Shown here one piece after another: positions 1 to 64,000 of a DNA stretch of 64,000 bases. Position 1 is the first letter of the stretch. Each line of letters begins with the position of its first letter. The notes beneath the pieces are model-generated. The model ran no database searches. It was given only the letters and a program-made list of their open reading frames with translations, and was not told the DNA's origin. The stretch is from positions 9,334-73,333 of the IMG/VR virus record IMGVR_UViG_3300036851_000172; one strand, given 5' to 3'. A program made the position numbers and the translations under genes. Origin of the DNA: a virus.

Positions 1-232
1 TCGGGTACGTCGGCGAGAGGATGGATTCATGATTTGTCGTTGCTGTCATGAGCGTCCTGTGCCGAAAGGCTTTCACTACTGCGAGTCATGCGGCGAGGCC
101 TGCCACGCACTTATGCAGGCCGCCGCTCTTTGGTTTGTTTCACGTCTATGTCGTCAATCTGCCGCGCCAACGGCAGACAAGTAGCTACCGTGTCTCCGGT
201 GCTGGGGAATAAGTAGCATCGGGAGTTTCCAA

Positions 233-613
233 ATGGTGGAAGAGCGTTCCATGCGTGCGTTGATAGAAGCTGTGGCCGGTCCGCGCGAGTGGTCGGACAC
301 GCGAGGAAGCTGGCTCAACCGGGCGGCGAGACGCTCAGGGCTGAGCTTCAGAACAATCAAGAGCATCTGGTACGGCCAGATCAGAGATGAGAGCCACCAT
401 GCAGTCAGGCTCCTACGACACACTGCAGAGCAGCGGGCAGCGCAGCAATACGAAACCATCGCCCGCTCTCTCCAGGCTATCGACCCCGAGTTTCATAGTC
501 CGCGCATCACTCAATATCTCGCTCTGGCTCGGGCGCTTCGCGATCTGGAAAGCTCGCAGGGAGCGCGAGAAGGCAATGCGGAAGGTTTTCCGGGGGAAGA
601 TTGGGAGGGATAG
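233..613 (+). CDS. phage early regulatory protein (CII-like position, possible HTH)
   Basis: ORF with GGGAG RBS; HTH-like segment AARRSGLSFRTIKSIWYG; first of a coupled rightward gene run. Confidence 0.5.
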   Translation: MVEERSMRALIEAVAGPREWSDTRGSWLNRAARRSGLSFRTIKSIWYGQIRDESHHAVRLLRHTAEQRAAQQYETIARSLQAIDPEFHSPRITQYLALARALRDLESSQGAREGNAEGFPGEDWEG

Positions 614-907
614 GTGACGGTTTGTTGTCCTACCTGTCATCAGCCTTACCGAGAAACGAGGCTCGGCATTTCAATGCCGCGCCTGAAATCCGAGTTGTTC
701 GATTCGATCAAGCTTGCGGGTGACATCGGCATCACCACAGAAGAACTGTGGGTTATGCATTACAGCAACGCCAAGCGCTCGGCGGCTCCAACCACGATCA
801 AGTCGCATGTCAACCAGATCAATGATCTGCTGGTCGAGACGGATTATGCCATCCGTCCGGATGGGCGCGGAAAGTCAGCACGATGGAAATTGGTAAGGGA
901 GGGATAG
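614..907 (+). CDS. winged-helix DNA-binding protein with N-terminal CPTC
   Basis: CCPTC followed by OmpR-like wHTH pattern ITTEELW...TIKSHVNQINDLL. Confidence 0.55.
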   Translation: MTVCCPTCHQPYRETRLGISMPRLKSELFDSIKLAGDIGITTEELWVMHYSNAKRSAAPTTIKSHVNQINDLLVETDYAIRPDGRGKSARWKLVREG

Positions 908-910
908 GTA

Positions 911-1468
911 GTGGAAGTCATCGAGCAGCCACGTCGGCTCAAGTACTACCTCCACTCTCCGTGGACAGAAACAACAGACAAGTACCTCATTTCTAATTGG
1001 GGGAAGAAGGGCGTTCGTGACATTGCCAATTTCATTGGTGTGACAAAAAGTAGCGCAGCGGGTCGCGCCATGCGACTTGGGCTCAAGCGCCTGCAAGCGC
1101 CGCGGTTCAAGGGGCTTACCAATGGACCCCGGAAGCGACCAGCCCCCAAGCTGGTTCGTGACAAGCCACCCAGGTTGCCGACAAAGGCTGCAACCGATCT
1201 CGCTCCGGACCAATCCAATTGCGCAATCAGCCTGATCGAGGCGAAGCCTCATCAATGCCGGTGGCCGCTGGATGAGCCGACCGCGGCAATGATGGTCTGT
1301 GGCGAAACCAAGTGCGAAGGCTCGTCCTACTGCATCCGGCATCACAACATCGCGTATCGCAAAAACTATGTCGTTGACGAGCAAGACAAAATACGCCGGC
1401 ACCATCACTGGAAGAAGGTTTGCGTTGCAAAGGTAACTCAATTCCTCTCCGAAGAGGCAAATACATGA
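911..1468 (+). CDS. gcrA: GcrA-family cell-cycle regulator (phage A copy)
   Basis: N-terminal W...IA..IGVTKSSAAGRAMRLGL and C-terminal CRWP...VCG...SYC..H signature. Confidence 0.8.
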   Translation: MEVIEQPRRLKYYLHSPWTETTDKYLISNWGKKGVRDIANFIGVTKSSAAGRAMRLGLKRLQAPRFKGLTNGPRKRPAPKLVRDKPPRLPTKAATDLAPDQSNCAISLIEAKPHQCRWPLDEPTAAMMVCGETKCEGSSYCIRHHNIAYRKNYVVDEQDKIRRHHHWKKVCVAKVTQFLSEEANT

Positions 1469-1806
1469 TCACGCTCAATCTTCCGACGCCTCCGAGTACG
1501 AACAACTTGTATTTCAACAGGGGCAAGAGGCGTGCTCCGACCACTGAGCACAAGAACTGGATGGATGAGGCGGCACTCCAAATCATCGCCCAGCGGGTCG
1601 GCCACGTCAAAGGTCCGGTGACACTTGAGTTCGCGGTTGAGGAGAACAAGCGCCGCGACTTGGGGAACTACGAGAAGATCGTGACCGACGCACTGGTGAG
1701 ATACGGCGTGATCGAGGGCGATCGCTGCAAGACCGTGCGCGGGATACTGCTGCGCTGGTCGAGCAATGTGAAAGGAATTCAGGTCTTCATCGAGCAAGCA
1801 GTGTAG
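1465..1806 (+). CDS. rusA: RusA-family Holliday junction resolvase
   Basis: LPTPPSTNNLY start; RRDLGNYEK..TDAL...GVIEGD acidic motif; ATGA overlap with the upstream gene. Confidence 0.8.
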   Translation: MITLNLPTPPSTNNLYFNRGKRRAPTTEHKNWMDEAALQIIAQRVGHVKGPVTLEFAVEENKRRDLGNYEKIVTDALVRYGVIEGDRCKTVRGILLRWSSNVKGIQVFIEQAV

Positions 1807-2282
1807 TGGTCATGAGCAAGGCATGGATGCCGCTCTATATCGGTGATTACAAACGGGACACCGGGCATCTGACCACGCTTGAGCACGGCGCCTACTTCCT
1901 CCTGATCATGCACTACTGGGAGAAAGGGCCATTGCCGAATGATGATGTGCGACTGGCTAGGATTGCCGGGGTTTCGCTGAAGCAATGGTCTTCCCTGCGG
2001 GAAGTAGTCATTTCATTCTTCAGTGAAGCAAATGCTAAGCAATTGCTTCGCCACAAACGCATTGATGAGGAGCTTACCAAAGCCGAAATAATCTCGGCAA
2101 AACGGGCACTTGCGGGTGCCAAGGGCGGCTTCTCCAATCGTGGCAAGACCAACCAAGAACGAAATTACGGGAAAGCATTTGCTAAGCAAAGGGACGACCA
2201 ATCACAATCACATAGTAATCTTTCTTCTATTGCCGAGGCCATGCGCTCGAGAGCGAGAAGGACTTTCGAGGAAGAAAGGTAA
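1806..2282 (+). CDS. YdaU/DUF1376-family replication protein
   Basis: WMPLYIGDYKRDTGHLTTLEHGAYFLLIMHYW...LARIA...HKRIDEEL. Confidence 0.8.
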   Translation: MVMSKAWMPLYIGDYKRDTGHLTTLEHGAYFLLIMHYWEKGPLPNDDVRLARIAGVSLKQWSSLREVVISFFSEANAKQLLRHKRIDEELTKAEIISAKRALAGAKGGFSNRGKTNQERNYGKAFAKQRDDQSQSHSNLSSIAEAMRSRARRTFEEER

Positions 2283-2287
2283 GCAAG

Positions 2288-2473
2288 ATGGATGATGTGC
2301 CCGACTACATCGTGAGAGCCGGCATCCCGAAAAAGAAAGATGAGCGGTATCCGCCAGTTGTGCGTCGTCCTGGGCCGCCCGAGGGCGAGGACTATTTCAC
2401 GCTGACGGAACGGCATGGCCGCCCAGTTGGCGTGTTTGAGCAGCACGGCCGCACCATCCCCTACAAGGGCTGA
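2288..2473 (+). CDS. hypothetical protein
   Basis: Short ORF; C-terminus HGRPVGVFEQHGRTIPYKG resembles the end of 61624-62187. Confidence 0.5.
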   Translation: MDDVPDYIVRAGIPKKKDERYPPVVRRPGPPEGEDYFTLTERHGRPVGVFEQHGRTIPYKG

Positions 2474-2477
2474 CCCC

Positions 2478-3029
2478 ATGCACACAGGACTCTTGATGGC
2501 CAAGCGCAAGAACCGTCTCGTCACCGCCCGCGAGCCCAATGGGCGGATCCAGCGCTCGGTGGAGCGTGAACTGTCGCCCACGGAGGCGCGGCGTCTCAGG
2601 GATGCTGCATTTCGCGGGCTCAGGGATGCGGAGTGGGGAACCGAGCTCGGCCGCATGTGCCTTGAGGGCGCCATCACGTGGACGATGTATTTGGCCGGCA
2701 AGCGCTGGCGGGAGCAGGCAGAAACCTATCGGCGGGCGATCGGGGTCTTCCCGGTCCGGTCGGCCTCGCTTGAGCGTGGCAGTCGCAGCACAACATCCGA
2801 TCCGGATTCCGAGGATGGCCGAAAGCAAGCCCAGCGCGAAGCCAATGGTGCAGAGAGGTTTTTCGAGGCGCATGCTCGCCTCATCACGGCTGGGCCGGTC
2901 GCGGAAAGCATGGTCAGGCTGGTGTGCGAGGAAGACATCTCGGCAGCCAGTTACGTGGAGCGCGTGGCTTTGTGGAAAGGGCTGCGCGCTCTTGTGGACC
3001 ACTACAATTTGACGAAGCAGGAGAAATAG
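2478..3029 (+). CDS. hypothetical protein (late-regulator position)
   Basis: Long ORF in a coupled run; REPNGRIQR...TELGR..L.GAIT pattern; position before the packaging genes. Confidence 0.55.
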   Translation: MHTGLLMAKRKNRLVTAREPNGRIQRSVERELSPTEARRLRDAAFRGLRDAEWGTELGRMCLEGAITWTMYLAGKRWREQAETYRRAIGVFPVRSASLERGSRSTTSDPDSEDGRKQAQREANGAERFFEAHARLITAGPVAESMVRLVCEEDISAASYVERVALWKGLRALVDHYNLTKQEK

Positions 3030-3137
3030 CCTATGTCGTCATTTAGGCAGGTTGGTGATTTGCGCCTGCCCCTCCACACCTACTCACGGTCTGGCCCCCG
3101 CTGTCACAACGGCGGGAGCTGGCTATCTGGAGCATCC

Positions 3138-3290
3138 ATGATGGACCTGACTCAAGCACTCGCCGTTATCGCCTATCTGCATGATGGGTTTGACGATGGC
3201 TACAGCCAGGAGCAAAAGGCGGCATACGATGCTGCCATGGCCATTATCGGGCAGAGCGCGCGGGATATGATTGGGGAACCAGATCAATGA
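3138..3290 (+). CDS. small acidic protein, homolog of 63112-63282
   Basis: MMDLTQALAVIAYLHDGFDDGYSQEQKAAY; near-identical copy at 63112; GGAG RBS. Confidence 0.7.
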   Translation: MMDLTQALAVIAYLHDGFDDGYSQEQKAAYDAAMAIIGQSARDMIGEPDQ

Positions 3291-3505
3291 ATGAAGAGCT
3301 TTTGAAGGCCGAGAATGAAACGCTGCGCGACATGGCTGTCATAACGGCGGGTGCTGGCGTTTGCGGCTGCGGCGCCTGTTCGCCATCCTTCGGGAACTCC
3401 TCAGGAGTCCAACACACATCCGACTGTGCCGTACACAACGCCCCCGCCCTTCCGGTCGGGCCTTGTGACTGCGGTGGGCGGACGCCACCGGAGCCAAATA
3501 GTTAG
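3287..3505 (+). CDS. Cys/His-rich small phage protein
   Basis: HTSDCAVHNAPALPVGPCDCG motif; ATGA overlap. Confidence 0.55.
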   Translation: MNEELLKAENETLRDMAVITAGAGVCGCGACSPSFGNSSGVQHTSDCAVHNAPALPVGPCDCGGRTPPEPNS

Positions 3506-3515
3506 ACGGTAAAAT

Positions 3516-3821
3516 ATGGGTAGACCATTAGGCTCACAAAACAAGGACAAGCGCTTCAAGGCGGCCTTGGTCCGATACGTCGATGCCGACCCCAAACGCC
3601 TCGATGAAATGGCTGAAAAGCTGTGGCTCAAAGCCATGGGCGGCGATGTCGTGGCGATGAAGGAAGTGGCTGACCGTCTCGACGGCAAGGTGGCCCAGCC
3701 AGTCGGCGGCTCTGACGACCTCCCTCCCGTTCAAATCGAAGAAGTGATACGCACCATTGTCGATCCTCGAGATAAAGACAGCGAGGGCGTTCAAGCCCCT
3801 CCTGAGCCCAGCCAGGTATAA
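3516..3821 (+). CDS. terS: putative terminase small subunit
   Basis: GRPLGSQNK...KAMGGDVVAMKEVADRLDGK; directly upstream of and overlapping terL. Confidence 0.7.
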   Translation: MGRPLGSQNKDKRFKAALVRYVDADPKRLDEMAEKLWLKAMGGDVVAMKEVADRLDGKVAQPVGGSDDLPPVQIEEVIRTIVDPRDKDSEGVQAPPEPSQV

Positions 3822-5043
3822 GGGCGCCTACGGCGGGCGCGGCTCCGGTAAGTCGCATTTCTTTGCTGAGCTGTTGGTTGAGCAGTGCATCCGGGAGCCG
3901 GGAACGCGCGCTGTCTGCGTCCGTGAGGTGCAGAAGACACTGGCCGAGTCGAGCAAGCGCACCATCGAGGACAAGATCAGCGCATTGGGCGTTTCGCATC
4001 TATTTGATGTCACCAAGACGGAAATCAAAACACCCGGGGATGGGCTGATCATCTTCCAGGGCATGCAGGACCACAACGCGGAGAGCATCAAATCACTTGA
4101 GGGGTACAAGGTGGCTTGGGTTGAGGAAGCCCAGACCCTGAGTGAGCGCAGCCTGCAGCTGCTGCGGCCCACCATCCGCACAGAGGGATCGGAAATCTGG
4201 TTCTCATGGAATCCGACGCGCAAGAAGGACGCGATCGACAAGTTTCTCAGGCAGGACCCGCCAGCTAACGCCATCGTGGTCAAGGCCAACTGGCGCGACA
4301 ATCCGTTCTGGAACGACACGCTGGAGGGCGAGCGGCAACTTGAACTGACCAAATATCCCGAGCGTTACGAGCATACGTGGGAAGGCGATTATGCGGGTGC
4401 GTTCGAGGGTGCCTACTTTGCCAAGCAACTCTCGGAGGCCAGGCGTCAGGATCGCATTGGCAAGGTGTTTGCTGATCCGTTGTTGCCGCTCCGAGCGTTC
4501 ATAGACATCGGCGGCTCCGGTGCGCTGGCCGATGCCTTCGTGATCTGGATTGTGCAATGGGTCGGCCAGGAAATCCGGGTGCTGGACTACTACGAGTCGG
4601 TGGGTCAGGTGCTGGCCTATCACGTCGATTGGTTGCGCAAGCGTGGATACCAGGAAGCTGTTCTCTACCTGCCACATGACGGCATCAATGAGAACAACGT
4701 GACCGGCAAGAAATACTGGGATCACCTGAGGGAGGCCGAGTTCAAGGTAGAGCCGCCCATCCCTAATCAGGGCAAGGGTGCCGCGGCCATGCGAATCGAG
4801 GCGGTTCGCAGGCTGTTCCCCAAAATCTCTTTCAACGCAGCCACAACGGAGGATGGCCGACAGGCGCTCGGCTTCTACCACGAGAAGCGTGACGAGATGC
4901 GCAACATCGGCCTTGGTCCGGATCATGATTGGAGCTCGCACGCCGCGGATGCGTTTGGTCTGATGGCCATCTGCTACGAAGAGCCGTCGCGGACCAAGTC
5001 GTTTCACCGGCGGATCGAATACGGCCATGCCGGCGTTGTCTAG
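3757..5043 (+). CDS. terL: terminase large subunit, PBSX family
   Basis: Walker A YGGRGSGKS, Walker B WVEEAQ, SWNP coupling motif, nuclease IDIG and HAADAF. Confidence 0.95.
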   Translation: MSILEIKTARAFKPLLSPARYKGAYGGRGSGKSHFFAELLVEQCIREPGTRAVCVREVQKTLAESSKRTIEDKISALGVSHLFDVTKTEIKTPGDGLIIFQGMQDHNAESIKSLEGYKVAWVEEAQTLSERSLQLLRPTIRTEGSEIWFSWNPTRKKDAIDKFLRQDPPANAIVVKANWRDNPFWNDTLEGERQLELTKYPERYEHTWEGDYAGAFEGAYFAKQLSEARRQDRIGKVFADPLLPLRAFIDIGGSGALADAFVIWIVQWVGQEIRVLDYYESVGQVLAYHVDWLRKRGYQEAVLYLPHDGINENNVTGKKYWDHLREAEFKVEPPIPNQGKGAAAMRIEAVRRLFPKISFNAATTEDGRQALGFYHEKRDEMRNIGLGPDHDWSSHAADAFGLMAICYEEPSRTKSFHRRIEYGHAGVV

Positions 5044-5075
5044 GTGCTTCGACAAGCGCTCAGCAGGAGAACACC

Positions 5076-5252
5076 ATGACCGACAAACCCAAGACTCGTG
5101 AGATTGCACTGAAGATCATCGCCGACACGTTCTGTGAGGGCCCGTCCGGCACCGTCGGTGGGGAGTTGGGCGAGGCCATCATGCAGAACCTGGAGGCCGG
5201 CGGCTTCAACTTCACGCACGTGCATCCACCCAAGGCCAGCGAGCACCGCTGA
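5076..5252 (+). CDS. hypothetical protein
   Basis: AGGAG RBS, 58 aa, stop overlaps next ATG. Confidence 0.5.
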   Translation: MTDKPKTREIALKIIADTFCEGPSGTVGGELGEAIMQNLEAGGFNFTHVHPPKASEHR

Positions 5253-5425
5253 TGGGTCGTACGCAGTTTCTCAAACTGGTCGCACTGGTCGGGTATGACA
5301 CTGCCGTGCAAATCGTCGCGCTGAAACTCGGATACGATGAAGCAACTCAGATCGAAGTTGCGCGGACTCTCCTGCCGGATGGTTATGAGAAGCAGGACCT
5401 CATTGAGAAGCTGGGGCTGAATTAA
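5252..5425 (+). CDS. hypothetical protein (57 aa, not in ORF track)
   Basis: MGRTQFLKLVALVGYDTAVQ...; TGATG and TAATG overlaps at both ends. Confidence 0.5.
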   Translation: MGRTQFLKLVALVGYDTAVQIVALKLGYDEATQIEVARTLLPDGYEKQDLIEKLGLN

Positions 5426-5997
5426 TGGCCAAGATGTCCAATGGTGACCTGAAAGCACTGTTGGCGAACGAGAAGGCCTCGGCCCTGTCCGGCATGGCCT
5501 CGTCCAAGCTCAGCGAGGATCGCTCCAAGGCGATGGATTATTACCTCGGCGACATGTCGCGCGATCTGCCGGCGCAGGACGGCCGCTCCAGCGCTGTTTC
5601 CACCGATGTCAGCGATACGGTCGAGGGCCTGATGCCGACGCTGATGGACATCTTCACCTCGGGGGATGAGGTGGTAAAGTTCGACCCGGTCGGGCCGGAG
5701 GATGTCGAGGCGGCCGAACAAGAAACTGACTACATTAACCACGTTTTCATGGAGAAAAACCCCGGCTTCCTCACGCTGTACTCGTTCATCAAGGATGCGC
5801 TGCTGTCCAAGGTTGGCGTGGTCAAGGTGTGGTGGGAATGCGAGGAGCGCGAGGAGCGCCAGACGTTTTACGACCTTGATGATCAGCAGTTTGCGATGAT
5901 TGCGGCCGAGGTTGGGGACGAATACGAGATCGTCGAGCACACGATCAAAGACAGGCCTGGTGAAGATGCTGGCACCAAATCCGCAAGCTCTTACTGA
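5425..5997 (+). CDS. portal protein, N-terminal part
   Basis: AMDYYLG...GRSSAVSTDVSDTVEGLMPTL...FDPVGPEDVEAAEQETDYINHVF...KDALLSKVGVVKVWW, P22-like portal N-terminus. Confidence 0.85.
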   Translation: MAKMSNGDLKALLANEKASALSGMASSKLSEDRSKAMDYYLGDMSRDLPAQDGRSSAVSTDVSDTVEGLMPTLMDIFTSGDEVVKFDPVGPEDVEAAEQETDYINHVFMEKNPGFLTLYSFIKDALLSKVGVVKVWWECEEREERQTFYDLDDQQFAMIAAEVGDEYEIVEHTIKDRPGEDAGTKSASSY

Positions 5998-7822
5998 GGC
6001 CGCCCCGAAGTGGCATGATGTCACCGTTGTATGCAAGACCAAGTACGAGTGCGCGCACGTCTGCGGGGTGCCGCCCGAGGAGTTCGGCATCAGCTCGTCG
6101 GCGCGCAACATCAAGGATGCCGGCTACGCCTACCACGAGATGGTGGACAAGTCCGAGTCCGACCTGATCGAGCAGGGCTATGACGAGGACTGTATCAAGG
6201 CATTGCCCAGCTACAGCGGGGATAGCACCGGCGTCGAGCAGCAGTCGCGCGATACGGTGGACGAACGCCAAAGTAGCTTGGGGGATGACGGCTTCAATCC
6301 GGCCAATCGCAAAATAAAGATCACCGAGCACTATGTGAAGATGGACTATGAGGGGGACGGAAAGGCCCGCCTCTACCGGGTGACGACGGGCGGCGATGAC
6401 GGGGTGATCCTGACCCGCAGCGGCGAGGATGATGTTGTAGAGGTCGATCACATCTGCTTTGCAGCGATGACGCCGGTGATTGTGACGCACCGGTTCTTCG
6501 GCCGGTCTATTGCGGACCTAGTCATGGATATCCAGCGCATCAAGACGGCTGTGGTTAGGGGGCTGCTCGACAATCTGTACATGCACAACATGCCGCGTCC
6601 GGTGGTGTCGGAGCAGGGTGCCGGCGACAGCACGCTTGATGATCTCTTGGTGGCCCGCCACGGGGCGGTCATTCGTGTCAAGGGCGATGCGCAAGCGGCC
6701 ATACAGTGGCAGCAGGTGCCTGACATTACCGGAGCGTGCTATCCCGCCCTGCAGTATTTCGATGCAACGCGTGAGTGGCGCACTGGTGTATCAAGACAGG
6801 GCCAAGGCGTAGACCCGGAGGCATTGCAAAATCAGGTCGCGACCATCGCGAACCAGATGTACAACGCCTCGCAGGCCAAGGTGAAGCTGATCGCCCGCAT
6901 CTTTGCGGAGACCGGCATTCGGGATTTGTTCAGCCTGCTGCATGCGACGATCCGGAGACACGGCAGCCAGCCACAGACCGTCCGGCTGCGGAACAAATGG
7001 GTTGAGGTTGACCCGCGGGAGTGGAAATCCCGCGACGACATGACGGTGAAGGTCGGGCTGGGGGACGGGAGCAAACAGGAACAGCTTGCCGGCCTGCAAT
7101 TGCTCATCGGTGCGCAGGAGAAGGCTATCTCGGCCGGTCTGGTGAGCCCAAAGAACCTGTTCAACTCTGGCAAGCAGTTGTGCAAGCTGTTGGGGCACAA
7201 GGATCCGGAGGAGTATTTCACGGCGCCAGGCAAGCCGGCTGATCCGCAGGACCCCGCTTCCGCGCCGATCCCGCCGCCAAAGGACCCGAAGCTTATTGAG
7301 CTCCAAGCCAAGAACGAGATCGAGAAGACCCAGGCGCAGGCCGACATTGCCACCAACCGCGACAAGATGAATCAAGAAGCGCAGATGGCGCAGATGAAGT
7401 TCCAGTTCGAGGCTGGACTGGAGGAGCGCCGGTTCGAGCTCGAGAAGGAACTGAAGCTTCTGGATGCGCAGATCAAGATGCAGCAGCATTCGGAGGAGAT
7501 GAACTTCAAGCGCGAGGCGCACTCGCAGACCATGCAGCAGAAGACCACCGACCACGCCATGAAGACCGAACAGGCCAAGCAGAAGGCAGAAGAGGGGCCG
7601 AAAGCCGCCATCCAGGTCAAGCACAGCGCGGATGAATTGACCGGCCCATTGGGCGAGATGCTGTCGCAATTCAGCAAGGCCCTTGCGGAGCAGTCAGACC
7701 GGCAGTCCGAGAGCATGAAGCAGCAAAGCGAGGCGATGGCGGCGGCGCTGAAGCAGATGAGCGCGCCGCGTCGGGCACGGAAGAACAAAGACGGCAGCTG
7801 GCAGACGGAGATGATGCAGTGA
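5966..7822 (+). CDS. portal protein, C-terminal part (different frame)
   Basis: VPPEEFGI...HRFFGRSIADLVMDIQRIKT...TGVSRQGQG...IARIFAETG; Gln/Glu-rich coiled-coil barrel. Confidence 0.85.
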   Translation: MLAPNPQALTEAAPKWHDVTVVCKTKYECAHVCGVPPEEFGISSSARNIKDAGYAYHEMVDKSESDLIEQGYDEDCIKALPSYSGDSTGVEQQSRDTVDERQSSLGDDGFNPANRKIKITEHYVKMDYEGDGKARLYRVTTGGDDGVILTRSGEDDVVEVDHICFAAMTPVIVTHRFFGRSIADLVMDIQRIKTAVVRGLLDNLYMHNMPRPVVSEQGAGDSTLDDLLVARHGAVIRVKGDAQAAIQWQQVPDITGACYPALQYFDATREWRTGVSRQGQGVDPEALQNQVATIANQMYNASQAKVKLIARIFAETGIRDLFSLLHATIRRHGSQPQTVRLRNKWVEVDPREWKSRDDMTVKVGLGDGSKQEQLAGLQLLIGAQEKAISAGLVSPKNLFNSGKQLCKLLGHKDPEEYFTAPGKPADPQDPASAPIPPPKDPKLIELQAKNEIEKTQAQADIATNRDKMNQEAQMAQMKFQFEAGLEERRFELEKELKLLDAQIKMQQHSEEMNFKREAHSQTMQQKTTDHAMKTEQAKQKAEEGPKAAIQVKHSADELTGPLGEMLSQFSKALAEQSDRQSESMKQQSEAMAAALKQMSAPRRARKNKDGSWQTEMMQ

Positions 7823-8073
7823 AAACTGTGGACGTTTGGAATGGCCACTACGGGACATTTAAAGTTCCGGCAGATGTACCGCGATTGTTTCGCATAGATG
7901 GCTGGATTGATAGCCGCCACAAGCTATCAGGCTATCTTAACCAGTATTTCTACGAAATGGACTATCGCATGCGGGATAATCTTCCCATCCAGTCGTGGTC
8001 AGAATGGATTGGGCCTGGCGCGCTATGGTTCTGGGCGGATGACGCATGCCCACCTACACACTCAGCGGTGTAA
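7819..8073 (+). CDS. hypothetical protein, Trp/Tyr-rich, lower GC
   Basis: GTGA overlap with the portal stop. Confidence 0.45.
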   Translation: MKTVDVWNGHYGTFKVPADVPRLFRIDGWIDSRHKLSGYLNQYFYEMDYRMRDNLPIQSWSEWIGPGALWFWADDACPPTHSAV

Positions 8074-8339
8074 CCCGAGATGCGACCGGCAATCCACTGC
8101 CGAGCGTGGTGGTCGAGGTCTATGACACCGCATCCAATGCGTATCTCGGCACGGCGACATCGGACGGCGTCGGCGCCTATACAGCGACGCTGTCCAGCAG
8201 CACGTCGGCTTGCTTTGCTGTTGGGTATCTAGTCGGCAGTCCTGACGTAGCGGGAACAACGCTTAACAACCTAGTGCCAGTCGAGATACCAGATCCGGGG
8301 GCGGGCGCCGGGCAGTCTTGGTATTATCTGGGGTTCTGA
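8046..8339 (+). CDS. small beta-sandwich protein (carboxypeptidase-regulatory-like/prealbumin fold)
   Basis: LSGVTRDATGNPLPSVVVEVY...ATSDGVGAY pattern. Confidence 0.6.
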   Translation: MPTYTLSGVTRDATGNPLPSVVVEVYDTASNAYLGTATSDGVGAYTATLSSSTSACFAVGYLVGSPDVAGTTLNNLVPVEIPDPGAGAGQSWYYLGF

Positions 8340-8340
8340 C

Positions 8341-8730
8341 ATGTGGCAGCCAATCGAGACGGCACCGAAGGACGGCAGTCTTATTTTGATTCTGCAGTAC
8401 GAGTATAGCTATCCACGCGCCGAAATAGTTCGCTGGGAGACCGACGAAGAGGGTAATTGGGAGCCGGGGCCGGAAGGGGGAACGTGGGCTTGTCCGTATG
8501 AGGCCGATTTTGAATATGGGCAGACAGCTAAATATTGGATGCCGTTGCCCGCTATACCTCCCGTCCCCTGTGAGTCTGAAGAGGCAAAATTAACACGCGA
8601 ACGGGAGCAGCGTGAGTTTGCAGAATCCATGAAAATCTACGTGGAAAGTGTAAAATATGACGAGGATCATCCTGAGGAAGTGATTCAGCGCCGAATGGCA
8701 GCACAGAGTCCTCTGTATGAGCCCAGCTAG
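8341..8730 (+). CDS. DUF551-like protein
   Basis: WQPIETAPKDG...YWMPLP. Confidence 0.7.
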   Translation: MWQPIETAPKDGSLILILQYEYSYPRAEIVRWETDEEGNWEPGPEGGTWACPYEADFEYGQTAKYWMPLPAIPPVPCESEEAKLTREREQREFAESMKIYVESVKYDEDHPEEVIQRRMAAQSPLYEPS

Positions 8731-8734
8731 ATGA

Positions 8735-9202
8735 ATGAACGACATCTTCCTCTACCCGGTCCCGGCCTTTGCCGATCCGAACGACATCAAGCTTCTCATC
8801 GTCACGTCAGCACAAGGCGGGGTAACCGAGACTCCGCCTGATCCCGGCGGGACGATTGTTGCCGGCTGGTTCTCGCGCGGGAAATGGCACGACCTCAAGG
8901 CGCTCGTTGCGGCCGAGCGTGACGTTCGGGAACGCGCGCGACTCGCCAAGCGCAGGAAAGAGCACGAGGCCCTCCAGCGCGCAGCAGCGCTGGCAAGGGA
9001 AGTCATAGAGCTTGTGCACGAGGCAGAGCTTGAACAGCTAAACCAGTTTGCCCGCATGCAAACGCTCCTCGAGGGCGCGGCGAGGGCGGATAGTTTGGCT
9101 GCACGGGTCAGACAAGCAAATGAGGCATCGGCGCTGGCGTTGGCGCTTATTCGAGAGCTTGAAGAGGAGGAGGAGGCAATAGCCTTCTTCCTGCTGAATT
9201 AA
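8735..9202 (+). CDS. hypothetical protein, coiled coil with acidic C-terminus
   Basis: ORF in a coupled run; ends EEEEEAIAFFLLN. Confidence 0.55.
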   Translation: MNDIFLYPVPAFADPNDIKLLIVTSAQGGVTETPPDPGGTIVAGWFSRGKWHDLKALVAAERDVRERARLAKRRKEHEALQRAAALAREVIELVHEAELEQLNQFARMQTLLEGAARADSLAARVRQANEASALALALIRELEEEEEAIAFFLLN

Positions 9203-9368
9203 TGGCAATTACGCTGTGGTGTAGGGACACAAAGCTGGCTCGATGGCTCAATAACAATCCGCTAGTCGAGCGCTTCTTCGGACAGGAAACGATTACGATT
9301 GTGTACTCCACAGCAAACTCTAGAGGGCTCGAGTGGTGGCCGGTAATTCCCGGAGCTAGGGACAACTG

Positions 9369-10286
9369 ATGGCATATCTCACCGAGATCGGTGTCGCCTC
9401 CGGCCTTCCCGTTGCGGGGACCGGCAGCGTCTATACGCTCAACACCATAGCGGCCCTAGTGGGTGAGGTTTCATCGACCCCCACAACCTCGACCATGATG
9501 GATCGGCTGCGGCTGATCCGGATCGGCGTTGACTCGACGGCTGGACTGCTGGCTGGCTCGGTGGCAGTCAGGGGCACGCTGAACACCGTGTCCAGCGTGG
9601 GCACGGTGGCTGCCGTCACTACGATCGGGACGGTCAACACCGTCACCGCGCTCAATACAGTCAATACGGTCAATGCTGTTACGACCGTTGCCGCGGTGAC
9701 CAACGTTGCGGCCGTTACGACAGTCTCAGCGGTCACTACGGTGGCTGCAATTGCGCTCGTTCAAAACATAACCGCGCTGGGCTCAACGGCGCTCGACAGC
9801 GGTGTGGGCTCTGGCGGCTCCAGGACCATCCGCGTTGCCATCGACACGTCTCAGGTGAGTTCACTTGCGACCGCGGTGCAGTCGGTAGCCGGCGGCGTCC
9901 ACATGGTGGCGTTGCCTACCGATCAGACGCCAATCCCGGTGGCCAACGTCACTAACATTCTCTACAACGGCGTGACAAGCCTTGCGCCGGTGTTTGCGCA
10001 GACCACCACGTCGGTGACAAGCACACAAATCGTTGCCTCCACGTCCGGCAGGAAAATCCGCGTGCTCAATGCGGCGCTGCATGGCAATGGTGCGGTGACG
10101 GCCAAGTGGACCTCGTCCAACACGGTTGATCTCACGCCAAATGCCGCGGTGGGCTCGAACTATGGCTACGTCCTGCCGTTCTCACCTATTGGATGGTTCG
10201 AGACAGCGACGGGCTCCGCGCTGGGCCTGACCTTAGCTCCGTCGAACGTGAACGTCGGCGTTCACATCGCCTATGTGCTGGTATGA
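9369..10286 (+). CDS. putative virion protein with Val-x-Thr tripeptide repeats (beta-solenoid/fibre)
   Basis: VSSVGTVAAVTTIGTVNTVTALNTVNTVNAVTTVAAVTNVAAVTTVSAVTTVAAI. Confidence 0.6.
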   Translation: MAYLTEIGVASGLPVAGTGSVYTLNTIAALVGEVSSTPTTSTMMDRLRLIRIGVDSTAGLLAGSVAVRGTLNTVSSVGTVAAVTTIGTVNTVTALNTVNTVNAVTTVAAVTNVAAVTTVSAVTTVAAIALVQNITALGSTALDSGVGSGGSRTIRVAIDTSQVSSLATAVQSVAGGVHMVALPTDQTPIPVANVTNILYNGVTSLAPVFAQTTTSVTSTQIVASTSGRKIRVLNAALHGNGAVTAKWTSSNTVDLTPNAAVGSNYGYVLPFSPIGWFETATGSALGLTLAPSNVNVGVHIAYVLV

Positions 10287-11116
10287 GCCTGTTACGCGCG
10301 GGGGTAGGGCGGCCGTTCGATGCGGTGGCCGGTGGAGCGGCCTATACGGGGCCGGGCGACATTGTCGCCTTTACTTGGTGGGGCGGTTTTCGGGCCTACA
10401 GCGCGGCGACTGCGGGGACTGCTGCCATTCGGGTCGTGCGCGCCTCGGACAGTGCGCAGACCGACATCAATACGCTGGCTGACGGGACTCTGGACGCCGC
10501 AACGCTGGCGACGTTCTTGACGGCGACGACGGGAAAGGTTGTCACGGTCTACGACAAGGTCGGGACCAACCATGTCACGCAAGGAACGGATGGAAACCGT
10601 CCAACGGTGACAGCCAATGCGATCGGCACGTCTTACGGCATGACGTTCGTTAGGGCCTCCAACACGATATTGCTCAGCGGCTCGACAATCACGCAGTCGC
10701 AGCCGTACAGTTTGGTGGTTATTGCTCAGCAACCCGACAACGCTACAGACCAGGGAATTATTGCCATCGATGATGGCGGCTTTAACGGCGCCGGCACCAA
10801 CTATACGAGCGGCGCAAATTTCAGGGCCTATTCCGGGCTCTCGTTCGACCAGGCGGCAACAACAAATACGATGCATGCCCTCCAGGCCATTTTTGATGGT
10901 GCTTCGTCCGTGAATAGAGTTGATGGTTCAGAGACTACCGGGAATGCCGGAACACAATCGTTGACGGCCTATAGCATTGCTCTCGGTGCGTTCGGCCCCG
11001 GTACTCAGCACTCCAACCACGTCATTATGGAGGGCGGTTATGTGGCGGGGACGATTAGCGCCGGAAATCGCACGAGTTTGAATTCAAACATGCACGCAGC
11101 TTATGGCGCTTGGTAG
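10283..11116 (+). CDS. alpha-L-arabinofuranosidase B catalytic-like / ConA-LamG domain protein
   Basis: IRVVRASDSAQTDI...G.LD...L.TF...VVTVYDKVG.NHVTQ...RP, resembling the GH54/LamG N-terminal pattern. Confidence 0.6.
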   Translation: MSLLRAGVGRPFDAVAGGAAYTGPGDIVAFTWWGGFRAYSAATAGTAAIRVVRASDSAQTDINTLADGTLDAATLATFLTATTGKVVTVYDKVGTNHVTQGTDGNRPTVTANAIGTSYGMTFVRASNTILLSGSTITQSQPYSLVVIAQQPDNATDQGIIAIDDGGFNGAGTNYTSGANFRAYSGLSFDQAATTNTMHALQAIFDGASSVNRVDGSETTGNAGTQSLTAYSIALGAFGPGTQHSNHVIMEGGYVAGTISAGNRTSLNSNMHAAYGAW

Positions 11117-11331
11117 AGGCGGACCAATTGGGACGGGTACATGTGGTGCTCGGTTGGATCATCGACGAACTTCACACGAATGGCGAATTTTGAGCCCTCC
11201 CACCCGCCCATCATGACCGGGTTCTGGCCCATCCGGTTGGCGTAGTCGGCTTCGGCGACTGTGAGTTTTTCGCCATCAGAAATGACGACATCGCCGGCCT
11301 TTAATTCGCGTGCGGTGACAAGCTTCGACAT
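11101..11331 (-). CDS. small antisense protein (SH3/KOW-like)
   Basis: MSKLVTARELKAGDVVISDG; fills the gap between two plus-strand genes. Confidence 0.5.
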   Translation of the reverse strand: MSKLVTARELKAGDVVISDGEKLTVAEADYANRMGQNPVMMGGWEGSKFAIRVKFVDDPTEHHMYPSQLVRLYQAP

Positions 11332-11375
11332 GGCGAAATTCAAGCAGGATTGAGCCGGTCTGACAAGGGGGCCCG

Positions 11376-13487
11376 GTGTTCCTATTTCTAAAGCCTGCAG
11401 CCACATGGTTCCAATTGAAGATCGGTGCTGGCGGCTACATGACCGGCATCGACATGACCTCGGACGGGGTCAAGGTCTGCCGGACCGATGCCTACGGGTG
11501 CTATGTGTGGCGGGGCTCGAGCTGGGAGCAACTGTTAACCACCAATTCGATGCCGGCGGCGGATGTCGATCCCGATTTTGCGACGGGTTCAAATGAGATT
11601 GTCATAGCGCCGTCCAACACCAGCCGGTTCTACATGGCGTGGGTTGGCCGGGTGTATCGGTCGGACAACAGCGGAGCGAGTTGGACCAGGACGGGGTTCA
11701 CGCAGGTCGCCACGAATCCGGCGACGGACAATCCAGCCAAGGCATTCGGTCCCTACATCGCGGTCGATCCTGTAAATGCGGACGTGCTGTTCTACGGCCC
11801 GCCATCGGCCAAAGCGTGGATCAGCACTGACGCGGGCGCCAGCTGGACGCAGATCAGCACCTTCGGGACGCCAACGGTTCCTTCCGGGGGAGTGGTTGGC
11901 GGCGGGACGATCTTCAAGTTCGATCCGAGCTCCAGCGTCACTGGGAGCCGCACACAAGGCATCTATGCCTCGGTTTATGGGACGGGTGTCTATCACTCGA
12001 CCGATGCCGGGGCGAATTGGACACTGACCACCAGTACCCCGACGACGCACCGGAAAATGGACATCGGCTCCAACGGTGTCCTTTGGCTAACCGACAATTC
12101 GAACGGGAGCTTCAACTACAACAAATATGCGTCTGCGACATGGTCGCAGATGGCTCCCTCCGGAGGAGGTGGCGGCAGCGGCTGGTCGGTAGCGGTCGAT
12201 CCTGCCGATGCAACGCATGTGGTGTTTGTCAACAGCGACGGAACCTCGAACCATTCGACCGACAACGGAGCCAACTGGTCGCGGGTCACGACCATCACCC
12301 GTACGGCCTCGGATGTTCCTTGGCTGGCGGAGACGAATGAGGGGTTCTTCTCGAATGGCGCCGCGATGTTCGACCCAGGCGCCTCGAACAAGCTCTACGT
12401 CGGGGAAGGGATAGGCATCTGGTACTCGACCCCACCGGGAACAACCTGGACATCGCAGAGCGCGGGCATCGAGAACCTGATCGGCAATCGGGTCATCGCC
12501 CCGACCAACGGAAACCCAGTTGTCAGTGCGTGGGATCGCCCGGTCTTCTATGTCACCAATCCGGATGCATATCCGGCCGATCACGGTCCTGACTACGACA
12601 TTCAGCTTCGCCACGGCTGGGCGCTTGACTGGGTGGCGGGAGCACCAGCAACCTTGGTCGGGATGTTCAACGATCAGCAGAACGTTGTCGGTGAGGACGC
12701 CTCGGGTAAGTCTACCGATGGCGGGCAGACCTGGACGGAGTTCGCGGCCAAGCCGAGTCCTTTCAGGTCCGGCGGCTGTATCGCTGCTGCCAGTGCCTCG
12801 AACTATGTCTGGACTGAGAGCAACCAGGGAGACCTATTCTATACGACCAATTCCGGCGGCACATGGACGCTGGTGACTCCTACAGGTGTTCCGAGTTCCG
12901 GAAATCGCGGCTGGGGTGCCAACTATTACGTCAACCGCAAGAACATCTGCGCAGATCGGGTCACGGCGAACAAGTTTTATGCTTACAATTCTGGTTCGGA
13001 CACGCCATCGACCGCAACGGGTGTGTGGGTATCGACCGACAACGGAGCGACGTGGACGCGGGTGTTCGAGGGTGAGGTCGCGGACTTCTCAGGCTTTGCC
13101 GTCACCATGGACAGCGTCCCTGGTCAGGCCGGGCATCTGTTCTTTACCTCGGGAGTACAGAGCGCACCGCACCCCTCGATCACGGAGTTCATGCGCTCGA
13201 CTGACGCTGGGGTATCTTGGGCCGCAGTCGGAGACCTTACCGAGGTCACGGCATTCGGGTTCGGGGCGATCTATCCGGGTCAGTCCTATCCGGCAATCTA
13301 TGTGTCTGGCTGGAATAACGGGACCTACGGCATCTGGCGCTCGATCGACAACGCTTCGACATGGGTGAAAATTGGGGATTATCCGTTGGGCGTCTTTTCA
13401 GCGATCAAGTCCATTGACGGGCACAAGACAATTCCGGGCTTCGTGTACGTGGCGACGGCAACCGGCTGGTTTTACGGACGGACATGA
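11376..13487 (+). CDS. GH74 xyloglucanase-like double beta-propeller (BNR/Asp-box repeats)
   Basis: IGAGGYMTGI...RTDAYG start; repeated S-x-D-x-G-x-[ST]-W boxes; C-terminal FGFGA.YPG.SYPAIYV.G...GIWRS.D. Confidence 0.8.
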   Translation: MFLFLKPAATWFQLKIGAGGYMTGIDMTSDGVKVCRTDAYGCYVWRGSSWEQLLTTNSMPAADVDPDFATGSNEIVIAPSNTSRFYMAWVGRVYRSDNSGASWTRTGFTQVATNPATDNPAKAFGPYIAVDPVNADVLFYGPPSAKAWISTDAGASWTQISTFGTPTVPSGGVVGGGTIFKFDPSSSVTGSRTQGIYASVYGTGVYHSTDAGANWTLTTSTPTTHRKMDIGSNGVLWLTDNSNGSFNYNKYASATWSQMAPSGGGGGSGWSVAVDPADATHVVFVNSDGTSNHSTDNGANWSRVTTITRTASDVPWLAETNEGFFSNGAAMFDPGASNKLYVGEGIGIWYSTPPGTTWTSQSAGIENLIGNRVIAPTNGNPVVSAWDRPVFYVTNPDAYPADHGPDYDIQLRHGWALDWVAGAPATLVGMFNDQQNVVGEDASGKSTDGGQTWTEFAAKPSPFRSGGCIAAASASNYVWTESNQGDLFYTTNSGGTWTLVTPTGVPSSGNRGWGANYYVNRKNICADRVTANKFYAYNSGSDTPSTATGVWVSTDNGATWTRVFEGEVADFSGFAVTMDSVPGQAGHLFFTSGVQSAPHPSITEFMRSTDAGVSWAAVGDLTEVTAFGFGAIYPGQSYPAIYVSGWNNGTYGIWRSIDNASTWVKIGDYPLGVFSAIKSIDGHKTIPGFVYVATATGWFYGRT

Positions 13488-13753
13488 CTGACAAGATTCA
13501 AAAGCAGATTACCGAGGCTGCTTATGCCGATGCGCTGCTGCGTAATGAATTCTTGTGGGAACAATTCGGGTATCTGGAGAAAGAATACACCGAGGCTTGG
13601 AAAACAACGCCAGCGCGGGACACTGATGCTCGCGAGCGGTTGTGGCAGGCCGTACAGGTAGTTGGCAAGGTCAGGCAGCACCTGACCACAGTATTGAACG
13701 ATGGGAAGATCGCCAAGACTGATCTTGAGCGGCTGGCGAGCAAGCAAGGATAG
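13484..13753 (+). CDS. conserved head-module protein
   Basis: AW..T...D..ARERLW.A....GK.A; directly upstream of the scaffold gene. Confidence 0.6.
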   Translation: MTDKIQKQITEAAYADALLRNEFLWEQFGYLEKEYTEAWKTTPARDTDARERLWQAVQVVGKVRQHLTTVLNDGKIAKTDLERLASKQG

Positions 13754-13756
13754 CCC

Positions 13757-14860
13757 ATGAGCGATGTAGGCATTGATACCGGCGAGGCGCCCGCCACCCC
13801 CGTCCCGGCACCGGCCGGCGATGCCCCGATCAGCCCGCGCGAGGCTGCTAGGGCGCTAGGCAAATGGCGGCATGAGAAGTCGAAGGAAGAATCAAAGCCC
13901 GTAGTCCAGGCAGCGGAAGCCGCGCCGGCTGCGGAGCCCGAATCGACCGCGCAAGCGGAAGACGCCGCACCTGTCGAAGGACAGCCCAGCGGTGAGAGCC
14001 AAGAGCAGCCCGAACCGGCAGAACAGCCGCCTATCGAGCCCCCGAGGTTCTGGACCAAGGACGCAAAAGAACGGTGGGCGAGCCTCCCACGCGAGACGCA
14101 GGAATACATTGCGGAGCGCGAGCAGGAACGCGACCGGGAAGTGCGCCGCGGTCAAAACGAGGCCACTGAAAAGCTCAAGGGCCTGTCGGCCAAAGAGCAG
14201 GCGGTGGAACAGGCAAGGCAACAGTATGAGTCTGCCCTTCCCATCCTGATGAACAACCTGCAAGCGGCGATGGCCGGCGAGTTTGCCGATGTCAAGACCA
14301 TGCAGGACGTTCAGAGGATGGCTGCCGAGGACTGGCCGCGATACATCCGGTGGGACGCCGCACAGAAGCAGGTTGCTGCGGTCTATCAGGAAGTACAAGC
14401 GTCACAGCAGCGGCAAATGACGGAAGCGCAGACCAAGTTCGCCGACTTCGCCAAGAAGGAAGGTGAGCTCTTCGCCAAAGAAGTCCCTGAGATGGCGGAT
14501 CCCGCCAAGGCGGCCGAGCTCCAGAAGGCTGCCATGTCCACGCTCAAGGGCGCGGGCTTTGAGGAAATCGAGCTGGCGCAGGCATGGCAAGGGAAGATCA
14601 ATGTTCCCTTCCGCGACCATCGCGTTCAGTTGATGATCCACAAAGCGGCGCTCTGGGATCAGGCGCAGGCCAAGGCGAAGACAGTCGTGAACAATGCCAA
14701 GCCACTTCCGCCGGTTCAGCGGCCCGGCGCGGCGCAGCCCAAAGGGGCGGCACAGGCAGCGCAGATCGAAACCCTCGGAAAGAAACTCGATAACGCGAGC
14801 GGCCTCAATGCGCTCCGCGCAGCAACAAGCTTGCTGAAGGCGCGGCGCTCCGCTCGCTAG
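13757..14860 (+). CDS. capsid scaffolding protein
   Basis: Acidic Pro-rich N-terminus, PPRFW...WASLP..QEYI, coiled coils; precedes the capsid gene. Confidence 0.7.
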   Translation: MSDVGIDTGEAPATPVPAPAGDAPISPREAARALGKWRHEKSKEESKPVVQAAEAAPAAEPESTAQAEDAAPVEGQPSGESQEQPEPAEQPPIEPPRFWTKDAKERWASLPRETQEYIAEREQERDREVRRGQNEATEKLKGLSAKEQAVEQARQQYESALPILMNNLQAAMAGEFADVKTMQDVQRMAAEDWPRYIRWDAAQKQVAAVYQEVQASQQRQMTEAQTKFADFAKKEGELFAKEVPEMADPAKAAELQKAAMSTLKGAGFEEIELAQAWQGKINVPFRDHRVQLMIHKAALWDQAQAKAKTVVNNAKPLPPVQRPGAAQPKGAAQAAQIETLGKKLDNASGLNALRAATSLLKARRSAR

Positions 14861-14872
14861 AAAGGCACGGCC

Positions 14873-15850
14873 ATGGCCGTTGATGCAGCAGCCCTCCTCA
14901 CGTATTCCGCGATCGGAAACCGCGAAGACCTCTCCGATATCATCTATCGGATCGACCCCACCGATACCCCGGCGATGACCGGGTTCGAGCGCGAAAAGGC
15001 CACTGCCGTCAATCATGAATGGCAGACCCAGGCCCTCGCCGCCGTGAACAGCGTCAACTCCGTGCTCGAAGGTGATGACGCGACGACCGACACCGCGACC
15101 CCGACCGTCCGTCTCGGCAACATCTGCCAGATTTCGGACAAGGTCGCCCGCGTGTCCGGCACCCAGCGGGCGGTGGAGCACGCCGGCCGCGACGACGAGC
15201 TCGAGTACCAGGAAATGCTCAAGGGCCTGGAGCTCAAGCGCGACATGGAGACCATCATCGTCGGGACGAACCAGGCCAAGGTGGCCGGCGCCGCGGGTAC
15301 TCCCAGGGCAACGGCCTCCGTCATTTCCTGGATCAAGACCAACACCAACTCCAACAACGGCACGGCCGCCGGTTCCTCGACCTCCGGCAACCCCGCGGCG
15401 GCGGACGGTACGGGCACCCGTACCGACTCGACGCAGCGGGCCTTCACCGAAGTCCTGATGAAGACTGTTCTCCAGTCGATCTGGACCAACGGCGGCAAGC
15501 CCGACACCATCATGGTGGGCGGCTTCAACAAGCAGCAGTTCTCGACCTTCACCGGCCGGGCAACTCCGATGGAAGACGCCAAGGCGAAGAAGATCGTCGC
15601 CTCGGTCGAGTTTTACGAGAGTGACTTCGGCAAGCTTGGCGTTACCCCGAACCGCTTCCAGCGGGCGCGTGACGTGCTGATCCTCCAGATGGACATGTGG
15701 GCCGTGTCGTTCCTGAGCGGACGCAAGATGGTCTCCATTCCGCTGGCCCGGACTGGCGACAGCGAGCGTCGGCAGATACTCAGCGAGTACACTTTGGTAG
15801 CGAGAAACGAGAAAGCATCTGGTGGAGTTTTTGATACGACTACCAGTTAG
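14873..15850 (+). CDS. major capsid protein (DUF5309/SU10 type)
   Basis: NREDLSDIIYRIDPTDTP...HEWQTQAL...GNICQIS...VSGTQ...ELKRDME...YESDFG...EYTL; strong codon bias. Confidence 0.9.
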   Translation: MAVDAAALLTYSAIGNREDLSDIIYRIDPTDTPAMTGFEREKATAVNHEWQTQALAAVNSVNSVLEGDDATTDTATPTVRLGNICQISDKVARVSGTQRAVEHAGRDDELEYQEMLKGLELKRDMETIIVGTNQAKVAGAAGTPRATASVISWIKTNTNSNNGTAAGSSTSGNPAAADGTGTRTDSTQRAFTEVLMKTVLQSIWTNGGKPDTIMVGGFNKQQFSTFTGRATPMEDAKAKKIVASVEFYESDFGKLGVTPNRFQRARDVLILQMDMWAVSFLSGRKMVSIPLARTGDSERRQILSEYTLVARNEKASGGVFDTTTS

Positions 15851-15875
15851 TTAGGCGTACCTCCCAGCCACTTGG

Positions 15876-15908
15876 GGGCGGCGGAGCAATCTGCCGCCCT
15901 TCTCTTTT
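15876..15908 (+). terminator. rho-independent terminator after the capsid gene
   Basis: GGGCGGCGGA-GCAA-TCTGCCGCCC followed by TTCTCTTTT. Confidence 0.8.
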
Positions 15909-15917
15909 GGAGTTCAC

Positions 15918-16508
15918 ATGAACGTCCATCTCGGCAGTATGCACGCTGCCTCGTTCTCAACTGATCCCAAGCACCTCGGCTTCGTGCTCGCCCGCTACAA
16001 GTTCGTGGCCAAGATGCTCAAGGGCTATGGGCGCGTGTTAGAAATAGGCTGCGGCGACGGGACAGGCGCACAGATTGTACAGCCAGTAGTGGGCCGTCTT
16101 GTAGGCGTAGATTCGCAGATTCCTGTAGCAAAATACTTCACGCTCGAATTTGAACAGCACGACATTCTCAGTGGTCCGTTCGGTGGCGAGTGGGACGCAT
16201 GCTATGCGCTCGATGTTCTTGAACACATCAAGCCGGATGACGAGAACAACGTCCTGCGCAACATCACGGAATGCATGACACCGGACGGCGCCCTCATCAT
16301 CGGCATGCCGTCGAAGGAATCGCAGCCCTACGCCTCAGAGCTATCCCGTTTGCACCATGTCAACTGCAAGACGGAGGACGAGCTGCGCGAGACGATGAGC
16401 CGACACTTTCACAACGTCTTCATGTTCGGGATGTCGGATGAAGTGGTCCACACGGGTTTTGGGCCTCTCTGCCATTACAGGCTAGCCATAGGAGTGGGGA
16501 AGCGATGA
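15918..16508 (+). CDS. class I SAM-dependent methyltransferase
   Basis: RYKFV...VLEIGCGDG.G...GVD...DVLEHI. Confidence 0.85.
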   Translation: MNVHLGSMHAASFSTDPKHLGFVLARYKFVAKMLKGYGRVLEIGCGDGTGAQIVQPVVGRLVGVDSQIPVAKYFTLEFEQHDILSGPFGGEWDACYALDVLEHIKPDDENNVLRNITECMTPDGALIIGMPSKESQPYASELSRLHHVNCKTEDELRETMSRHFHNVFMFGMSDEVVHTGFGPLCHYRLAIGVGKR

Positions 16509-17596
16509 CCGGCCCGACCTCTGACGAGTTGAAAGCCTTCGCGGCCAAGCACCTTCCCACGATGGAAGTCAAGCCGCCGGCCGACCCGCTCCTGAGCCTG
16601 CCCAAGCGTCATGTCTGCGTGGCGCTGCTCTCCTACGACGCCAAGATGTTCATCCGTTCGGCGATGGCATTGACCATCGCGGCGGCCAGGTGCGGGCAAT
16701 TGGGCTGGGGCTTCTCCTACGTCCTGCGTGAGTCCGACAGCATGGTGGCGCGAGGCCGTAGTCAACTGGCCTCCCGGTTTCTGACCGAGGAGGGCGCCAA
16801 CAAATGGACCGACCTCGTTTTTATCGACACTGATGTGTATTGGGACGGCGATGACCTGATCAAGCTGCTCTCGCACGACGTGGACGTGGTTGCTGGCGCC
16901 TATCCCTTCAAGAATGAGTCCGGCAACTTTCCGCTGCGCTGGTCGTCTCAGGGCTTGGTCCAGCACAACGGCCTCTGGGTCGTTCAGGCCGCGACCGCCG
17001 GCTTCATGCGCATTCGCAGGAGCGCGCTGGAGCGCATCGTCGCTGAGATGCCGTGGCTGGAATACACGGATGCGCATGGCGATGCCTCGCACCGTTGTTG
17101 GATGTTCTTCGACAACCTTCACCGGCAGACCGGCATCTATGACGAGAGCTATGTATTCTGCGAGCGTTTCCGCGGCTGTGGCGGGACGATCTACATCGAT
17201 CCAACAATTCACCTCAAGCACATCGGGCTGAAAATCTACGACCACGGCACGCTTGAGCAATGGAACGTCCGCAAGACTGACGAGGTCGCGGCACTCAATC
17301 AGAAATATCCCAACGTGGATGTCAGAACGCTCTTCAACTCGACGCAGGGCGTGAAGGTCGATCTGGAGAAGGAGCAGGCCGACGCTGTCAAGGCCGGTGC
17401 GCCGCGCGTGATCCTGGCGGGTGTGGAGAACAGGAAACTAGAGGGAGACGATGTGGAAGAAGAGAGGCCGACCCCGGAAGTACAGCCCAGCCCAACTGAT
17501 CGAGCAGAGACGCTTGTGGAACCGGGAGGCCAACCGCCGCCGCCGGGAACGCGAACGGCTCGAAAAGGCGCGAATGGCGCGGCGGTGCAAGCATGA
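16505..17596 (+). CDS. GT-A fold glycosyltransferase
   Basis: DSMVARGRS.LA..FL...LVFIDTDVYW (DxD)...VVAGAYP.K...AGFMRIRR..L...ESYVFCER...H.G. Confidence 0.75.
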   Translation: MTGPTSDELKAFAAKHLPTMEVKPPADPLLSLPKRHVCVALLSYDAKMFIRSAMALTIAAARCGQLGWGFSYVLRESDSMVARGRSQLASRFLTEEGANKWTDLVFIDTDVYWDGDDLIKLLSHDVDVVAGAYPFKNESGNFPLRWSSQGLVQHNGLWVVQAATAGFMRIRRSALERIVAEMPWLEYTDAHGDASHRCWMFFDNLHRQTGIYDESYVFCERFRGCGGTIYIDPTIHLKHIGLKIYDHGTLEQWNVRKTDEVAALNQKYPNVDVRTLFNSTQGVKVDLEKEQADAVKAGAPRVILAGVENRKLEGDDVEEERPTPEVQPSPTDRAETLVEPGGQPPPPGTRTARKGANGAAVQA

Positions 17597-18459
17597 AGCT
17601 CACAATGGCGATTGCCACCAGGGGACGGCCGAACCTCCTGCTGGAAACACTGGCGCACACGATCCTCAACGTCAGCCGGGACGATACGCGCATCCTGATC
17701 TGCGTCGATGACGATGATCAACCAACCATCGATGCGCTGGGCCGACTTCCGACTGACGATCGGGTCAAAGTCTCGATTAAGCCAAGGGAGGACAGCCGGG
17801 GCGAGAAGTACAACCGCGCTCTCACGGAGGCCAAGGCGGATGTCTATCTTCTGGCGGTGGACTGCGCCCCGATCCTCACGCCGGGATTTGATCAGGGCAT
17901 TATCAATGCTGCTCGCCTCTTCCCCGATGGCATTGGATGCGTTTACACGCCAATGGCTAATGCGTCATTCCCCGGTCTTCAAGCTCCTACTGCCGGATTA
18001 GTGGAGAAGCTGGGCTACACCTACAACCCGGAATATCCGTACTGGTTCGTTGACCATGAACTTGACGACATCTGCCGGATGATCGGCCGCTACGTCTGTG
18101 TGGACGTGGATGTGAGCACGGCTCCGCTGCGTCCGGCCAAGACCATCCGCATGCATGATCTGGAATACTGGACGCGCTATTTCGACCTGATGACTCTGGA
18201 GCGCCGACTTAAAGCGCGGGACATCATCCTGTCGCCCGAGTTCGAAAGCCCGGATTGGTTAAAGCAGGTTCTGTGCAACAGTTATCAGCCGATCGAGGCT
18301 CGGTCCTACTGGATCAACAACAACGTTCGAAACAACGCCGCGGAAATCGAAGCGCAGCGCGGCGAAACGGCTCCTCCCGATGAGGGCTATCTGCGCGCGA
18401 AGGCGAAAGCCGACAAGAAACTGATTGAAGTCTTCGCGGCCTTGAAGCAGGCCGTATAA
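17593..18459 (+). CDS. GT2-like glycosyltransferase
   Basis: IATRGRP...CVDDDD...KYNRA...PGFD...YWFVDHEL. Confidence 0.7.
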   Translation: MKLTMAIATRGRPNLLLETLAHTILNVSRDDTRILICVDDDDQPTIDALGRLPTDDRVKVSIKPREDSRGEKYNRALTEAKADVYLLAVDCAPILTPGFDQGIINAARLFPDGIGCVYTPMANASFPGLQAPTAGLVEKLGYTYNPEYPYWFVDHELDDICRMIGRYVCVDVDVSTAPLRPAKTIRMHDLEYWTRYFDLMTLERRLKARDIILSPEFESPDWLKQVLCNSYQPIEARSYWINNNVRNNAAEIEAQRGETAPPDEGYLRAKAKADKKLIEVFAALKQAV

Positions 18460-18471
18460 GGAGCAAGTGCC

Positions 18472-18834
18472 ATGCCTCTTCAAGATAGTCATACGTTCTC
18501 AGAAGTAACGATAACTGGTTTCTCATCGACCGCTGGTACGCCCGGAGGCGTGACGACTTCACCCCTCCCCGTGCCGGCCAGGGGGCAGGTGATCAAAATT
18601 GGTCTCGCGCCGACTACCAGCGTGACCTCGACAATGACAATCGCGATGCTGATCAACAATGTCGCTGCAGTTACGAGTACTTCTGTTGGCGGCGCGATCG
18701 CGACCGGCACCTCAGCATTCGTAGCCCCACCATCGCCGGTCTTTGTCAATGAAGGCGATGGAATCCAGTTCGTTTTTTCCGGCGGCAATACGAGTACCAT
18801 CGGCGCGACCATTTTCGCGACCATTAGGAAGTGA
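18472..18834 (+). CDS. Ser/Thr-rich small virion (decoration-like) protein
   Basis: AGGAG RBS; beta-rich; VFVNEGDGIQF. Confidence 0.55.
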   Translation: MPLQDSHTFSEVTITGFSSTAGTPGGVTTSPLPVPARGQVIKIGLAPTTSVTSTMTIAMLINNVAAVTSTSVGGAIATGTSAFVAPPSPVFVNEGDGIQFVFSGGNTSTIGATIFATIRK

Positions 18835-18845
18835 AGGAGGCTACC

Positions 18846-19145
18846 ATGCCACTCACTGGTACCTACCGCTGGGGGGCTACGAGTTCGCTAGCCCCCAATA
18901 GCACGTCCGGCAGTTCAACTGCTGTATTCGGGACACAGACGCGTCAGATACGGGTTGCTACCACGCAGCCGACATGGCTCTTGATCGACCAATCCCCCTC
19001 AAGCACGGCTGCGACTATCTATGGGACCGGCGCACTGCTGCCTGCAAATACGGTAGATTATATCACGGTAACGCCTGGGCAGCGACTTTCGGCGGCCAGC
19101 AGCACGGCCTCAACGGCCAATCTGACGATCACTGAGGTTGGCTGA
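18846..19145 (+). CDS. Ser/Thr-rich small virion protein
   Basis: GGAGG RBS; IRVAT...LLPANTVDYITVTPGQRL. Confidence 0.55.
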   Translation: MPLTGTYRWGATSSLAPNSTSGSSTAVFGTQTRQIRVATTQPTWLLIDQSPSSTAATIYGTGALLPANTVDYITVTPGQRLSAASSTASTANLTITEVG

Positions 19146-19429
19146 TGCCCCTTACGGCCATCAAGCTCGATAAGAGCGACCGGCGGCTCTATGTCAAGTC
19201 GGAAGACGATGTCGAGCCGATCCTCGAGCACAACAAGGCGCTGCGCAGCCAGGAGCAAAAGAGCGACTGGGGGCGCAGCATCGCAAACGTTCCTACCGTC
19301 ATTCTGCTGCAGTGGTTGAATGAGGCGTGGGAAAGCGGACACGATATCCGCTATCTCTCGGAAGAGTGGTATCGGTTGGTCTGGAAGAAATTGCAAGACC
19401 CTGACTGGAAATTTTTGAGGACGGATTAG
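19145..19429 (+). CDS. conserved head/neck-region protein
   Basis: DVEPILEHNK.LR...IANVP...W...LQDPDW.FLRT. Confidence 0.6.
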   Translation: MPLTAIKLDKSDRRLYVKSEDDVEPILEHNKALRSQEQKSDWGRSIANVPTVILLQWLNEAWESGHDIRYLSEEWYRLVWKKLQDPDWKFLRTD

Positions 19430-19884
19430 TGGCATACGGACCAAAACCGCGACCAATACTTGAGCGCTTCGAGGCGTTGACGATCCCAGAGCCAAATAGT
19501 GGCTGTTTTTTGTGGCTGGGGACCCTCGCCGGGAAGTATGGCGGGTTCAAAGTTGGCAGACAGACAGTTTATGCCCACCGATTTGCATGCGAGGCCGCAC
19601 ACGGTCCGATACCCCATCGGATGGAAGTTCTTCATGGTTGTGATAACAAGCTTTGTGTTAATCCCCAGCACCTATCCATTGGAACCTCTTCTCAAAACCA
19701 TAAGGATGCGTATAGGCGCGGCTTGAAAAGGGGGATCAGTGGGAGAGCAGTTTTATCTGAAGGTGATGTTAGGACTATCCGATCTTCATGCGAGACAAAT
19801 GCCGTTTTGGCTCGCAGATACAAAGTCAGTCTTACGGCAATTTCTAACGTCAAGAACCATGTAACTTGGAGGAATATCAAATGA
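19429..19884 (+). CDS. HNH homing endonuclease
   Basis: EPNSGC.LW.G...YG...AHR...VLHGCDN.LCVNP.HL; lower GC. Confidence 0.85.
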   Translation: MAYGPKPRPILERFEALTIPEPNSGCFLWLGTLAGKYGGFKVGRQTVYAHRFACEAAHGPIPHRMEVLHGCDNKLCVNPQHLSIGTSSQNHKDAYRRGLKRGISGRAVLSEGDVRTIRSSCETNAVLARRYKVSLTAISNVKNHVTWRNIK

Positions 19885-19985
19885 GCACCAAAGACGAGCA
19901 ACCCAAGGGCAAGCCAGTTCCACTCCCGCCGGATGACGGCATGGGCCAGGGCGGATCGGCACCTCTTCCAAAGCGGTGATAGACT

Positions 19986-20591
19986 GTGGCCATCAGTGAC
20001 TATGCGACGCTCCAGACTGCCGTTGATAACTGGCTCTCGCATCAGCTTTTCACCGCGCGCGTTCCTGAGTTCATTGCCCTGTTCGAGGCGACGGCAAACC
20101 GCCGGCTTCGTGTGCGGCAGCAGGAGACCTCAACCACGCTGACGCCATCGGCCGGAGAAGCCGCCATTCCGGCCGATTATCTTTCGTGGCGGCAGGCAAA
20201 GTGGACGGGTGATACTCCTGTTGTGTTGGAGTATGTCGAGCCGGATTATCTGGATGCAAGCCGTCCAATAGTGACCTCCGTGAACCCTACAATGTTCACG
20301 ATTGAGGGCGCGACGTTCCGGACCGGATCATCGGACACGACGGACATCAGTTTCAAATATTTTGCCAAGGTCGCATCGCTGTCGGATGTCGCTACGACCA
20401 ACTGGCTGCTGACTGCGCATCCTGACCTCTACCTGTTCGGCTCGTTGTGCGAGGCGGAAGCCTTTGGCAGCAATGACGAGCGCATCATGCTGTGGAAGGC
20501 GCGCAGGGATGAGGTTTTCGAGGAGATCGAGAAGCTGAGCAACAAGACGCGTGGTTCGGGTGTTGTGAAGGTGCTTGGGCCAACGCCGTGA
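19986..20591 (+). CDS. head-tail adaptor / tail tubular protein A
   Basis: YATLQTAV.NWL...FIAL.EA..NR.LR...TNWLLTAHPDLYLFGSL. Confidence 0.75.
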   Translation: MAISDYATLQTAVDNWLSHQLFTARVPEFIALFEATANRRLRVRQQETSTTLTPSAGEAAIPADYLSWRQAKWTGDTPVVLEYVEPDYLDASRPIVTSVNPTMFTIEGATFRTGSSDTTDISFKYFAKVASLSDVATTNWLLTAHPDLYLFGSLCEAEAFGSNDERIMLWKARRDEVFEEIEKLSNKTRGSGVVKVLGPTP

Positions 20592-22288
20592 GCGACATCC
20601 TGCCGTTCCCCGAGTGGGCTCCCGACCTCTCGCCATACAAGGGCATCAGTTCGCAGACCATCAAGAACGTTCTGCCGCGGGGTGACGGCTACATGCCGTT
20701 CAAGTCGTTCCAGGCGCTGACCGCGGCGCTCCCCGCTACCTGCCGCGGTTTTTTCTATGCAAAGAACACGGACGGCAGCATTACGGTTTTCGCCGGCACT
20801 TCTGATCGGCTCTACAGGTTGGACAACTCAACGCTGACCTGGGTGCCGGTCTCCAAGGTCACTGCGCTCACGTCGATCTCGAACGCCTCCCCGGCGGTGT
20901 TCACGCTCAACAGTCACGGCCGTGCCATAGGCGATGCGATTGTCCTGTCAACGTCAGGGGCATTGCCTACCGGCCTGACGGTCGGAACGGTCTACTACAT
21001 CATATCGGCAGGCTTCACGGCCAACGCGTTTCAGGTATCATTGACTCCCGGCGGGGCGGCGATCAACACGTCCTCTGCTGGTTCGGGTACGCACTCGTTC
21101 ACCGACGACTATACCGCACTCCCTACCGGGTATCATTGGCAGTTCGCGCAGTTCGGCTCGATTGTCATCGCGGTGCAGCCGAATGCAAACCCGCAGGCGT
21201 ACACACTTGGGAGCTCGGCGGCGTTTGCTGATCTGGCGGGATCGCCTCCGCAGGCTGCGTATATCGCCATCGTCGGGCGGTTTGTGGTCCTGACTGGCCT
21301 CACGTCAACTCCGTTCCGCATTCACTGGTCTGCCATCGGATCAGCCATCGGCTGGACGGCTGGCACGAATTCATCCGATACGCAGGACTTGCCGGACGGC
21401 GGCATTGTCCGAGGCGTGGCCGGCGGGGAGTATGGGGTGATCTTCCAAGAGACCGCCATGCGCCGGATGGTCTTTGCGCCGGGGTCGCCCACGGTTTTTG
21501 TGATTCAGAGGATCGCGGAAGATAAGGGCTTGCTGGCTCCGTATTCCATTATCCGGGCCGGTGAGAAAATCTTTTGGCTTGCCGCCCAAGGCTTTCATGG
21601 CATGGCCCCCACGGGGGTTCCGGAGGCAATCGGAAAGGAGAAGTTCGATCGGTTCTTCTTCGACAACTACAATTCCAGCGCTCTGCAACTCGTCATCGGC
21701 GCGGCTGATCCGCAGGCTACGAGGGTCTATTGGGCATTCCAGTCGTCGGCGGGCAGCGGCGGTAGTTTCGATTTCATTCTCTGCTATGATTACGGCATCG
21801 GCAGGCCGACGCTGATCGAGCAGAGCGGAGAATATCTCGCATCTCTGGCGGCGCCAGGGATCACGCTGGAGAGCTTGGATAGCATCAGTTCGTCGATCGA
21901 CGTCCTGACCCAATCACTTGATGATATCTCTACGGCCGCATTGGCGAGGCTCTCCGCGGTCAGCACCTCGCACATCGTTGGGTTTTATTCCGGTAGTAAC
22001 ATCGAGGCCACGCTCGACACCTCAGAACAGGCGGGGACCCGCAGGTTCCGCGTCAAGGGCTTTCGTCCCATCACGGATGCCGCCACTTGCTACGGATCGG
22101 TCGGAGCAAGGGAGACTGTGCAGGAGTCGGTGGCGTACTCCGCGGAGCAGGCTGTGAATGCTCGTGGTCTGTGTCCGGCCAATGTCTCCACGAGAATGGC
22201 CAGGGGTCGGCTGCGCATTCCGTCCGCTACGGCATGGACATTTGCGACGGGCGTCGAGCCTGAGGTTGGCCAGGAGGGTAGGAGGTAA
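20588..22288 (+). CDS. tail nozzle / stabilization protein (tubular B-like) with inserted beta domain
   Basis: PFPEWAPD start, WSAIG...W...SD.QD.PDGG; insert ISNASPAVFT..SHG...GD...YYII. Confidence 0.7.
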   Translation: MSDILPFPEWAPDLSPYKGISSQTIKNVLPRGDGYMPFKSFQALTAALPATCRGFFYAKNTDGSITVFAGTSDRLYRLDNSTLTWVPVSKVTALTSISNASPAVFTLNSHGRAIGDAIVLSTSGALPTGLTVGTVYYIISAGFTANAFQVSLTPGGAAINTSSAGSGTHSFTDDYTALPTGYHWQFAQFGSIVIAVQPNANPQAYTLGSSAAFADLAGSPPQAAYIAIVGRFVVLTGLTSTPFRIHWSAIGSAIGWTAGTNSSDTQDLPDGGIVRGVAGGEYGVIFQETAMRRMVFAPGSPTVFVIQRIAEDKGLLAPYSIIRAGEKIFWLAAQGFHGMAPTGVPEAIGKEKFDRFFFDNYNSSALQLVIGAADPQATRVYWAFQSSAGSGGSFDFILCYDYGIGRPTLIEQSGEYLASLAAPGITLESLDSISSSIDVLTQSLDDISTAALARLSAVSTSHIVGFYSGSNIEATLDTSEQAGTRRFRVKGFRPITDAATCYGSVGARETVQESVAYSAEQAVNARGLCPANVSTRMARGRLRIPSATAWTFATGVEPEVGQEGRR

Positions 22289-22827
22289 TGGCTAGTCTTC
22301 CGGTCCTGCCGGCCACGGAGCAAGACTTCTTCAAGATCGTCTCGAATATTAATCAGTTGGCTGAGTATCTCAACCGTGGCCAATTCGTCGGAACAAGCAC
22401 GAACGATAATGCGACAGCGGGAAGCGTTGGTGAATATGTCTCCTCCATCATCACGGCAGCCAGCAAGGTTGCTCTTACAACCGCTGTTGCCGCTGACATC
22501 ACCAACATCAGCTTAACGGCCGGTGATTGGGATGTCTGGGTCAACGGGTTCTTTAATCCTGCTGGAACGACGGTGACCACATTTGGCGTCTTGTGCGTCT
22601 CGCTGGTCAGCGCAACGCTCGATACGACTATCGGTCGCGTGGGCATTCTCTCGATCCCGGCAGCCGGCTTTACAGGTGCGGGTAGTGGCGGAAACATCAC
22701 GACCAACACCGGACCAGTAAGATTCAGCCTAGCAAGTACGACAACGCTTTACTTCGTCGCTCGGGCGGATTTCACCACCAGCACATGTCATGCCTACGGC
22801 GGCATCTTCGCTAGGCGCGTCCGGTAA
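22288..22827 (+). CDS. putative tail needle/virion protein
   Basis: GTSTNDNA.AG.VGEY...ISLTAGDWDV...ARRVR. Confidence 0.55.
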   Translation: MASLPVLPATEQDFFKIVSNINQLAEYLNRGQFVGTSTNDNATAGSVGEYVSSIITAASKVALTTAVAADITNISLTAGDWDVWVNGFFNPAGTTVTTFGVLCVSLVSATLDTTIGRVGILSIPAAGFTGAGSGGNITTNTGPVRFSLASTTTLYFVARADFTTSTCHAYGGIFARRVR

Positions 22828-22987
22828 TAGCAAGACGTAACTGAAGCTGCTCGATCATGTCGAACAGGATTTTCTGCTCTGTGCACAGTCGCAGGATTTC
22901 GGACTGTGCTTCAGGCAGCGTCTGCGGCAATGCGGGCTCGTCTTGAGGTTCTTTTGTCGGTCCGTATCGCTTCTCGAAATTGATCAT
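22811..22987 (-). CDS. small antisense coiled-coil protein
   Basis: 58-aa ORF filling an intergenic gap. Confidence 0.35.
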   Translation of the reverse strand: MINFEKRYGPTKEPQDEPALPQTLPEAQSEILRLCTEQKILFDMIEQLQLRLAITGRA

Positions 22988-23006
22988 GTCAACCATGGGA
23001 TGCCTC

Positions 23007-23411
23007 GTGCAACTGATCTGCATTCCGCCGGACGTGGTCGATCAGGTCTGGCCCAGGATATCAGGCCTGATCTTCGTTGCAATGAAGAAGGGACAGGTCG
23101 GATCGTTCGAGGTGGTCAAGAACGACATCCTGTCCGGCCGCTCACTTCTGTGGGTGGCGTGGGACGGCGTCAGTCCAACCATCGAGGCCGCCGCGGTCAC
23201 TCGTATCGAAGAGACGGAGTGGCGTCGGGTCTGCACCATTGTTGCCTGCGGCGGCGCTCACATGGAGCGCTGGATACATCTGCTCGATACGATCGAGGAC
23301 TACGGGCGAACCGAGAAGTGCTCGGCAGCGCGCATTTATGGAAGAGAGGGTTGGCACAGGATGCTTCCCTCTTATCGACGCAAGCGCGTCATCTTAGAGA
23401 AAGCGCTATAG
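23007..23411 (+). CDS. GNAT-like podovirus morphogenesis protein
   Basis: VW...LWVAW...AAVT...VACGG..M..W...IE.Y...C....YGR.GW. Confidence 0.6.
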   Translation: MQLICIPPDVVDQVWPRISGLIFVAMKKGQVGSFEVVKNDILSGRSLLWVAWDGVSPTIEAAAVTRIEETEWRRVCTIVACGGAHMERWIHLLDTIEDYGRTEKCSAARIYGREGWHRMLPSYRRKRVILEKAL

Positions 23412-23420
23412 GAGGCGACG

Positions 23421-24056
23421 GTGGGAGGTCAGAGCCAAAGTGACCAACAACAGTCCCAGACCACAACTCCGTATGGTCCGGCGCAGGCCCAACTCAATCC
23501 GCTGCTGAACCAACTCGGCACGATGGGGCCGACCGCGGATCGCACTGGGATGGTGAGCGATGCCTACTCGCAATATCAGACCAACCTTGCGCCAACGGCG
23601 AGCGGACAGTTCCTTGACCCCAACTCAAACCCGTTCTTCTCGCAAGCCGCTACCGGCGTTGCCGACAGCGTACAGGGTCGGTTGAGCGCTCTCTATGCCG
23701 GGTCGGGACGTGATCCCGCAGGGGCTGGGAGCTACGGTGGAAACCTCGGTAAGGGAATAGCCGAGGCTTTGGCGCCCATGTACGCCAACCAATACAATGC
23801 CGAACGGCAGAATCAGCTGGCAGCGCAGAACAGTCTCTACGGGGCGGGCGGCCAGACGGCGGGGCTCTTGTCCAGCCTGGATCAGATTCCCCTTCAACAG
23901 TTGCTGGCCAAGATGGGTGCCGTGCTTCCTGCGGCGTCGGCGTTCGGCACGACGACGGGCACTCAATCCGGGACCAAGGAAATGTCAGCAGTGGAGGAGG
24001 CGTCGGGCTGGGCCAACCTCGCCGGAAGTCTCTTTGGCGGCGGAAAGAAGGGCTAA
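23421..24056 (+). CDS. internal virion / ejection protein
   Basis: MGG-Q/S/T-rich start, Gly/Gln-rich; position in the tail module. Confidence 0.6.
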   Translation: MGGQSQSDQQQSQTTTPYGPAQAQLNPLLNQLGTMGPTADRTGMVSDAYSQYQTNLAPTASGQFLDPNSNPFFSQAATGVADSVQGRLSALYAGSGRDPAGAGSYGGNLGKGIAEALAPMYANQYNAERQNQLAAQNSLYGAGGQTAGLLSSLDQIPLQQLLAKMGAVLPAASAFGTTTGTQSGTKEMSAVEEASGWANLAGSLFGGGKKG

Positions 24057-24059
24057 GCC

Positions 24060-24731
24060 ATGTATCCACAACTAGACCTCCGGCAGTTGATGGCGATGTA
24101 TGCGCCCCGCCAAATGCAGTTTGCTCCGCAGCAGCAAGATCAGCGCATGCAGCAGCAGCAAGGTGGCGGCGGTGGTAGTGGCCCACTCAACCCGTCGAAT
24201 CTCAAGCAATGGCAAGAGCTATTCCAGGGCGGCGGCGGCACAGGAGGCATGGCGGCTGGTGGTGAGGCCGCCCCGATTGGGTTGGTTGGAGACTACAGTG
24301 GAGCCATGGGAGCCAGTGCGGCCCCTATGGCCATGGAAGGGGCCGGGCTCGCCGGTGGCGCGGCAGGAGGTGCGGCTGGTGGCATGGGTGCCGCTGGAGC
24401 CGCTGAAGGACTTGGTGCCGGTGGCGCTGCGCTGGGCGAGGGCATGGCAGGATTGGGGGCCGGGATGGGCGAGGGGCTGGCGGCTCTCTTCGCGCTGTTC
24501 TCTGATCCCCGCGTGAAGGAAAACAAGGCGCCGGTTGGCAAGCTCTACGACGGCACGCCGGTGTGGTCCTACAACTACATCGGGGATCCCACGCCTCGCA
24601 TTGGTCTGATGGCCAACGAGGTGCGGCCGGATGCTGTCTTTGATGTCGGCGGCGTCAAGGCTGTCAACTACGGCCGCGCTACGGAGAACGCGCGTGCGAT
24701 CGGCGGCATCCTCGGGGACCTCGGAGCCTGA
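24060..24731 (+). CDS. Gly/Ala-rich virion protein with peptidase S74-like chaperone domain
   Basis: FSDPRVKEN..PVGKL.DG..V.SYNY.GD....IGLMA.EV...VNY. Confidence 0.7.
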   Translation: MYPQLDLRQLMAMYAPRQMQFAPQQQDQRMQQQQGGGGGSGPLNPSNLKQWQELFQGGGGTGGMAAGGEAAPIGLVGDYSGAMGASAAPMAMEGAGLAGGAAGGAAGGMGAAGAAEGLGAGGAALGEGMAGLGAGMGEGLAALFALFSDPRVKENKAPVGKLYDGTPVWSYNYIGDPTPRIGLMANEVRPDAVFDVGGVKAVNYGRATENARAIGGILGDLGA

Positions 24732-24733
24732 CC

Positions 24734-25981
24734 ATGGGCCTCTTCGACGGCGCATTTGGTGGCGGTGGGACAGGTATCCTGCCGGACTGGCTGTGGCAGA
24801 ATCCTCAGGCCATGGCTCAACAGCCCAATGCCATGGCGGGCGGCTCTCCGGCGGGCAGCTTTGCGGACATGTGGAGTGGTGTTTCCGCGATGCCGCGCAT
24901 GCAGTCCGTGGAGAGCTCGCCGCTGTCGATTCCAGAAATGCTGGGCGGTGGCCGCATGGCCTACTCCCCGCAGTCTCAGCCCGCTATTAATCCATTCAAT
25001 GCCGGTGATGAGAGGGGCGCCCCTCAGCCAGCCCTGCAGGCGGCTCCGAGTGCAGCGCAGGCGCCCGCTGAGATTGGCTTTGGTGATCGGCTGCTTGCCG
25101 GTCTGCTGAGCTTCGGCAACAGCGGAGCGCCGATCCCGGCAATTGCAAATCTGATTGGTGGCCTTGCTACTGGGCAGCGTACAGACCCAATGGCGATGGC
25201 GTTGGCCCAAAGACAACTGCGGCAGCAACCTGCCGACATTCTTGAATATGAATATGCTAAGGGGCAAGGTTATAAGGGCACGCTGCAGGACTGGATTGCG
25301 AACAAGCGCGCGGGTGCTGGTGAGTATGGCCTAAACCCGATCTACGGCGTTGATGCGCAGGGCAATCCCACTGTCATGCAGCTCGGCAAGGGCGGCGTGG
25401 CCACGCAATCGAAACTCCCGGAAGGCGTGAAGATTTCGAAGGACCCGATCAAGCTGGATGCGGGTACACACTGGGTCATTCTTGATCCCACGACACGGCA
25501 GCCCGTGGCGACGGTGCCGAAGGACCTTGCTGGCGCTGAGAGGCAGAAGGAACTGGGCCAGGCCGGCGGCAAGGCTGAATTCGACCTTCCGCGCATCGAG
25601 CAGAATGCCGAGCAAGCGCTACAGACCATCAACCAAATCCGCAATCATCCCGGCAAGCAGTATTCTGTGGGCGTGCCCGGTATTGTTCCTGGTGTCCCTG
25701 GCACCCAGCAAAAGGACTTCGTCTCTCTGGTCGATCAGGCCAAGGGTAAGGCGTTCCTAGAAGCCTTCAACTCGCTCAAGGGTGGCGGCCAGATTACCGA
25801 GGTCGAGGGCAAGAAGGCGACCGATGCCATTGCGCGGCTTGACCGGACGCAGAGCAAGGAAGGGTTCGAGCAGGCTTTGAAGGACCTTGAGTCCGTGATC
25901 CGGGTTGGTATCGCACGGGCACGGCAGCAGGCCGGTAAGGGCGGCAAACTGCAGGCGCCCGACCCATTGGGAATTCGCTGA
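24734..25981 (+). CDS. DNA ejection / internal virion protein
   Basis: EYEYAK.QG..G...W; AF..LKGGGQITEVEG.KA..A.ARL. Confidence 0.6.
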   Translation: MGLFDGAFGGGGTGILPDWLWQNPQAMAQQPNAMAGGSPAGSFADMWSGVSAMPRMQSVESSPLSIPEMLGGGRMAYSPQSQPAINPFNAGDERGAPQPALQAAPSAAQAPAEIGFGDRLLAGLLSFGNSGAPIPAIANLIGGLATGQRTDPMAMALAQRQLRQQPADILEYEYAKGQGYKGTLQDWIANKRAGAGEYGLNPIYGVDAQGNPTVMQLGKGGVATQSKLPEGVKISKDPIKLDAGTHWVILDPTTRQPVATVPKDLAGAERQKELGQAGGKAEFDLPRIEQNAEQALQTINQIRNHPGKQYSVGVPGIVPGVPGTQQKDFVSLVDQAKGKAFLEAFNSLKGGGQITEVEGKKATDAIARLDRTQSKEGFEQALKDLESVIRVGIARARQQAGKGGKLQAPDPLGIR

Positions 25982-27600
25982 TGCCGACGATCTCCGAAAT
26001 CCGCGAGCAGTATCCGCAGTACAGTGACATGTCGGATGCTGACTTGGCGGGCGCGCTGCATAAGAAATTCTACAGCGATATGCCGGAAGCCGACTTTATG
26101 ACAAAGATCGGTATGTCCGCGCCTGTTGCGGAGCCGTCAGTGGACATCGGCGCTGATGCACTGAAGTCGGGCGGTATCGGTATTGCTAAGGGCGCGATTG
26201 GTCTGGGTGGGCTTCCGGGCGATATCCGCTCACTCGCCTCATCTGCTACCGATTACGTCGGCGGCAAGCTCGGCGTCTCTCCAGAGACGATTGCGGCGCT
26301 GAAACGCAATGTAGCAACGGCTACGCCTATATCTGCCGCGCTGTCGGTCGCGCCGACCTCGCAACAGATTCAGTCTGGGGTCGAGAGTGTCACCGGAGAG
26401 TTCTACAAGCCGCAATCCCTGGCCGGTGAATATGCCCAGACCGTTGGCGAGTTCTTGCCGGGCGCCGTTGCGGGGCCGGGTGGCATTGCGCGCCGAGCGG
26501 TCGGGCAAGTGCTTGCGCCAGCCTTGACCAGTGAAACCGCAGGACAGGCAACGAAGGGAACGGCGCTCGAGCCTTACGCCCGCATTGCCGGCGGTGTGGC
26601 TGGTGGTCTTGCCGGAGCAAGGGCTACGTCACCGAAAGCCGCCGCCGCTCCAGCTATTGAGCAGGTTCAGCAGGCCGCGACTCAGGGCTACAAGAGCCCG
26701 GAGGTCACCAGCGTTGTATTCAATCCGAATTCTGTGCAGAGGCTTTCCAATTCGGTTTTGTCCGAACTGGACCGAGCAAAGCTGAATGTAAAGCGCGCTC
26801 CCGAAACGCGCGGATTAATTGACGATCTCAAGACGCCTATAAATGGCGCAGCTCACACAGTCGAGGACTTGCAGACGACGCGCGAGCTTCTGGGGAAGGT
26901 GGCAGGGAATTTTACCAATACGGTGGAGCAGGCCGCCGCATCCAAGGCGATCTCTGCTCTTGATAAGTATCTCGCCAACGTTCCACAGTCACACCTATTG
27001 GCCGGTGATGCGAAGGCGGCAAATGCTGCGATGACGGCAGCGCGAGGCAACTATGCCAGCGCCAAGACCGCAGAGCGGGTTGCCGAGAAATTGAAAAATG
27101 CCGAGCTTCAAGCTGGGTCCGCACACTCCGGCGGCAACATCGACAACGCCACGCGGCAGAAGCTTCGTACGCTCCTGACCAGCAAGAAGGGAAAACGTGG
27201 TTTCACCGAGGACGAGTTGGCACAACTGGAGACGGCCGTTGTCGGGTCCCGCACCGGAAATCTGCTGCGTGCCGGCGGTAAGCTGCTTGGTGGCGGTGGA
27301 GGTCTTGGTGCCGGTATCTACGGTCTCGCCAGCACGGTCGCCAATCCATTGCTCGCCGTGGCGCCAGCAGTTGGGTATGGGCTCAAGACGGCGGGCGATG
27401 CCATGACGCGCCGTCAGGCCCAAGCTGCTTTGCAGGCGATCTTGGCCCGGTCTCCCTTGGGGCAATCGATGGGGGCGGGGGTTCGGCCTCCGAATGTGGG
27501 CGCGATACGGTCCGGCCTTTTGGGTGGCCTCTTGGGCTCGACCGAGCCCCGCGCGCCATCACTCTTGCCGTTTGATCAGCGATGGCAACCCATACAATAG
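25981..27600 (+). CDS. DNA transfer / internal virion protein
   Basis: IREQYPQYSDMSD..LA.ALH.KFYSD start; Ala/Gly-rich. Confidence 0.6.
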   Translation: MPTISEIREQYPQYSDMSDADLAGALHKKFYSDMPEADFMTKIGMSAPVAEPSVDIGADALKSGGIGIAKGAIGLGGLPGDIRSLASSATDYVGGKLGVSPETIAALKRNVATATPISAALSVAPTSQQIQSGVESVTGEFYKPQSLAGEYAQTVGEFLPGAVAGPGGIARRAVGQVLAPALTSETAGQATKGTALEPYARIAGGVAGGLAGARATSPKAAAAPAIEQVQQAATQGYKSPEVTSVVFNPNSVQRLSNSVLSELDRAKLNVKRAPETRGLIDDLKTPINGAAHTVEDLQTTRELLGKVAGNFTNTVEQAAASKAISALDKYLANVPQSHLLAGDAKAANAAMTAARGNYASAKTAERVAEKLKNAELQAGSAHSGGNIDNATRQKLRTLLTSKKGKRGFTEDELAQLETAVVGSRTGNLLRAGGKLLGGGGGLGAGIYGLASTVANPLLAVAPAVGYGLKTAGDAMTRRQAQAALQAILARSPLGQSMGAGVRPPNVGAIRSGLLGGLLGSTEPRAPSLLPFDQRWQPIQ

Positions 27601-27802
27601 TTACGATGAAGGCTGCGCCGACACCAAGAAGGCAGGCTAGCCACGGGTTCGGCGTCCACTGAAAATAGACGTTGCCGCACAGAACGGCCGAGAACACGGC
27701 CACCTGTACCAAGTGTTTCCACCCGAACCTGTAGAGAGCCAGGACACCACAGAGGGCGAATAGCCCGATGGTGAACCAGAGCGCCTGTTCCTCGGAAAGC
27801 AT
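27383..27802 (-). CDS. antisense membrane protein (about 3 TM helices)
   Basis: Three hydrophobic stretches in the first 75 aa; convergent with the ejection gene. Confidence 0.5.
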   Translation of the reverse strand: MLSEEQALWFTIGLFALCGVLALYRFGWKHLVQVAVFSAVLCGNVYFQWTPNPWLACLLGVGAAFIVTIVWVAIADQTARVMARGARSSPRGHPKGRTVSRPHSEAEPPPPSIAPRETGPRSPAKQLGPDGASWHRPPS

Positions 27803-27866
27803 GTGCTGAGCCTACCACGTCCCTGACAATCCCAACAATAGGCGCAAAATCCCATGGAGGCCCGCT

Positions 27867-28739
27867 TTGACCTGGTATAAGTGGAGTGTAACCGCGGCAT
27901 CCAACGCCACGGCGGACAGCACTATCAATTGGGCAGAAGGCCAGGCCCCGTCATCGGTGAACGATTCCGCACGCGGCATGATGGCCGCTGCTGCGAAGTA
28001 TCGCAAAGACTTGGGCGGCGTCACGACTGGCGGTTCCTCGACCGCCTACACCATCACGTCGAATCAAGTCTTCGACTTGCTCGCCAACATGAGCGGGAAC
28101 ATCGTCACTATCATTCCTCACACGACCTCAGGGGCCTCGCCTACGCTCAATGTGGATGGCCTTGGCGCCAAGGCTCTTAACGTCTCGACTACTGTAGCCA
28201 TCCCCACGGGGGCGCTCGTCACTGGCTCGCCTTACAGCTTTGTGTACGTCAACGCCTCGAACGAGTTCATCCTCATCAATTCCACTGCGGTGCTGCAAAC
28301 CATCAGCGCCACTACAGCGTCCGGAGACATGGTTGCCTCGCAGGCGGTCATGGAGACCGGCACCTCGACAAGCACGCTGACCTCGCCGGGTCGGCAGCAC
28401 TTCAATCCGAGGCATCCGAAGGCGTGGGCCAATTTCAGCGGCGAGGGAACGCCGGCAGTCACGGTAGGAACTGGCGTTTCGTCGATCACAGATAACGGCG
28501 CGGGTGACTATGCCGTGAACTGGACAACGTCATTTTCGACGGCGAACTATTGCACGGTGGGCAACGGGGGAACGCCAGCCAGCGGCGCATCAATGATTCT
28601 TGCTTTTGACAGGTCAACTGCGGCAGCACAGGTGGCACCCACGGCATCATCGGTACGTCTCAATATCGCCAACTTTGGCACCGGCGTCCTGACGGACACC
28701 AATCGCGTCTATATTGCGGCATTCGGAGACTTTGCGTGA
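27867..28739 (+). CDS. tail fibre protein
   Basis: WS.TAASN...NWAEGQAPSSVNDSAR.MMA; C-terminal KAWANF.G...VSSITDNG.GDY.VN. Confidence 0.75.
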   Translation: MTWYKWSVTAASNATADSTINWAEGQAPSSVNDSARGMMAAAAKYRKDLGGVTTGGSSTAYTITSNQVFDLLANMSGNIVTIIPHTTSGASPTLNVDGLGAKALNVSTTVAIPTGALVTGSPYSFVYVNASNEFILINSTAVLQTISATTASGDMVASQAVMETGTSTSTLTSPGRQHFNPRHPKAWANFSGEGTPAVTVGTGVSSITDNGAGDYAVNWTTSFSTANYCTVGNGGTPASGASMILAFDRSTAAAQVAPTASSVRLNIANFGTGVLTDTNRVYIAAFGDFA

Positions 28740-29296
28740 TCATCTTCTCGACCAGGCCGGATGGCGGCGTTTCCACGATAGCCCCCTCTGCAGAGATCAT
28801 GTCGTTCTTTACGTTGGGCGGCAAGCCAAAGAAAATGTATTGCGGTCGCGTTGATGGACAGATCAACGCCATTGTTCAAGAAGGCATCCGAGAATCGGTG
28901 GCCGTTCGTTGGGTCAAGGCCGTTCGCGAAGGCGGGCTTACCGATGCGGAGGCCTATGAACTCATCAGGGACCGGCAGGTAAAGCCGGATTGGACCGGGC
29001 ACGAGCTTTGGGAGTCGGGTCCGCAGGACCGCTGGTTTCGCAATGCCTGGAGGCGCTCGCCCAACGGCGGCCCGATCTACGTTGATCTCAGCAGGGCGCG
29101 GCCAATCCAGTTCAAGCACATCCGCACTGCGATCGAGGTCGAAAATAAACGGCGCGCGGACGATATCGACCTGTTCGACGCGCCGATTGAATGTGATCTG
29201 CTGAAGGTCAGACAGCGCATTCTCGCCGCATCGGACGAGATCGAGCTTCGTATGATCTGGCCTAAAGGCGTGCCTTGTGGCGCGGGTAGAGCGTAA
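28736..29296 (+). CDS. tail-fibre-associated protein
   Basis: DRWFRNAW motif, ends IWP; directly after the fibre gene. Confidence 0.5.
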   Translation: MIIFSTRPDGGVSTIAPSAEIMSFFTLGGKPKKMYCGRVDGQINAIVQEGIRESVAVRWVKAVREGGLTDAEAYELIRDRQVKPDWTGHELWESGPQDRWFRNAWRRSPNGGPIYVDLSRARPIQFKHIRTAIEVENKRRADDIDLFDAPIECDLLKVRQRILAASDEIELRMIWPKGVPCGAGRA

Positions 29297-29576
29297 GGTC
29301 GCCTCGGATGCCCGCTTGATCGAGTTCGTCATCACAGCGCTTCAGCAGGAAAAAGGCGGGGATTACGAACAGTAGCCCCACGCACACAAATACGCTGCCG
29401 ATAGCGAGCGGCACGAAGGCCAACAGGTATCCGACGCGTTTCATAGGCCAACTGTAACCCAAGGCTCCCGACATGGAAACCCTGTTCGCCGGCCTTGCCA
29501 TCACAGCGGGGCTCGCCGCCCTGTTTGTTGTCTTCCCCTGGCTGTTGATGTTTTGGCCGGGGTTTGATGCATTCAA

Positions 29577-31712
29577 ATGAACGAGTTAGTCGGGCTCGGA
29601 CTGCTCTACCTCATAGGGGCATCCGGGCCGGTCGAAGGCAAGGACGGCGCTGCCGTCGAGGTCCCATATGACCAAGGACTACCGAGGCGCGGCGTTGGAA
29701 TTGCATATGGCAACTTGCTTGTTGAGCCGGGTTCTGGGGAGTTTCCGCCGTACCGAAAGCCAACTGACACGGCAGCGCAATACGGCGAGAAAGTCCCCGA
29801 TGAAACTGGGCCAGGCTTCGAACAAAATCTTAGAGCGCAATTCTATCGCCGCAAAGAACAAGGCTTCAAGTACATCGAGCTAGATAATCCGGATGCCTAT
29901 CCCCTTGAAGCCGTCATGCGGGCGACGGCTCTGGCGGAATCTTATGGCCTCGGTGTCATTGCCAAGAACGCCAAGCTTGTTGACGGCGGGGCACAATGGC
30001 TTCGTCATCCAAATGTTGTAGGCGTCATCGTCGAGAAGGGCGCGGGCTCGCCGGCTGACTATGCGGCGCTGCGGCCTTCTGCCGACTTTCCGGTGTGGTT
30101 TGTGTCGTTCGGCTCCGGGCGGGCGTGGGCGAGCATCACCGCCGCCGACATCACGGCGCGCGGCTACACCAATATGAGTGTCACTTGGTCGCCGGGCGGC
30201 GAGTACACGCGCTCGGTAGACGTTCTGCTTCCGCTGAAGAAATCCTCTCAAACCCAGAGTCCCGATATGGCGGAACCCGCCCATCTTGCGCTCGCACGAT
30301 CGCTGATCGGTAAATACACGGACGGCCCAGACGTTCCCAAATTGGCGATGGAGATTGCCGCCGCCTTCCCGGAGATGACGAGCTATTGTCGCCTGGCGAA
30401 TGTCGCTACTTCGTGGTGCGGCATTCTCATCGGCGTGCTTCTGCTGAGGTCCTATGGAATTCGCCCGCCGTTTGGTGACGGTGATCTGCTCCGCTTTATG
30501 TGGGTCGATGCATGGGAGGACGAGGACTGGGGTGGCCAGTCCATCCCTATCAGCCAAGCCCGGCCGGGTGACATCATCATCATGCGGTCGCCGCATCATA
30601 TTTCAGTGCTGGACGAGGTCGATGGCGACACGTTTTGGTGCATCGGCGGCAACCAGTCGAATGGCTTGACGCGCGCGCCGTTTCAACGCAGCGGCGTGCG
30701 CTCGGTGCGCCGTTCGCCGACAGTCATCGCACGGCCGATGCGGCCCGCTGTCTCGAACTTCGACAAGTGCCTTCCGCTGCTGCTCGAGCATGAGGGGGGC
30801 TACTCCAACCATCCGTCCGACCCAGGCGGTCCCACCAACTTCGGCATCACGATCATCGACTACCGGCTCTACATCGACCCTAATGGGACGGCGGCCGATG
30901 TCCGTGGGATGACGGTCGATCAGGCCAAAACGATCTATCGGTCGAAATACTGGGATGCAATGCGCTGCGACGATCTGCCGTCCGGGGTTGATTATGCCGT
31001 GTTCGACTACGGAGTGAACTCCGGCATCAGCCGTTCGGCGAAGGTGCTGCAGCGTCTCGTCATTCCGCATGAGGTCGATGGCGAGATCGGTCCAAACACG
31101 ATCGCAGCGACGTCCGGCGTGAGCGATCCTCGGACGCTGATCAATCAGATCTGTGACGAGCGGCTGGCCTTCCTCCAGGGACTCAGCACCTGGCCAACCT
31201 TCGGCAATGGCTGGGGGCGCCGTGTGCGCGAGGTCCGGGCCGCCGCACTGGAAATGGCTGCAACCCCAAAGGAACCCACGATGCCGAAAGCGCCAGAGAT
31301 ATTCCCGCCTGGAACGCCGCTACCTGGACAGCAGGTCGATTGGGCGCTGCTCATTCAGCAGCTCTTGCCGCCGCTGATAGCCGCTATCCAGCAGGCACGC
31401 GGGGGTCAGCCGCTTCTGCCGCCTCCCGTCGTCGAGCCGCCGCCTCCAGCGCCCGCACCACCCCCGCCGGCCTCTCAGCGCCCCAGCGTCCAACTCGGCG
31501 TGCTCGGACTTGTGGCTTCCGCAGTGCTGCAGGCGTTCGGTTTCATCGGCACCCCGTTGGGAATGGGAGTGGAGCCGACCACGTTAGGTACGGCCGCGAC
31601 AGTCATTCCTGCCGCCATTGCCGCTACCGGCCTGACGGGGGTCTGGGGCATCGTCGCCAATGTCGGCCTCTCACTTCTCGGCACCCTGCTTAAGAACCGT
31701 ATCCCGAAATGA
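29577..31712 (+). CDS. multi-domain endolysin: GH114-like + CHAP/NlpC-like + GH108 lysozyme + C-terminal TM
   Basis: GFKYIELDNPDAY...KN...IVEKG; SWCG...PGD...HH...GGNQSN; HEGGYSNHPSDPGGPTNFGIT...FDYGVNSG...FGNGW..RV; hydrophobic tail. Confidence 0.85.
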   Translation: MNELVGLGLLYLIGASGPVEGKDGAAVEVPYDQGLPRRGVGIAYGNLLVEPGSGEFPPYRKPTDTAAQYGEKVPDETGPGFEQNLRAQFYRRKEQGFKYIELDNPDAYPLEAVMRATALAESYGLGVIAKNAKLVDGGAQWLRHPNVVGVIVEKGAGSPADYAALRPSADFPVWFVSFGSGRAWASITAADITARGYTNMSVTWSPGGEYTRSVDVLLPLKKSSQTQSPDMAEPAHLALARSLIGKYTDGPDVPKLAMEIAAAFPEMTSYCRLANVATSWCGILIGVLLLRSYGIRPPFGDGDLLRFMWVDAWEDEDWGGQSIPISQARPGDIIIMRSPHHISVLDEVDGDTFWCIGGNQSNGLTRAPFQRSGVRSVRRSPTVIARPMRPAVSNFDKCLPLLLEHEGGYSNHPSDPGGPTNFGITIIDYRLYIDPNGTAADVRGMTVDQAKTIYRSKYWDAMRCDDLPSGVDYAVFDYGVNSGISRSAKVLQRLVIPHEVDGEIGPNTIAATSGVSDPRTLINQICDERLAFLQGLSTWPTFGNGWGRRVREVRAAALEMAATPKEPTMPKAPEIFPPGTPLPGQQVDWALLIQQLLPPLIAAIQQARGGQPLLPPPVVEPPPPAPAPPPPASQRPSVQLGVLGLVASAVLQAFGFIGTPLGMGVEPTTLGTAATVIPAAIAATGLTGVWGIVANVGLSLLGTLLKNRIPK

Positions 31713-32179
31713 AGTCCGCCCCGCTCGTCCTTGCCGGCATCCTGCTGGCTACCCATGCCATGGCGGCGCCGGCCGACCCATTGAGCGCGATTTACCAATG
31801 GCTGTACCCGCCCAAGTCTTCGACAAGTGCTCAGATTCAGAAAAGCCCGCCGGTGGCTCCTAAGCCGCTTCCGGCGCCTGAGAGACGGGCCAAGCCGGAA
31901 ACCCAGCCAGCGCCCGCCCCTGAGTCACGGCCAGCCCCTCCGAAAGTACAGTCTCGCTCGATCGAGCGGCCCAAGCCCAAGCCGAAACAGGTGCAGGAGG
32001 CGCCCAAACCGGAACCCCTGTCCTGTGCCGATGTTCGGCGTGGGGTTGGCATGCCGTGCTTTCTCATCCGAGCCAACTCGCACCACTACGAACGACTGTC
32101 ACCGGCACAAAAGCGGCAGGCCGATAGCTGCCTGTCAGCCTCAGAACGCGCTGCCATCAAAGCTTGTTTTACCCCCTAA
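31709..32179 (+). CDS. secreted Pro-rich protein with Cys-containing C-terminus
   Basis: Signal peptide ending in AMA; Pro-rich linker; four Cys. Confidence 0.55.
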   Translation: MKSAPLVLAGILLATHAMAAPADPLSAIYQWLYPPKSSTSAQIQKSPPVAPKPLPAPERRAKPETQPAPAPESRPAPPKVQSRSIERPKPKPKQVQEAPKPEPLSCADVRRGVGMPCFLIRANSHHYERLSPAQKRQADSCLSASERAAIKACFTP

Positions 32180-32194
32180 CCAAAGGAAATACCC

Positions 32195-32536
32195 ATGCCC
32201 TTCCTCGGTATCGCCGTGATCATCGGCGTCATCACTGCCCTAGTCGCGTTGCGCCGTAAGCATCAGCCCAGCCCGCCCGTAGGCCCGATGACCGATGAGG
32301 AGGTGCGGGCCATGCTCGCTGAATTGGCCCCGGACGTCCCGGACGCGACCGACTACGGCAACTCAATTGTTGATCTTCTGAAGGTGCTCCGGTTGCCGTC
32401 CGACAAAAGCAGCCGGCGCGTGCTTTGGGAGGAGATGAAGCATGAGGGCGCCTACGTCGGCAGCGCTGAGCAGAACGTGCAGCTTCATGCCGACGTGATG
32501 AAAAAGCTCGCCGACCGTGAAATCGGTGCGAAATGA
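32195..32536 (+). CDS. DUF3597-domain membrane protein
   Basis: N-terminal TM; SIVDLLK.L...S....R...GSA..N..LH..VM.KLA. Confidence 0.65.
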   Translation: MPFLGIAVIIGVITALVALRRKHQPSPPVGPMTDEEVRAMLAELAPDVPDATDYGNSIVDLLKVLRLPSDKSSRRVLWEEMKHEGAYVGSAEQNVQLHADVMKKLADREIGAK

Positions 32537-32540
32537 GGAA

Positions 32541-32981
32541 ATGAAGATGAATTCCGAGCAAGTGAAGTCCGCGCTGCGTACCCTCGTTGCTACCTTCGGG
32601 GGCTCGATCGCGGGTTTTTTCGTGGCCAAGGGCTGGTTCACAACTGATCAGGTCATGTCGATCCTGACCAGCGAGGCTTTTCTCGGCGTCGCAACGTCGG
32701 CTGTCGTCGGCGCCTGGGGTATCTGGGCCAAGACTCGCAATAACCTGCTGGTCACGGCAGCCACCGTCACGGACGACAAGGGCGACAAGATCGTCAAGGA
32801 AATGAAGCTGTCCGATCCCCAAGTGGCGGCCGAGGTGAATCCGCAGGTCTCGGCACGGGTCGTGGCGGTGAAAGAGTCGCGGGAAAAGTCGGGTGCAAAG
32901 CCTACCTTGCCCCCCGAAATGCTGCCTCCCATCACGCCATCTGAGCCGCCCATCGGCAGCCCGCCGATCAAGGACTTCTAA
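32541..32981 (+). CDS. putative holin
   Basis: MN.EQV...LR......GG...AKGW; two TM segments; in the lysis cassette. Confidence 0.6.
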   Translation: MKMNSEQVKSALRTLVATFGGSIAGFFVAKGWFTTDQVMSILTSEAFLGVATSAVVGAWGIWAKTRNNLLVTAATVTDDKGDKIVKEMKLSDPQVAAEVNPQVSARVVAVKESREKSGAKPTLPPEMLPPITPSEPPIGSPPIKDF

Positions 32982-33199
32982 TGCCGACCTACGGCGAGAT
33001 TGCCCAGATCCTCACGGCGGTAGCGGCTATCGGCGCGCTTCTCAATTCGCTTCGCAATGGCCGCAAGCTTTCTGCTGTTGTCGAGAAGGTTGATGAGGTG
33101 CACTTGGCCACGAACTCGATCACAGATCGTCTTGTTGAGACGACAAAGACAGAGGCCCATGCCGCTGGCCTGAAGGAAGGCCGCGGCGAGCAGCGCTAG
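32981..33199 (+). CDS. small membrane protein
   Basis: N-terminal TM, VH..TNS..D.L. Confidence 0.5.
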   Translation: MPTYGEIAQILTAVAAIGALLNSLRNGRKLSAVVEKVDEVHLATNSITDRLVETTKTEAHAAGLKEGRGEQR

Positions 33200-33208
33200 G
33201 AGGCCGTC

Positions 33209-33421
33209 ATGGTCGAAAACATCATCTACTTGCTGATCTACATAGCCTTGGTCGTCGGGCTGATATACCTTGTGATTTGGGTACTGGAACAACTCGGCAT
33301 TGCGCTGCCGCCGATGGTGGTGAAGGTCATGTGGGTCATTGTCGTGTTGATTGTCCTCCTGCTTTGCTGGAGGGCCCTGTCCCCCTTCATTGGCGGCGGT
33401 GGAAAAATGTTTCCCAGATAA
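33209..33421 (+). CDS. two-TM membrane protein
   Basis: GGAGG RBS; two hydrophobic helices separated by LPP. Confidence 0.6.
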   Translation: MVENIIYLLIYIALVVGLIYLVIWVLEQLGIALPPMVVKVMWVIVVLIVLLLCWRALSPFIGGGGKMFPR

Positions 33422-33552
33422 CACAGCGGGACGCACGTTCGCTAGCGACGATCGTGCGCCCCTACCACCACAAGACAGGGGTACTGTCCTATGTTGGCTA
33501 CAAACAATACCGCAACTTTTGGTCTCATTCATCCCGCCTTCGGCTACCGCCG

Positions 33553-33771
33553 ATGACGCCCCTCACCAACAACGAACGGATCGTCGTGCTTGAGCACAAG
33601 ATCAAGCACATGGGTGAAGAGCTCGACCGGATGGTGAGGAAGGTCGATGAGATGCATGCAGTCCTGATGCAGGCCAAGGGCGTGAAATGGGCCGTGATCA
33701 CGTTCTCGGGTCTGGTCGGTTTCCTGATCGGCGTCGGCGCCTTCCTGATTAACCTGAAGGGCCTGCGATGA
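33553..33771 (+). CDS. coiled-coil protein with C-terminal TM (lysis region)
   Basis: ERIVVLE...TM. Confidence 0.55.
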   Translation: MTPLTNNERIVVLEHKIKHMGEELDRMVRKVDEMHAVLMQAKGVKWAVITFSGLVGFLIGVGAFLINLKGLR

Positions 33772-33780
33772 GGAAACAGA

Positions 33781-34263
33781 ATGGCGAAGCTTCGCGAGCT
33801 CCTGGGGCAATATGCGGTTGCGGCCCTGTGGACGGCAGGCCTGACAGTCCTGGGGATCATTGGCTCCCTCCTGCTCAACTACGACCGCCGGGAGCCGTTC
33901 CTGTATGCCAAAGTGACGCTGTCCCCCATCCCGGCGAAAGCGGGTCAGGCTATCCTCGTCCGGCGCGAGATCGTGTGGCTGCGGCATTGCGAGAGGGAGG
34001 GGGAGGTCTGGCGGGAGATCGTCCGGCCCAACGGGACGATCAGCCAATACGACCGCCGGTACACTCGGGTGCCGTCCGATCTTGGCTTGCAGATCGTGGA
34101 AAACCCCTTCTGGCTCGATGCTGCGGTTCTCGACAATGCGGAGAACGAGGGCACCGCGTTGTTTCGCTTGTCGGTCATCTTTCATCACTGTGGGATCACA
34201 TCCGGCTTTCGCCCTATCCATGGGCCAAGGTTGGAAATCCCCTTTCGGGTTGTGCGGCCGTGA
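33781..34263 (+). CDS. membrane-anchored periplasmic protein
   Basis: GAGG RBS; N-terminal TM; two Cys. Confidence 0.5.
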   Translation: MAKLRELLGQYAVAALWTAGLTVLGIIGSLLLNYDRREPFLYAKVTLSPIPAKAGQAILVRREIVWLRHCEREGEVWREIVRPNGTISQYDRRYTRVPSDLGLQIVENPFWLDAAVLDNAENEGTALFRLSVIFHHCGITSGFRPIHGPRLEIPFRVVRP

Positions 34264-34565
34264 TCCTGTTGGCGCTGATGCCGGCGCTCGCTGATGGGCC
34301 GCCAGGCAGGCACACGCATCCGCCCGGCGAGGAGTGGATTATGAGGGGCGGCCATCGTAATCCTGCCGGTGAATGGTGCTGCGGCGAGGGCGACTGCTTC
34401 ATGGTCGAGCCTGTCAGGGTGACGGCGAATGGTTATCTGATCATGGCGACTGGCGAGCTCGTCCCGGAAGCCGAGACACAACCGTCACCGGACGGGCGCT
34501 ACTGGCGCTGCAAGCGGCCGGACGGCTCACGTCGCTGCTTTTTTGCGCCCCCGCCCTCCATGTAA
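34260..34565 (+). CDS. secreted Cys-rich small protein
   Basis: Signal peptide; WCCGEGDC...SPDGRYWRC...RCFFAP. Confidence 0.6.
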   Translation: MILLALMPALADGPPGRHTHPPGEEWIMRGGHRNPAGEWCCGEGDCFMVEPVRVTANGYLIMATGELVPEAETQPSPDGRYWRCKRPDGSRRCFFAPPPSM

Positions 34566-34569
34566 GGAG

Positions 34570-34842
34570 TCACGCCCACGCCCCCGGACACCCCGCCGCC
34601 GCAGCCGCGGCCCATGCCTCGACCCGCCGTAGTGTCCAGCCGGTGACCGAGCGGTAGCGGCCATTAGAGGGGACGTACTGCTTGGCGGTCTTGTCGTAGC
34701 GCATGACGTCCGGGTGCAGTCGGATGAACTCATTGAGATCGACGCTGGCCTGAGCCTCCGACACGTCGAACGTCTCTGCGATGTGCGCGCGGCGAATGGC
34801 GCCCGCGGTGAGCAGGCGCCAATCTATGTAGATGAGCCTCAT
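34570..34842 (-). CDS. stand-alone BrxR/CapW-type winged-helix domain (no WYL domain)
   Basis: RL.YID.RL...G.I.R..I.E.F.VS..QAS.DL..F....P..M.YDK.AK.YV. Confidence 0.7.
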   Translation of the reverse strand: MRLIYIDWRLLTAGAIRRAHIAETFDVSEAQASVDLNEFIRLHPDVMRYDKTAKQYVPSNGRYRSVTGWTLRRVEAWAAAAAAGCPGAWA

Positions 34843-34856
34843 TGTCTGGCAGTGGT

Positions 34857-35513
34857 TCACAGCACCCTCCGTAATGGAGAGTCAAATTGCTGTCCTTTCA
34901 AATAGCGCTTCCAAAGCGTCTGATATTTTATTCCGAGGCGATCGGCTAATTCGGCTAGGGCAATCTTCTCGCCCTGCCATTCTATCATGACCGTACTACG
35001 CTTGTTGCGGTGTTGCTCTTTGTTGGTTGCCCAATGGCAATTCCCGGGTTCATAGTTTCCGTCATTGTCGATGCGGTTGATCGAAGTGCCGTTAGGGCGC
35101 GGCCCCATGTCGGCGTAGAAGTTCTCGAATTTGTTCCAGCGTTCGCACACTGTGATCCCGCGACCGCCGTAGTCAGCATAATTTTCACAATTCAGATTCA
35201 GGCACCTATTTTTCATGCCGACCCAAATGCGATATTCCGGGCTGCGCCGCATTCCATGCGTCGTTCGTAAACTTCCGATCGCAGGCGCCATGTCCCGTCG
35301 AAGACATCCGCATGACCTGCTGAGGCCGTTGCGCAAATGCCCCCCGGCCACAGAGCGCTCAGTACCGCATGTGCACTTGCAGTGCCATTTGGGCCTCCCG
35401 GCGATTGATGTGTCGTCAAATCTCATGACAGTCCACCGACCAAACTGTCGGCCAGTGAGGTCGGTGAACCGCGGGTCGGCGAATGCGAGCCGCTGGCGCT
35501 GGCTGTAGGTCAC
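34857..35513 (-). CDS. HNH-type homing endonuclease
   Basis: DLTG..FGRWTV...C.C.CG...SCGC...W.GMK.RC...YGGRGI.VC.RW...RIDNDGNYEPGNC.WAT. Confidence 0.85.
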   Translation of the reverse strand: MTYSQRQRLAFADPRFTDLTGRQFGRWTVMRFDDTSIAGRPKWHCKCTCGTERSVAGGHLRNGLSRSCGCLRRDMAPAIGSLRTTHGMRRSPEYRIWVGMKNRCLNLNCENYADYGGRGITVCERWNKFENFYADMGPRPNGTSINRIDNDGNYEPGNCHWATNKEQHRNKRSTVMIEWQGEKIALAELADRLGIKYQTLWKRYLKGQQFDSPLRRVL

Positions 35514-35662
35514 AACTGCGCCTGCCAAGTCTCAGCATCCCTCACCGACTCGAAGGCCATATAGCCGCCCTCGCATTCGATGATTTCCGCCGCCCACGGC
35601 GCAACGTCCTGCGCCTCGGCGCGCGTGGGCGCCTCTTCGCATGGGATGAATGTCTGTCTCAT
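35510..35662 (-). CDS. small acidic protein (50 aa, not in ORF track)
   Basis: MRQTFIPCEEAPTRAEAQDVAPWAAEIIECEGGYMAFESVRDAETWQAQL; GGAG RBS. Confidence 0.65.
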   Translation of the reverse strand: MRQTFIPCEEAPTRAEAQDVAPWAAEIIECEGGYMAFESVRDAETWQAQL

Positions 35663-35730
35663 CGTGATCTCCGGTCTGTTGCGCGCCCCGCCGGGATGGC
35701 GAGCCGCTGGGATTGCGCGTAGGTCATCGC

Positions 35731-35910
35731 TCAGCGCTTGTCGATCGATACGAGATAGAGTTGCTCACGATCGCACTCGATTGCAGAATTGCGATTGACG
35801 TAAGTTTGCCCTTCCCACTCGGCGGCGAACGCCTCGGCCGCGCGCCGAGATCGGAACTTGCTGCAAGCTACCGGGTCGCTCTGTGCGCCAAAAACGGTCA
35901 CGATATACAT
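35731..35910 (-). CDS. small hypothetical protein
   Basis: GGAG RBS before MYIVTVFG...F.SR..AEAFA. Confidence 0.55.
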   Translation of the reverse strand: MYIVTVFGAQSDPVACSKFRSRRAAEAFAAEWEGQTYVNRNSAIECDREQLYLVSIDKR

Positions 35911-35971
35911 TTCCGTCACTCCGCCCCTGGACCCCGAGGCGCGGGAGAGGATCAACTGATCCAATGTGGTC

Positions 35972-36000
35972 ATACTAATCCGATGGTCAGGAAAAGTCAA
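35972..36000 (-). promoter_or_regulatory. sigma70-like promoter
   Basis: Minus strand TTGACT-17 nt-TAGTAT. Confidence 0.65.
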
Positions 36001-36047
36001 CCGTTATTTTACGGCCAATTAGGCAAATGCAAGCTTGGAGGTATTGA

Positions 36048-36227
36048 CTAGACAAACGTGCCTCGCTTGCGTGCGAGATCAAGCACATCAGTCTTGGCGA
36101 TCAGCGCGCGCACTCCATCATCGGCCACCTTCTCGGCCGGCATCTTTTTGACGATCTCGATCAGCTCGTCCAGCGCCGCATTCCATCCGGCATTGAATGG
36201 GTCGCCATCATCCTCGGTTCGCCGCAT
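36048..36227 (-). CDS. hypothetical protein (59 aa)
   Basis: MRRTEDDGDPFNAGWNAALDELIEIV; GWNAAL motif seen in small phage proteins. Confidence 0.45.
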   Translation of the reverse strand: MRRTEDDGDPFNAGWNAALDELIEIVKKMPAEKVADDGVRALIAKTDVLDLARKRGTFV

Positions 36228-36399
36228 TGCTCATCTCTTGAGTACGATTGTTGAGGTATCAGGCCACATCGACCCATGTGCGCCTGCGAAATATATCCCG
36301 TACTGTCGCATCGGTGATTCCGAACATTTTCGCGATCTCGGCTTGCGTTTTTGTGCCTCGCAGCGTGCATCTATAGCCCTTCATCTATGAACTATAGCT

Positions 36400-36720
36400 C
36401 TAGGTGCGGGGAATTTCCCCAAGTCGGGTGCCGTTTGGGGCAAACGGTCCATCCTTGCTTGTAGCTAGGAATGAACGATAGCCGGCACCGATGGCTATGG
36501 CATGCGCTATCAGCCACGCCGCTTGATACGCAAACTCTTTTGGAAATGAGACCGAAAATCGGTGGTCTAGGACCAATGCGATTTTGTCTCCTTCATCATG
36601 CCCAGTCAGTTTTGGGATCACTTTCCCCTCAATTATTACCCTGTATTCCTGGAACGGTCCGACCAGGAAATCTGACGATCCCTCTTCTGAGGAGAGAAAG
36701 TTTATAATGTTGTCATTCAT
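36400..36720 (-). CDS. hypothetical protein, low GC
   Basis: GGAG RBS; 106 aa. Confidence 0.55.
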   Translation of the reverse strand: MNDNIINFLSSEEGSSDFLVGPFQEYRVIIEGKVIPKLTGHDEGDKIALVLDHRFSVSFPKEFAYQAAWLIAHAIAIGAGYRSFLATSKDGPFAPNGTRLGEIPRT

Positions 36721-36908
36721 GATTTCTCCAGTTCTTCTTTCGGTCCCATGCTAAATCAAGTTCGCGCTCTTTGCTCTCAATCGCCTCAGCCGCCTCGTCT
36801 AGGAGATCGGCGGTTGCTTGATGTGTCGATTTCCAAGACCCACGCAGATATTTGGCTGCATCGCGCAAACGCCGCGGTAGTTCCTTAATGGACATAAGTA
36901 TTGCCCTA

Positions 36909-37139
36909 TCATGAGCGAGAGAGGATCCGTTCCGCTTCGTCACAGGCCGCGCATAGATACTCGTCTCGTCCAGCCGTCCCGCCGGTTGTTCTGGCGGCGA
37001 ATATAAGCTGTTGCAGGGCTGTTCGCAGGTCCTCATCCATCAGCAGGCCGGCTGAAATGCCGAATGCGACCAAGGATGCATCGGTCTTGTTGGCTTTGGC
37101 AGCATTGCGCCAGAATTCGATGTGTTCTTCGGGCGTCAT
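36909..37139 (-). CDS. hypothetical protein
   Basis: GGAGG RBS; coupled leftward run. Confidence 0.5.
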   Translation of the reverse strand: MTPEEHIEFWRNAAKANKTDASLVAFGISAGLLMDEDLRTALQQLIFAARTTGGTAGRDEYLCAACDEAERILSRS

Positions 37140-37336
37140 TTTACCTCCGGTTCCGCAGATTGCCCATATGCGGTCACTGCGATCACGCGCTCGGCTGCGT
37201 GTCGGAGCGTGCCATGCAGGCCGGTGTAACGAGGCCGCACCTTGATCTGATCGAACGACACGGCGCTGTAGTCGGATGTCAGGTGCGCCACGTTTTCCCA
37301 GATCGTTCGGGCCACTAGATCGATTTCGTCACCCAT
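37136..37336 (-). CDS. hypothetical protein
   Basis: GGAGG RBS; ATGA overlap. Confidence 0.5.
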   Translation of the reverse strand: MGDEIDLVARTIWENVAHLTSDYSAVSFDQIKVRPRYTGLHGTLRHAAERVIAVTAYGQSAEPEVK

Positions 37337-37338
37337 CG

Positions 37339-37872
37339 TTACCTCCGCCCGCTCGCAGACTGCTCAACTGCAGTTGCGTGATCGATGCTGGCCTTTGTGT
37401 CCACGAGCCAGCCGGGCAAGCCATTCAATTCGATGTCGAGACCATGGTGGTTTGTTGCGCAGCCGATGGCGTTCTGCTGTAGCAGGCTTGCGGTGCGCAG
37501 TATGTCCTTGAGCGCCGCGCGCAGTGTATTTGCCTCCTTCGCCCGCTCGTCCGCGATGGCGAGCGCGCGGCGCTTGGCGGCTTGGAGCCGCTCGTTCTCC
37601 TCGATCATCCGCTTGCCAATCGCTTCCAATTCAGCGTGAGATGCCCGCAGCCGCTTGATCTCGGCGTCTCGTTGCTCAAGCGACCAGATCAAGCCATTGA
37701 TGGCGGTGATCGCGTCACTCGTATCCACGGTGCTGTCGTCGGCCAGTTCGGCGTTGTCCATGTCGCCGATGAAGCCCTCGAGCGTCACGAGGCATTGGCT
37801 CGCACCGACATCGTTGGCCTGGTACGTCTTGATCGTGTCGGCCATTCGTACCTCCGCTGACTGCCTTGTCAT
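37339..37872 (-). CDS. coiled-coil phage protein
   Basis: EIKRLR...ENERL coiled coil. Confidence 0.5.
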   Translation of the reverse strand: MTRQSAEVRMADTIKTYQANDVGASQCLVTLEGFIGDMDNAELADDSTVDTSDAITAINGLIWSLEQRDAEIKRLRASHAELEAIGKRMIEENERLQAAKRRALAIADERAKEANTLRAALKDILRTASLLQQNAIGCATNHHGLDIELNGLPGWLVDTKASIDHATAVEQSASGRR

Positions 37873-38160
37873 CGACTGTAATCCTCAGTAGCCGCGCGCC
37901 GGATTGTCGCAATAGCCGTCGCGGTCGTAGTGGGTGTGGTATCGCCACCAGCCCTGACGGCCCGGGTTCTTGACTTCCATCAGCCTGCCCTCGAACGTCT
38001 CAAACCTGCCTTCATCGCGGGGCGTCCCAACCTGCCGGCGGTGGTCTATGCCATGGTCAGAGGTCGCTGACGCGCGACTTGAAGGCCGGGAGTCCTGCCG
38101 GGTTCCTTTACCGTCGATTCGGTCTGCCACGATGAAGCTCCTACAGTTGTGATGTCTGCG

Positions 38161-38364
38161 CTACTTGCGCGCTGCCTCGATGTCCTCGACCGTGATCTTG
38201 CCGGCGAGCAGCAGTCGCAGCAGGATCGCCACGCACTCGGGCACTTGCCGCTCACCAAGAGCCCACCGCCGGCCGGTCCTAGGATCGGCGCCGACGAGCT
38301 GGGCCGCCCCGGCCTGAGAGAGGCTGAGGCGGCTGAGGGCGGCGCGGAATTGGTTGGCGGTCAC
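38161..38364 (-). CDS. small XRE-type HTH protein (Aca-like position)
   Basis: MT..QFRAAL..L.LSQ..AA.L.G...RT.RRW..GER.VP. Confidence 0.8.
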   Translation of the reverse strand: MTANQFRAALSRLSLSQAGAAQLVGADPRTGRRWALGERQVPECVAILLRLLLAGKITVEDIEAARK

Positions 38365-38577
38365 TTAGATGTCCCCAGCTTTCAGCGCGCGGGCGACGCG
38401 CGCGAGGCCGTCATCATCAAGCCAGTGGCCGGATTGGGGATCGGCGATCCAGATGCCGCCCTCATCATTCACATCGACCTCTCGACAGTTGTAGAGCGTC
38501 TTAACGCCATCGATCAGTGCCCCTCGATCGTTTTCGATCGCCGCTTTGATCCACTCTTGGTTGGTCATCGTCGTCAT
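38365..38577 (-). CDS. small acidic protein
   Basis: GGAG RBS; 70 aa, Asp-rich; abuts the HTH gene. Confidence 0.6.
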   Translation of the reverse strand: MTTMTNQEWIKAAIENDRGALIDGVKTLYNCREVDVNDEGGIWIADPQSGHWLDDDGLARVARALKAGDI

Positions 38578-38617
38578 CTGTTTCTCCATCGCCGGGCAGG
38601 ATTGCCCTTGCATTTCC

Positions 38618-38657
38618 CTTATAGGGCATCTGGCCCTACGTGTCAAGTGGCCCTATA
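38618..38657 (-). promoter_or_regulatory. near-consensus sigma70 promoter with inverted-repeat operator
   Basis: Minus strand TTGACA-17 nt-TATAAG; TAGGGC-N5-GCCCTA in the spacer plus another GCCCTA half-site upstream. Confidence 0.8.
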
Positions 38658-38679
38658 GCAGTCTACTGAAATGTCGAAC

Positions 38680-38910
38680 TCACGCGGCGGACGGCAACGG
38701 CTGGCCTACGCGCGCTGTTATCACTTCGCATAGTTCCGGCAGCACGCGGTCGCCGTATTCGACGCGGAGATAGTCAGCAGCAACACCAGCGACGACACAG
38801 GCCGCTTCATCGAGGCCAAGCCCGCGCTCCATGGCGCGATGGATGGCGTCTGAAACCTCGTTCGCGAGGTCATTTGGAATCGGCCCGGTCACGATCTCGA
38901 ATTCTGTCAC
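38680..38910 (-). CDS. hypothetical protein
   Basis: GGAGG RBS with GTG start. Confidence 0.5.
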   Translation of the reverse strand: MTEFEIVTGPIPNDLANEVSDAIHRAMERGLGLDEAACVVAGVAADYLRVEYGDRVLPELCEVITARVGQPLPSAA

Positions 38911-38951
38911 GGCTACCTCCGAAAATTGCAGTCTGACGCACTGCTATAGGT

Positions 38952-39167
38952 TCACGCGGCACTCTTCTTTGGCACAGACTTCGCCGAGCGGACCCACTTT
39001 CTCGGGTCGGTGATCTCGTCATAGCGCCGCGAGCACGGACCGCACAGGTCGAGAATGCCGTGCATGAGGGTGACGTCCTTGCGCGGGTCTTCGATGCAAA
39101 CCTTGCGCTTTCGATTGTCCGTCCTGATCTCATCATCGCAGCCGTCGCAAAATTCCTTCGTTGCCAT
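38952..39167 (-). CDS. zinc-ribbon protein
   Basis: FCDGC...DLCGPC; GAGG RBS. Confidence 0.6.
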   Translation of the reverse strand: MATKEFCDGCDDEIRTDNRKRKVCIEDPRKDVTLMHGILDLCGPCSRRYDEITDPRKWVRSAKSVPKKSAA

Positions 39168-39483
39168 TTACCTCTCCTATCGGTCACGACGCATGTGTGA
39201 GTGCGCGCTCGAGCCCGGCCACGTCGTCGGCGAGCATCCGCACGAAGGACGTGCGCTCGGGATATCGCGCGCAGATATCAAGGCTCATCCGCACGCGCCC
39301 GCTGCGCAGATGACGAGCGGCGGCCAAGCGCTCAAGCGGGGGCGGCACCAAGCCGTGAACTCCTGGTGCGTCCTATTTACGTCCCACGACGGGAGTTCCG
39401 CGTCCGTTCGCGTGGCGCAAAGCGCTGAAATGTCGGTGGTGGACGTTCCGGATATATATGGCGGTTTCAGCATTTTCAAAGCC

Positions 39484-40455
39484 TTAGCTTTCCCTACGGA
39501 GGGGTATAATTTCCCCCGGTTCGCGGGGTGTTCTGTCGAGGTGAATCACGGCCGCCATGGCGTTGAGGCGCTGTTCCGAGAAGCGCGTGTAGCGCTTTAC
39601 CATCTGCTCGGACATCCCGATCATGTCGGATATCTGCCTGGTGTTGGCGCCTGCCCGCAGGAGCCGTACACAGGCGGTGCCGCGTAGTCCGTGCATCACG
39701 AGGCCTTCCTCAGCTTCCGGCCCCAGCGCTTCCTGCCGCAGGGGCGCCAGCGCGTTGTTCGTATCGCGCTCGTGCGCCCACATCCCGGTCAGGCGCCGAC
39801 GTGTCCATGGCTTGCCGGCGGGGTGAAGGAGGATGAAGCCCGGCCGACGCTCCCAAGTTGCCAAGGCCTTGATCAGTGTTTCGGTAAACGGCACCCAAAC
39901 CTGTTTCTTGGTCTTCTTCTGGGTGACATTGATTCCGGGGTGCCCCTCGTAGTCCTCAATGTCGGTCCAGCGCATCTTGACCAGATCGGAGCCCCGCTGC
40001 CCGGTGTTGGCAGCAAGAGTGATCGCGCGGCTGAGGGCTTCGCGGGCGTGAGTTTCACCCAGAAACACCTGTTCATCGGTCCAAGGGATGTGGCCGCCGT
40101 CCGACCCCTCAGCCTCACATCCGTAGGTGATAGGATGCGGCAGCAAATCCCGCACCAGCGCCCACTTTTCGCAGCGCCGCAACGCCGATAGTGCCGCTTC
40201 CTGCTTCGCGGGCCACTCGGCCAGCCCGTCAAGATAGGCCTGGATGATGGAGGGCCGCATTTCGTGGACGAAATAGGCGCCGAGCGTGTCGGGCCGTTCG
40301 GCCAAGCGCAGCTCGCGTCCCCACAGATCGCGGGTCGCCTCCGCATACTTCGTCCATTTCGGATTCTGCTCCGACATGAAGGCTTTGATCACGGCTGCAA
40401 ATCGTCCCTTCACGACCCTACCTGCGCGTTTCCGCGGCTGCTCGTCTTGTGGCAT
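39484..40455 (-). CDS. int: tyrosine recombinase / integrase
   Basis: TGQRGSDL (R), QKKT (K), HGLR (HxxR), MVKRY (Y). Confidence 0.9.
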   Translation of the reverse strand: MPQDEQPRKRAGRVVKGRFAAVIKAFMSEQNPKWTKYAEATRDLWGRELRLAERPDTLGAYFVHEMRPSIIQAYLDGLAEWPAKQEAALSALRRCEKWALVRDLLPHPITYGCEAEGSDGGHIPWTDEQVFLGETHAREALSRAITLAANTGQRGSDLVKMRWTDIEDYEGHPGINVTQKKTKKQVWVPFTETLIKALATWERRPGFILLHPAGKPWTRRRLTGMWAHERDTNNALAPLRQEALGPEAEEGLVMHGLRGTACVRLLRAGANTRQISDMIGMSEQMVKRYTRFSEQRLNAMAAVIHLDRTPREPGEIIPLRRES

Positions 40456-40666
40456 CTCGCACCCGATCGGCTGATAAAACGGGCGATAGTGTCACGATGG
40501 ATTGTCGACGGCTAGCCAGCGCCTCCCGAATAATGTGGAGGATCTGGCCATTGATGCTGCGGCATTCGTCGCGCGCCCACTCCTCGAGCGCGGCGCGATC
40601 GTCCGGAGTCATGTAGACGTGGGCCTCAGACGTCCGACCTGGTTCCTTGCGCGGTTTGGTGGTCAT
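40418..40666 (-). CDS. Arc-like ribbon-helix-helix protein
   Basis: VYM..D.RAALEEWA....RSINGQILHII. Confidence 0.7.
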   Translation of the reverse strand: MTTKPRKEPGRTSEAHVYMTPDDRAALEEWARDECRSINGQILHIIREALASRRQSIVTLSPVLSADRVRDATRRAAAETRR

Positions 40667-40789
40667 GGCATCAACTCGTCGATCATCGCCAAGGCGGCAC
40701 AGCCGCGTTCCTCACGACCAACCACACGATTGCCGCCCCGATGAGGGCGCCGATCGCCATCGGCAGGAGCAGATACCAGATCGGAATGG

Positions 40790-41164
40790 TCATCGTCGCC
40801 ATAGTGGTTTGCCGCTGTCCCGCCAATAGGCGCCGCCGGCAAGCGGCCGCTTGATCCCTGACGCATACGTCCCCGGCAACGGCCGCCATTGCACCGACTT
40901 GATTCCCCGATGCAGTGCTCGCAACCGATCCGACTTCGCCCGGTTGGATGCTTCATCACCCGTCTTGCCACGATGGCAACGGATGTGGGCTGGTGCCAGA
41001 TTGTCGAAGGTGTCCGAGCCTCCGAGCCATAACGGCTTGACGTGCTCTACCTCCCAACGCTCTCCGCATTCGACGAAGATCTTCGTCTGGCAGATGTGAC
41101 AGAGTCCGCGGGCGGCATCGAAGATGAGGACTTTCTGTGCACGGGTGAGGCGACGGCGTTGCAT
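40790..41164 (-). CDS. HNH endonuclease
   Basis: CHIC...VEH..PL..GG.D...NL...H..CH..KT. Confidence 0.8.
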   Translation of the reverse strand: MQRRRLTRAQKVLIFDAARGLCHICQTKIFVECGERWEVEHVKPLWLGGSDTFDNLAPAHIRCHRGKTGDEASNRAKSDRLRALHRGIKSVQWRPLPGTYASGIKRPLAGGAYWRDSGKPLWRR

Positions 41165-41165
41165 G

Positions 41166-41426
41166 TCAGTCAAACGTTTCGATGTTGTAGCGCATGCGCT
41201 GAAACGGATTCGGTTTGCTGCCTTGCGGACAGATCGCGATGTTTGCTTCCAGGCCGTCGATGCTCACGCGTGCGCCTTGCATGTCGAGCCCGGGCTCAAG
41301 TCCAAGGAACTGAAACGGCAGGTCGCATTGCGAGCATTTGATCGTGATTTCAGCCATGAAGCCGCCGATGTCTTCGAGCCGTGCGACGGCGACCTTGGCG
41401 TGGAAGTTTTCGTGCTTGCAGGTCAT
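41166..41426 (-). CDS. Cys-containing hypothetical protein
   Basis: C.HENF...C..C..PF.F.GL..G; GGAGG RBS. Confidence 0.55.
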   Translation of the reverse strand: MTCKHENFHAKVAVARLEDIGGFMAEITIKCSQCDLPFQFLGLEPGLDMQGARVSIDGLEANIAICPQGSKPNPFQRMRYNIETFD

Positions 41427-41650
41427 TCGGCTGCCTCCAGCAGATCGTCACCGCGCTTATATCTGATCGCCTCACGTCCTTCGTTGGTGATGACGTATCC
41501 GTCTTTGACGAGACGAAGCATCCCATGCGGATGCACCAGGCTGCGATAGATACCGGTCGGAATATGAGGATCACGTTCCATCACTGAACCATTGGCAGCT
41601 ACAAGGAGGACGAGGCGCTGTGGCGTGGTGAGCTTCGGGCGTTGGCTCAC
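41423..41650 (-). CDS. small winged-helix-like protein
   Basis: KLT..QR..L...Y.IT.EGR.A. Confidence 0.5.
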   Translation of the reverse strand: MSQRPKLTTPQRLVLLVAANGSVMERDPHIPTGIYRSLVHPHGMLRLVKDGYVITNEGREAIRYKRGDDLLEAAE

Positions 41651-41812
41651 CTCAAAAGCTCCCGAAACTCATGATGGCGACGATCGCGCCGACAAGGACG
41701 ACAGCGTACAAGATGCGCTCCCGTCTCTTGCGATGAGCGATGATCGGTTCCTGCTTGTAGTAGCGCTCAGGGAACCGTTGCATCGGCGGCGGGACTCCCC
41801 AGTTGCGATGGG

Positions 41813-42163
41813 TCATCTTAACATCTCCTCCGGATGCAGCGTCTCCTCGATCAGGTCGAGCGCGCGTTTAATGACCGGGTCCGACTTGACCGGCGCGAGC
41901 TGTGCCTGCAGGACACGCAGGACGTCACGGTAATTGCAGCAATCGGCGAAGAGCCCGGTCCACGCATTCACCGCGACGCACACGCGGGATGCGACGAATG
42001 GCGATGTGAAATCGATGGTGTTGCCGTTGGCGTCCTTGACGTCGACGCAGTGGTCGAGACCGGGATGGCGTTCGACAGCGCGCCACGGAGTCTTACCGAC
42101 GGTGGAATCCGGTTGGGTATTTGCTGGGGTCACCCGCGAGCCGTGTACGTGTGTTACAGTCAT
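41813..42163 (-). CDS. hypothetical protein
   Basis: TPW...A.R...AVNA motif. Confidence 0.5.
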   Translation of the reverse strand: MTVTHVHGSRVTPANTQPDSTVGKTPWRAVERHPGLDHCVDVKDANGNTIDFTSPFVASRVCVAVNAWTGLFADCCNYRDVLRVLQAQLAPVKSDPVIKRALDLIEETLHPEEMLR

Positions 42164-42506
42164 GGGTCACCTGTGGTCTCGGTTTGACGATCCGCCGAGG
42201 ACATGAATCCGCTCAGCAGCGCGGGTGTCGTGGCCGGTGAGACTAGGACATCACCAGCCACGACACTTGCCGCCCTCTGTCCAACTGCCGTGAGATGCTC
42301 GCCCATGCGGCGGGCAAATGCAGAGGCCTCGTGGCCTTCATTCTTCGAGTGGTTGTAGCGCAAGCCGCAGGTGCAGGTGATTCGCGTTTGCCAGCGGTCA
42401 TGTCACGACCACCCCAGTATGATCTGAACTGCCATCACCACGTTCACGCATCCCGCCAGCATGAGAGCGGACGAGACCAGAGCGACGGTGTTGAGAGCGG
42501 CAGCGG

Positions 42507-42884
42507 TCATTGCTGTGCCGTCGCCTCTTCGGCCTCGGCCATCGGTGCCGGCTTGACCAATCGCGGCGGTCCATCGAGCGCCGCGGCCTTCTCCTTTAGT
42601 TTTGCCAGAGTTTCCGCCAGCGCATCGCGGGCGATCCTGGTGACGGCTTGTCGGCGCTTGACCTCGGTGAGATGGTGCTCGGCGTCGGCGGCCTCGCCCG
42701 CGAGCATGTTGTCGGTCTCGTCCAGCTCCTTGATGTGGTTGGAGAGAAATGTTTGGACGCGATCGATCGAGTAGTCGGCCGGCTGTGGCGCGAATTCCGC
42801 GGCGGGGTGCTCCAATGGGGCGACGTTGCGCAACTGCGTTTCGACGTCACGGTGCCAGTCGGGATTTCGCTTGCGTTTGAACAT
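42507..42884 (-). CDS. coiled-coil hypothetical protein
   Basis: GGAG RBS; helical composition. Confidence 0.5.
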   Translation of the reverse strand: MFKRKRNPDWHRDVETQLRNVAPLEHPAAEFAPQPADYSIDRVQTFLSNHIKELDETDNMLAGEAADAEHHLTEVKRRQAVTRIARDALAETLAKLKEKAAALDGPPRLVKPAPMAEAEEATAQQ

Positions 42885-43056
42885 TGGCGCGCTCTCCGGT
42901 TTGGGTTGATGGGTTACGCGTCACGATCTGTAGATTCACCAGGACGATCGAAGGGGCTATGTGCGCCGCCGTCCGCGATCATGAGCAGCGCGGCGACGAA
43001 GGCGCTGAGCGCGATGAGCGCGATGAGCGCGGCGAGGTCCTCGGCGATCCAGCGGA

Positions 43057-43305
43057 TCATGACTTCAAAGCCTCCCGACATTCCGCGCAAACGGGGCGCT
43101 CGAATTTTAGACTGGCGTAGAGCAGCTTCCGGAACGCCTCTGCATCCAGACCGTGTGCCTCGGCGTGCGCAGCCGTCAGCAACTCCATGGATGCGGTCGA
43201 TGGATCGAAGTAATAGGCGAGGCGCGGATCATGTTTGATCCGCTGCAGCAGGTGGCTGATGGCCTTGTGGGCGGCGGCGCTCATCACGCGGCCTCCGATG
43301 TGCAA
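43057..43305 (-). CDS. hypothetical protein
   Basis: Coupled leftward run; C-terminal CxxC. Confidence 0.45.
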   Translation of the reverse strand: MHIGGRVMSAAAHKAISHLLQRIKHDPRLAYYFDPSTASMELLTAAHAEAHGLDAEAFRKLLYASLKFERPVCAECREALKS

Positions 43306-43571
43306 TTGAACGCGCCCTTGCCGTGGCTCTTACCGCCGCAAGCGCACTCACACTTCATGATGCGCCCGGTTGCGTTGATGCAACGGGCGTCGCATTCGTG
43401 CTTGGAGGCGAAGGGCTTGTACTCGACGCGGCGGGTTGCGCGGTGCGAAGTCATCGCCGGCGAGAAGCCCCAGAAATTTTCCGGCTTGGTTTGGAGCGAG
43501 CCGTCATGCCAAACGCGGGATAGCTCGATGGTCTGACCGTTCACGTCCGCGAAGTATTTGATGTTCGCCAT
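43284..43571 (-). CDS. Zn-binding phage protein
   Basis: HECDARC..A.G...CEC.CGG..HG. Confidence 0.65.
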   Translation of the reverse strand: MANIKYFADVNGQTIELSRVWHDGSLQTKPENFWGFSPAMTSHRATRRVEYKPFASKHECDARCINATGRIMKCECACGGKSHGKGAFNCTSEAA

Positions 43572-43590
43572 GGCTGACCCCGTTGTTCGA

Positions 43591-43821
43591 TCACCGCCGC
43601 CGGACCGCGCCGGCCGAGGCGAAGGAGAGCGTCTCAAACTGAGGCTTGTCCTGCGCGGCGAGCATCCGAAGGCAGAAGGAACAAGTGACTTCGGCGCGGT
43701 TGTCGGTGAGGTTCATTCCGCCCGACAGCACCCGGATCCGATTGCAGAGCGTGCCGTTGACGGTGCCGCCGAACACGCCGGGCCGAACCTTCTGCATATG
43801 CGTCTTGGTCATGTTGCCCAT
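43591..43821 (-). CDS. first gene of the PL operon
   Basis: GGAGG RBS; TLC...VTC..C. Confidence 0.55.
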   Translation of the reverse strand: MGNMTKTHMQKVRPGVFGGTVNGTLCNRIRVLSGGMNLTDNRAEVTCSFCLRMLAAQDKPQFETLSFASAGAVRRR

Positions 43822-43867
43822 CCCGGCCTCCCCTTGGGGTTCTTCCCAGTTCCTATCTGATGATGTT

Positions 43868-43909
43868 GTTATAGGCCCTTACAGAAAGTCTGTCAACAGA
43901 ATTTCTGTT
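43868..43909 (-). promoter_or_regulatory. PL promoter with two operators (OL)
   Basis: Minus strand TTGACA-17-TATAAC; ACAGAAAGTCTGT (43881-43893) and AACAGAATTTCTGTT (43895-43909). Confidence 0.8.
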
Positions 43910-43977
43910 AATCTATACACAAGATAATTCCCGTGGCGGAAATGCCACAGGTTTCACAGGTCAAAATTTAAGATGGA

Positions 43978-44382
43978 TCAGCGTTTGGCTTGGGCTGGCG
44001 GCCGGAAATCGCCGTTGAGTTCCGGGAATGGAACGTGGGCCTGTTGGTCGCAGTGCCATGCGATATTGGAATTTACGACCTCCGGCGGCCTGCCGTCGTC
44101 ATAGATGCCGATCAAGTCGTCCTTCTCGCCCGTATAACCGCCGAACCCGCCCTTAGCGTTCAGGCGGACGCAGACGTGCCACATCATCCCCATGTGCCGG
44201 ACCGGTGCGGCGACGCTGGCGTTCTTGATGCTGTCCGGGTCTTTCCATAGGCGACCCTTATTGGCGAGGATGATGGCCTTGGCATCGGGTGGGGCGACCG
44301 CCGCTGCATCGCTATCCGTCGATGTGCGGCACGCTGCCGCACCGGCGGCCAGGCAGGCGATGAAACAGATTCGCCTGATCAC
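43978..44382 (-). CDS. lipoprotein co-transcribed with the repressor
   Basis: Lipobox AAAC; KDPDS...VC...NAK..FGGYTG. Confidence 0.65.
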   Translation of the reverse strand: MIRRICFIACLAAGAAACRTSTDSDAAAVAPPDAKAIILANKGRLWKDPDSIKNASVAAPVRHMGMMWHVCVRLNAKGGFGGYTGEKDDLIGIYDDGRPPEVVNSNIAWHCDQQAHVPFPELNGDFRPPAQAKR

Positions 44383-44723
44383 CTGCGTCTCCTAGATTGC
44401 GGCCCGCTGGTCGCCAGTGCCTGAAGCACCTCGATCGCCGTAGCTCGCCGTTCGGCCGGAATCGATTTCACGAGCGCTACAAGCTCGTCGCCGGTCACTG
44501 TTGCGCGCTTGTCGCCCTCACCGGTCAGTAGCCAACCGGCTGAGACGTTGAAGGCCTTCGCGTACAGCTCTGCCGCATCTTGCGGGATTTTGGCGGTCTG
44601 GCCGTTCTCGTGTGACGCGTAGGTCGAAGGGTGCCAGCGATGCCGCAGTGCCGCCGACCGCGCTGAGCGGAATCCAGCCTCTATTCGGGCTGTCCGGAGC
44701 CGATCTTTTGGGAGTTCCGCCAT
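44379..44723 (-). CDS. cI: CI-like repressor (HTH only, no S24 peptidase domain)
   Basis: RLR.AR..AGF.SA...STYASHENG...YA.AF.VS..WLLTGEG; divergent from the cro-like gene. Confidence 0.8.
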   Translation of the reverse strand: MAELPKDRLRTARIEAGFRSARSAALRHRWHPSTYASHENGQTAKIPQDAAELYAKAFNVSAGWLLTGEGDKRATVTGDELVALVKSIPAERRATAIEVLQALATSGPQSRRRR

Positions 44724-44748
44724 GCCCGCGAGTTTTCCACGGGACATT

Positions 44749-44791
44749 AACAGAAATCCTGTTGACTGACTTAACAGAAGTTCTGTAGATT
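44749..44791 (+). promoter_or_regulatory. OR operators and PR promoter
   Basis: AACAGAAATCCTGTT (44749-44763) and AACAGAAGTTCTGTA (44773-44787); TTGACT-18-TAGATT. Confidence 0.75.
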
Positions 44792-44799
44792 GCGATTCG

Positions 44800-45051
44800 A
44801 TGAACACGGACGCCTCACATCATACGGTCGCTGACGTGATCGACGCCTTCGGTGGCAACACCGGCTTTGCCCGGCTGCTCGCGCTCAAGAACCCATCGAA
44901 CGCCAGCGAGATGCGTCGGTCCGGGTCGATCCATGTGCGTTATTGGCCGGCGATCATTGATGAGGCGCGGAAGCGCGGCCCCGAGCTGGATTGGATTACG
45001 GCGGATGCGTTGATGTTCATGCACGCGCCGCAAGCCGAGGCCGCGCAATGA
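44800..45051 (+). CDS. cro: Cro-like repressor
   Basis: VIDAFGG....A..L......S....GSI...YW..II..A; probably leaderless. Confidence 0.75.
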   Translation: MNTDASHHTVADVIDAFGGNTGFARLLALKNPSNASEMRRSGSIHVRYWPAIIDEARKRGPELDWITADALMFMHAPQAEAAQ

Positions 45052-45053
45052 CA

Positions 45054-45308
45054 TCAGTGCAAGTTCGCATCGATGCCATTGATGGTGGGCGCCCGGCAGT
45101 TGGCGATCTCCTGCCACGATCGTCGCTGATCCTCCTCCAAGCCGATCAGTGGTCTGGTCAACGCGCCGACGATGCGACGTTGCCAGATGCCATTCAAACG
45201 GAACCAGTCCCACATCAAAAATCGGACCAATGGGCCGATCACGTAGCACTCGCTCATCGAGTGACAGTGAATTTCGGGATAGTTTCCGTCGTCGATCACA
45301 GGCTCCAT
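45054..45308 (-). CDS. antisense hypothetical protein
   Basis: GGAGG RBS; 84 aa; convergent with cro. Confidence 0.5.
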   Translation of the reverse strand: MEPVIDDGNYPEIHCHSMSECYVIGPLVRFLMWDWFRLNGIWQRRIVGALTRPLIGLEEDQRRSWQEIANCRAPTINGIDANLH

Positions 45309-45796
45309 GCGGTTGTCCCTCCGGTACGCACATCCACCGGTAAACAATGTACACAGAGGTGCTGTGATAAGAACATAGGCAATCTGACACCATTGCCGTA
45401 CGCTGTGGATTGTGCGCTGTTCCAATACGGAACCGGGCATTCCCTGATTGACAAATCGAACTTTCCAGTTCGGCACCGCGTGGGTGTAGCCCCCATCCGC
45501 AGCGGTGGGTGTGAGCCGGCGGTGACTCTGGCTTCCCGCGGTGCCGAAACCGTTTCAGCGTTGCGTCGCGTTCCTCCTGTTGGTGGCGCGTGCGCTCGCG
45601 TTGGCTCAGAGCGCCCGTCCCAACAGGAAAGGAACACAACGTCGCCGCGACGGGCAAACTGCGGCGCGGCCGATGGGTACGCGGGACAGTCGTCCCGACC
45701 GGCCGCGCCGCGTTCTTCCCTGATGGGAGTCGGGGGAGACGAGGCATCAGGGAATCCGTTGTTGTTGTCGTGTGTGTCGCGTGGGGGCGTTGCGTC

Positions 45797-46054
45797 ATGT
45801 CGAGCGAATCACTATCGAGTTCAGTTCCGGGAACAAGCGCAAAGAGGGGACAGTCTCGTCCCCGTAGGGACAAAATTGTCCCTCGCAAATTTGGGGCCGT
45901 CGCCAAGGTCTTATGGACCAAGCCGGCGGCCGTCATCGCCCACATCGCGGGATGCGACGTGCGAACCGGCAAGCGCATCTTGCGCGGCGAGGCGCCGATT
46001 CCCGTCATCGTCTTGCTGGAGGCCTGCAACGAGATGGTGCGCCCGCAGGAATGA
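45797..46054 (+). CDS. CII-like HTH protein
   Basis: KPAAVIAHIAGCDVRT.KR.LRGE; position after cro. Confidence 0.55.
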   Translation: MSSESLSSSVPGTSAKRGQSRPRRDKIVPRKFGAVAKVLWTKPAAVIAHIAGCDVRTGKRILRGEAPIPVIVLLEACNEMVRPQE

Positions 46055-46588
46055 CCAGCGGCAACCGGGTTACAGCCGCCCGGCGCGTGTGGCCCCGAAC
46101 GTGGAAAATTCGGGGCGCGCAATTTCACGGTACCCAGAGCGCATGAGCGCAAATCCCGGAGGCCGCAAGCCGAAGGGGCTGACAGGAACGGCGAGCGCGA
46201 GCGCTGTCCTGTCGGCGGATTATCTCGCGCCAGCCGACCCGGCGGCTGTTGAGGGCGTCTGCGGACGTGAGCCACCGGCGCTCCCATTCCTAGCGAACGC
46301 GCAATTGATCTGTGGCCCTATGAAGGAACCGACCCGCCGGGCTGTGGAGAGTATGAAACGTTGCGCTAGTAGGCTCGCTGCCGGGCGAACGGCAGTAGCG
46401 GTCGGAACGTCGGTTGTCGCCGACCGCACCCATTCCTTCCGAGGCCCTACGTCAACCGCCGTATTAGCCATTCAGGGACGGCCCGCGACCGAAAAGGCCT
46501 CGGCTCAGGCGTCGCCTGAATCAGGAGACGCCGGGCGGATGCAGGACCGATGCGTGTCCATCCGCCCACCTTTCATCCGAGGTGCCTC

Positions 46589-46825
46589 ATGAGCGACGGC
46601 ACGTACAAAGACTTCCTCTGCGAATACCCGTTCGACGGATCCACGTGGTCGTTCACGATCAAGGCCCGCGACCATGTGGAAGCGGAGGAACGGATCCGCC
46701 GCATGTGCTGGGCGGATGTGAAGGGTGAGATCTGTGCCGTCATTCCGGCATCGGTTCCGGGCGCCGGCTTGTTCGTCCGCGCGACCTGCTGGCTGCGGAA
46801 CACGTTCGTGCGAGGTGCGGCATGA
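46589..46825 (+). CDS. hypothetical protein
   Basis: GAGG RBS; F.CEY.FDG..W...I.A....EAE.R. Confidence 0.6.
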   Translation: MSDGTYKDFLCEYPFDGSTWSFTIKARDHVEAEERIRRMCWADVKGEICAVIPASVPGAGLFVRATCWLRNTFVRGAA

Positions 46826-47061
46826 GCCAACTGCTCGCGATCTACCTCGTCATCGGCGGCATGCTCTGGCTCTTGTCCGAGATGCTGATGGGCGCCACGC
46901 GCGTGGCGTACCTTGAGCGGCTCGATAAAGGCTATTCGGTTGGCTACGTGCGTGCGGTTGCCGTAGTCGCCATCAGCCTCATCATCGTGTGCTGGCCCAT
47001 GATTTACGTCGCCGCGATCGTGGGGACTGTCAGGGCGCTGTTGCGAGGTGAGACAACCTGA
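46822..47061 (+). CDS. two-TM membrane protein
   Basis: Hydrophobic segments, WP motif. Confidence 0.55.
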   Translation: MSQLLAIYLVIGGMLWLLSEMLMGATRVAYLERLDKGYSVGYVRAVAVVAISLIIVCWPMIYVAAIVGTVRALLRGETT

Positions 47062-47696
47062 TGACGTCCCTTTCTCGATCGGAGAGACTCATGAAAACTG
47101 AGACAGCAATCGGCGCAGCTATGGAGCGGGCCGGCTTCAATTCCGCGCAGTTGCGGCTACGCCAGGCCGGTCTGGATGCGCTCAGAAAGCATCATCGCAA
47201 CATAGGGCGTGCGGTTCCGACGCTGGAAATCGTCGTCGAAGACGATCCCGAACTGATCGGCGAGTTGGTGCTGAATTATCTTTGCGGTCTCGACGCCGAG
47301 GCCAACGGCGGCGGCCGCCCATGCACTGGTGACCAGACATCTGGTGCCGCCGCTCGCAACGGGGCGGGCCAGGCGTTTGATGCTCACCCGACGGGAAGTG
47401 CCCGCCCCGTTCGCGAACCCTCGGCCTCCGATCGTGCCGCGGCCAGCCGCGTCGCTGCGCAGATCGCTGTGACGATATTCGATCGCGCGAAGACTGCCGA
47501 CGGCCGCCCCTGGGGCAACGTCGGTGCTCACGAGCTTGATGGCATGGACCGCGACGGCGCGCTTGCGCGGGCGGTCAAGGCGCGACTGGGGCAACTCTCG
47601 AATCGCCAGCGTTTCCAGACATTGCGCGAGTTGATGGCGCCCGATGCCTTCGAGGCGTGCGTCGATGAGTTGCGGGAGCAATCGCATGACGCGTAA
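47061..47696 (+). CDS. hypothetical protein upstream of the Tas-like gene; carries two guide-like units
   Basis: Coupled ORF; the low-complexity middle part is the translation of the units at 47308-47411. Confidence 0.65.
   Translation: MTSLSRSERLMKTETAIGAAMERAGFNSAQLRLRQAGLDALRKHHRNIGRAVPTLEIVVEDDPELIGELVLNYLCGLDAEANGGGRPCTGDQTSGAAARNGAGQAFDAHPTGSARPVREPSASDRAAASRVAAQIAVTIFDRAKTADGRPWGNVGAHELDGMDRDGALARAVKARLGQLSNRQRFQTLRELMAPDAFEACVDELREQSHDA
47308..47411 (+). ncRNA. TIGR-like dual-spacer units 1-2
   Basis: GCGGCGGC-CG-cccatgcac-TGGTGACCA-gacatctgg-T-GCCGCCGC; AACGGGGCGGGC-CA-ggcgtttga-TGCTCACCC-gacgggaag-T-GCCCGCCCCGTT. Confidence 0.75.
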
Positions 47697-48843
47697 GAAC
47701 TCCATGAATGGCGGCGCGGGTGGCCACAGAGCAGATGTCACCGATGACCATCCTCGAGGTGCCTCCGCGCCGTCCCCCGACCTCGTCACAACCATCTCCG
47801 AAATTCGCTATTGGCATCACCAGCGGGTGTTCGCGATGGATCAGCGAAAGCGGGCTGATCTCGCGCTCGGCGCCTTCCTGCGGGGCGTATTGGGTTGGTC
47901 GAGATCGTTACCGAAGGCAGAGGCTGAGGCCATCAATAGGCGTGCCGCCGATCTCATCGAGACCGGCGAGCGGATGCTCAAGCAAAAGCAGGGCCGCCCG
48001 ATCCGTAAGACGGTCAACGGCGCCGATCCGCTCTATCAGGAGTGGGCGAGCTTCATCGAGGGATGCTTGAACGGGCGCGCGCACTATGTCGCGATCGAGG
48101 ATAAGGCGGTGGCCGAGATGGAACGCCTTGCGGCATTGCTGCCGGTCGCGTCTTGGTTCAACGCCAACGTCTTCTCATCCTCGTTCGTTTCGCTCGCGGT
48201 CATCATTGCGGAGACGGGCGACCTGTCTGGCTACGCCAACCCCGGCAAGGTCTGGAAGCGCATGGGCCTTGCCGTGATGAACGGCGTGCGCCAGGGCGGG
48301 TTGCGCAAGACCGCCTCGAAAGACGAATGGATCGCGCACGGGTATAGCGCCAAGCGCCGCTCGTTCATGTTCGTCATCGGCGATGTGCTGGTCAAGAAGC
48401 AGGGCTATTTGCGCGAGGTCTATCTCGGGGAAAAGCAAAAGCAGCGCACGAAGGCGGTGGCAGCGGGATTGACCGTCGCTCCGGCTGCCAAGATTCCGGA
48501 AAAGCGCAAGGCGGAATTCATCAGCGATGGCCACATCCACAAGATGTCCCAGCGCTATATGGAAAAACGTCTGCTCAAAAATCTTTGGCAGGCGTGGCGG
48601 CGGGCCACCCCGAATCTGGAAACCAGTGAATTAGTGCCCGCCGCAAAAATAGAACCGCAGGCCGTCTCTCTCGTGAATTCCATTGGAGGTTTGCCTGTGG
48701 AGCGCTCGGCCAGGCTCGTTCAGCCAACCATACAAAACGTGCCGAGCGCATCTATTCCGGCGAGAGCCGGTAAGCGGCGGGCCAGGATCGACGCGAACTC
48801 CAATGTACCAGTGCCCGCCGCAAATCTATCGCCTACAACCTAA
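47686..48843 (+). CDS. IS110-related Nop-domain protein without RuvC/HNH (TasA-like)
   Basis: Coiled coil, then LAVIIAETGDL..YANPGKVWKRMGLAV..G...YL.EK...GHIH....RYM.KRLL..LW.AWR; no N-terminal DEDD domain. Confidence 0.75.
   Translation: MTRKNSMNGGAGGHRADVTDDHPRGASAPSPDLVTTISEIRYWHHQRVFAMDQRKRADLALGAFLRGVLGWSRSLPKAEAEAINRRAADLIETGERMLKQKQGRPIRKTVNGADPLYQEWASFIEGCLNGRAHYVAIEDKAVAEMERLAALLPVASWFNANVFSSSFVSLAVIIAETGDLSGYANPGKVWKRMGLAVMNGVRQGGLRKTASKDEWIAHGYSAKRRSFMFVIGDVLVKKQGYLREVYLGEKQKQRTKAVAAGLTVAPAAKIPEKRKAEFISDGHIHKMSQRYMEKRLLKNLWQAWRRATPNLETSELVPAAKIEPQAVSLVNSIGGLPVERSARLVQPTIQNVPSASIPARAGKRRARIDANSNVPVPAANLSPTT
47710..47774 (+). ncRNA. TIGR-like dual-spacer unit 3 (extended loop)
   Basis: GGCGGCGCGGGTGGC-CA-cagagcaga-TGTCACCGATGACCA-tcctcgagg-T-GCCTCCGCGCCGTC. 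Confidence 0.7.
48597..48821 (+). ncRNA. TIGR-like array, units 4-7
   Basis: Units at 48597-48644, 48655-48700, 48702-48749 and 48774-48821, each stem-C(A/G)-N9-9 nt loop ending CCA-N9-TG-stem. Confidence 0.85.
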
Positions 48844-48907
48844 TAACAGTTCGTCGGGTTGCGTGATGTTGCTTGCGTATCGTTCACACGAATCGGGAGA
48901 AACGAAC

Positions 48908-50017
48908 GTGCAATTTCGCGATCATCCGGCCGTGCAAGGCAAGCGCGATTTCTATCCGGTCGATCCGCGCAAGCTCAAAGTGGACGACGCATACAATGTA
49001 AGAGACATGCAGGCGAAGGAGACGCGTGATCACATCGCCTGGCTGAAGGCATCGATCATCGCGGGCGGCGTGCACACTCCGCTGGAAGTCCGGCTCGACG
49101 GCAAGAATATCTTTGTCGTTGCAGGGCATTGCAGGCTGGCCGCCGTCCTCGAGGCGATCGAGGAAGGGAATCCGATCGCGACCGTACCCTGCATCCCGGA
49201 AGCCAAAGGTACCGACGAGATCGACCGCACGGTCAACCTAGTCATCTCGAATTCCGGCAAGCCGCTGTCACCATTGGAAGTGGCGAAGGTGGTCAAACGG
49301 CTCCAAGGCTACGGCTGGGAGCCGAAGCAGATCGCCGAACGGCTGGGCTGGAAGTCCACCAACACGGTCAAGCAACATCTCGACATGCTGGCGCTGCCGG
49401 AAGGCGTCAAGAAGCACGTCCGTGAAGGCAATGTCTCGGCGACGACAGCGCGTCATCTCGCGAAGGGCGTCGATCCGGACGAAGCCGAGAAGATGATCCA
49501 GGCGAACCTGGAAGAGAACCGGCGCATCAAGGGACCAAGGCGGCGAACGACAGTCACACGAAAAACGATCGAGCGGGACAGGCCGAAGCCGCGAGCGGCC
49601 GAGGCCAAGTACGAGCCCCAGCCAGTTCCGGAACCGGTAGCGGCATCGGAAACTGTTTCGATTGTTTTCGGCAAGTCTGGCGGCGCAGGTGGCGGCAACA
49701 GCCTTTCGTCGCAGCCTCCAGAGCAGATGCCGGCTCCGGTGGCTGAGCAGCGTGAGACATCAATTCAGCCAGCCAATCCCGACTGGAACGGCCCAACGCT
49801 CGCCGACTGCCAAGTTCGGATTGAGTCGTTCGAACGCCCGCCCGCAGGCGTCAAAGACCTCATCGACGCGCTCGCCCCCTTCGCCCACTGCGCCGAGTTG
49901 AATTTGCTCTATGCACGCGACGACAGCGAGGTGATCGAGGTTCTTGTCGGCGACATCAAGCGCGCTTGGAAGGCCTGGTCGAAGGCGACTGGCGCCGACG
50001 TGAAGGATGCAGCCTGA
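48908..50017 (+). CDS. ParB/Srx-domain protein with HTH
   Basis: NVR...LKASI..GGV..PL.V......VVAGHCRL.A; N.GKPL..LE.A....L...GW....IA.RLG. Confidence 0.8.
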   Translation: MQFRDHPAVQGKRDFYPVDPRKLKVDDAYNVRDMQAKETRDHIAWLKASIIAGGVHTPLEVRLDGKNIFVVAGHCRLAAVLEAIEEGNPIATVPCIPEAKGTDEIDRTVNLVISNSGKPLSPLEVAKVVKRLQGYGWEPKQIAERLGWKSTNTVKQHLDMLALPEGVKKHVREGNVSATTARHLAKGVDPDEAEKMIQANLEENRRIKGPRRRTTVTRKTIERDRPKPRAAEAKYEPQPVPEPVAASETVSIVFGKSGGAGGGNSLSSQPPEQMPAPVAEQRETSIQPANPDWNGPTLADCQVRIESFERPPAGVKDLIDALAPFAHCAELNLLYARDDSEVIEVLVGDIKRAWKAWSKATGADVKDAA

Positions 50018-50195
50018 TGGCGCGCTACCCGATCCTGCGCGCATCTGCGCATGTCCGCCACGCCACCGTGGTGGCTGCGGCCTGGTGGTGGTGCCCGCCG
50101 GTGATGATGGTGCGGTTGGCCGACCATGCCGACGTCGTCGATGACTTCTACGACGCGTTGGAAGGCAAGGACGACGACGATGAGGGCGCGGACTG

Positions 50196-50438
50196 ATGCA
50201 AATCACCCGCGCCAACATCGATGAGCTGCTGGATGCCGGCGCATTGCAATTCAACGGCGGCCCCTATGGCTGGCTCGTCATGCGCCGCGACGGGCCAACG
50301 GAACGAACGAGGCGAAGCATCTATCTCAACTACGAAGTCGGCGAATGTTTCCAGGTGTTCGGTGCGATCGGGGATTATGACTTCGATGTGAACGGCGGGG
50401 CGCTGTCGTCGTATTGGTATCGCGTGCGGTTGCAGTGA
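50196..50438 (+). CDS. hypothetical protein
   Basis: TGATG overlap; ITR.N...LD.G...RR.G.T. Confidence 0.5.
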   Translation: MQITRANIDELLDAGALQFNGGPYGWLVMRRDGPTERTRRSIYLNYEVGECFQVFGAIGDYDFDVNGGALSSYWYRVRLQ

Positions 50439-50456
50439 TCGACAGATGATTGAGAG

Positions 50457-50753
50457 GTGATACTTATGGCGACGCCTTTGGAAATAGACATCGCGCTTTG
50501 GTACTGCACGAGAGCTGGAGATTATGGCGCCCAGACGGGCGACTACAATTTCCTTGCGCCAGGAGTCCAAGACGCCTTTCAGCGCATGGTCGATGCTGGC
50601 TTGCTGAAGAAGCACGTTCCGAATAGCGACCTTCCACAACATTTCCACAACACCGAAGGCTTGCTGGTCTACGTCGAAGCGCTCTGCGCCATTCCTTGGC
50701 CGGAACAGCGCTGGGTCGTCCCCGACGTATCACACACCAAAGGTGAGCTATAG
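50457..50753 (+). CDS. hypothetical protein (wHTH-like)
   Basis: TP.EI...L.Y...T.G...V..LC..P.P...W. Confidence 0.5.
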   Translation: MILMATPLEIDIALWYCTRAGDYGAQTGDYNFLAPGVQDAFQRMVDAGLLKKHVPNSDLPQHFHNTEGLLVYVEALCAIPWPEQRWVVPDVSHTKGEL

Positions 50754-51104
50754 ATGAGCGAAGTCCGCATCCCGATCTTCATCCAGTGCCGCTCTGGTGA
50801 GAAGGCTATCGAGGCATGGGCGCGCAACGCCGATGCGCCGCTTGCCTGTCACCCTATCTACAACAACGCCAGTGACGACGGCGCCTGGATCATTACGCAT
50901 CGCAAGACCGGACTGGTCGTCAATCCTTCGCGCACCTATTCCAAGGATGACGCGCTGGCCCTGATCGATATTTACGCACCACTTGCCGATTGGGACGGCG
51001 AGCCGATGAAGGTCGCGGGACTGCGTGACGTGATCGAGGCCGCATATGAACAATTCGAGCCATCATCAAATACGCAACAATCGCTCACTCCGCATGAGCA
51101 ATAG
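50754..51104 (+). CDS. hypothetical protein
   Basis: W.ITH..TG motif. Confidence 0.5.
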   Translation: MSEVRIPIFIQCRSGEKAIEAWARNADAPLACHPIYNNASDDGAWIITHRKTGLVVNPSRTYSKDDALALIDIYAPLADWDGEPMKVAGLRDVIEAAYEQFEPSSNTQQSLTPHEQ

Positions 51105-51860
51105 ATGACGCAGCTCGTCCTCTCACTGTTTCCCGGCATTGGTCTGCTCGACATGGCTTTCGAGGAAGAGGGCTATTGCGTCGTACGCGGGCCGGATTTG
51201 CTCTGGGGTGGCGACATCAAACGCTTCCATCCGCCGGCCGGCAAGTTTGAGGGCATCATTGGCGGGCCGCCGTGTCAGGCATTCTCACGGCTGCGGCATA
51301 TCGTCGAGGCCAACGGCTACCAAGTCGCAGAGAACCTGATCCCGGAATTTGAGCGCGTTGTCGCTGAAGCGCAGCCGAAGTGGTTCCTGATGGAGAACGT
51401 CCCGGCCGCCCCGGCACCCTTCGTGCCCGGATACGTTGGGGTGTCAAGGATCACGCGCGATTATTGGGTCGGCGGCATTACCAACCGCGAGCGACGGTTC
51501 ACGTTCGCTGCATGGGGCTCGTGGGCAGCTGACGGCTTCCATCTGCCTAGCCTTGCTCTACACACGACCGAGCCTGAGCACTCGGCACTCGCGTCCGGCG
51601 GCGGTCGCCCCGTGCCCGTGGCCGTTGGTGGCAGCGGCAAGGTCAAGCGCAGCAAAAAAAGCGCGCTGAAAAACTACGGCTACAAGACCGCCGATGCCTT
51701 CGCAAACCATTGCCGGCTGCAAGGTCTGCCAGACGATTTTGACTTGCCGCCATTCTCGGTCGCCGCAAAGGTTAAGGCGGTTGGCAACGGTGTGCCGCTC
51801 GCAATGGGGCGCGCCGTAGCGAAGGCAGTCAAAGCCGCAAGTATAGCACACGACGAATAA
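51105..51860 (+). CDS. DNA cytosine-5 methyltransferase
   Basis: LSLFPGIG (I), GGPPCQ.FS (IV), ENV (VI), R.R (VIII), GNGV (X). Confidence 0.9.
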   Translation: MTQLVLSLFPGIGLLDMAFEEEGYCVVRGPDLLWGGDIKRFHPPAGKFEGIIGGPPCQAFSRLRHIVEANGYQVAENLIPEFERVVAEAQPKWFLMENVPAAPAPFVPGYVGVSRITRDYWVGGITNRERRFTFAAWGSWAADGFHLPSLALHTTEPEHSALASGGGRPVPVAVGGSGKVKRSKKSALKNYGYKTADAFANHCRLQGLPDDFDLPPFSVAAKVKAVGNGVPLAMGRAVAKAVKAASIAHDE

Positions 51861-51955
51861 TCAGACCGTTCTAGTTCCTGTCGCGTTTGTAGTTCCCCAG
51901 TCCAGTTGCATCAGTTGCGTGTTGCGTATCCCTCACATCGAAGGATCGATCACGC

Positions 51956-52561
51956 ATGGGTGTGCATTGGCCAGATGACGTCATCGATCGGCTGACGTCG
52001 CTGTGGAAGTCGGGCGCGTCGTGCTCCCGCATCGCCCAAAAGCTAAACGACAGATTCGGGATGGGGCTCACCCGCAATGCGGTGATCGGCAAAGTCCATC
52101 GGTTGAAGCTGGCGAGCAGGCCGCGGAAACCCGGTGAGCCGCCAGCCGAACGGGCACCGCGATCCGACACGGCAAAAGCATCGAAACGAATTCAGCTCAA
52201 GCGCAACCGCCCGAAGTGGGACGCGCAGACGCAATCCTTCGAACCCGAAACGGAGCCTCAAGTGGCGAGTGTTCTCATGTCCGATCTCGATATACCGAAG
52301 TCGCAGCGCAAGACGCTGATGCAGTTGACCGAGCACAGCTGCAGGTGGCCGGTCGGTGATGTCGGCGCTCCGGATTTCTTCTTCTGTGGTGCGGAGCCGA
52401 TGAAGGGTTGTGCGTATTGCGTGCCGCATCAGCATCGCTCGCTCAGCGGCAGCAGCCGCAACATCAGCGATGAGGAGCGGGCGCGGCGCGAGCAGTTCGG
52501 CGCCAAGGCGGCAGAGCGATTCCGTCAGGGTCGGCAAGCTTTCGAGCGGGTGGCGTCATGA
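51956..52561 (+). CDS. gcrA: GcrA-family cell-cycle regulator (phage B copy)
   Basis: W....L..LW..G.S...IA......TRNAVIGKVHRL; L.E..CRWPVGD....FFFCG......YC..H. Confidence 0.9.
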   Translation: MGVHWPDDVIDRLTSLWKSGASCSRIAQKLNDRFGMGLTRNAVIGKVHRLKLASRPRKPGEPPAERAPRSDTAKASKRIQLKRNRPKWDAQTQSFEPETEPQVASVLMSDLDIPKSQRKTLMQLTEHSCRWPVGDVGAPDFFFCGAEPMKGCAYCVPHQHRSLSGSSRNISDEERARREQFGAKAAERFRQGRQAFERVAS

Positions 52562-52959
52562 GCGCAGCAACCTCCTATCAGGCACCACCTCTCGGCGCTC
52601 TCTGCTATCTCGCGACGCCATATTCAAAGTATGCCGGCGGTCTCGATGCTGCGTTCCGCGATGCTGCGAAGCTCGCCGCGCTGCTCTTGCGCGCCGGAGT
52701 CAAGTGCTACAGCCCGATCGCACACACGCATCCGATCGCGGTTCACGGCAAGGTCGATCCGCTCGATCATTCAATCTGGCTGCCCTTCGATGAGGCCATG
52801 ATGCGTGCAGCCGACGTGCTGCTGGTCGCCGAGATGGACGGGTGGAAGGAAAGCAAAGGCGTCCTGCACGAGATCAACTTCTTCGCTACGGCTGGCAAGC
52901 CGGTGTTTTACCTCGATCCGGCGACGTTGACGATGCGCAAGCAGGCAAGGGCGGCATGA
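52558..52959 (+). CDS. DUF1937 / nucleoside deoxyribosyltransferase-like protein
   Basis: YLATPYS...SPIAHTH...W...D...GW.ES.GV..EI. Confidence 0.75.
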   Translation: MSAATSYQAPPLGALCYLATPYSKYAGGLDAAFRDAAKLAALLLRAGVKCYSPIAHTHPIAVHGKVDPLDHSIWLPFDEAMMRAADVLLVAEMDGWKESKGVLHEINFFATAGKPVFYLDPATLTMRKQARAA

Positions 52960-53198
52960 GCGATATCGATCTCGACGATGACGCCGACGACCGCGCCATC
53001 GCCCGCGAGCGCGCCGAGCGCACCATGCAGCGGCGCACCGAGACCTGCGCCATGCATTGGCAATTGCTTCAAGCCTTTCTCGGCCGGGCCTCCAGCATTG
53101 TCCGCGACGGCAGGAACGTGCGCGTGCAGTTTTCAGCCGAGATCGATGCGGAGCAGTTCGCGCAATTCATCGGCAGGAAGTGGGGCGTCAATGGCTGA
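52956..53198 (+). CDS. hypothetical protein
   Basis: ATGA overlap; coupled run. Confidence 0.5.
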   Translation: MSDIDLDDDADDRAIARERAERTMQRRTETCAMHWQLLQAFLGRASSIVRDGRNVRVQFSAEIDAEQFAQFIGRKWGVNG

Positions 53199-54174
53199 CA
53201 AGTCCGCCATCGAATGGACCGACGCGTCCTGGACGCCGATTCGCGCGCGCAACCTCAAGACCGGCAAGCTCGGCTGGCATTGCGAGCACGCCACGACCGG
53301 GTGCGAGTTCTGCTATTCCGAAGGATTCAACAAGCGGCTTGGCACTGGCCTCCAGTACAAACCCGGTCACCGCAAGGACATCGAGATATTCCTCGACGAA
53401 GACATGCTGAAGGCGCCATTGCGCTGGAAAAAGCCTCGCATGATCTTCGTCTGTTCGATGACCGACGCCTTTGGAGACTTCGTCAAGGACGAATGGCTCG
53501 ACAAGATGTTCGCCGTCATGGCGCTGTGTCCACAGCATACCTTCCAGGTGCTGACGAAGCGTGCGGAGGGGATGCGCGACTATCTGACATCAAAGAACGT
53601 CGCGACGCGGATTGCGCATCATTCAATCCTGTTGGCCGGTCCGCGAGAGGACCGCGTCATTTCCGAGCGGGTTCTTTGGTCAATCGGTTTGCGAGAAAAG
53701 CCGGTTCCGAACGGCTTCGTTAATTGGCCGCTTCCCAACCTATGGCTCGGAGTCTCCTGCGAACGTCAGCAGGAAGCCGATGAGCGCATTCCGTTTCTGT
53801 TGCAGATGCCGGCAGCGGTGCGATTCGTATCGGCTGAGCCGCTGTTGGGGGCGATTGATCTTCTCGGCAACCATTGGCTGACGCAATTCATTCCGGCCGA
53901 GGGCGAGCCATTTCCAGCACGGTTGGACTGGGTCATCGTCGGTGGTGAGAGCGGCCATAACGCGAGGCCGTTCCATATCGACTGGGCTGAATCGATTGTC
54001 GCTCAATGTGCCTATCGGGGCGTCGCCTGCTTCGTCAAGCAACTCGGCGCCTGCGCCATGTCGGACGGCTATCCGATGCACTACGCCGATCGCAAGGGCG
54101 GCGATTGGGACGAGTGGCCGGAGTCGCTGCGCGTCCGACAATTCCCAGTTGCCGCCCGCGAGGTCGCTGCATGA
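53191..54174 (+). CDS. DUF5131 (Gp37/Gp68) radical-SAM-like protein
   Basis: IEWTD.SW.P...C......C..CY...IFV.SM.D.F...H.FQVLTKR...RF.S.EPLLG...WVIVGGESG. Confidence 0.9.
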   Translation: MADKSAIEWTDASWTPIRARNLKTGKLGWHCEHATTGCEFCYSEGFNKRLGTGLQYKPGHRKDIEIFLDEDMLKAPLRWKKPRMIFVCSMTDAFGDFVKDEWLDKMFAVMALCPQHTFQVLTKRAEGMRDYLTSKNVATRIAHHSILLAGPREDRVISERVLWSIGLREKPVPNGFVNWPLPNLWLGVSCERQQEADERIPFLLQMPAAVRFVSAEPLLGAIDLLGNHWLTQFIPAEGEPFPARLDWVIVGGESGHNARPFHIDWAESIVAQCAYRGVACFVKQLGACAMSDGYPMHYADRKGGDWDEWPESLRVRQFPVAAREVAA

Positions 54175-54482
54175 CCCGCACCCGCGACACCTTCGACATG
54201 TTCTCCCCGCCGGACCGCGGCCGCTTCGGCGACAATGAATCCATCCGTGGCAACGACAGCGTCCGGTCGAACCTCTGCGATCTCGATCTGATCCTGCACA
54301 ACGACAATCCGCAAAAGAAGGCCATCGCTGTTTCGCTGGCCAAGGACACCCCGTTCGCGCGCTGGGCGTGGCTGCCACGATCGATGATCGAATACGAGAA
54401 GACCGGCATTGGCCGGGACGGCGGCGCATTGGTGCGGGTGACGCTGCCGGAGACATTGGCGAAGCAGAAGGGGTTGATATGA
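54171..54482 (+). CDS. hypothetical protein
   Basis: KAI.V...WLP.S.IE...VTLPE.LA..KGLI. Confidence 0.6.
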   Translation: MTRTRDTFDMFSPPDRGRFGDNESIRGNDSVRSNLCDLDLILHNDNPQKKAIAVSLAKDTPFARWAWLPRSMIEYEKTGIGRDGGALVRVTLPETLAKQKGLI

Positions 54483-55126
54483 CGGAGGACCGAAAACCGT
54501 TCTGGGTCAAGTGCCCGACGTGTTCCCACTGCTGGGCGGCGGTGTATGCCCCGATGGAGGTGCGAGCGTTCGCCGAGACCGTGATGGCAGCGCGGTGCCC
54601 GATGTGCGGCGAGACCAAGAAGATCGGTATCGCCAAACAGGATAACGGAAAGCTGCTTGAGAATTGCCCGCCCCCTTTGCCGGGTACTATTCCCGACGTT
54701 GCCGAGCGCTTGGTCGCGTGGCTGTCGTCGGGCGATACCGGCATTTCATCCAAGGCACTCGCCGCGCACATGAGCGGCCGCGAGGACGCGGACACGCGCG
54801 GGTGGGGTTGGCGTCATCCATCAGATCCAGACGACCTCGGACGCTGTCTGAGGCTGATCGAACTATTCCCGGAGTGGAAGGCTCGCATCGGCGAGATGGC
54901 GATGCACGGTCCCGGATGGGCAGGCCTTGTCAGGCGCTGGGATGAGATCGCCAAATCGATGACCGACGAAGTCGGCCTTGCGTGGGAGAAAGGGAAGCGG
55001 GCGCCGAAAACCTATGAGCTAATGCAAGTCGCCATCGGCGAAGGCTATCGCGCCGATCCGACCTTGGAATGCACCTTCGACGAACGCGGACATCTTCGCT
55101 CTGCGCAGAGCAAGAGCGCGGCATAG
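54479..55126 (+). CDS. zinc-ribbon fused phage protein
   Basis: CPTC.H...CPMCG; W...DTG.SS...P.D..D..RC..L. Confidence 0.6.
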   Translation: MTEDRKPFWVKCPTCSHCWAAVYAPMEVRAFAETVMAARCPMCGETKKIGIAKQDNGKLLENCPPPLPGTIPDVAERLVAWLSSGDTGISSKALAAHMSGREDADTRGWGWRHPSDPDDLGRCLRLIELFPEWKARIGEMAMHGPGWAGLVRRWDEIAKSMTDEVGLAWEKGKRAPKTYELMQVAIGEGYRADPTLECTFDERGHLRSAQSKSAA

Positions 55127-55137
55127 GACACGACATC

Positions 55138-55797
55138 ATGAACACCATCGGCAAGAACACGATCGCGGGCGAGCTGCTGCGCGGCTTCGTCGATCGCATC
55201 GAGCACATCAACGCCGAGATCAAGGAATTGCAGAACGACAAGGGCGTGGTATTGGCGGAAGCCAAGGCCGCGAACCTCGTGCCTGCTGGCATCAATTACA
55301 TCGTCAAGAAGCGCAAGATGAAGCCGTCCGAACGCGCCGAGGCGGAAGCGCTTGAAGACATGTACCTGCATTCCATGGGTATGGCAGCCGACAATCCGCT
55401 GTTCCGCGCCGTCGGCCTGATGAAGGTCGATATCACGGCGCGCGAATCCGTCATCGAGGCGATGAAGAAATTCGTTCCGGCGAACGGCTCGATCACGGTC
55501 GAGGCCGGCGGCGCGCCGGTCCGGCTCACGCGCGATGCCGACGGCAACATCAGCGTCACCGAGGTCATCGAGAAGCCGGTCGAGAGCGGCAAGCCCGGCA
55601 CCAGCAAGCGCACGCCGCCGCCGAAGCCTGATGTCCCGGACGTCGATGGCGATGGCGCGGAAGCACTCGGCCGCGCCGCGTTCAAGGCCGACGTGCCCAT
55701 CATCAACAATCCGTTTCCGTTCGGCGATAGCCGGCGGGCACGCTGGGATGAGGGCTGGCGCCACGAAGGCGGCGGCGATGGCATGGGCGACGACTGA
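55138..55797 (+). CDS. GapR (DUF2312)-like nucleoid protein with RMF-like C-terminal motif
   Basis: LRGFVDRIE....E..E...D...V.AEAK...E...L..Y...G; C-terminal GR.A...NPF.......W..GW. Confidence 0.75.
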   Translation: MNTIGKNTIAGELLRGFVDRIEHINAEIKELQNDKGVVLAEAKAANLVPAGINYIVKKRKMKPSERAEAEALEDMYLHSMGMAADNPLFRAVGLMKVDITARESVIEAMKKFVPANGSITVEAGGAPVRLTRDADGNISVTEVIEKPVESGKPGTSKRTPPPKPDVPDVDGDGAEALGRAAFKADVPIINNPFPFGDSRRARWDEGWRHEGGGDGMGDD

Positions 55798-57923
55798 TGA
55801 TGATCCTGTCCAATCGCGCCGCCAAGCTCGACGACTTCGGCGAGGTGTTCGAGCCGCAGGAGGCGGCCGAGCCGATCTTGGCGCGGCCGATCCGCAATGC
55901 TCTGCTCGAATGGCTCACGGAAGTGTGGGCCGAAGAGGAACTGAAGGCGGTCGGCATCGGGCCGCGGCGCAAGGCGATCTTCGACGGGCCGCCCGGCGTG
56001 GGCAAGGCTCAGCCATTGGCTGCCGCCGTTCTAACGACGCGTGGATGGTCAACTATTGGCGAGCTGCGCATTGGCGACGCGTTGGCATCCGTAGACGGCG
56101 AGTCGTCTCAGGTTACCGGGATATTCCACCGTGGCGACCTCGAAATCTATCGGGTTAAGTTCTCGGATGGAGCCGAGGTCCGATGCTCTGGCGATCACCT
56201 TTGGCATGTCACGTTTAAGGAATGGCGCAAGCCGCGCGTGCTGCGAACCCTCGCAGTTGCAGAACTGATTGAAAAGGCACGTGGTCCGGAGCATAGGCCG
56301 TGGGTGCCATTGTTCTCCGGTTCATTTGGTTCTGATGCTCTTCCGCTCGACCCTTATCTATTGGGCCTGATGCTTGGCGACGGCTCTTTCACGGACACCA
56401 GCAGCTCGCTCCACTTCACGACCGCTGACCCAACTGTTCTTGCGCGCTTTCGGGCTGCACTGCCTTCCTCTTGCGAGGCCAAACTCGTAACGCGCTACGA
56501 TTATAGGATCATCAATCGCCAAAGGAACAACGAGCCGTCGTCCCTGGCGCGCGTGATTTGTGAGCTTGGGCTTTACGGAAAGCTGAGTTACGACAAATCT
56601 ATCCCACCCATCTATCTCAACTCCTCCGCCGAATCCCGCCGCGAACTGTTGCGCGGACTGCTGGAGACCGATGGCGGCTGTAAAAATCTTTCCAGGGTGC
56701 AGTTCTACACGTCGTCAGAGCAGCTATCGAAAGATGTGCTCGCTCTCGTGCGGAGCCTCGGTGGGATCGCTCATCGAAGGGCTCAGTACAAAAACTACAC
56801 CCATAAGGGCTTGCTGAAGCAAGGCCGCCAGTCGTGGATTGTCTCACTTCTGCACCCATTCGGTCGCGACTTGATGACCCTGCCGAAACATCGTGAACGC
56901 GGTGGTTCGACCCTATCCACCGGGCAATCACGCCGACGGATTATGTCGATCGAGGCCACCGGTGACGTGGTCCCGATGGCGTGTATTAGCGTCTCCCATG
57001 CCAGCGGACTGTATGTGACGGACGACTACGTCGTCACCCACAACACGACGCTGGGGCATCACCTCGCCGCGCGGCTCGGCCTGCGCATGCTCGCGGTGCG
57101 GCCGGAACGGCTGATCTCAAAGTATGTCGGCGAGACCGGCGAGCGTATCGGCCAGATGTTCGACTTGGCGTCCGACAAGGATGATCCGATCGTCCTGTTC
57201 CTCGACGAGTTCGATGCCTATTCCCGCCAGCGGCGGCGCTCTCAACAGTCGGCTGACGACAGCCGCAACGAAGAGGTCAACACGCTGCTGCAACGCTTGG
57301 AGCAGTACACGGGTTTTCTGATCGCGGCGACCAACTTCGGGGCGCATATCGATCAGGCCATCTGGCGGCGCTTCGACATTCACATCACGCTCGCATTGCC
57401 GGGCCAAGCCGAACGCGAGAAGATCCTTGCGCGCTATCTCGCACCCTACGGCTTGCCGAAGCGCGCGCTGAGCGAGTTGGCGATCTCATTCGAGACGGCC
57501 TCGCCGGCGCTGATCCGGCACTTCTGTGAGAACCTGAAACGGCAATTAATCGTCGGGCCAAAGCTCAGGCTCGACATGCGGCGGGAGGCCGTCATCGGAC
57601 GGTTGATCGCGACGGTCAAGCCGCATCCCGATCTCGGTCTGCCGCGCCTCTGGTCGGCCGGGGAGAATGATCACGCCATCAAGTTGCTGCCGTGGCCGCT
57701 GAAGTTGGCGGCCGACATCGTCGAAGACGATCCTTTAGCGGATGTCGAGAACGCCGAAGAGTTGGGGCGCAAAGCCGCTCGTGACGGCAAGGCCATCATC
57801 GACAATCCGTTCCCGTTCGGCGACGCGCGTCGCGCCCGGTTCGATGAAGGCTGGCGCAAGGAAAGCGAGACCGACGGCATGGGCGGCGCCGAGGTCGTTG
57901 ATCTCGGAGGGCGGCGCAAGTGA
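55797..57923 (+). CDS. AAA+ ATPase containing an intein
   Basis: Walker A GPPGVGK|TT split by the intein; Walker B LFLDEFD; AATN; D.AIWRRF. Confidence 0.9.
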   Translation: MMILSNRAAKLDDFGEVFEPQEAAEPILARPIRNALLEWLTEVWAEEELKAVGIGPRRKAIFDGPPGVGKAQPLAAAVLTTRGWSTIGELRIGDALASVDGESSQVTGIFHRGDLEIYRVKFSDGAEVRCSGDHLWHVTFKEWRKPRVLRTLAVAELIEKARGPEHRPWVPLFSGSFGSDALPLDPYLLGLMLGDGSFTDTSSSLHFTTADPTVLARFRAALPSSCEAKLVTRYDYRIINRQRNNEPSSLARVICELGLYGKLSYDKSIPPIYLNSSAESRRELLRGLLETDGGCKNLSRVQFYTSSEQLSKDVLALVRSLGGIAHRRAQYKNYTHKGLLKQGRQSWIVSLLHPFGRDLMTLPKHRERGGSTLSTGQSRRRIMSIEATGDVVPMACISVSHASGLYVTDDYVVTHNTTLGHHLAARLGLRMLAVRPERLISKYVGETGERIGQMFDLASDKDDPIVLFLDEFDAYSRQRRRSQQSADDSRNEEVNTLLQRLEQYTGFLIAATNFGAHIDQAIWRRFDIHITLALPGQAEREKILARYLAPYGLPKRALSELAISFETASPALIRHFCENLKRQLIVGPKLRLDMRREAVIGRLIATVKPHPDLGLPRLWSAGENDHAIKLLPWPLKLAADIVEDDPLADVENAEELGRKAARDGKAIIDNPFPFGDARRARFDEGWRKESETDGMGGAEVVDLGGRRK
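56007..57044 (+). mobile_element. intein with LAGLIDADG homing endonuclease (Ala1, class 3 signature)
   Basis: Starts AQPL, block B CSGDHLW, LGLMLGDG and LRGLLETDG, block F MACISV, ends VTHN/T. Confidence 0.9.
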
Positions 57924-58969
57924 GCGCTCTCGTCAAATACGATGAGGCGCGGGCAGCGCTGGCCGAATGCAAGCGCGTTGACGAAGTCCTGCAGATCAGG
58001 GACGAAGCCGAGCGGATGAAGCTCTACGCCCGCCAGGCCAAGGACAGAGATATGATGGCGGACGCGGCCGAAATTCAGGCGCGGGCCACGCGCCAGCTCG
58101 GTATCATCCTGGCCAAGGCCAAAGAGGCTGGACAAATAGCCGAAGGCCGTCCGCGTAAGGGTGGCGAAAACTGTCAAGGTGACGGACAGTTTTCTCGCAT
58201 CAGGCTTGCCGAAGTCGGCATCGATCGGAACCTGTCATCACAAGCGCAGAAGTCCGCAAGCATATCAGAGCGCGCGTTCGAGGCCATGGTTGATCGCACG
58301 CGCGAGCGCATCCGATCGGGCGCCGCGTTGATCGTTGATGCCGCCGTGACAACCGAGGAAAAGCAGCAGCGACGCGCGGATCGCGAGCGCGTGCTCGGCG
58401 GCATTCAGCATGCTCTGCCGACACAGAAATTCGGCGTCATACTAGCCGATCCGGAATGGCGGTTCGAGCCGTGGTCACGCGAGACCGGCATGGACCGCGC
58501 GGCCGACAATCACTATCCGACGAGCTGCACCGAGGTGATCGCATCGCGCGATGTGCTGTCGATCGCAGCCGATGACTCAACGCTGTGGCTGTGGGCCACG
58601 GTGCCAATGCTGCCGTACGGGCTCGTGGTGATGGGCGCCTGGGGTTTCGACTATCGAAGCCATTGGATATGGGCGAAGGATCGCATCGGCACCGGCTACT
58701 GGAACAGGAACAAGCACGAGCTTCTATTGCTCGGTGTGCGCGGCAAGCCGCCAGCCCCATCGATGGGGACGCAATGGGATTCGCTGATCGAGGCGGCCGT
58801 TGGTGAGCACAGCGCCAAGCCTGAGAAGTTCCTCGAGCTGATCGAATTCTATTTTCCGACGTTGCCGAAGATCGAACTGAACCGGCGTGGGCCCGCCCGA
58901 AATGGATGGACTGCTTGGGGCAACGAATCTGACTCTCATGATCCGGAGACGGGGGAGATTCGTCCGTGA
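57920..58969 (+). CDS. MT-A70-family adenine methyltransferase with N-terminal extension
   Basis: ILADPEW...HY.T...LWLWAT...WGF.Y....W.K..G.GYW.R..HE.LL...HS.KP...IEL.RR...W..WGNE. Confidence 0.85.
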   Translation: MSALVKYDEARAALAECKRVDEVLQIRDEAERMKLYARQAKDRDMMADAAEIQARATRQLGIILAKAKEAGQIAEGRPRKGGENCQGDGQFSRIRLAEVGIDRNLSSQAQKSASISERAFEAMVDRTRERIRSGAALIVDAAVTTEEKQQRRADRERVLGGIQHALPTQKFGVILADPEWRFEPWSRETGMDRAADNHYPTSCTEVIASRDVLSIAADDSTLWLWATVPMLPYGLVVMGAWGFDYRSHWIWAKDRIGTGYWNRNKHELLLLGVRGKPPAPSMGTQWDSLIEAAVGEHSAKPEKFLELIEFYFPTLPKIELNRRGPARNGWTAWGNESDSHDPETGEIRP

Positions 58970-59520
58970 CCCTCGGCTCCCACCAAACCACAGTTGGAAA
59001 ATCTCAGGTCCACATCACGCCGAAGTGGATCATCGATGCGCTGGGGCCGTTCGATCTTGATCCGTGCGCGGCCGCAGTTCGCCCGTGGGACTGTACCAGG
59101 CACAACTGCATTGAGATGCATGATGGGCTAGGTATCGACTGGTTCGGTTTCGTTTGGCTCAACCCGCCGTTCGAGCGGTATGGCGTCGGCCGTTGGATCG
59201 AAAAGCTCGCCGTGCACGGAAGTGGGATTGCCCTACTGCACGCCCGAACGGAGACCGCTTGGTTCAAGCCATGTTGGGAGCACGCGAGCGCGTTGTTGTT
59301 CCTCTCGCATAGGCTGATCTTCCACAAGCCTGACGGGTCGCCTCAGACGATCGCGAATCCGGAATCGAAACACTTCGGCAAGCCCGCAAATTCCGGAGCT
59401 CCAGTCGTCCTGGTCGGCTTTGGGCCGACGGCGAAGCATCGCCTTGAGCATTTCGGGCCAGAAGGCGTATTCGTCACCCAGTGGCGCATGCAGGATCGCA
59501 AGGTGAGGGCGGCTCCATGA
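58966..59520 (+). CDS. phage N6-adenine DNA methyltransferase
   Basis: TP..I...LGPFDLDPCA...DGL...W.G.VWLNPPF...ARTET.WF. Confidence 0.85.
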   Translation: MTLGSHQTTVGKSQVHITPKWIIDALGPFDLDPCAAAVRPWDCTRHNCIEMHDGLGIDWFGFVWLNPPFERYGVGRWIEKLAVHGSGIALLHARTETAWFKPCWEHASALLFLSHRLIFHKPDGSPQTIANPESKHFGKPANSGAPVVLVGFGPTAKHRLEHFGPEGVFVTQWRMQDRKVRAAP

Positions 59521-60017
59521 CCCCTTACACCCCCGCTGCCATAGCACACATCAGGCAATGTGCCTCTCATCTTCCGGCATCAAAGATCGCCGATGATCTG
59601 GGTTGGGATCTGGCGACGTTGCGCGAGCGGGCGCGGCGTCATGGGATCGAACTCGTCAATCCGAATCCGACGATGCCTGTGAAGACTGAGGCATCAGGTC
59701 CCAAAGAGCCGCAAGGTCCGAAACCGCCACCGCCATTCGTCAAGCCCGGTGATCCGACGCTGTGCGAGATCATCGCCAGCCTGCCGCAGCGACAAGCCGA
59801 TATCCTGACGCTGCTGGCGCATGGAGTTCCGGCCGGCGAGTTCGTGACGGCGAAACAGATCGCAGCCGAGCTCCAACTTGTGGTCATTCCGAAAGCCGTC
59901 AACGACAGTGTCATGCGGGTGGCGCGGCGGCTGGACAAGACCGCACGGTATCGACTTGAGACGAAACGCTTTCGCGGTGGTGGGCATCGCCTGATCGATC
60001 TCGAGGCCAAACCATGA
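59517..60017 (+). CDS. double HTH/wHTH protein
   Basis: IA.DLGW...; IL.LL......TAKQIA.EL...GGG.RL. Confidence 0.55.
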   Translation: MTPYTPAAIAHIRQCASHLPASKIADDLGWDLATLRERARRHGIELVNPNPTMPVKTEASGPKEPQGPKPPPPFVKPGDPTLCEIIASLPQRQADILTLLAHGVPAGEFVTAKQIAAELQLVVIPKAVNDSVMRVARRLDKTARYRLETKRFRGGGHRLIDLEAKP

Positions 60018-60286
60018 CGGTCACGGCGAAAGAAGCGCTCCCGCCCGTCGATCTGCCCGTCAGGGCCCGCAGGCACAGCTGGAACAACGACAATCCGGTC
60101 ACGATCCTCCCGAGCGAAGCGCATGACGGAAACGAGCGCACGGAACGATCGTGCAAACTGTGCGGCATGGTGAAGATCACGGTGCATGGTGCCGAAGGCC
60201 TGCCGTGGCGTGAGTGGCGCACCAAGAATGGTGATCGTTGGTGGGGACAGGCGACGCCGCCATGTTTGGATGAGGTGGCCTCGTGA
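60014..60286 (+). CDS. hypothetical protein
   Basis: RH.W...TER.C..CG..K.T. Confidence 0.5.
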   Translation: MTVTAKEALPPVDLPVRARRHSWNNDNPVTILPSEAHDGNERTERSCKLCGMVKITVHGAEGLPWREWRTKNGDRWWGQATPPCLDEVAS

Positions 60287-60897
60287 GCATCCAAGCACTC
60301 GCATGGGCGATTGAGCAATCGCTTCCGGGGCCATCCAAGCTCGTGTTGATGGCGTTGTCGAACCATGCTGACCACACGACCGGCTATTGCCATTTCGACG
60401 CCGCGCTGATCTCGCGCGAGGCCTCGATCGAGGTGCGAAGCCTGTGGCGCTATCTCGGTGCCCTGGAGCGCAACGGCTATCTCGCCAAGGATGAGCGCAA
60501 GCCGGGCGACACCAGCAAGCGAGAATATTGGTTGGTGCTCGATCGCGATCCGGCGCTTGGCTGGTCATGGACCGCGCACGATCAATCAGCTGACGACGCG
60601 CCTGAAGATGCCGCGCCGACTGCGCCGTCTGAGGCGCCGAAATCGTTTCGCCGCGCTGAGCAGAACAAGGCCCGCGAGGCGGCAACGGCGCCGCCGTCCG
60701 ATCAGCCCGATGGTGTCCCCATCATCGAAGGCTCGAAGGCCTACCACGCATGGTGCGGACATCTGCGTGATCGACGGATGGTGGCGCCGTTCGTGCGGGC
60801 CATCTCTGTCGATGGAAAATGGCTTCGGGGCTTCTACATGCCGACGTTGTTTCCCCCGCGGCAGGATCGAATCGAAGACTTGGAAGGTGCGGCGTGA
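60283..60897 (+). CDS. HTH replication-initiator-like protein 1
   Basis: MSIQA..WA......KLVL.AL.NHAD...R.L..LE..G.L. Confidence 0.7.
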   Translation: MSIQALAWAIEQSLPGPSKLVLMALSNHADHTTGYCHFDAALISREASIEVRSLWRYLGALERNGYLAKDERKPGDTSKREYWLVLDRDPALGWSWTAHDQSADDAPEDAAPTAPSEAPKSFRRAEQNKAREAATAPPSDQPDGVPIIEGSKAYHAWCGHLRDRRMVAPFVRAISVDGKWLRGFYMPTLFPPRQDRIEDLEGAA

Positions 60898-61835
60898 GTT
60901 GGGAAGCAGTGCAATGGGCCAATAAGCAACGCATGCGACTACCGCAGGAGCAGCTCGTATTGCTTCTGCTGGCGAACGCGGCCGATCCTGAGGGTGTGGC
61001 GTTCGCATGGTGGAAGCACAAGGCACATTGGTGGACGTACCTAGTAGAGCGAAGCCGGCTCTCGCGAGCCAGCGTATTCCGGCATTTAGCGACGATCGAA
61101 GAGTTAGGGCTCGGCAAGCGCCGAAAGCTCGAGACTGTTGACGGCGATGTACGGTTTATCATGGAGCTCGACCTCACCAAGAGTGTCGATCTTCCGCCGC
61201 AAGATAGTCCTCAGTCTCAGTCTCACGGTGAGACTGAGTCTCACGGTGAGACTGACTCAGTCTCATCGGTGAGACTGCAAGAAGAGTCTATACAAGAATC
61301 CAATATTAGTGGTGGTGGTGATGCGCGGGCGCGCGAACCCCTGATCAGTCCAGAAGCGATCAGTCTCGCCGAGGAGATCGCGACGATTGCTGGCCATCCA
61401 GATCCGAAAGCTTGGCCACCTGGTTGGTGCGGCGCGGCCATGCGTGTCGAAGCGTTCCTGCGCGAAGGATATCACCCTGACCATATGCGCGCCGCGGCGC
61501 GCGAGGTGATGTCGAGTAATCCAAAATCTCAACCTTGGTCGATTGGCTATTTCGAAAAAGCGTTCGCTCGATCAAAGAGCCGCGCCGACGCGCCGTTGCC
61601 GATAGCAGATACTGGAGGACAAAATGGACGAGCCGAAGCAATTCGCAACGGATTCGTTGGTCGCGTCGGTGCGCGAACGAATCGATCCAACCGCTCACCC
61701 AAGGAGCAACGCTGGGCGGCTGCCTGGGACAACGTCGACGCTCTCCTCGGTCTCTCTGGATCCGATGCCGATCGAGATGGCGCGGAAGTTGGTGAAGCGC
61801 CTGCTGGCCGGTTACCCGAATCTGGGGGCACATGA
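60894..61835 (+). CDS. HTH replication initiator 2 with internal iterons
   Basis: SW.A..WA.....Q.VL.LLAN.AD..G...LSR.SV.RHL...EE.G; C-terminal YF.K. Confidence 0.75.
   Translation: MSWEAVQWANKQRMRLPQEQLVLLLLANAADPEGVAFAWWKHKAHWWTYLVERSRLSRASVFRHLATIEELGLGKRRKLETVDGDVRFIMELDLTKSVDLPPQDSPQSQSHGETESHGETDSVSSVRLQEESIQESNISGGGDARAREPLISPEAISLAEEIATIAGHPDPKAWPPGWCGAAMRVEAFLREGYHPDHMRAAAREVMSSNPKSQPWSIGYFEKAFARSKSRADAPLPIADTGGQNGRAEAIRNGFVGRVGARTNRSNRSPKEQRWAAAWDNVDALLGLSGSDADRDGAEVGEAPAGRLPESGGT
61211..61277. repeat. three tandem palindromic iterons (probable origin)
   Basis: CAGTCTCACGGTGAGACTG, AGTCTCACGGTGAGACTG and CAGTCTCATCGGTGAGACTG inside the initiator gene. Confidence 0.75.
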
Positions 61836-62187
61836 TCCTGACGGATATATCGCGGCGTTGATCAGTGTGATGGCTGAGTTTCCACAATGGGCAGGTGAGC
61901 GATCTGTGCTCAAGGTCGATGCAGAGAATTCGTCATTCCCGCCTACCGAAAAGGAACTTCGGAAATGGCTATCAGACGCCGTTGGCCCGTATAGGTTCGC
62001 GCGTGAATGGGATGCGCGTTCGAAGGCGCAGCTCGAGGAACGCAAGCTTTTGGAGTCAAAAGCACCCGCCGCGGATGCCGACGAACAGCGTGGCACGATC
62101 TATTCGAATTATGATGAGGCCTTTCGGCTGCATGGCAAGCCGCTGGGTCCCTTCGATCCGGGCCGAACAGTCAGATATCGCGGCTGA
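61624..62187 (+). CDS. replication-associated protein (lambda P-like position)
   Basis: GGAGG RBS; LL..YP.....DP..Y...L...FP...FPP...EL. Confidence 0.6.
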   Translation: MDEPKQFATDSLVASVRERIDPTAHPRSNAGRLPGTTSTLSSVSLDPMPIEMARKLVKRLLAGYPNLGAHDPDGYIAALISVMAEFPQWAGERSVLKVDAENSSFPPTEKELRKWLSDAVGPYRFAREWDARSKAQLEERKLLESKAPAADADEQRGTIYSNYDEAFRLHGKPLGPFDPGRTVRYRG

Positions 62188-62229
62188 TCACCTCAACGAA
62201 TTCACATCCTGACAATCAGGGGAGACACG

Positions 62230-62916
62230 ATGTTGGCACAAGACCGGGACGATCAAGGCAACATGCGTGATGTGTATCTGGATTGGGCGCGAGGCGACCG
62301 CGAGCGCTACGAATCTGAGATCCGACGGATTGACCATAGGCAAGGGCCATATGAGGCCGAGATTGTACCCGGATGCACACCGCAATGGCATGCAGTGCGG
62401 ACATTTCCCAATCAGGAAAAGATCGCAGCAGGACACCTGATCGGGCGTCGCTTTGGGGTCTACGTACCGGAATTCGATTATGATCCGACCAACGTCGAAA
62501 CCTTTGCGATGCGTCGGCTCCTGTTGCCCGGCTACCTTCTGCTTTTCGTGTGGGACGTCGATCGGCACGTTCGCCGGGTCCGAGCCTGCACTGGCGTCAT
62601 GGACTTTCTGCTGGAAGGAACTCGCATTGCCATTATTCCAGATGATCTCATCAATCGAATTCAGGCATGTGAGAACAGCCATCGCAAGCCCTTGACCGTT
62701 ATGGTCGAGGACATCGTCTGCAAGAAGAAATATCGGCCTCGTCGGCGCATGCGCGAAGTTGTTGTTGATCAGGACGATATCTTGGGCGTACACGCATATT
62801 CAGCTTTCGACGAGGAACGGCGGGCAGCAACAATAGTGGCGGAGCGACAGGAGACCGTTCAAGGCATCCGCGGTGCGTTCCACAGGGCCATGGGCTTGCC
62901 AGCGCAAGCCGCTTGA
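62230..62916 (+). CDS. NusG/RfaH-family antiterminator (NGN domain)
   Basis: WHAVRT.PNQE......L....F.VYVP...L.PGY.....V....GV..FL...IPD. Confidence 0.8.
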   Translation: MLAQDRDDQGNMRDVYLDWARGDRERYESEIRRIDHRQGPYEAEIVPGCTPQWHAVRTFPNQEKIAAGHLIGRRFGVYVPEFDYDPTNVETFAMRRLLLPGYLLLFVWDVDRHVRRVRACTGVMDFLLEGTRIAIIPDDLINRIQACENSHRKPLTVMVEDIVCKKKYRPRRRMREVVVDQDDILGVHAYSAFDEERRAATIVAERQETVQGIRGAFHRAMGLPAQAA

Positions 62917-63041
62917 CCGAATCAGAAAAACAGGGGTATTGACGCAATCGCCCCGGCTCGCAGCCCCTTTCCCGAGGGAGTCTCGCCGAATGGTGGACTG
63001 AATCGAGAAAACCTCGGTTCGCCAAAGCCCTCACTGCGTAC

Positions 63042-63069
63042 AAAGCCCCGGAATCGTCCGGGGCTTTTG
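63042..63069 (+). terminator. rho-independent terminator ahead of the late operon
   Basis: AAAGCCCCGGA-ATCG-TCCGGGGCTTTT. Confidence 0.75.
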
Positions 63070-63111
63070 CGTTTCTTAGAAGGCCTTTGATTCCCGAAGC
63101 AGGGAGCGTGC

Positions 63112-63282
63112 ATGATGGATCTGACGCAAGCGCTCGCCGTGATCGCCTATCTGCATGATGGGTTCGACGACGGCTACAGCGAGGAACAAAAGGCGGCATA
63201 CAATGCTGCCATGGACATCATCGGGCAAAGCGCGCGGGATACGATCGACGCTGTTCGTAACGCGAACGGCACCGCCAGCTAA
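63112..63282 (+). CDS. small acidic protein, homolog of 3138-3290 (not in ORF track)
   Basis: MMDLTQALAVIAYLHDGFDDGYSEEQKAAYNAAMDIIGQSARD; GGAG RBS. Confidence 0.7.
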   Translation: MMDLTQALAVIAYLHDGFDDGYSEEQKAAYNAAMDIIGQSARDTIDAVRNANGTAS

Positions 63283-63466
63283 CCCAATTCAGGCCTTACG
63301 AGCCGGCAGCAGTCCAGGTCGATGGATACGACCGCAACCCCCATGGTGATGCCATGAAGTAAGTGAACACAGCTTCGATCATCAGACGTTTTCAGGAAGT
63401 TGGGGCCGCTGAAGAATATCCACGTCAGCGGCCCCTTGATTCCATAAGGGTAGCGGTTGGTTTGAT

Positions 63467-63551
63467 CGCCTCCCGCTGTCCAGTCTTGGGCGTTTCCTCC
63501 CTAGATACTTGGGCCGCTTGCAGGAATGAGCCTGTAGGCGGCCCTTTTTTG
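63467..63551 (+). ncRNA. suhB/MmgR (alpha-r8)-like small RNA
   Basis: 5' hairpin, GGCGTTTCCTCCCTAG anti-SD core, ACTT, then terminator GGGCCGCTTGCAGG...CCTGTAGGCGGCCC-T6. Confidence 0.65.
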
Positions 63552-63554
63552 TAG

Positions 63555-63926
63555 ATGGGCAGGCTTACTCGCATAAAGCCGCAATTGGAGAAGGCTACAC
63601 CTCGCATCGGTTGGGCTGGTGACCTGGACCAAACAATAACACCAAGCCGTGACAGGCATGCGCCGTGGCGCAAGCTCTACAAGACGGAGCGATGGCGGAA
63701 GCTACGGCTGCGCATCCTGTTGAGGGACACATTCACCTGCAGGATATGTGGTCGGCTGGAGGGCAACACCGCCCTGCTGGTATGCGACCACATTAAGCCA
63801 CATCGAGGGATAGCCGCTCTGTTCTGGGATGAGGCCAACCTTCAGTGCTTATGCAAGCCCTGCCATGATGGGATCAAACAAAAAGAAGAGCAGGCATCGA
63901 TGATGCACAAGGGCGTGTGGGATTAA
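63555..63926 (+). CDS. HNH endonuclease (HK97 gp74-like terminase accessory)
   Basis: Y...RW..LR...L.RD...C..CG...DHI.PHRG...LFWD..NLQ.LC..CHD..KQ; followed by a G-run/AT-rich segment as seen near cos sites. Confidence 0.85.
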   Translation: MGRLTRIKPQLEKATPRIGWAGDLDQTITPSRDRHAPWRKLYKTERWRKLRLRILLRDTFTCRICGRLEGNTALLVCDHIKPHRGIAALFWDEANLQCLCKPCHDGIKQKEEQASMMHKGVWD

Positions 63927-64000
63927 AAAAACAAATGTTTTTTTACGAAAAAAACTACGGGGGGGTATCAAAAATTTTGGAAACCGAAGCTTTCCCGGAC

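What the first reader, a model, noticed from the sequence alone, without database searches (positions are those of the whole stretch)
47061..48843. Guide units are embedded in protein-coding frames (dual-coding array)
Seen: none of the seven units is intergenic. Two sit mid-gene in 47061-47696, one is in the first 30 codons of the Tas-like ORF, and four form its last roughly 79 codons after the motif LWQAWRR, with no in-frame stop until 48841. Each unit has its own closing stem instead of a shared repeat (only units 4 and 7 share GCGGCGGGC), and a GNRA hairpin CCGGC-GAGA-GCCGG separates units 6 and 7. Repeat finders would miss this. Inference: guides are excised from the mRNA, so maturation would cut the tas transcript (built-in negative feedback), and spacers must stay free of in-frame stops.
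Basis: partly seen in the sequence, partly recalled or inferred. Interest (0 to 1): 0.8.

Follow-up and report, generated by a model that had tools for sequence, protein, structure and literature searches.

The report
Guide RNAs embedded in phage genes
A soil phage carries a nuclease-free TIGR-Tas RNA-guided DNA-binding system whose seven guide-RNA hairpins lie inside the reading frames of the tasA gene and of a conserved neighbouring gene; guides inside tas were described in a 2026 preprint, so this is mainly a well-supported new example.

Summary
All seven hairpins exist on the + strand. Each parses as a stem-loop tigRNA: box C (CCA-like), 9-nt spacer, box D (TG-like), a 4- or 10-nt gap, box C, 9-nt spacer, TG, closed by a unit-specific stem.

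The ORF is a TasA. A profile of its family matches the Nop domain of TaTasR (PDB 9MTY) at E=4.4e-12, and no nuclease domain was found. Around homologs, such units occur 524 times on the tas strand against 40 on the other, and the stems covary.

Dual coding is real for units 1-4.
- Units 1-2 lie between two conserved domains of an upstream partner gene. These domains share one uninterrupted frame in 26 of 26 loci.
- Unit 3 lies between every usable start codon and the conserved core.
- Unit 4's 5' arm is the conserved W-R-R-A codons.

Units 5-7 sit in a non-conserved tail. Homolog ORFs end a median of 25 codons after WxxW, and 76 of 148 3' units lie beyond the stop.

Excision from the mRNA and negative feedback are untested. 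Guides inside tas are already in print (Xu et al., bioRxiv, Sept 2026). Units inside a second conserved gene, with a near-fixed codon phase, appear to be new.

The parts
47061..47696 (+). Conserved partner gene (211 aa, no known family). N- and C-terminal domains flank a hypervariable middle that holds U1 and U2. Its stop overlaps the likely tasA start.
   Evidence: tblastn finds it upstream of tas in 24 loci. 29 database proteins match. Alignment A2. N and C domains share one frame in 26 of 26 loci. No Pfam, PHROG or PDB match.
47307..47354 (+). tigRNA unit 1: CCG-CCCATGCAC-TG-GTGA-CCA-GACATCTGG-TG, 9-bp stem
47358..47411 (+). tigRNA unit 2: 12-bp stem. Its 3' arm encodes A-R-P-V of the PVREP motif, whose P116 is nearly invariant.
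47686..48843 (+). tasA (386 aa from ATG 47686, MTRK, with GGGAG 10 nt upstream). Other in-frame starts: 47644, 47665, 47704. The Nop-type core runs about 47794-48597. No nuclease domain was found.
   Evidence: Profile against 9mty_A (TaTasR), E=4.4e-12. phrog_4285 at 3.5e-14. 468 homologs. Start codons.
47710..47774 (+). tigRNA unit 3: perfect boxes (CCA-9-TG, 10-nt gap, CCA-9-TG). The stem has one bulge. It lies inside the tasA 5' coding region.
48597..48644 (+). tigRNA unit 4: the 5' arm GCGGCGGGC is the W-R-R-A codons that end the conserved core. The 3' arm encodes VPAA.
48655..48700 (+). tigRNA unit 5: 8-bp stem with G-U pairs, box C variant CCG
   Evidence: (compensatory change against L055)
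48702..48749 (+). tigRNA unit 6: 9-bp stem GCGCTCGGC/GCCGAGCGC, inner box D variant AG
48757..48770 (+). Linker hairpin CCGGC-GAGA-GCCGG between U6 and U7
   Evidence: Folds. L055 has CCCGC-GAAA-GCGGG at the aligned place, which is a compensatory change. Not recurrent in the other loci.
48774..48821 (+). tigRNA unit 7: perfect boxes, same stem as U4
48908..50017 (+). ParB-like gene directly downstream
   Evidence: PF17762 at 1.5e-10, phrog_1033 at 7.6e-50. No homolog in the 134 related loci.

Best explanation
This is a stem-loop TIGR-TasA locus in the early operon of a temperate soil phage. TasA is a Nop-domain protein without a nuclease. By analogy with characterised TasA proteins, it should bind as a dimer to one hairpin tigRNA. 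The two 9-nt spacers would pair with opposite strands of a DNA target, so that the complex binds DNA, and probably represses it, without cutting.

The seven tigRNA genes are not in an intergenic array. They are written into reading frames.
- Two lie in the variable middle of a conserved upstream partner gene.
- One lies between the tasA start and its conserved core.
- One overlaps the last conserved tasA codons.
- Three more follow in a non-conserved C-terminal tail.

What is shown: the units, their family-wide association with tas and their strandedness, stem covariation, and the necessity of translating through U1-U4.

What is inferred:
- The segments encoded by the units are tolerated, probably disordered, linkers or tails whose sequence is set by the RNA.
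- The tail over U5-U7 is open by tolerance, not by selection.
- The units are cut out of the operon transcript, so that guide production and translation of the partner and of tasA compete.

The confidence given is for the identity of the locus and the overlap of units with translated frames. The processing and coupling steps are less certain.
For: Units.
- All 7 meet the published stem-loop definition: box C CNA, 9-nt spacer, box D TG/CG, gap of at most 15 nt, stem of at least 5 bp (definition read). Each has at most one variant box.
- The strict pattern gives 6 on + and 0 on - in the window, and 219 against 5 in the window stretch plus the 134 loci. A TIGRFinder-like detector gives 524 against 40, with units in 115 of 135 sources.

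Stems.
- 88% of cells are paired against 57% in shuffles, and 0 of 500 shuffles reach this.
- The outer pairs that my selection did not require are paired in 122, 133 and 135 of 149 sequences.

Protein.
- The profile of 40 homologs matches TaTasR 9mty_A, residues 154-295, at E=4.4e-12. 9MTY is TaTasR.

Coding.
- The partner's N and C domains lie in one stop-free frame in 26 of 26 sources (23 of 23 without duplicates), separated by 84-480 nt. That frame holds 0-5 units.
- No in-frame ATG, GTG or TTG lies between U3 and the conserved core.
- 38 of 41 units that overlap the core end lie wholly inside the ORF.

RNA dictates the sequence.
- Codon-position GC is flat in the unit segments (0.62/0.57/0.60; 0.76/0.76/0.66) and periodic in the cores (0.60/0.43/0.79).
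- The window and L055 tails share stems, or carry compensatory changes, while the spacers are unrelated.
Against: - Nop membership therefore rests on sequence profiles only.
- There are no RNA data, so expression, processing and coupling to translation are not shown.
- No target was found. The 73-kb contig gives only 3-mismatch matches, no more than the control arrangements. Exact 18-mers in IMG/VR are at the level I would expect by chance.
- The CUU motif that Xu et al. place at stem bases is not at the stem bases here. The only CTT nearby is 9 nt upstream of U4 (read).
- For U5-U7 nothing shows selection for an open frame.
- 109 of 442 non-redundant units in related loci lie in no long open frame, so embedding is common but not obligatory.
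Confidence: 0.85

Rival explanations
1. The units are real tigRNAs, but they come from their own promoters inside the genes, not from cutting the mRNA. Guide output and Tas or partner translation are then not coupled, and there is no feedback.
For: Xu et al. state that sequence alone cannot separate processing of a long transcript from internal promoters.
Against: The sigma-70-type scan found one promoter-like site in 44500-50200, at 44762-44791 upstream of the whole operon, and none inside the genes (a weak consensus scan). Units are 3-24 nt apart, which leaves no room for separate promoters.
Confidence: 0.25
2. The C-terminal 81 codons are open only by chance in GC-rich DNA. Functionally the array U5-U7 is a 3' untranslated array that happens to be read through.
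For: After WxxW the tas frame is no longer than the others across 82 non-redundant loci (medians 25, 36.5, 18). A run of 80 codons or more occurs in 8, 18 and 5 of 82. 76 of 148 3' units lie beyond the stop, in all three phases (20:32:24). The tail's codon-position GC is flat. A second frame is also open from 48683 on.
Against: All four 3' units of the window share one codon phase, with spacings of 57, 48 and 72 nt. Among 3' units inside tas ORFs, phase 1 outnumbers phase 2 by 60 to 12. The closest relative, L055, keeps 130 codons open over its units.
Confidence: 0.55
3. The palindromes are not RNA genes. They are a by-product of low-complexity Gly/Ala/Pro/Arg-rich linkers in two proteins.
For: The segments are rich in G, A, P, S and R, and lie where disordered linkers would be expected.
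Against: The same units occur outside any long open frame (109 of 442) and beyond stops in all phases. The box motifs and the 9-nt spacing are fixed while the peptides are not. The pattern is strand-specific and covaries.
Confidence: 0.03
4. The ORF is an IS110-type transposase and the hairpins are parts of a bridge RNA or transposon ends.
For: The PHROG label is 'transposase'. One homolog carries PF02371. The PDB title of 9mty_A names the IS110 C-terminal domain.
Against: No Pfam family matched the protein, so no DEDD/RuvC-like N-terminal domain was found. 9MTY is TaTasR, not a transposase. The seven tandem dual-spacer units are not a single bridge RNA of about 180 nt (the size is recalled). 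Rfam, at its release 15, gave no hit.
Confidence: 0.02

Closest known systems
Stem-loop TIGR-TasA systems with intragenic tigRNAs (BlTasA, PlTasA; Xu et al. bioRxiv 10.64898/2026.09.09.750476; Guan et al. bioRxiv 10.64898/2026.08.11.744272; Faure et al. 2025, PMC12045711)
   Same: Nop-only Tas protein. [quoted passage not shown] Unit-specific stems. A 9-nt region between the spacers (box D, 4 nt, box C). Units at the 5' and 3' ends of the tas coding sequence without breaking the frame.
   Different: Two units also lie inside a second, conserved, non-tas gene. Codon phase is nearly fixed for each host gene. No CUU at the stem bases. A ParB-like gene follows. I could not see the figures, the supplements or TIGRSafari, so I cannot say whether this clade is already catalogued.
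TaTasR (PDB 9MTY), a dual-repeat TIGR nuclease
   Same: Homologous C-terminal Nop domain (E=4.4e-12), including the SDGH..(R/K)..W helix.
   Different: The window protein has no RuvC domain, no edge or loop repeats, and hairpin rather than 36-nt guides.
tasA-tasParB operons (Faure et al. 2025, passages)
   Same: tasA is directly followed by a ParB-like gene.
   Different: Those operons have dual-repeat arrays. Here the ParB-like gene has no homolog in the 134 related loci, so the pairing is not conserved in this clade.
IS110 bridge RNA recombinases
   Same: Distantly related RNA-binding domain (Transposase_20 / Nop-like).
   Different: No recombinase domains, many tandem guides, and no transposon ends were sought or seen.
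CRISPR arrays
   Same: Tandem guides with variable spacers next to an effector gene.
   Different: No shared direct repeat, two short spacers in each unit, no adaptation genes, and guides inside coding frames.

Membership tests
TIGR-Tas (stem-loop, TasA) | Effector with a Nop-type RNA-binding domain | tested here: met
   Profile A1 against 9mty_A (TaTasR): E=4.4e-12 over chain residues 154-268, plus 269-295. The single sequence gives E=0.022. This is sequence only. The fold was not testable because structure prediction was off.
TIGR-Tas (stem-loop, TasA) | No HNH or RuvC nuclease domain (this defines TasA) | tested here: met
   No Pfam family matched at E<=1. The N-terminal half of the profile has no significant match to TaTasR's RuvC part. 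This is negative evidence only.
TIGR-Tas (stem-loop, TasA) | Units of box C (CNA), 9-nt spacer, box D (TG/CG), twice, at most 15 nt apart, closed by a stem of at least 5 bp (TIGRFinder definition) | tested here: met
   7 of 7 units parse. U3, U4 and U7 have perfect boxes. U1, U2, U5 and U6 have one variant box each.
TIGR-Tas (stem-loop, TasA) | Units on the tas strand, next to or inside tas, recurring with homologs | tested here: met
   524 on + against 40 on -, in 115 of 135 sources.
TIGR-Tas (stem-loop, TasA) | Stems kept by compensatory change, spacers hypervariable | tested here: met
   (0 of 500 shuffles reach the observed value). (window against L055).
TIGR-Tas (stem-loop, TasA) | Transcription and processing into discrete tigRNAs bound by Tas | not testable with these tools
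   No RNA run is listed for this DNA.
TIGR-Tas (stem-loop, TasA) | CUU at the stem base as processing mark (reported as frequent and clade-dependent) | tested here: not met
   Reading the linkers: no CTT at any stem base. One CTT lies 9 nt upstream of U4. Xu et al. present this as a frequent feature, not a defining one.
IS110 / bridge-RNA recombinase | DEDD RuvC-like N-terminal domain plus catalytic C-terminal domain, and a single bridge RNA | tested here: not met
   No Pfam match at all. There are tandem dual-spacer hairpins instead.
CRISPR array | Identical direct repeats separated by spacers | tested here: not met
   No direct-repeat family. TRF returned 0 rows.

The most novel reading that the evidence does not exclude
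In this Tas clade the guide array has colonised a second protein: a conserved partner gene of unknown function, always just upstream of tasA. That gene carries 0-5 tigRNA units between its two domains. The units sit in an almost fixed codon phase (43 of 47), and the 3' arm of the last unit encodes part of the PVREP motif, whose proline is nearly invariant. If the units are cut from the operon mRNA, every guide made destroys a partner or tasA message. Guide supply, partner dosage and effector dosage would then be wired together in one transcript. This arrangement goes beyond the 'intragenic tas' cases in print, and it might point to the partner as a maturation or loading factor.
Probability: 0.4. 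Interest if true: 0.65.

Novelty: new member of a known kind. Interest (0 to 1): 0.5.

Why it matters
TIGR-Tas is a young family of compact, PAM-free RNA-guided DNA binders. How its guides are made, and why some sit inside genes, is an open question in the 2026 literature.

This locus and its roughly 130 relatives give comparative evidence that translation really runs through guide units. Two conserved domains stay in one frame across inserts of 84-480 nt. The evidence also shows where that constraint stops.

It adds a conserved partner gene that hosts guides. That is a concrete handle for testing whether guide maturation and translation are coupled. It also shows that a reader working from sequence alone can recover such repeat-less arrays.

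Tried and rejected
- Expression. The look-up of sequencing runs listed one DNA run from a soil metagenome, possibly the source, and no RNA holder.
- Self-targets.
- I searched the 73-kb contig for spacer pairs in both opposite-strand arrangements, with gaps of 0-3 nt and up to 3 mismatches. The second used the corrected register.
  - Only 3-mismatch matches appeared, no more than in the control arrangements. Rejected as chance.
- Targets in IMG/VR.
  - For U4, one arrangement gave 3 exact 18-mers and the other gave 0.
  - Two of the three hits are the same region of related contigs, and all three lie in DNA of 43-50% GC.
  - By my own arithmetic a few hits are expected by chance in a collection of that size. 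Not pursued for other units.
- GNRA linker hairpin as a family-wide element. It is not recurrent in the fetched loci and is supported only by L055.
- ParB as a conserved partner. No tblastn hit in the 134 loci.
- Partner function. No Pfam match in 0 of 25 members, no PDB match, and only Atlas structure rows below TM 0.5 on a low-confidence model.
- Rfam. No family at E<=1.
- Two further hairpins at 46275-46340 and 46407-46462 were checked by eye. They lack the box motifs and are not counted as units.
- Supplements and figures of the papers were not seen. They may list this clade, its partner gene or natural targets.
Full report
**What is there**

The stretch 47061-48843 holds two + strand ORFs: 47061-47696 (211 aa) and 47644-48843 (399 aa at most). 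A ParB-like gene follows at 48908-50017.

A scan for perfect hairpins found five with stems of 8-12 bp and exactly 30 nt between the arms, all between 47308 and 48821. A motif taken from them (stem..GGC|C-N9-NNGNNNNCC-N9-(G/T)T|GCC..stem) occurs six times on the + strand of the 64-kb window and never on the - strand. The seventh unit, in the 5' part of the second ORF, has a 36-nt interior.

Xu et al. [quoted passage not shown] Read this way, all seven units parse.
- U3, U4 and U7 have perfect boxes. The other four have one variant box each.
- U3 differs only in having a 10-nt rather than a 4-nt central gap.
- RNA folds reproduce every closing stem, with z-scores of -2.8 to -3.5.
- TRF finds nothing, and the direct-repeat search finds only chance pairs.

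**The protein**

Pfam gives nothing. PHROGs gives a family labelled 'transposase' (phrog_4285, 3.5e-14).

There were 468 homologs at E<=1e-3 among the 8000 candidates scored. The best 120 are 290-485 aa long and almost all lack any Pfam domain.

A profile of 40 of them matches one PDB sequence, 9mty_A, at E=4.4e-12 over its C-terminal domain. 9MTY is the TaTasR structure of Faure et al. 2025. So the ORF is a Tas protein by sequence. With no nuclease domain detected, it is a TasA.

**Association of units with the family**

I fetched 134 loci around homologs: 15 from genomes, 39 viral and 80 from metagenomes.
- The strict 30-nt pattern occurs 219 times on the tas strand and 5 times on the other, in 726,073 bases that include a 10-kb stretch of the window.
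- A broader detector built on the published definition gives 524 against 40, with at least one unit in 115 of 135 sources.
- On 149 units (6 from the window plus 143 drawn at random from 184 non-redundant ones), 88% of the ten stem pairs are paired against 57% after shuffling, and 0 of 500 shuffles reach this.
- The three outer pairs next to those my selection required are paired in 122, 133 and 135 of 149 sequences, with many changes on both sides.
- Rfam has no matching family.

**Are the units really inside translated frames?**

*(a) The partner gene.*
- The 211-aa ORF has homologs directly upstream of tas in 24 loci by tblastn, and 29 database proteins match it.
- Its alignment shows an N-terminal region, a strongly conserved C-terminal domain, and a middle of very variable length.
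- I searched the two domains independently against stop-to-stop frames. They were both found in 26 sources, and in 26 of 26 they lie in the same uninterrupted frame, 84-480 nt apart. This is 23 of 23 after removing L004, L058 and L086, which duplicate L003, L016 and L048.
- Two independent small genes flanking a non-coding array would share a frame about one time in three.
- The frame upstream of the C domain holds 0-5 detected units in 41 non-redundant loci.
- In the window, the 3' arm of U2 encodes A-R-P-V of the motif PVREP, whose P116 is nearly invariant.

*(b) The tasA 5' end.*
- In-frame starts lie at 47644, 47665, 47686 and 47704. The next ones, at 47827 and 47836, are inside the conserved core.
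- U3 (47710-47774) must therefore be translated.
- The ATG at 47686 gives MTRK, like the MPRK, MSRK and MARK starts of many homologs. It has GGGAG 10 nt upstream and overlaps the partner's stop.

*(c) The tasA 3' end.*
- The 5' arm of U4 is the codons W-R-R-A. W298 is invariant and R299 nearly so. The 3' arm gives VPAA, which recurs in homologs.
- Of 41 units that overlap the core end, 38 lie wholly within the ORF.

*(d) Units 5-7.*
- Here the evidence turns. After WxxW the tas frame runs a median of 25 codons in 82 non-redundant loci, against 36.5 and 18 for the other frames. It is the longest frame in 21 of 82. The frame runs 80 codons or more in 8 of 82, and the window's 81 codons are among these.
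- Of 148 3' units, 72 lie inside the tas ORF and 76 beyond its stop. Those beyond the stop are in all three phases (20:32:24).
- The long tail is therefore a tolerated read-through, not a conserved feature.

**What sets the sequence of the embedded segments**

Codon-position GC is periodic in the tasA core (0.60/0.43/0.79), in parB (0.66/0.45/0.74) and in the partner's C domain (0.74/0.52/0.76). It is flat in the tail (0.62/0.57/0.60), in the U3 segment (0.64/0.61/0.67) and in the partner's middle (0.76/0.76/0.66).

The tails of the window and of its closest relative L055 (59% protein identity) align unit by unit.
- Stems are identical or changed in a compensatory way (GCAGGC/GCCTG against GCAGAC/GTCTG).
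- The linker hairpin is CCGGC-GAGA-GCCGG against CCCGC-GAAA-GCGGG.
- The spacers have nothing in common.

The recurring tail words in homologs (WRRA, VPAA, AERSA, SIPAKAGKRR) are translations of stems. The RNA is the constrained layer.

**An unexplained regularity**

Embedded units have a strong phase preference.
- Box C starts at codon position 3 in 43 of 47 units in partner frames.
- The same phase holds for 32 of 43 units in tas 5' regions.
- Box C starts at codon position 2 in 60 of 72 units in tas 3' regions.

Avoiding the TGA formed by the inner box D excludes one phase only. Shared descent, in-frame duplication or peptide constraints could explain the rest. I did not separate these.

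**Context and function**

The assembly is a single 73,333-base contig. It carries portal, scaffold, virion and endolysin genes, a primase/helicase, methyltransferases and a cI-like repressor at 44379-44807 on the - strand. A promoter-like site faces the operon at 44762-44791. So this is a temperate phage, from soil by the one DNA run that holds it.

Homologs occur in Hyphomicrobiales genomes (Aminobacter, Mesorhizobium, Rhodoplanes, Bauldia, Hyphomicrobium, Zhengella) and in viral contigs.

No target of the spacers was found in the contig. Exact matches in IMG/VR are at chance level.

By analogy, the most likely activity is RNA-guided DNA binding and repression. The analogy rests on two readings:
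- TasA and dead TasR proteins act as transcriptional repressors (abstract and discussion of Xu et al.).
- PlTasA forms 9-bp heteroduplexes on both DNA strands (section 5 of Guan et al., bioRxiv 10.64898/2026.08.11.744272).

**Comparison with what is known**

Faure et al. 2025 (PMC12045711; passages and section 6 read) described stem-loop arrays and tasA-parB operons.

Xu et al. 2026 (abstract, sections 5, 7, 11, 13 and passages) state three things:
- BlTasA intragenic units are seen by small-RNA sequencing.
- This may link maturation to translation.

A search for 'tigRNA' together with 'intragenic' found only that paper. The central idea of the finding is therefore in print.

I did not find, in the text I could read, units inside a second conserved gene, or the phase regularity. 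Figures, supplements and TIGRSafari were not visible.

**Verdict**

This is a new member of a known kind, with a possibly new twist in the partner gene.

Noticed in passing
window 45050-46550: About 1.5 kb between a small cro-like ORF and the operon's first recognisable genes has no PHROG hit for either of the two long overlapping ORFs (533 aa on +, 490 aa on -). It holds two hairpins with 30-32 nt between the arms (46275-46340, 46407-46462). [quoted passage not shown]
   Followed up: partly
window 44379-44807 (-) and 44762-44791 (+): A cI-like repressor (phrog_4, 1.7e-10) lies divergent from the operon, with the only sigma-70-like site of the region facing the operon. The TIGR-TasA locus therefore sits in the early operon of a temperate phage.
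   Followed up: partly
window 48908-50017: A ParB-like gene directly follows tasA, which recalls the tasParB operons of Faure et al. However, no homolog of it lies within 3-4 kb of tas in any of the 134 related loci.
   Followed up: partly
related loci, all embedded units: The codon phase of embedded units is strongly biased: 43 of 47 in partner frames, 32 of 43 in tas 5' regions and 60 of 72 in tas 3' regions. This is more than avoidance of the in-frame TGA requires.
   Followed up: partly
L003 and L004 (Rhodoplanes elegans scaffold0074, 46829-55725 and 109935-118831): Two copies of the locus on one scaffold, about 63 kb apart, have the same match coordinates and the same unit positions. This may be a duplicated prophage or two related prophages.
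   Followed up: no
L001 3520-3720, L002 3480-3730, L016 3520-3730, L005 3300-3560: In other branches of the family the gap between the two spacers is 8-13 nt (TGCCG...AAGGCCA-like) and could form a small inner hairpin. U3 of the window has the same layout. In one search, 338 of 524 units have a 4-nt gap and about 150 have 7-10 nt.
   Followed up: partly
L135 1434-1451, L136 1767-1784, L137 1192-1209: These are exact 18-nt matches to one opposite-strand arrangement of the two U4 spacers, all with no gap, in IMG/VR contigs of 43-50% GC. Two of them are the same region of related contigs. I judged them to be chance.
   Followed up: partly
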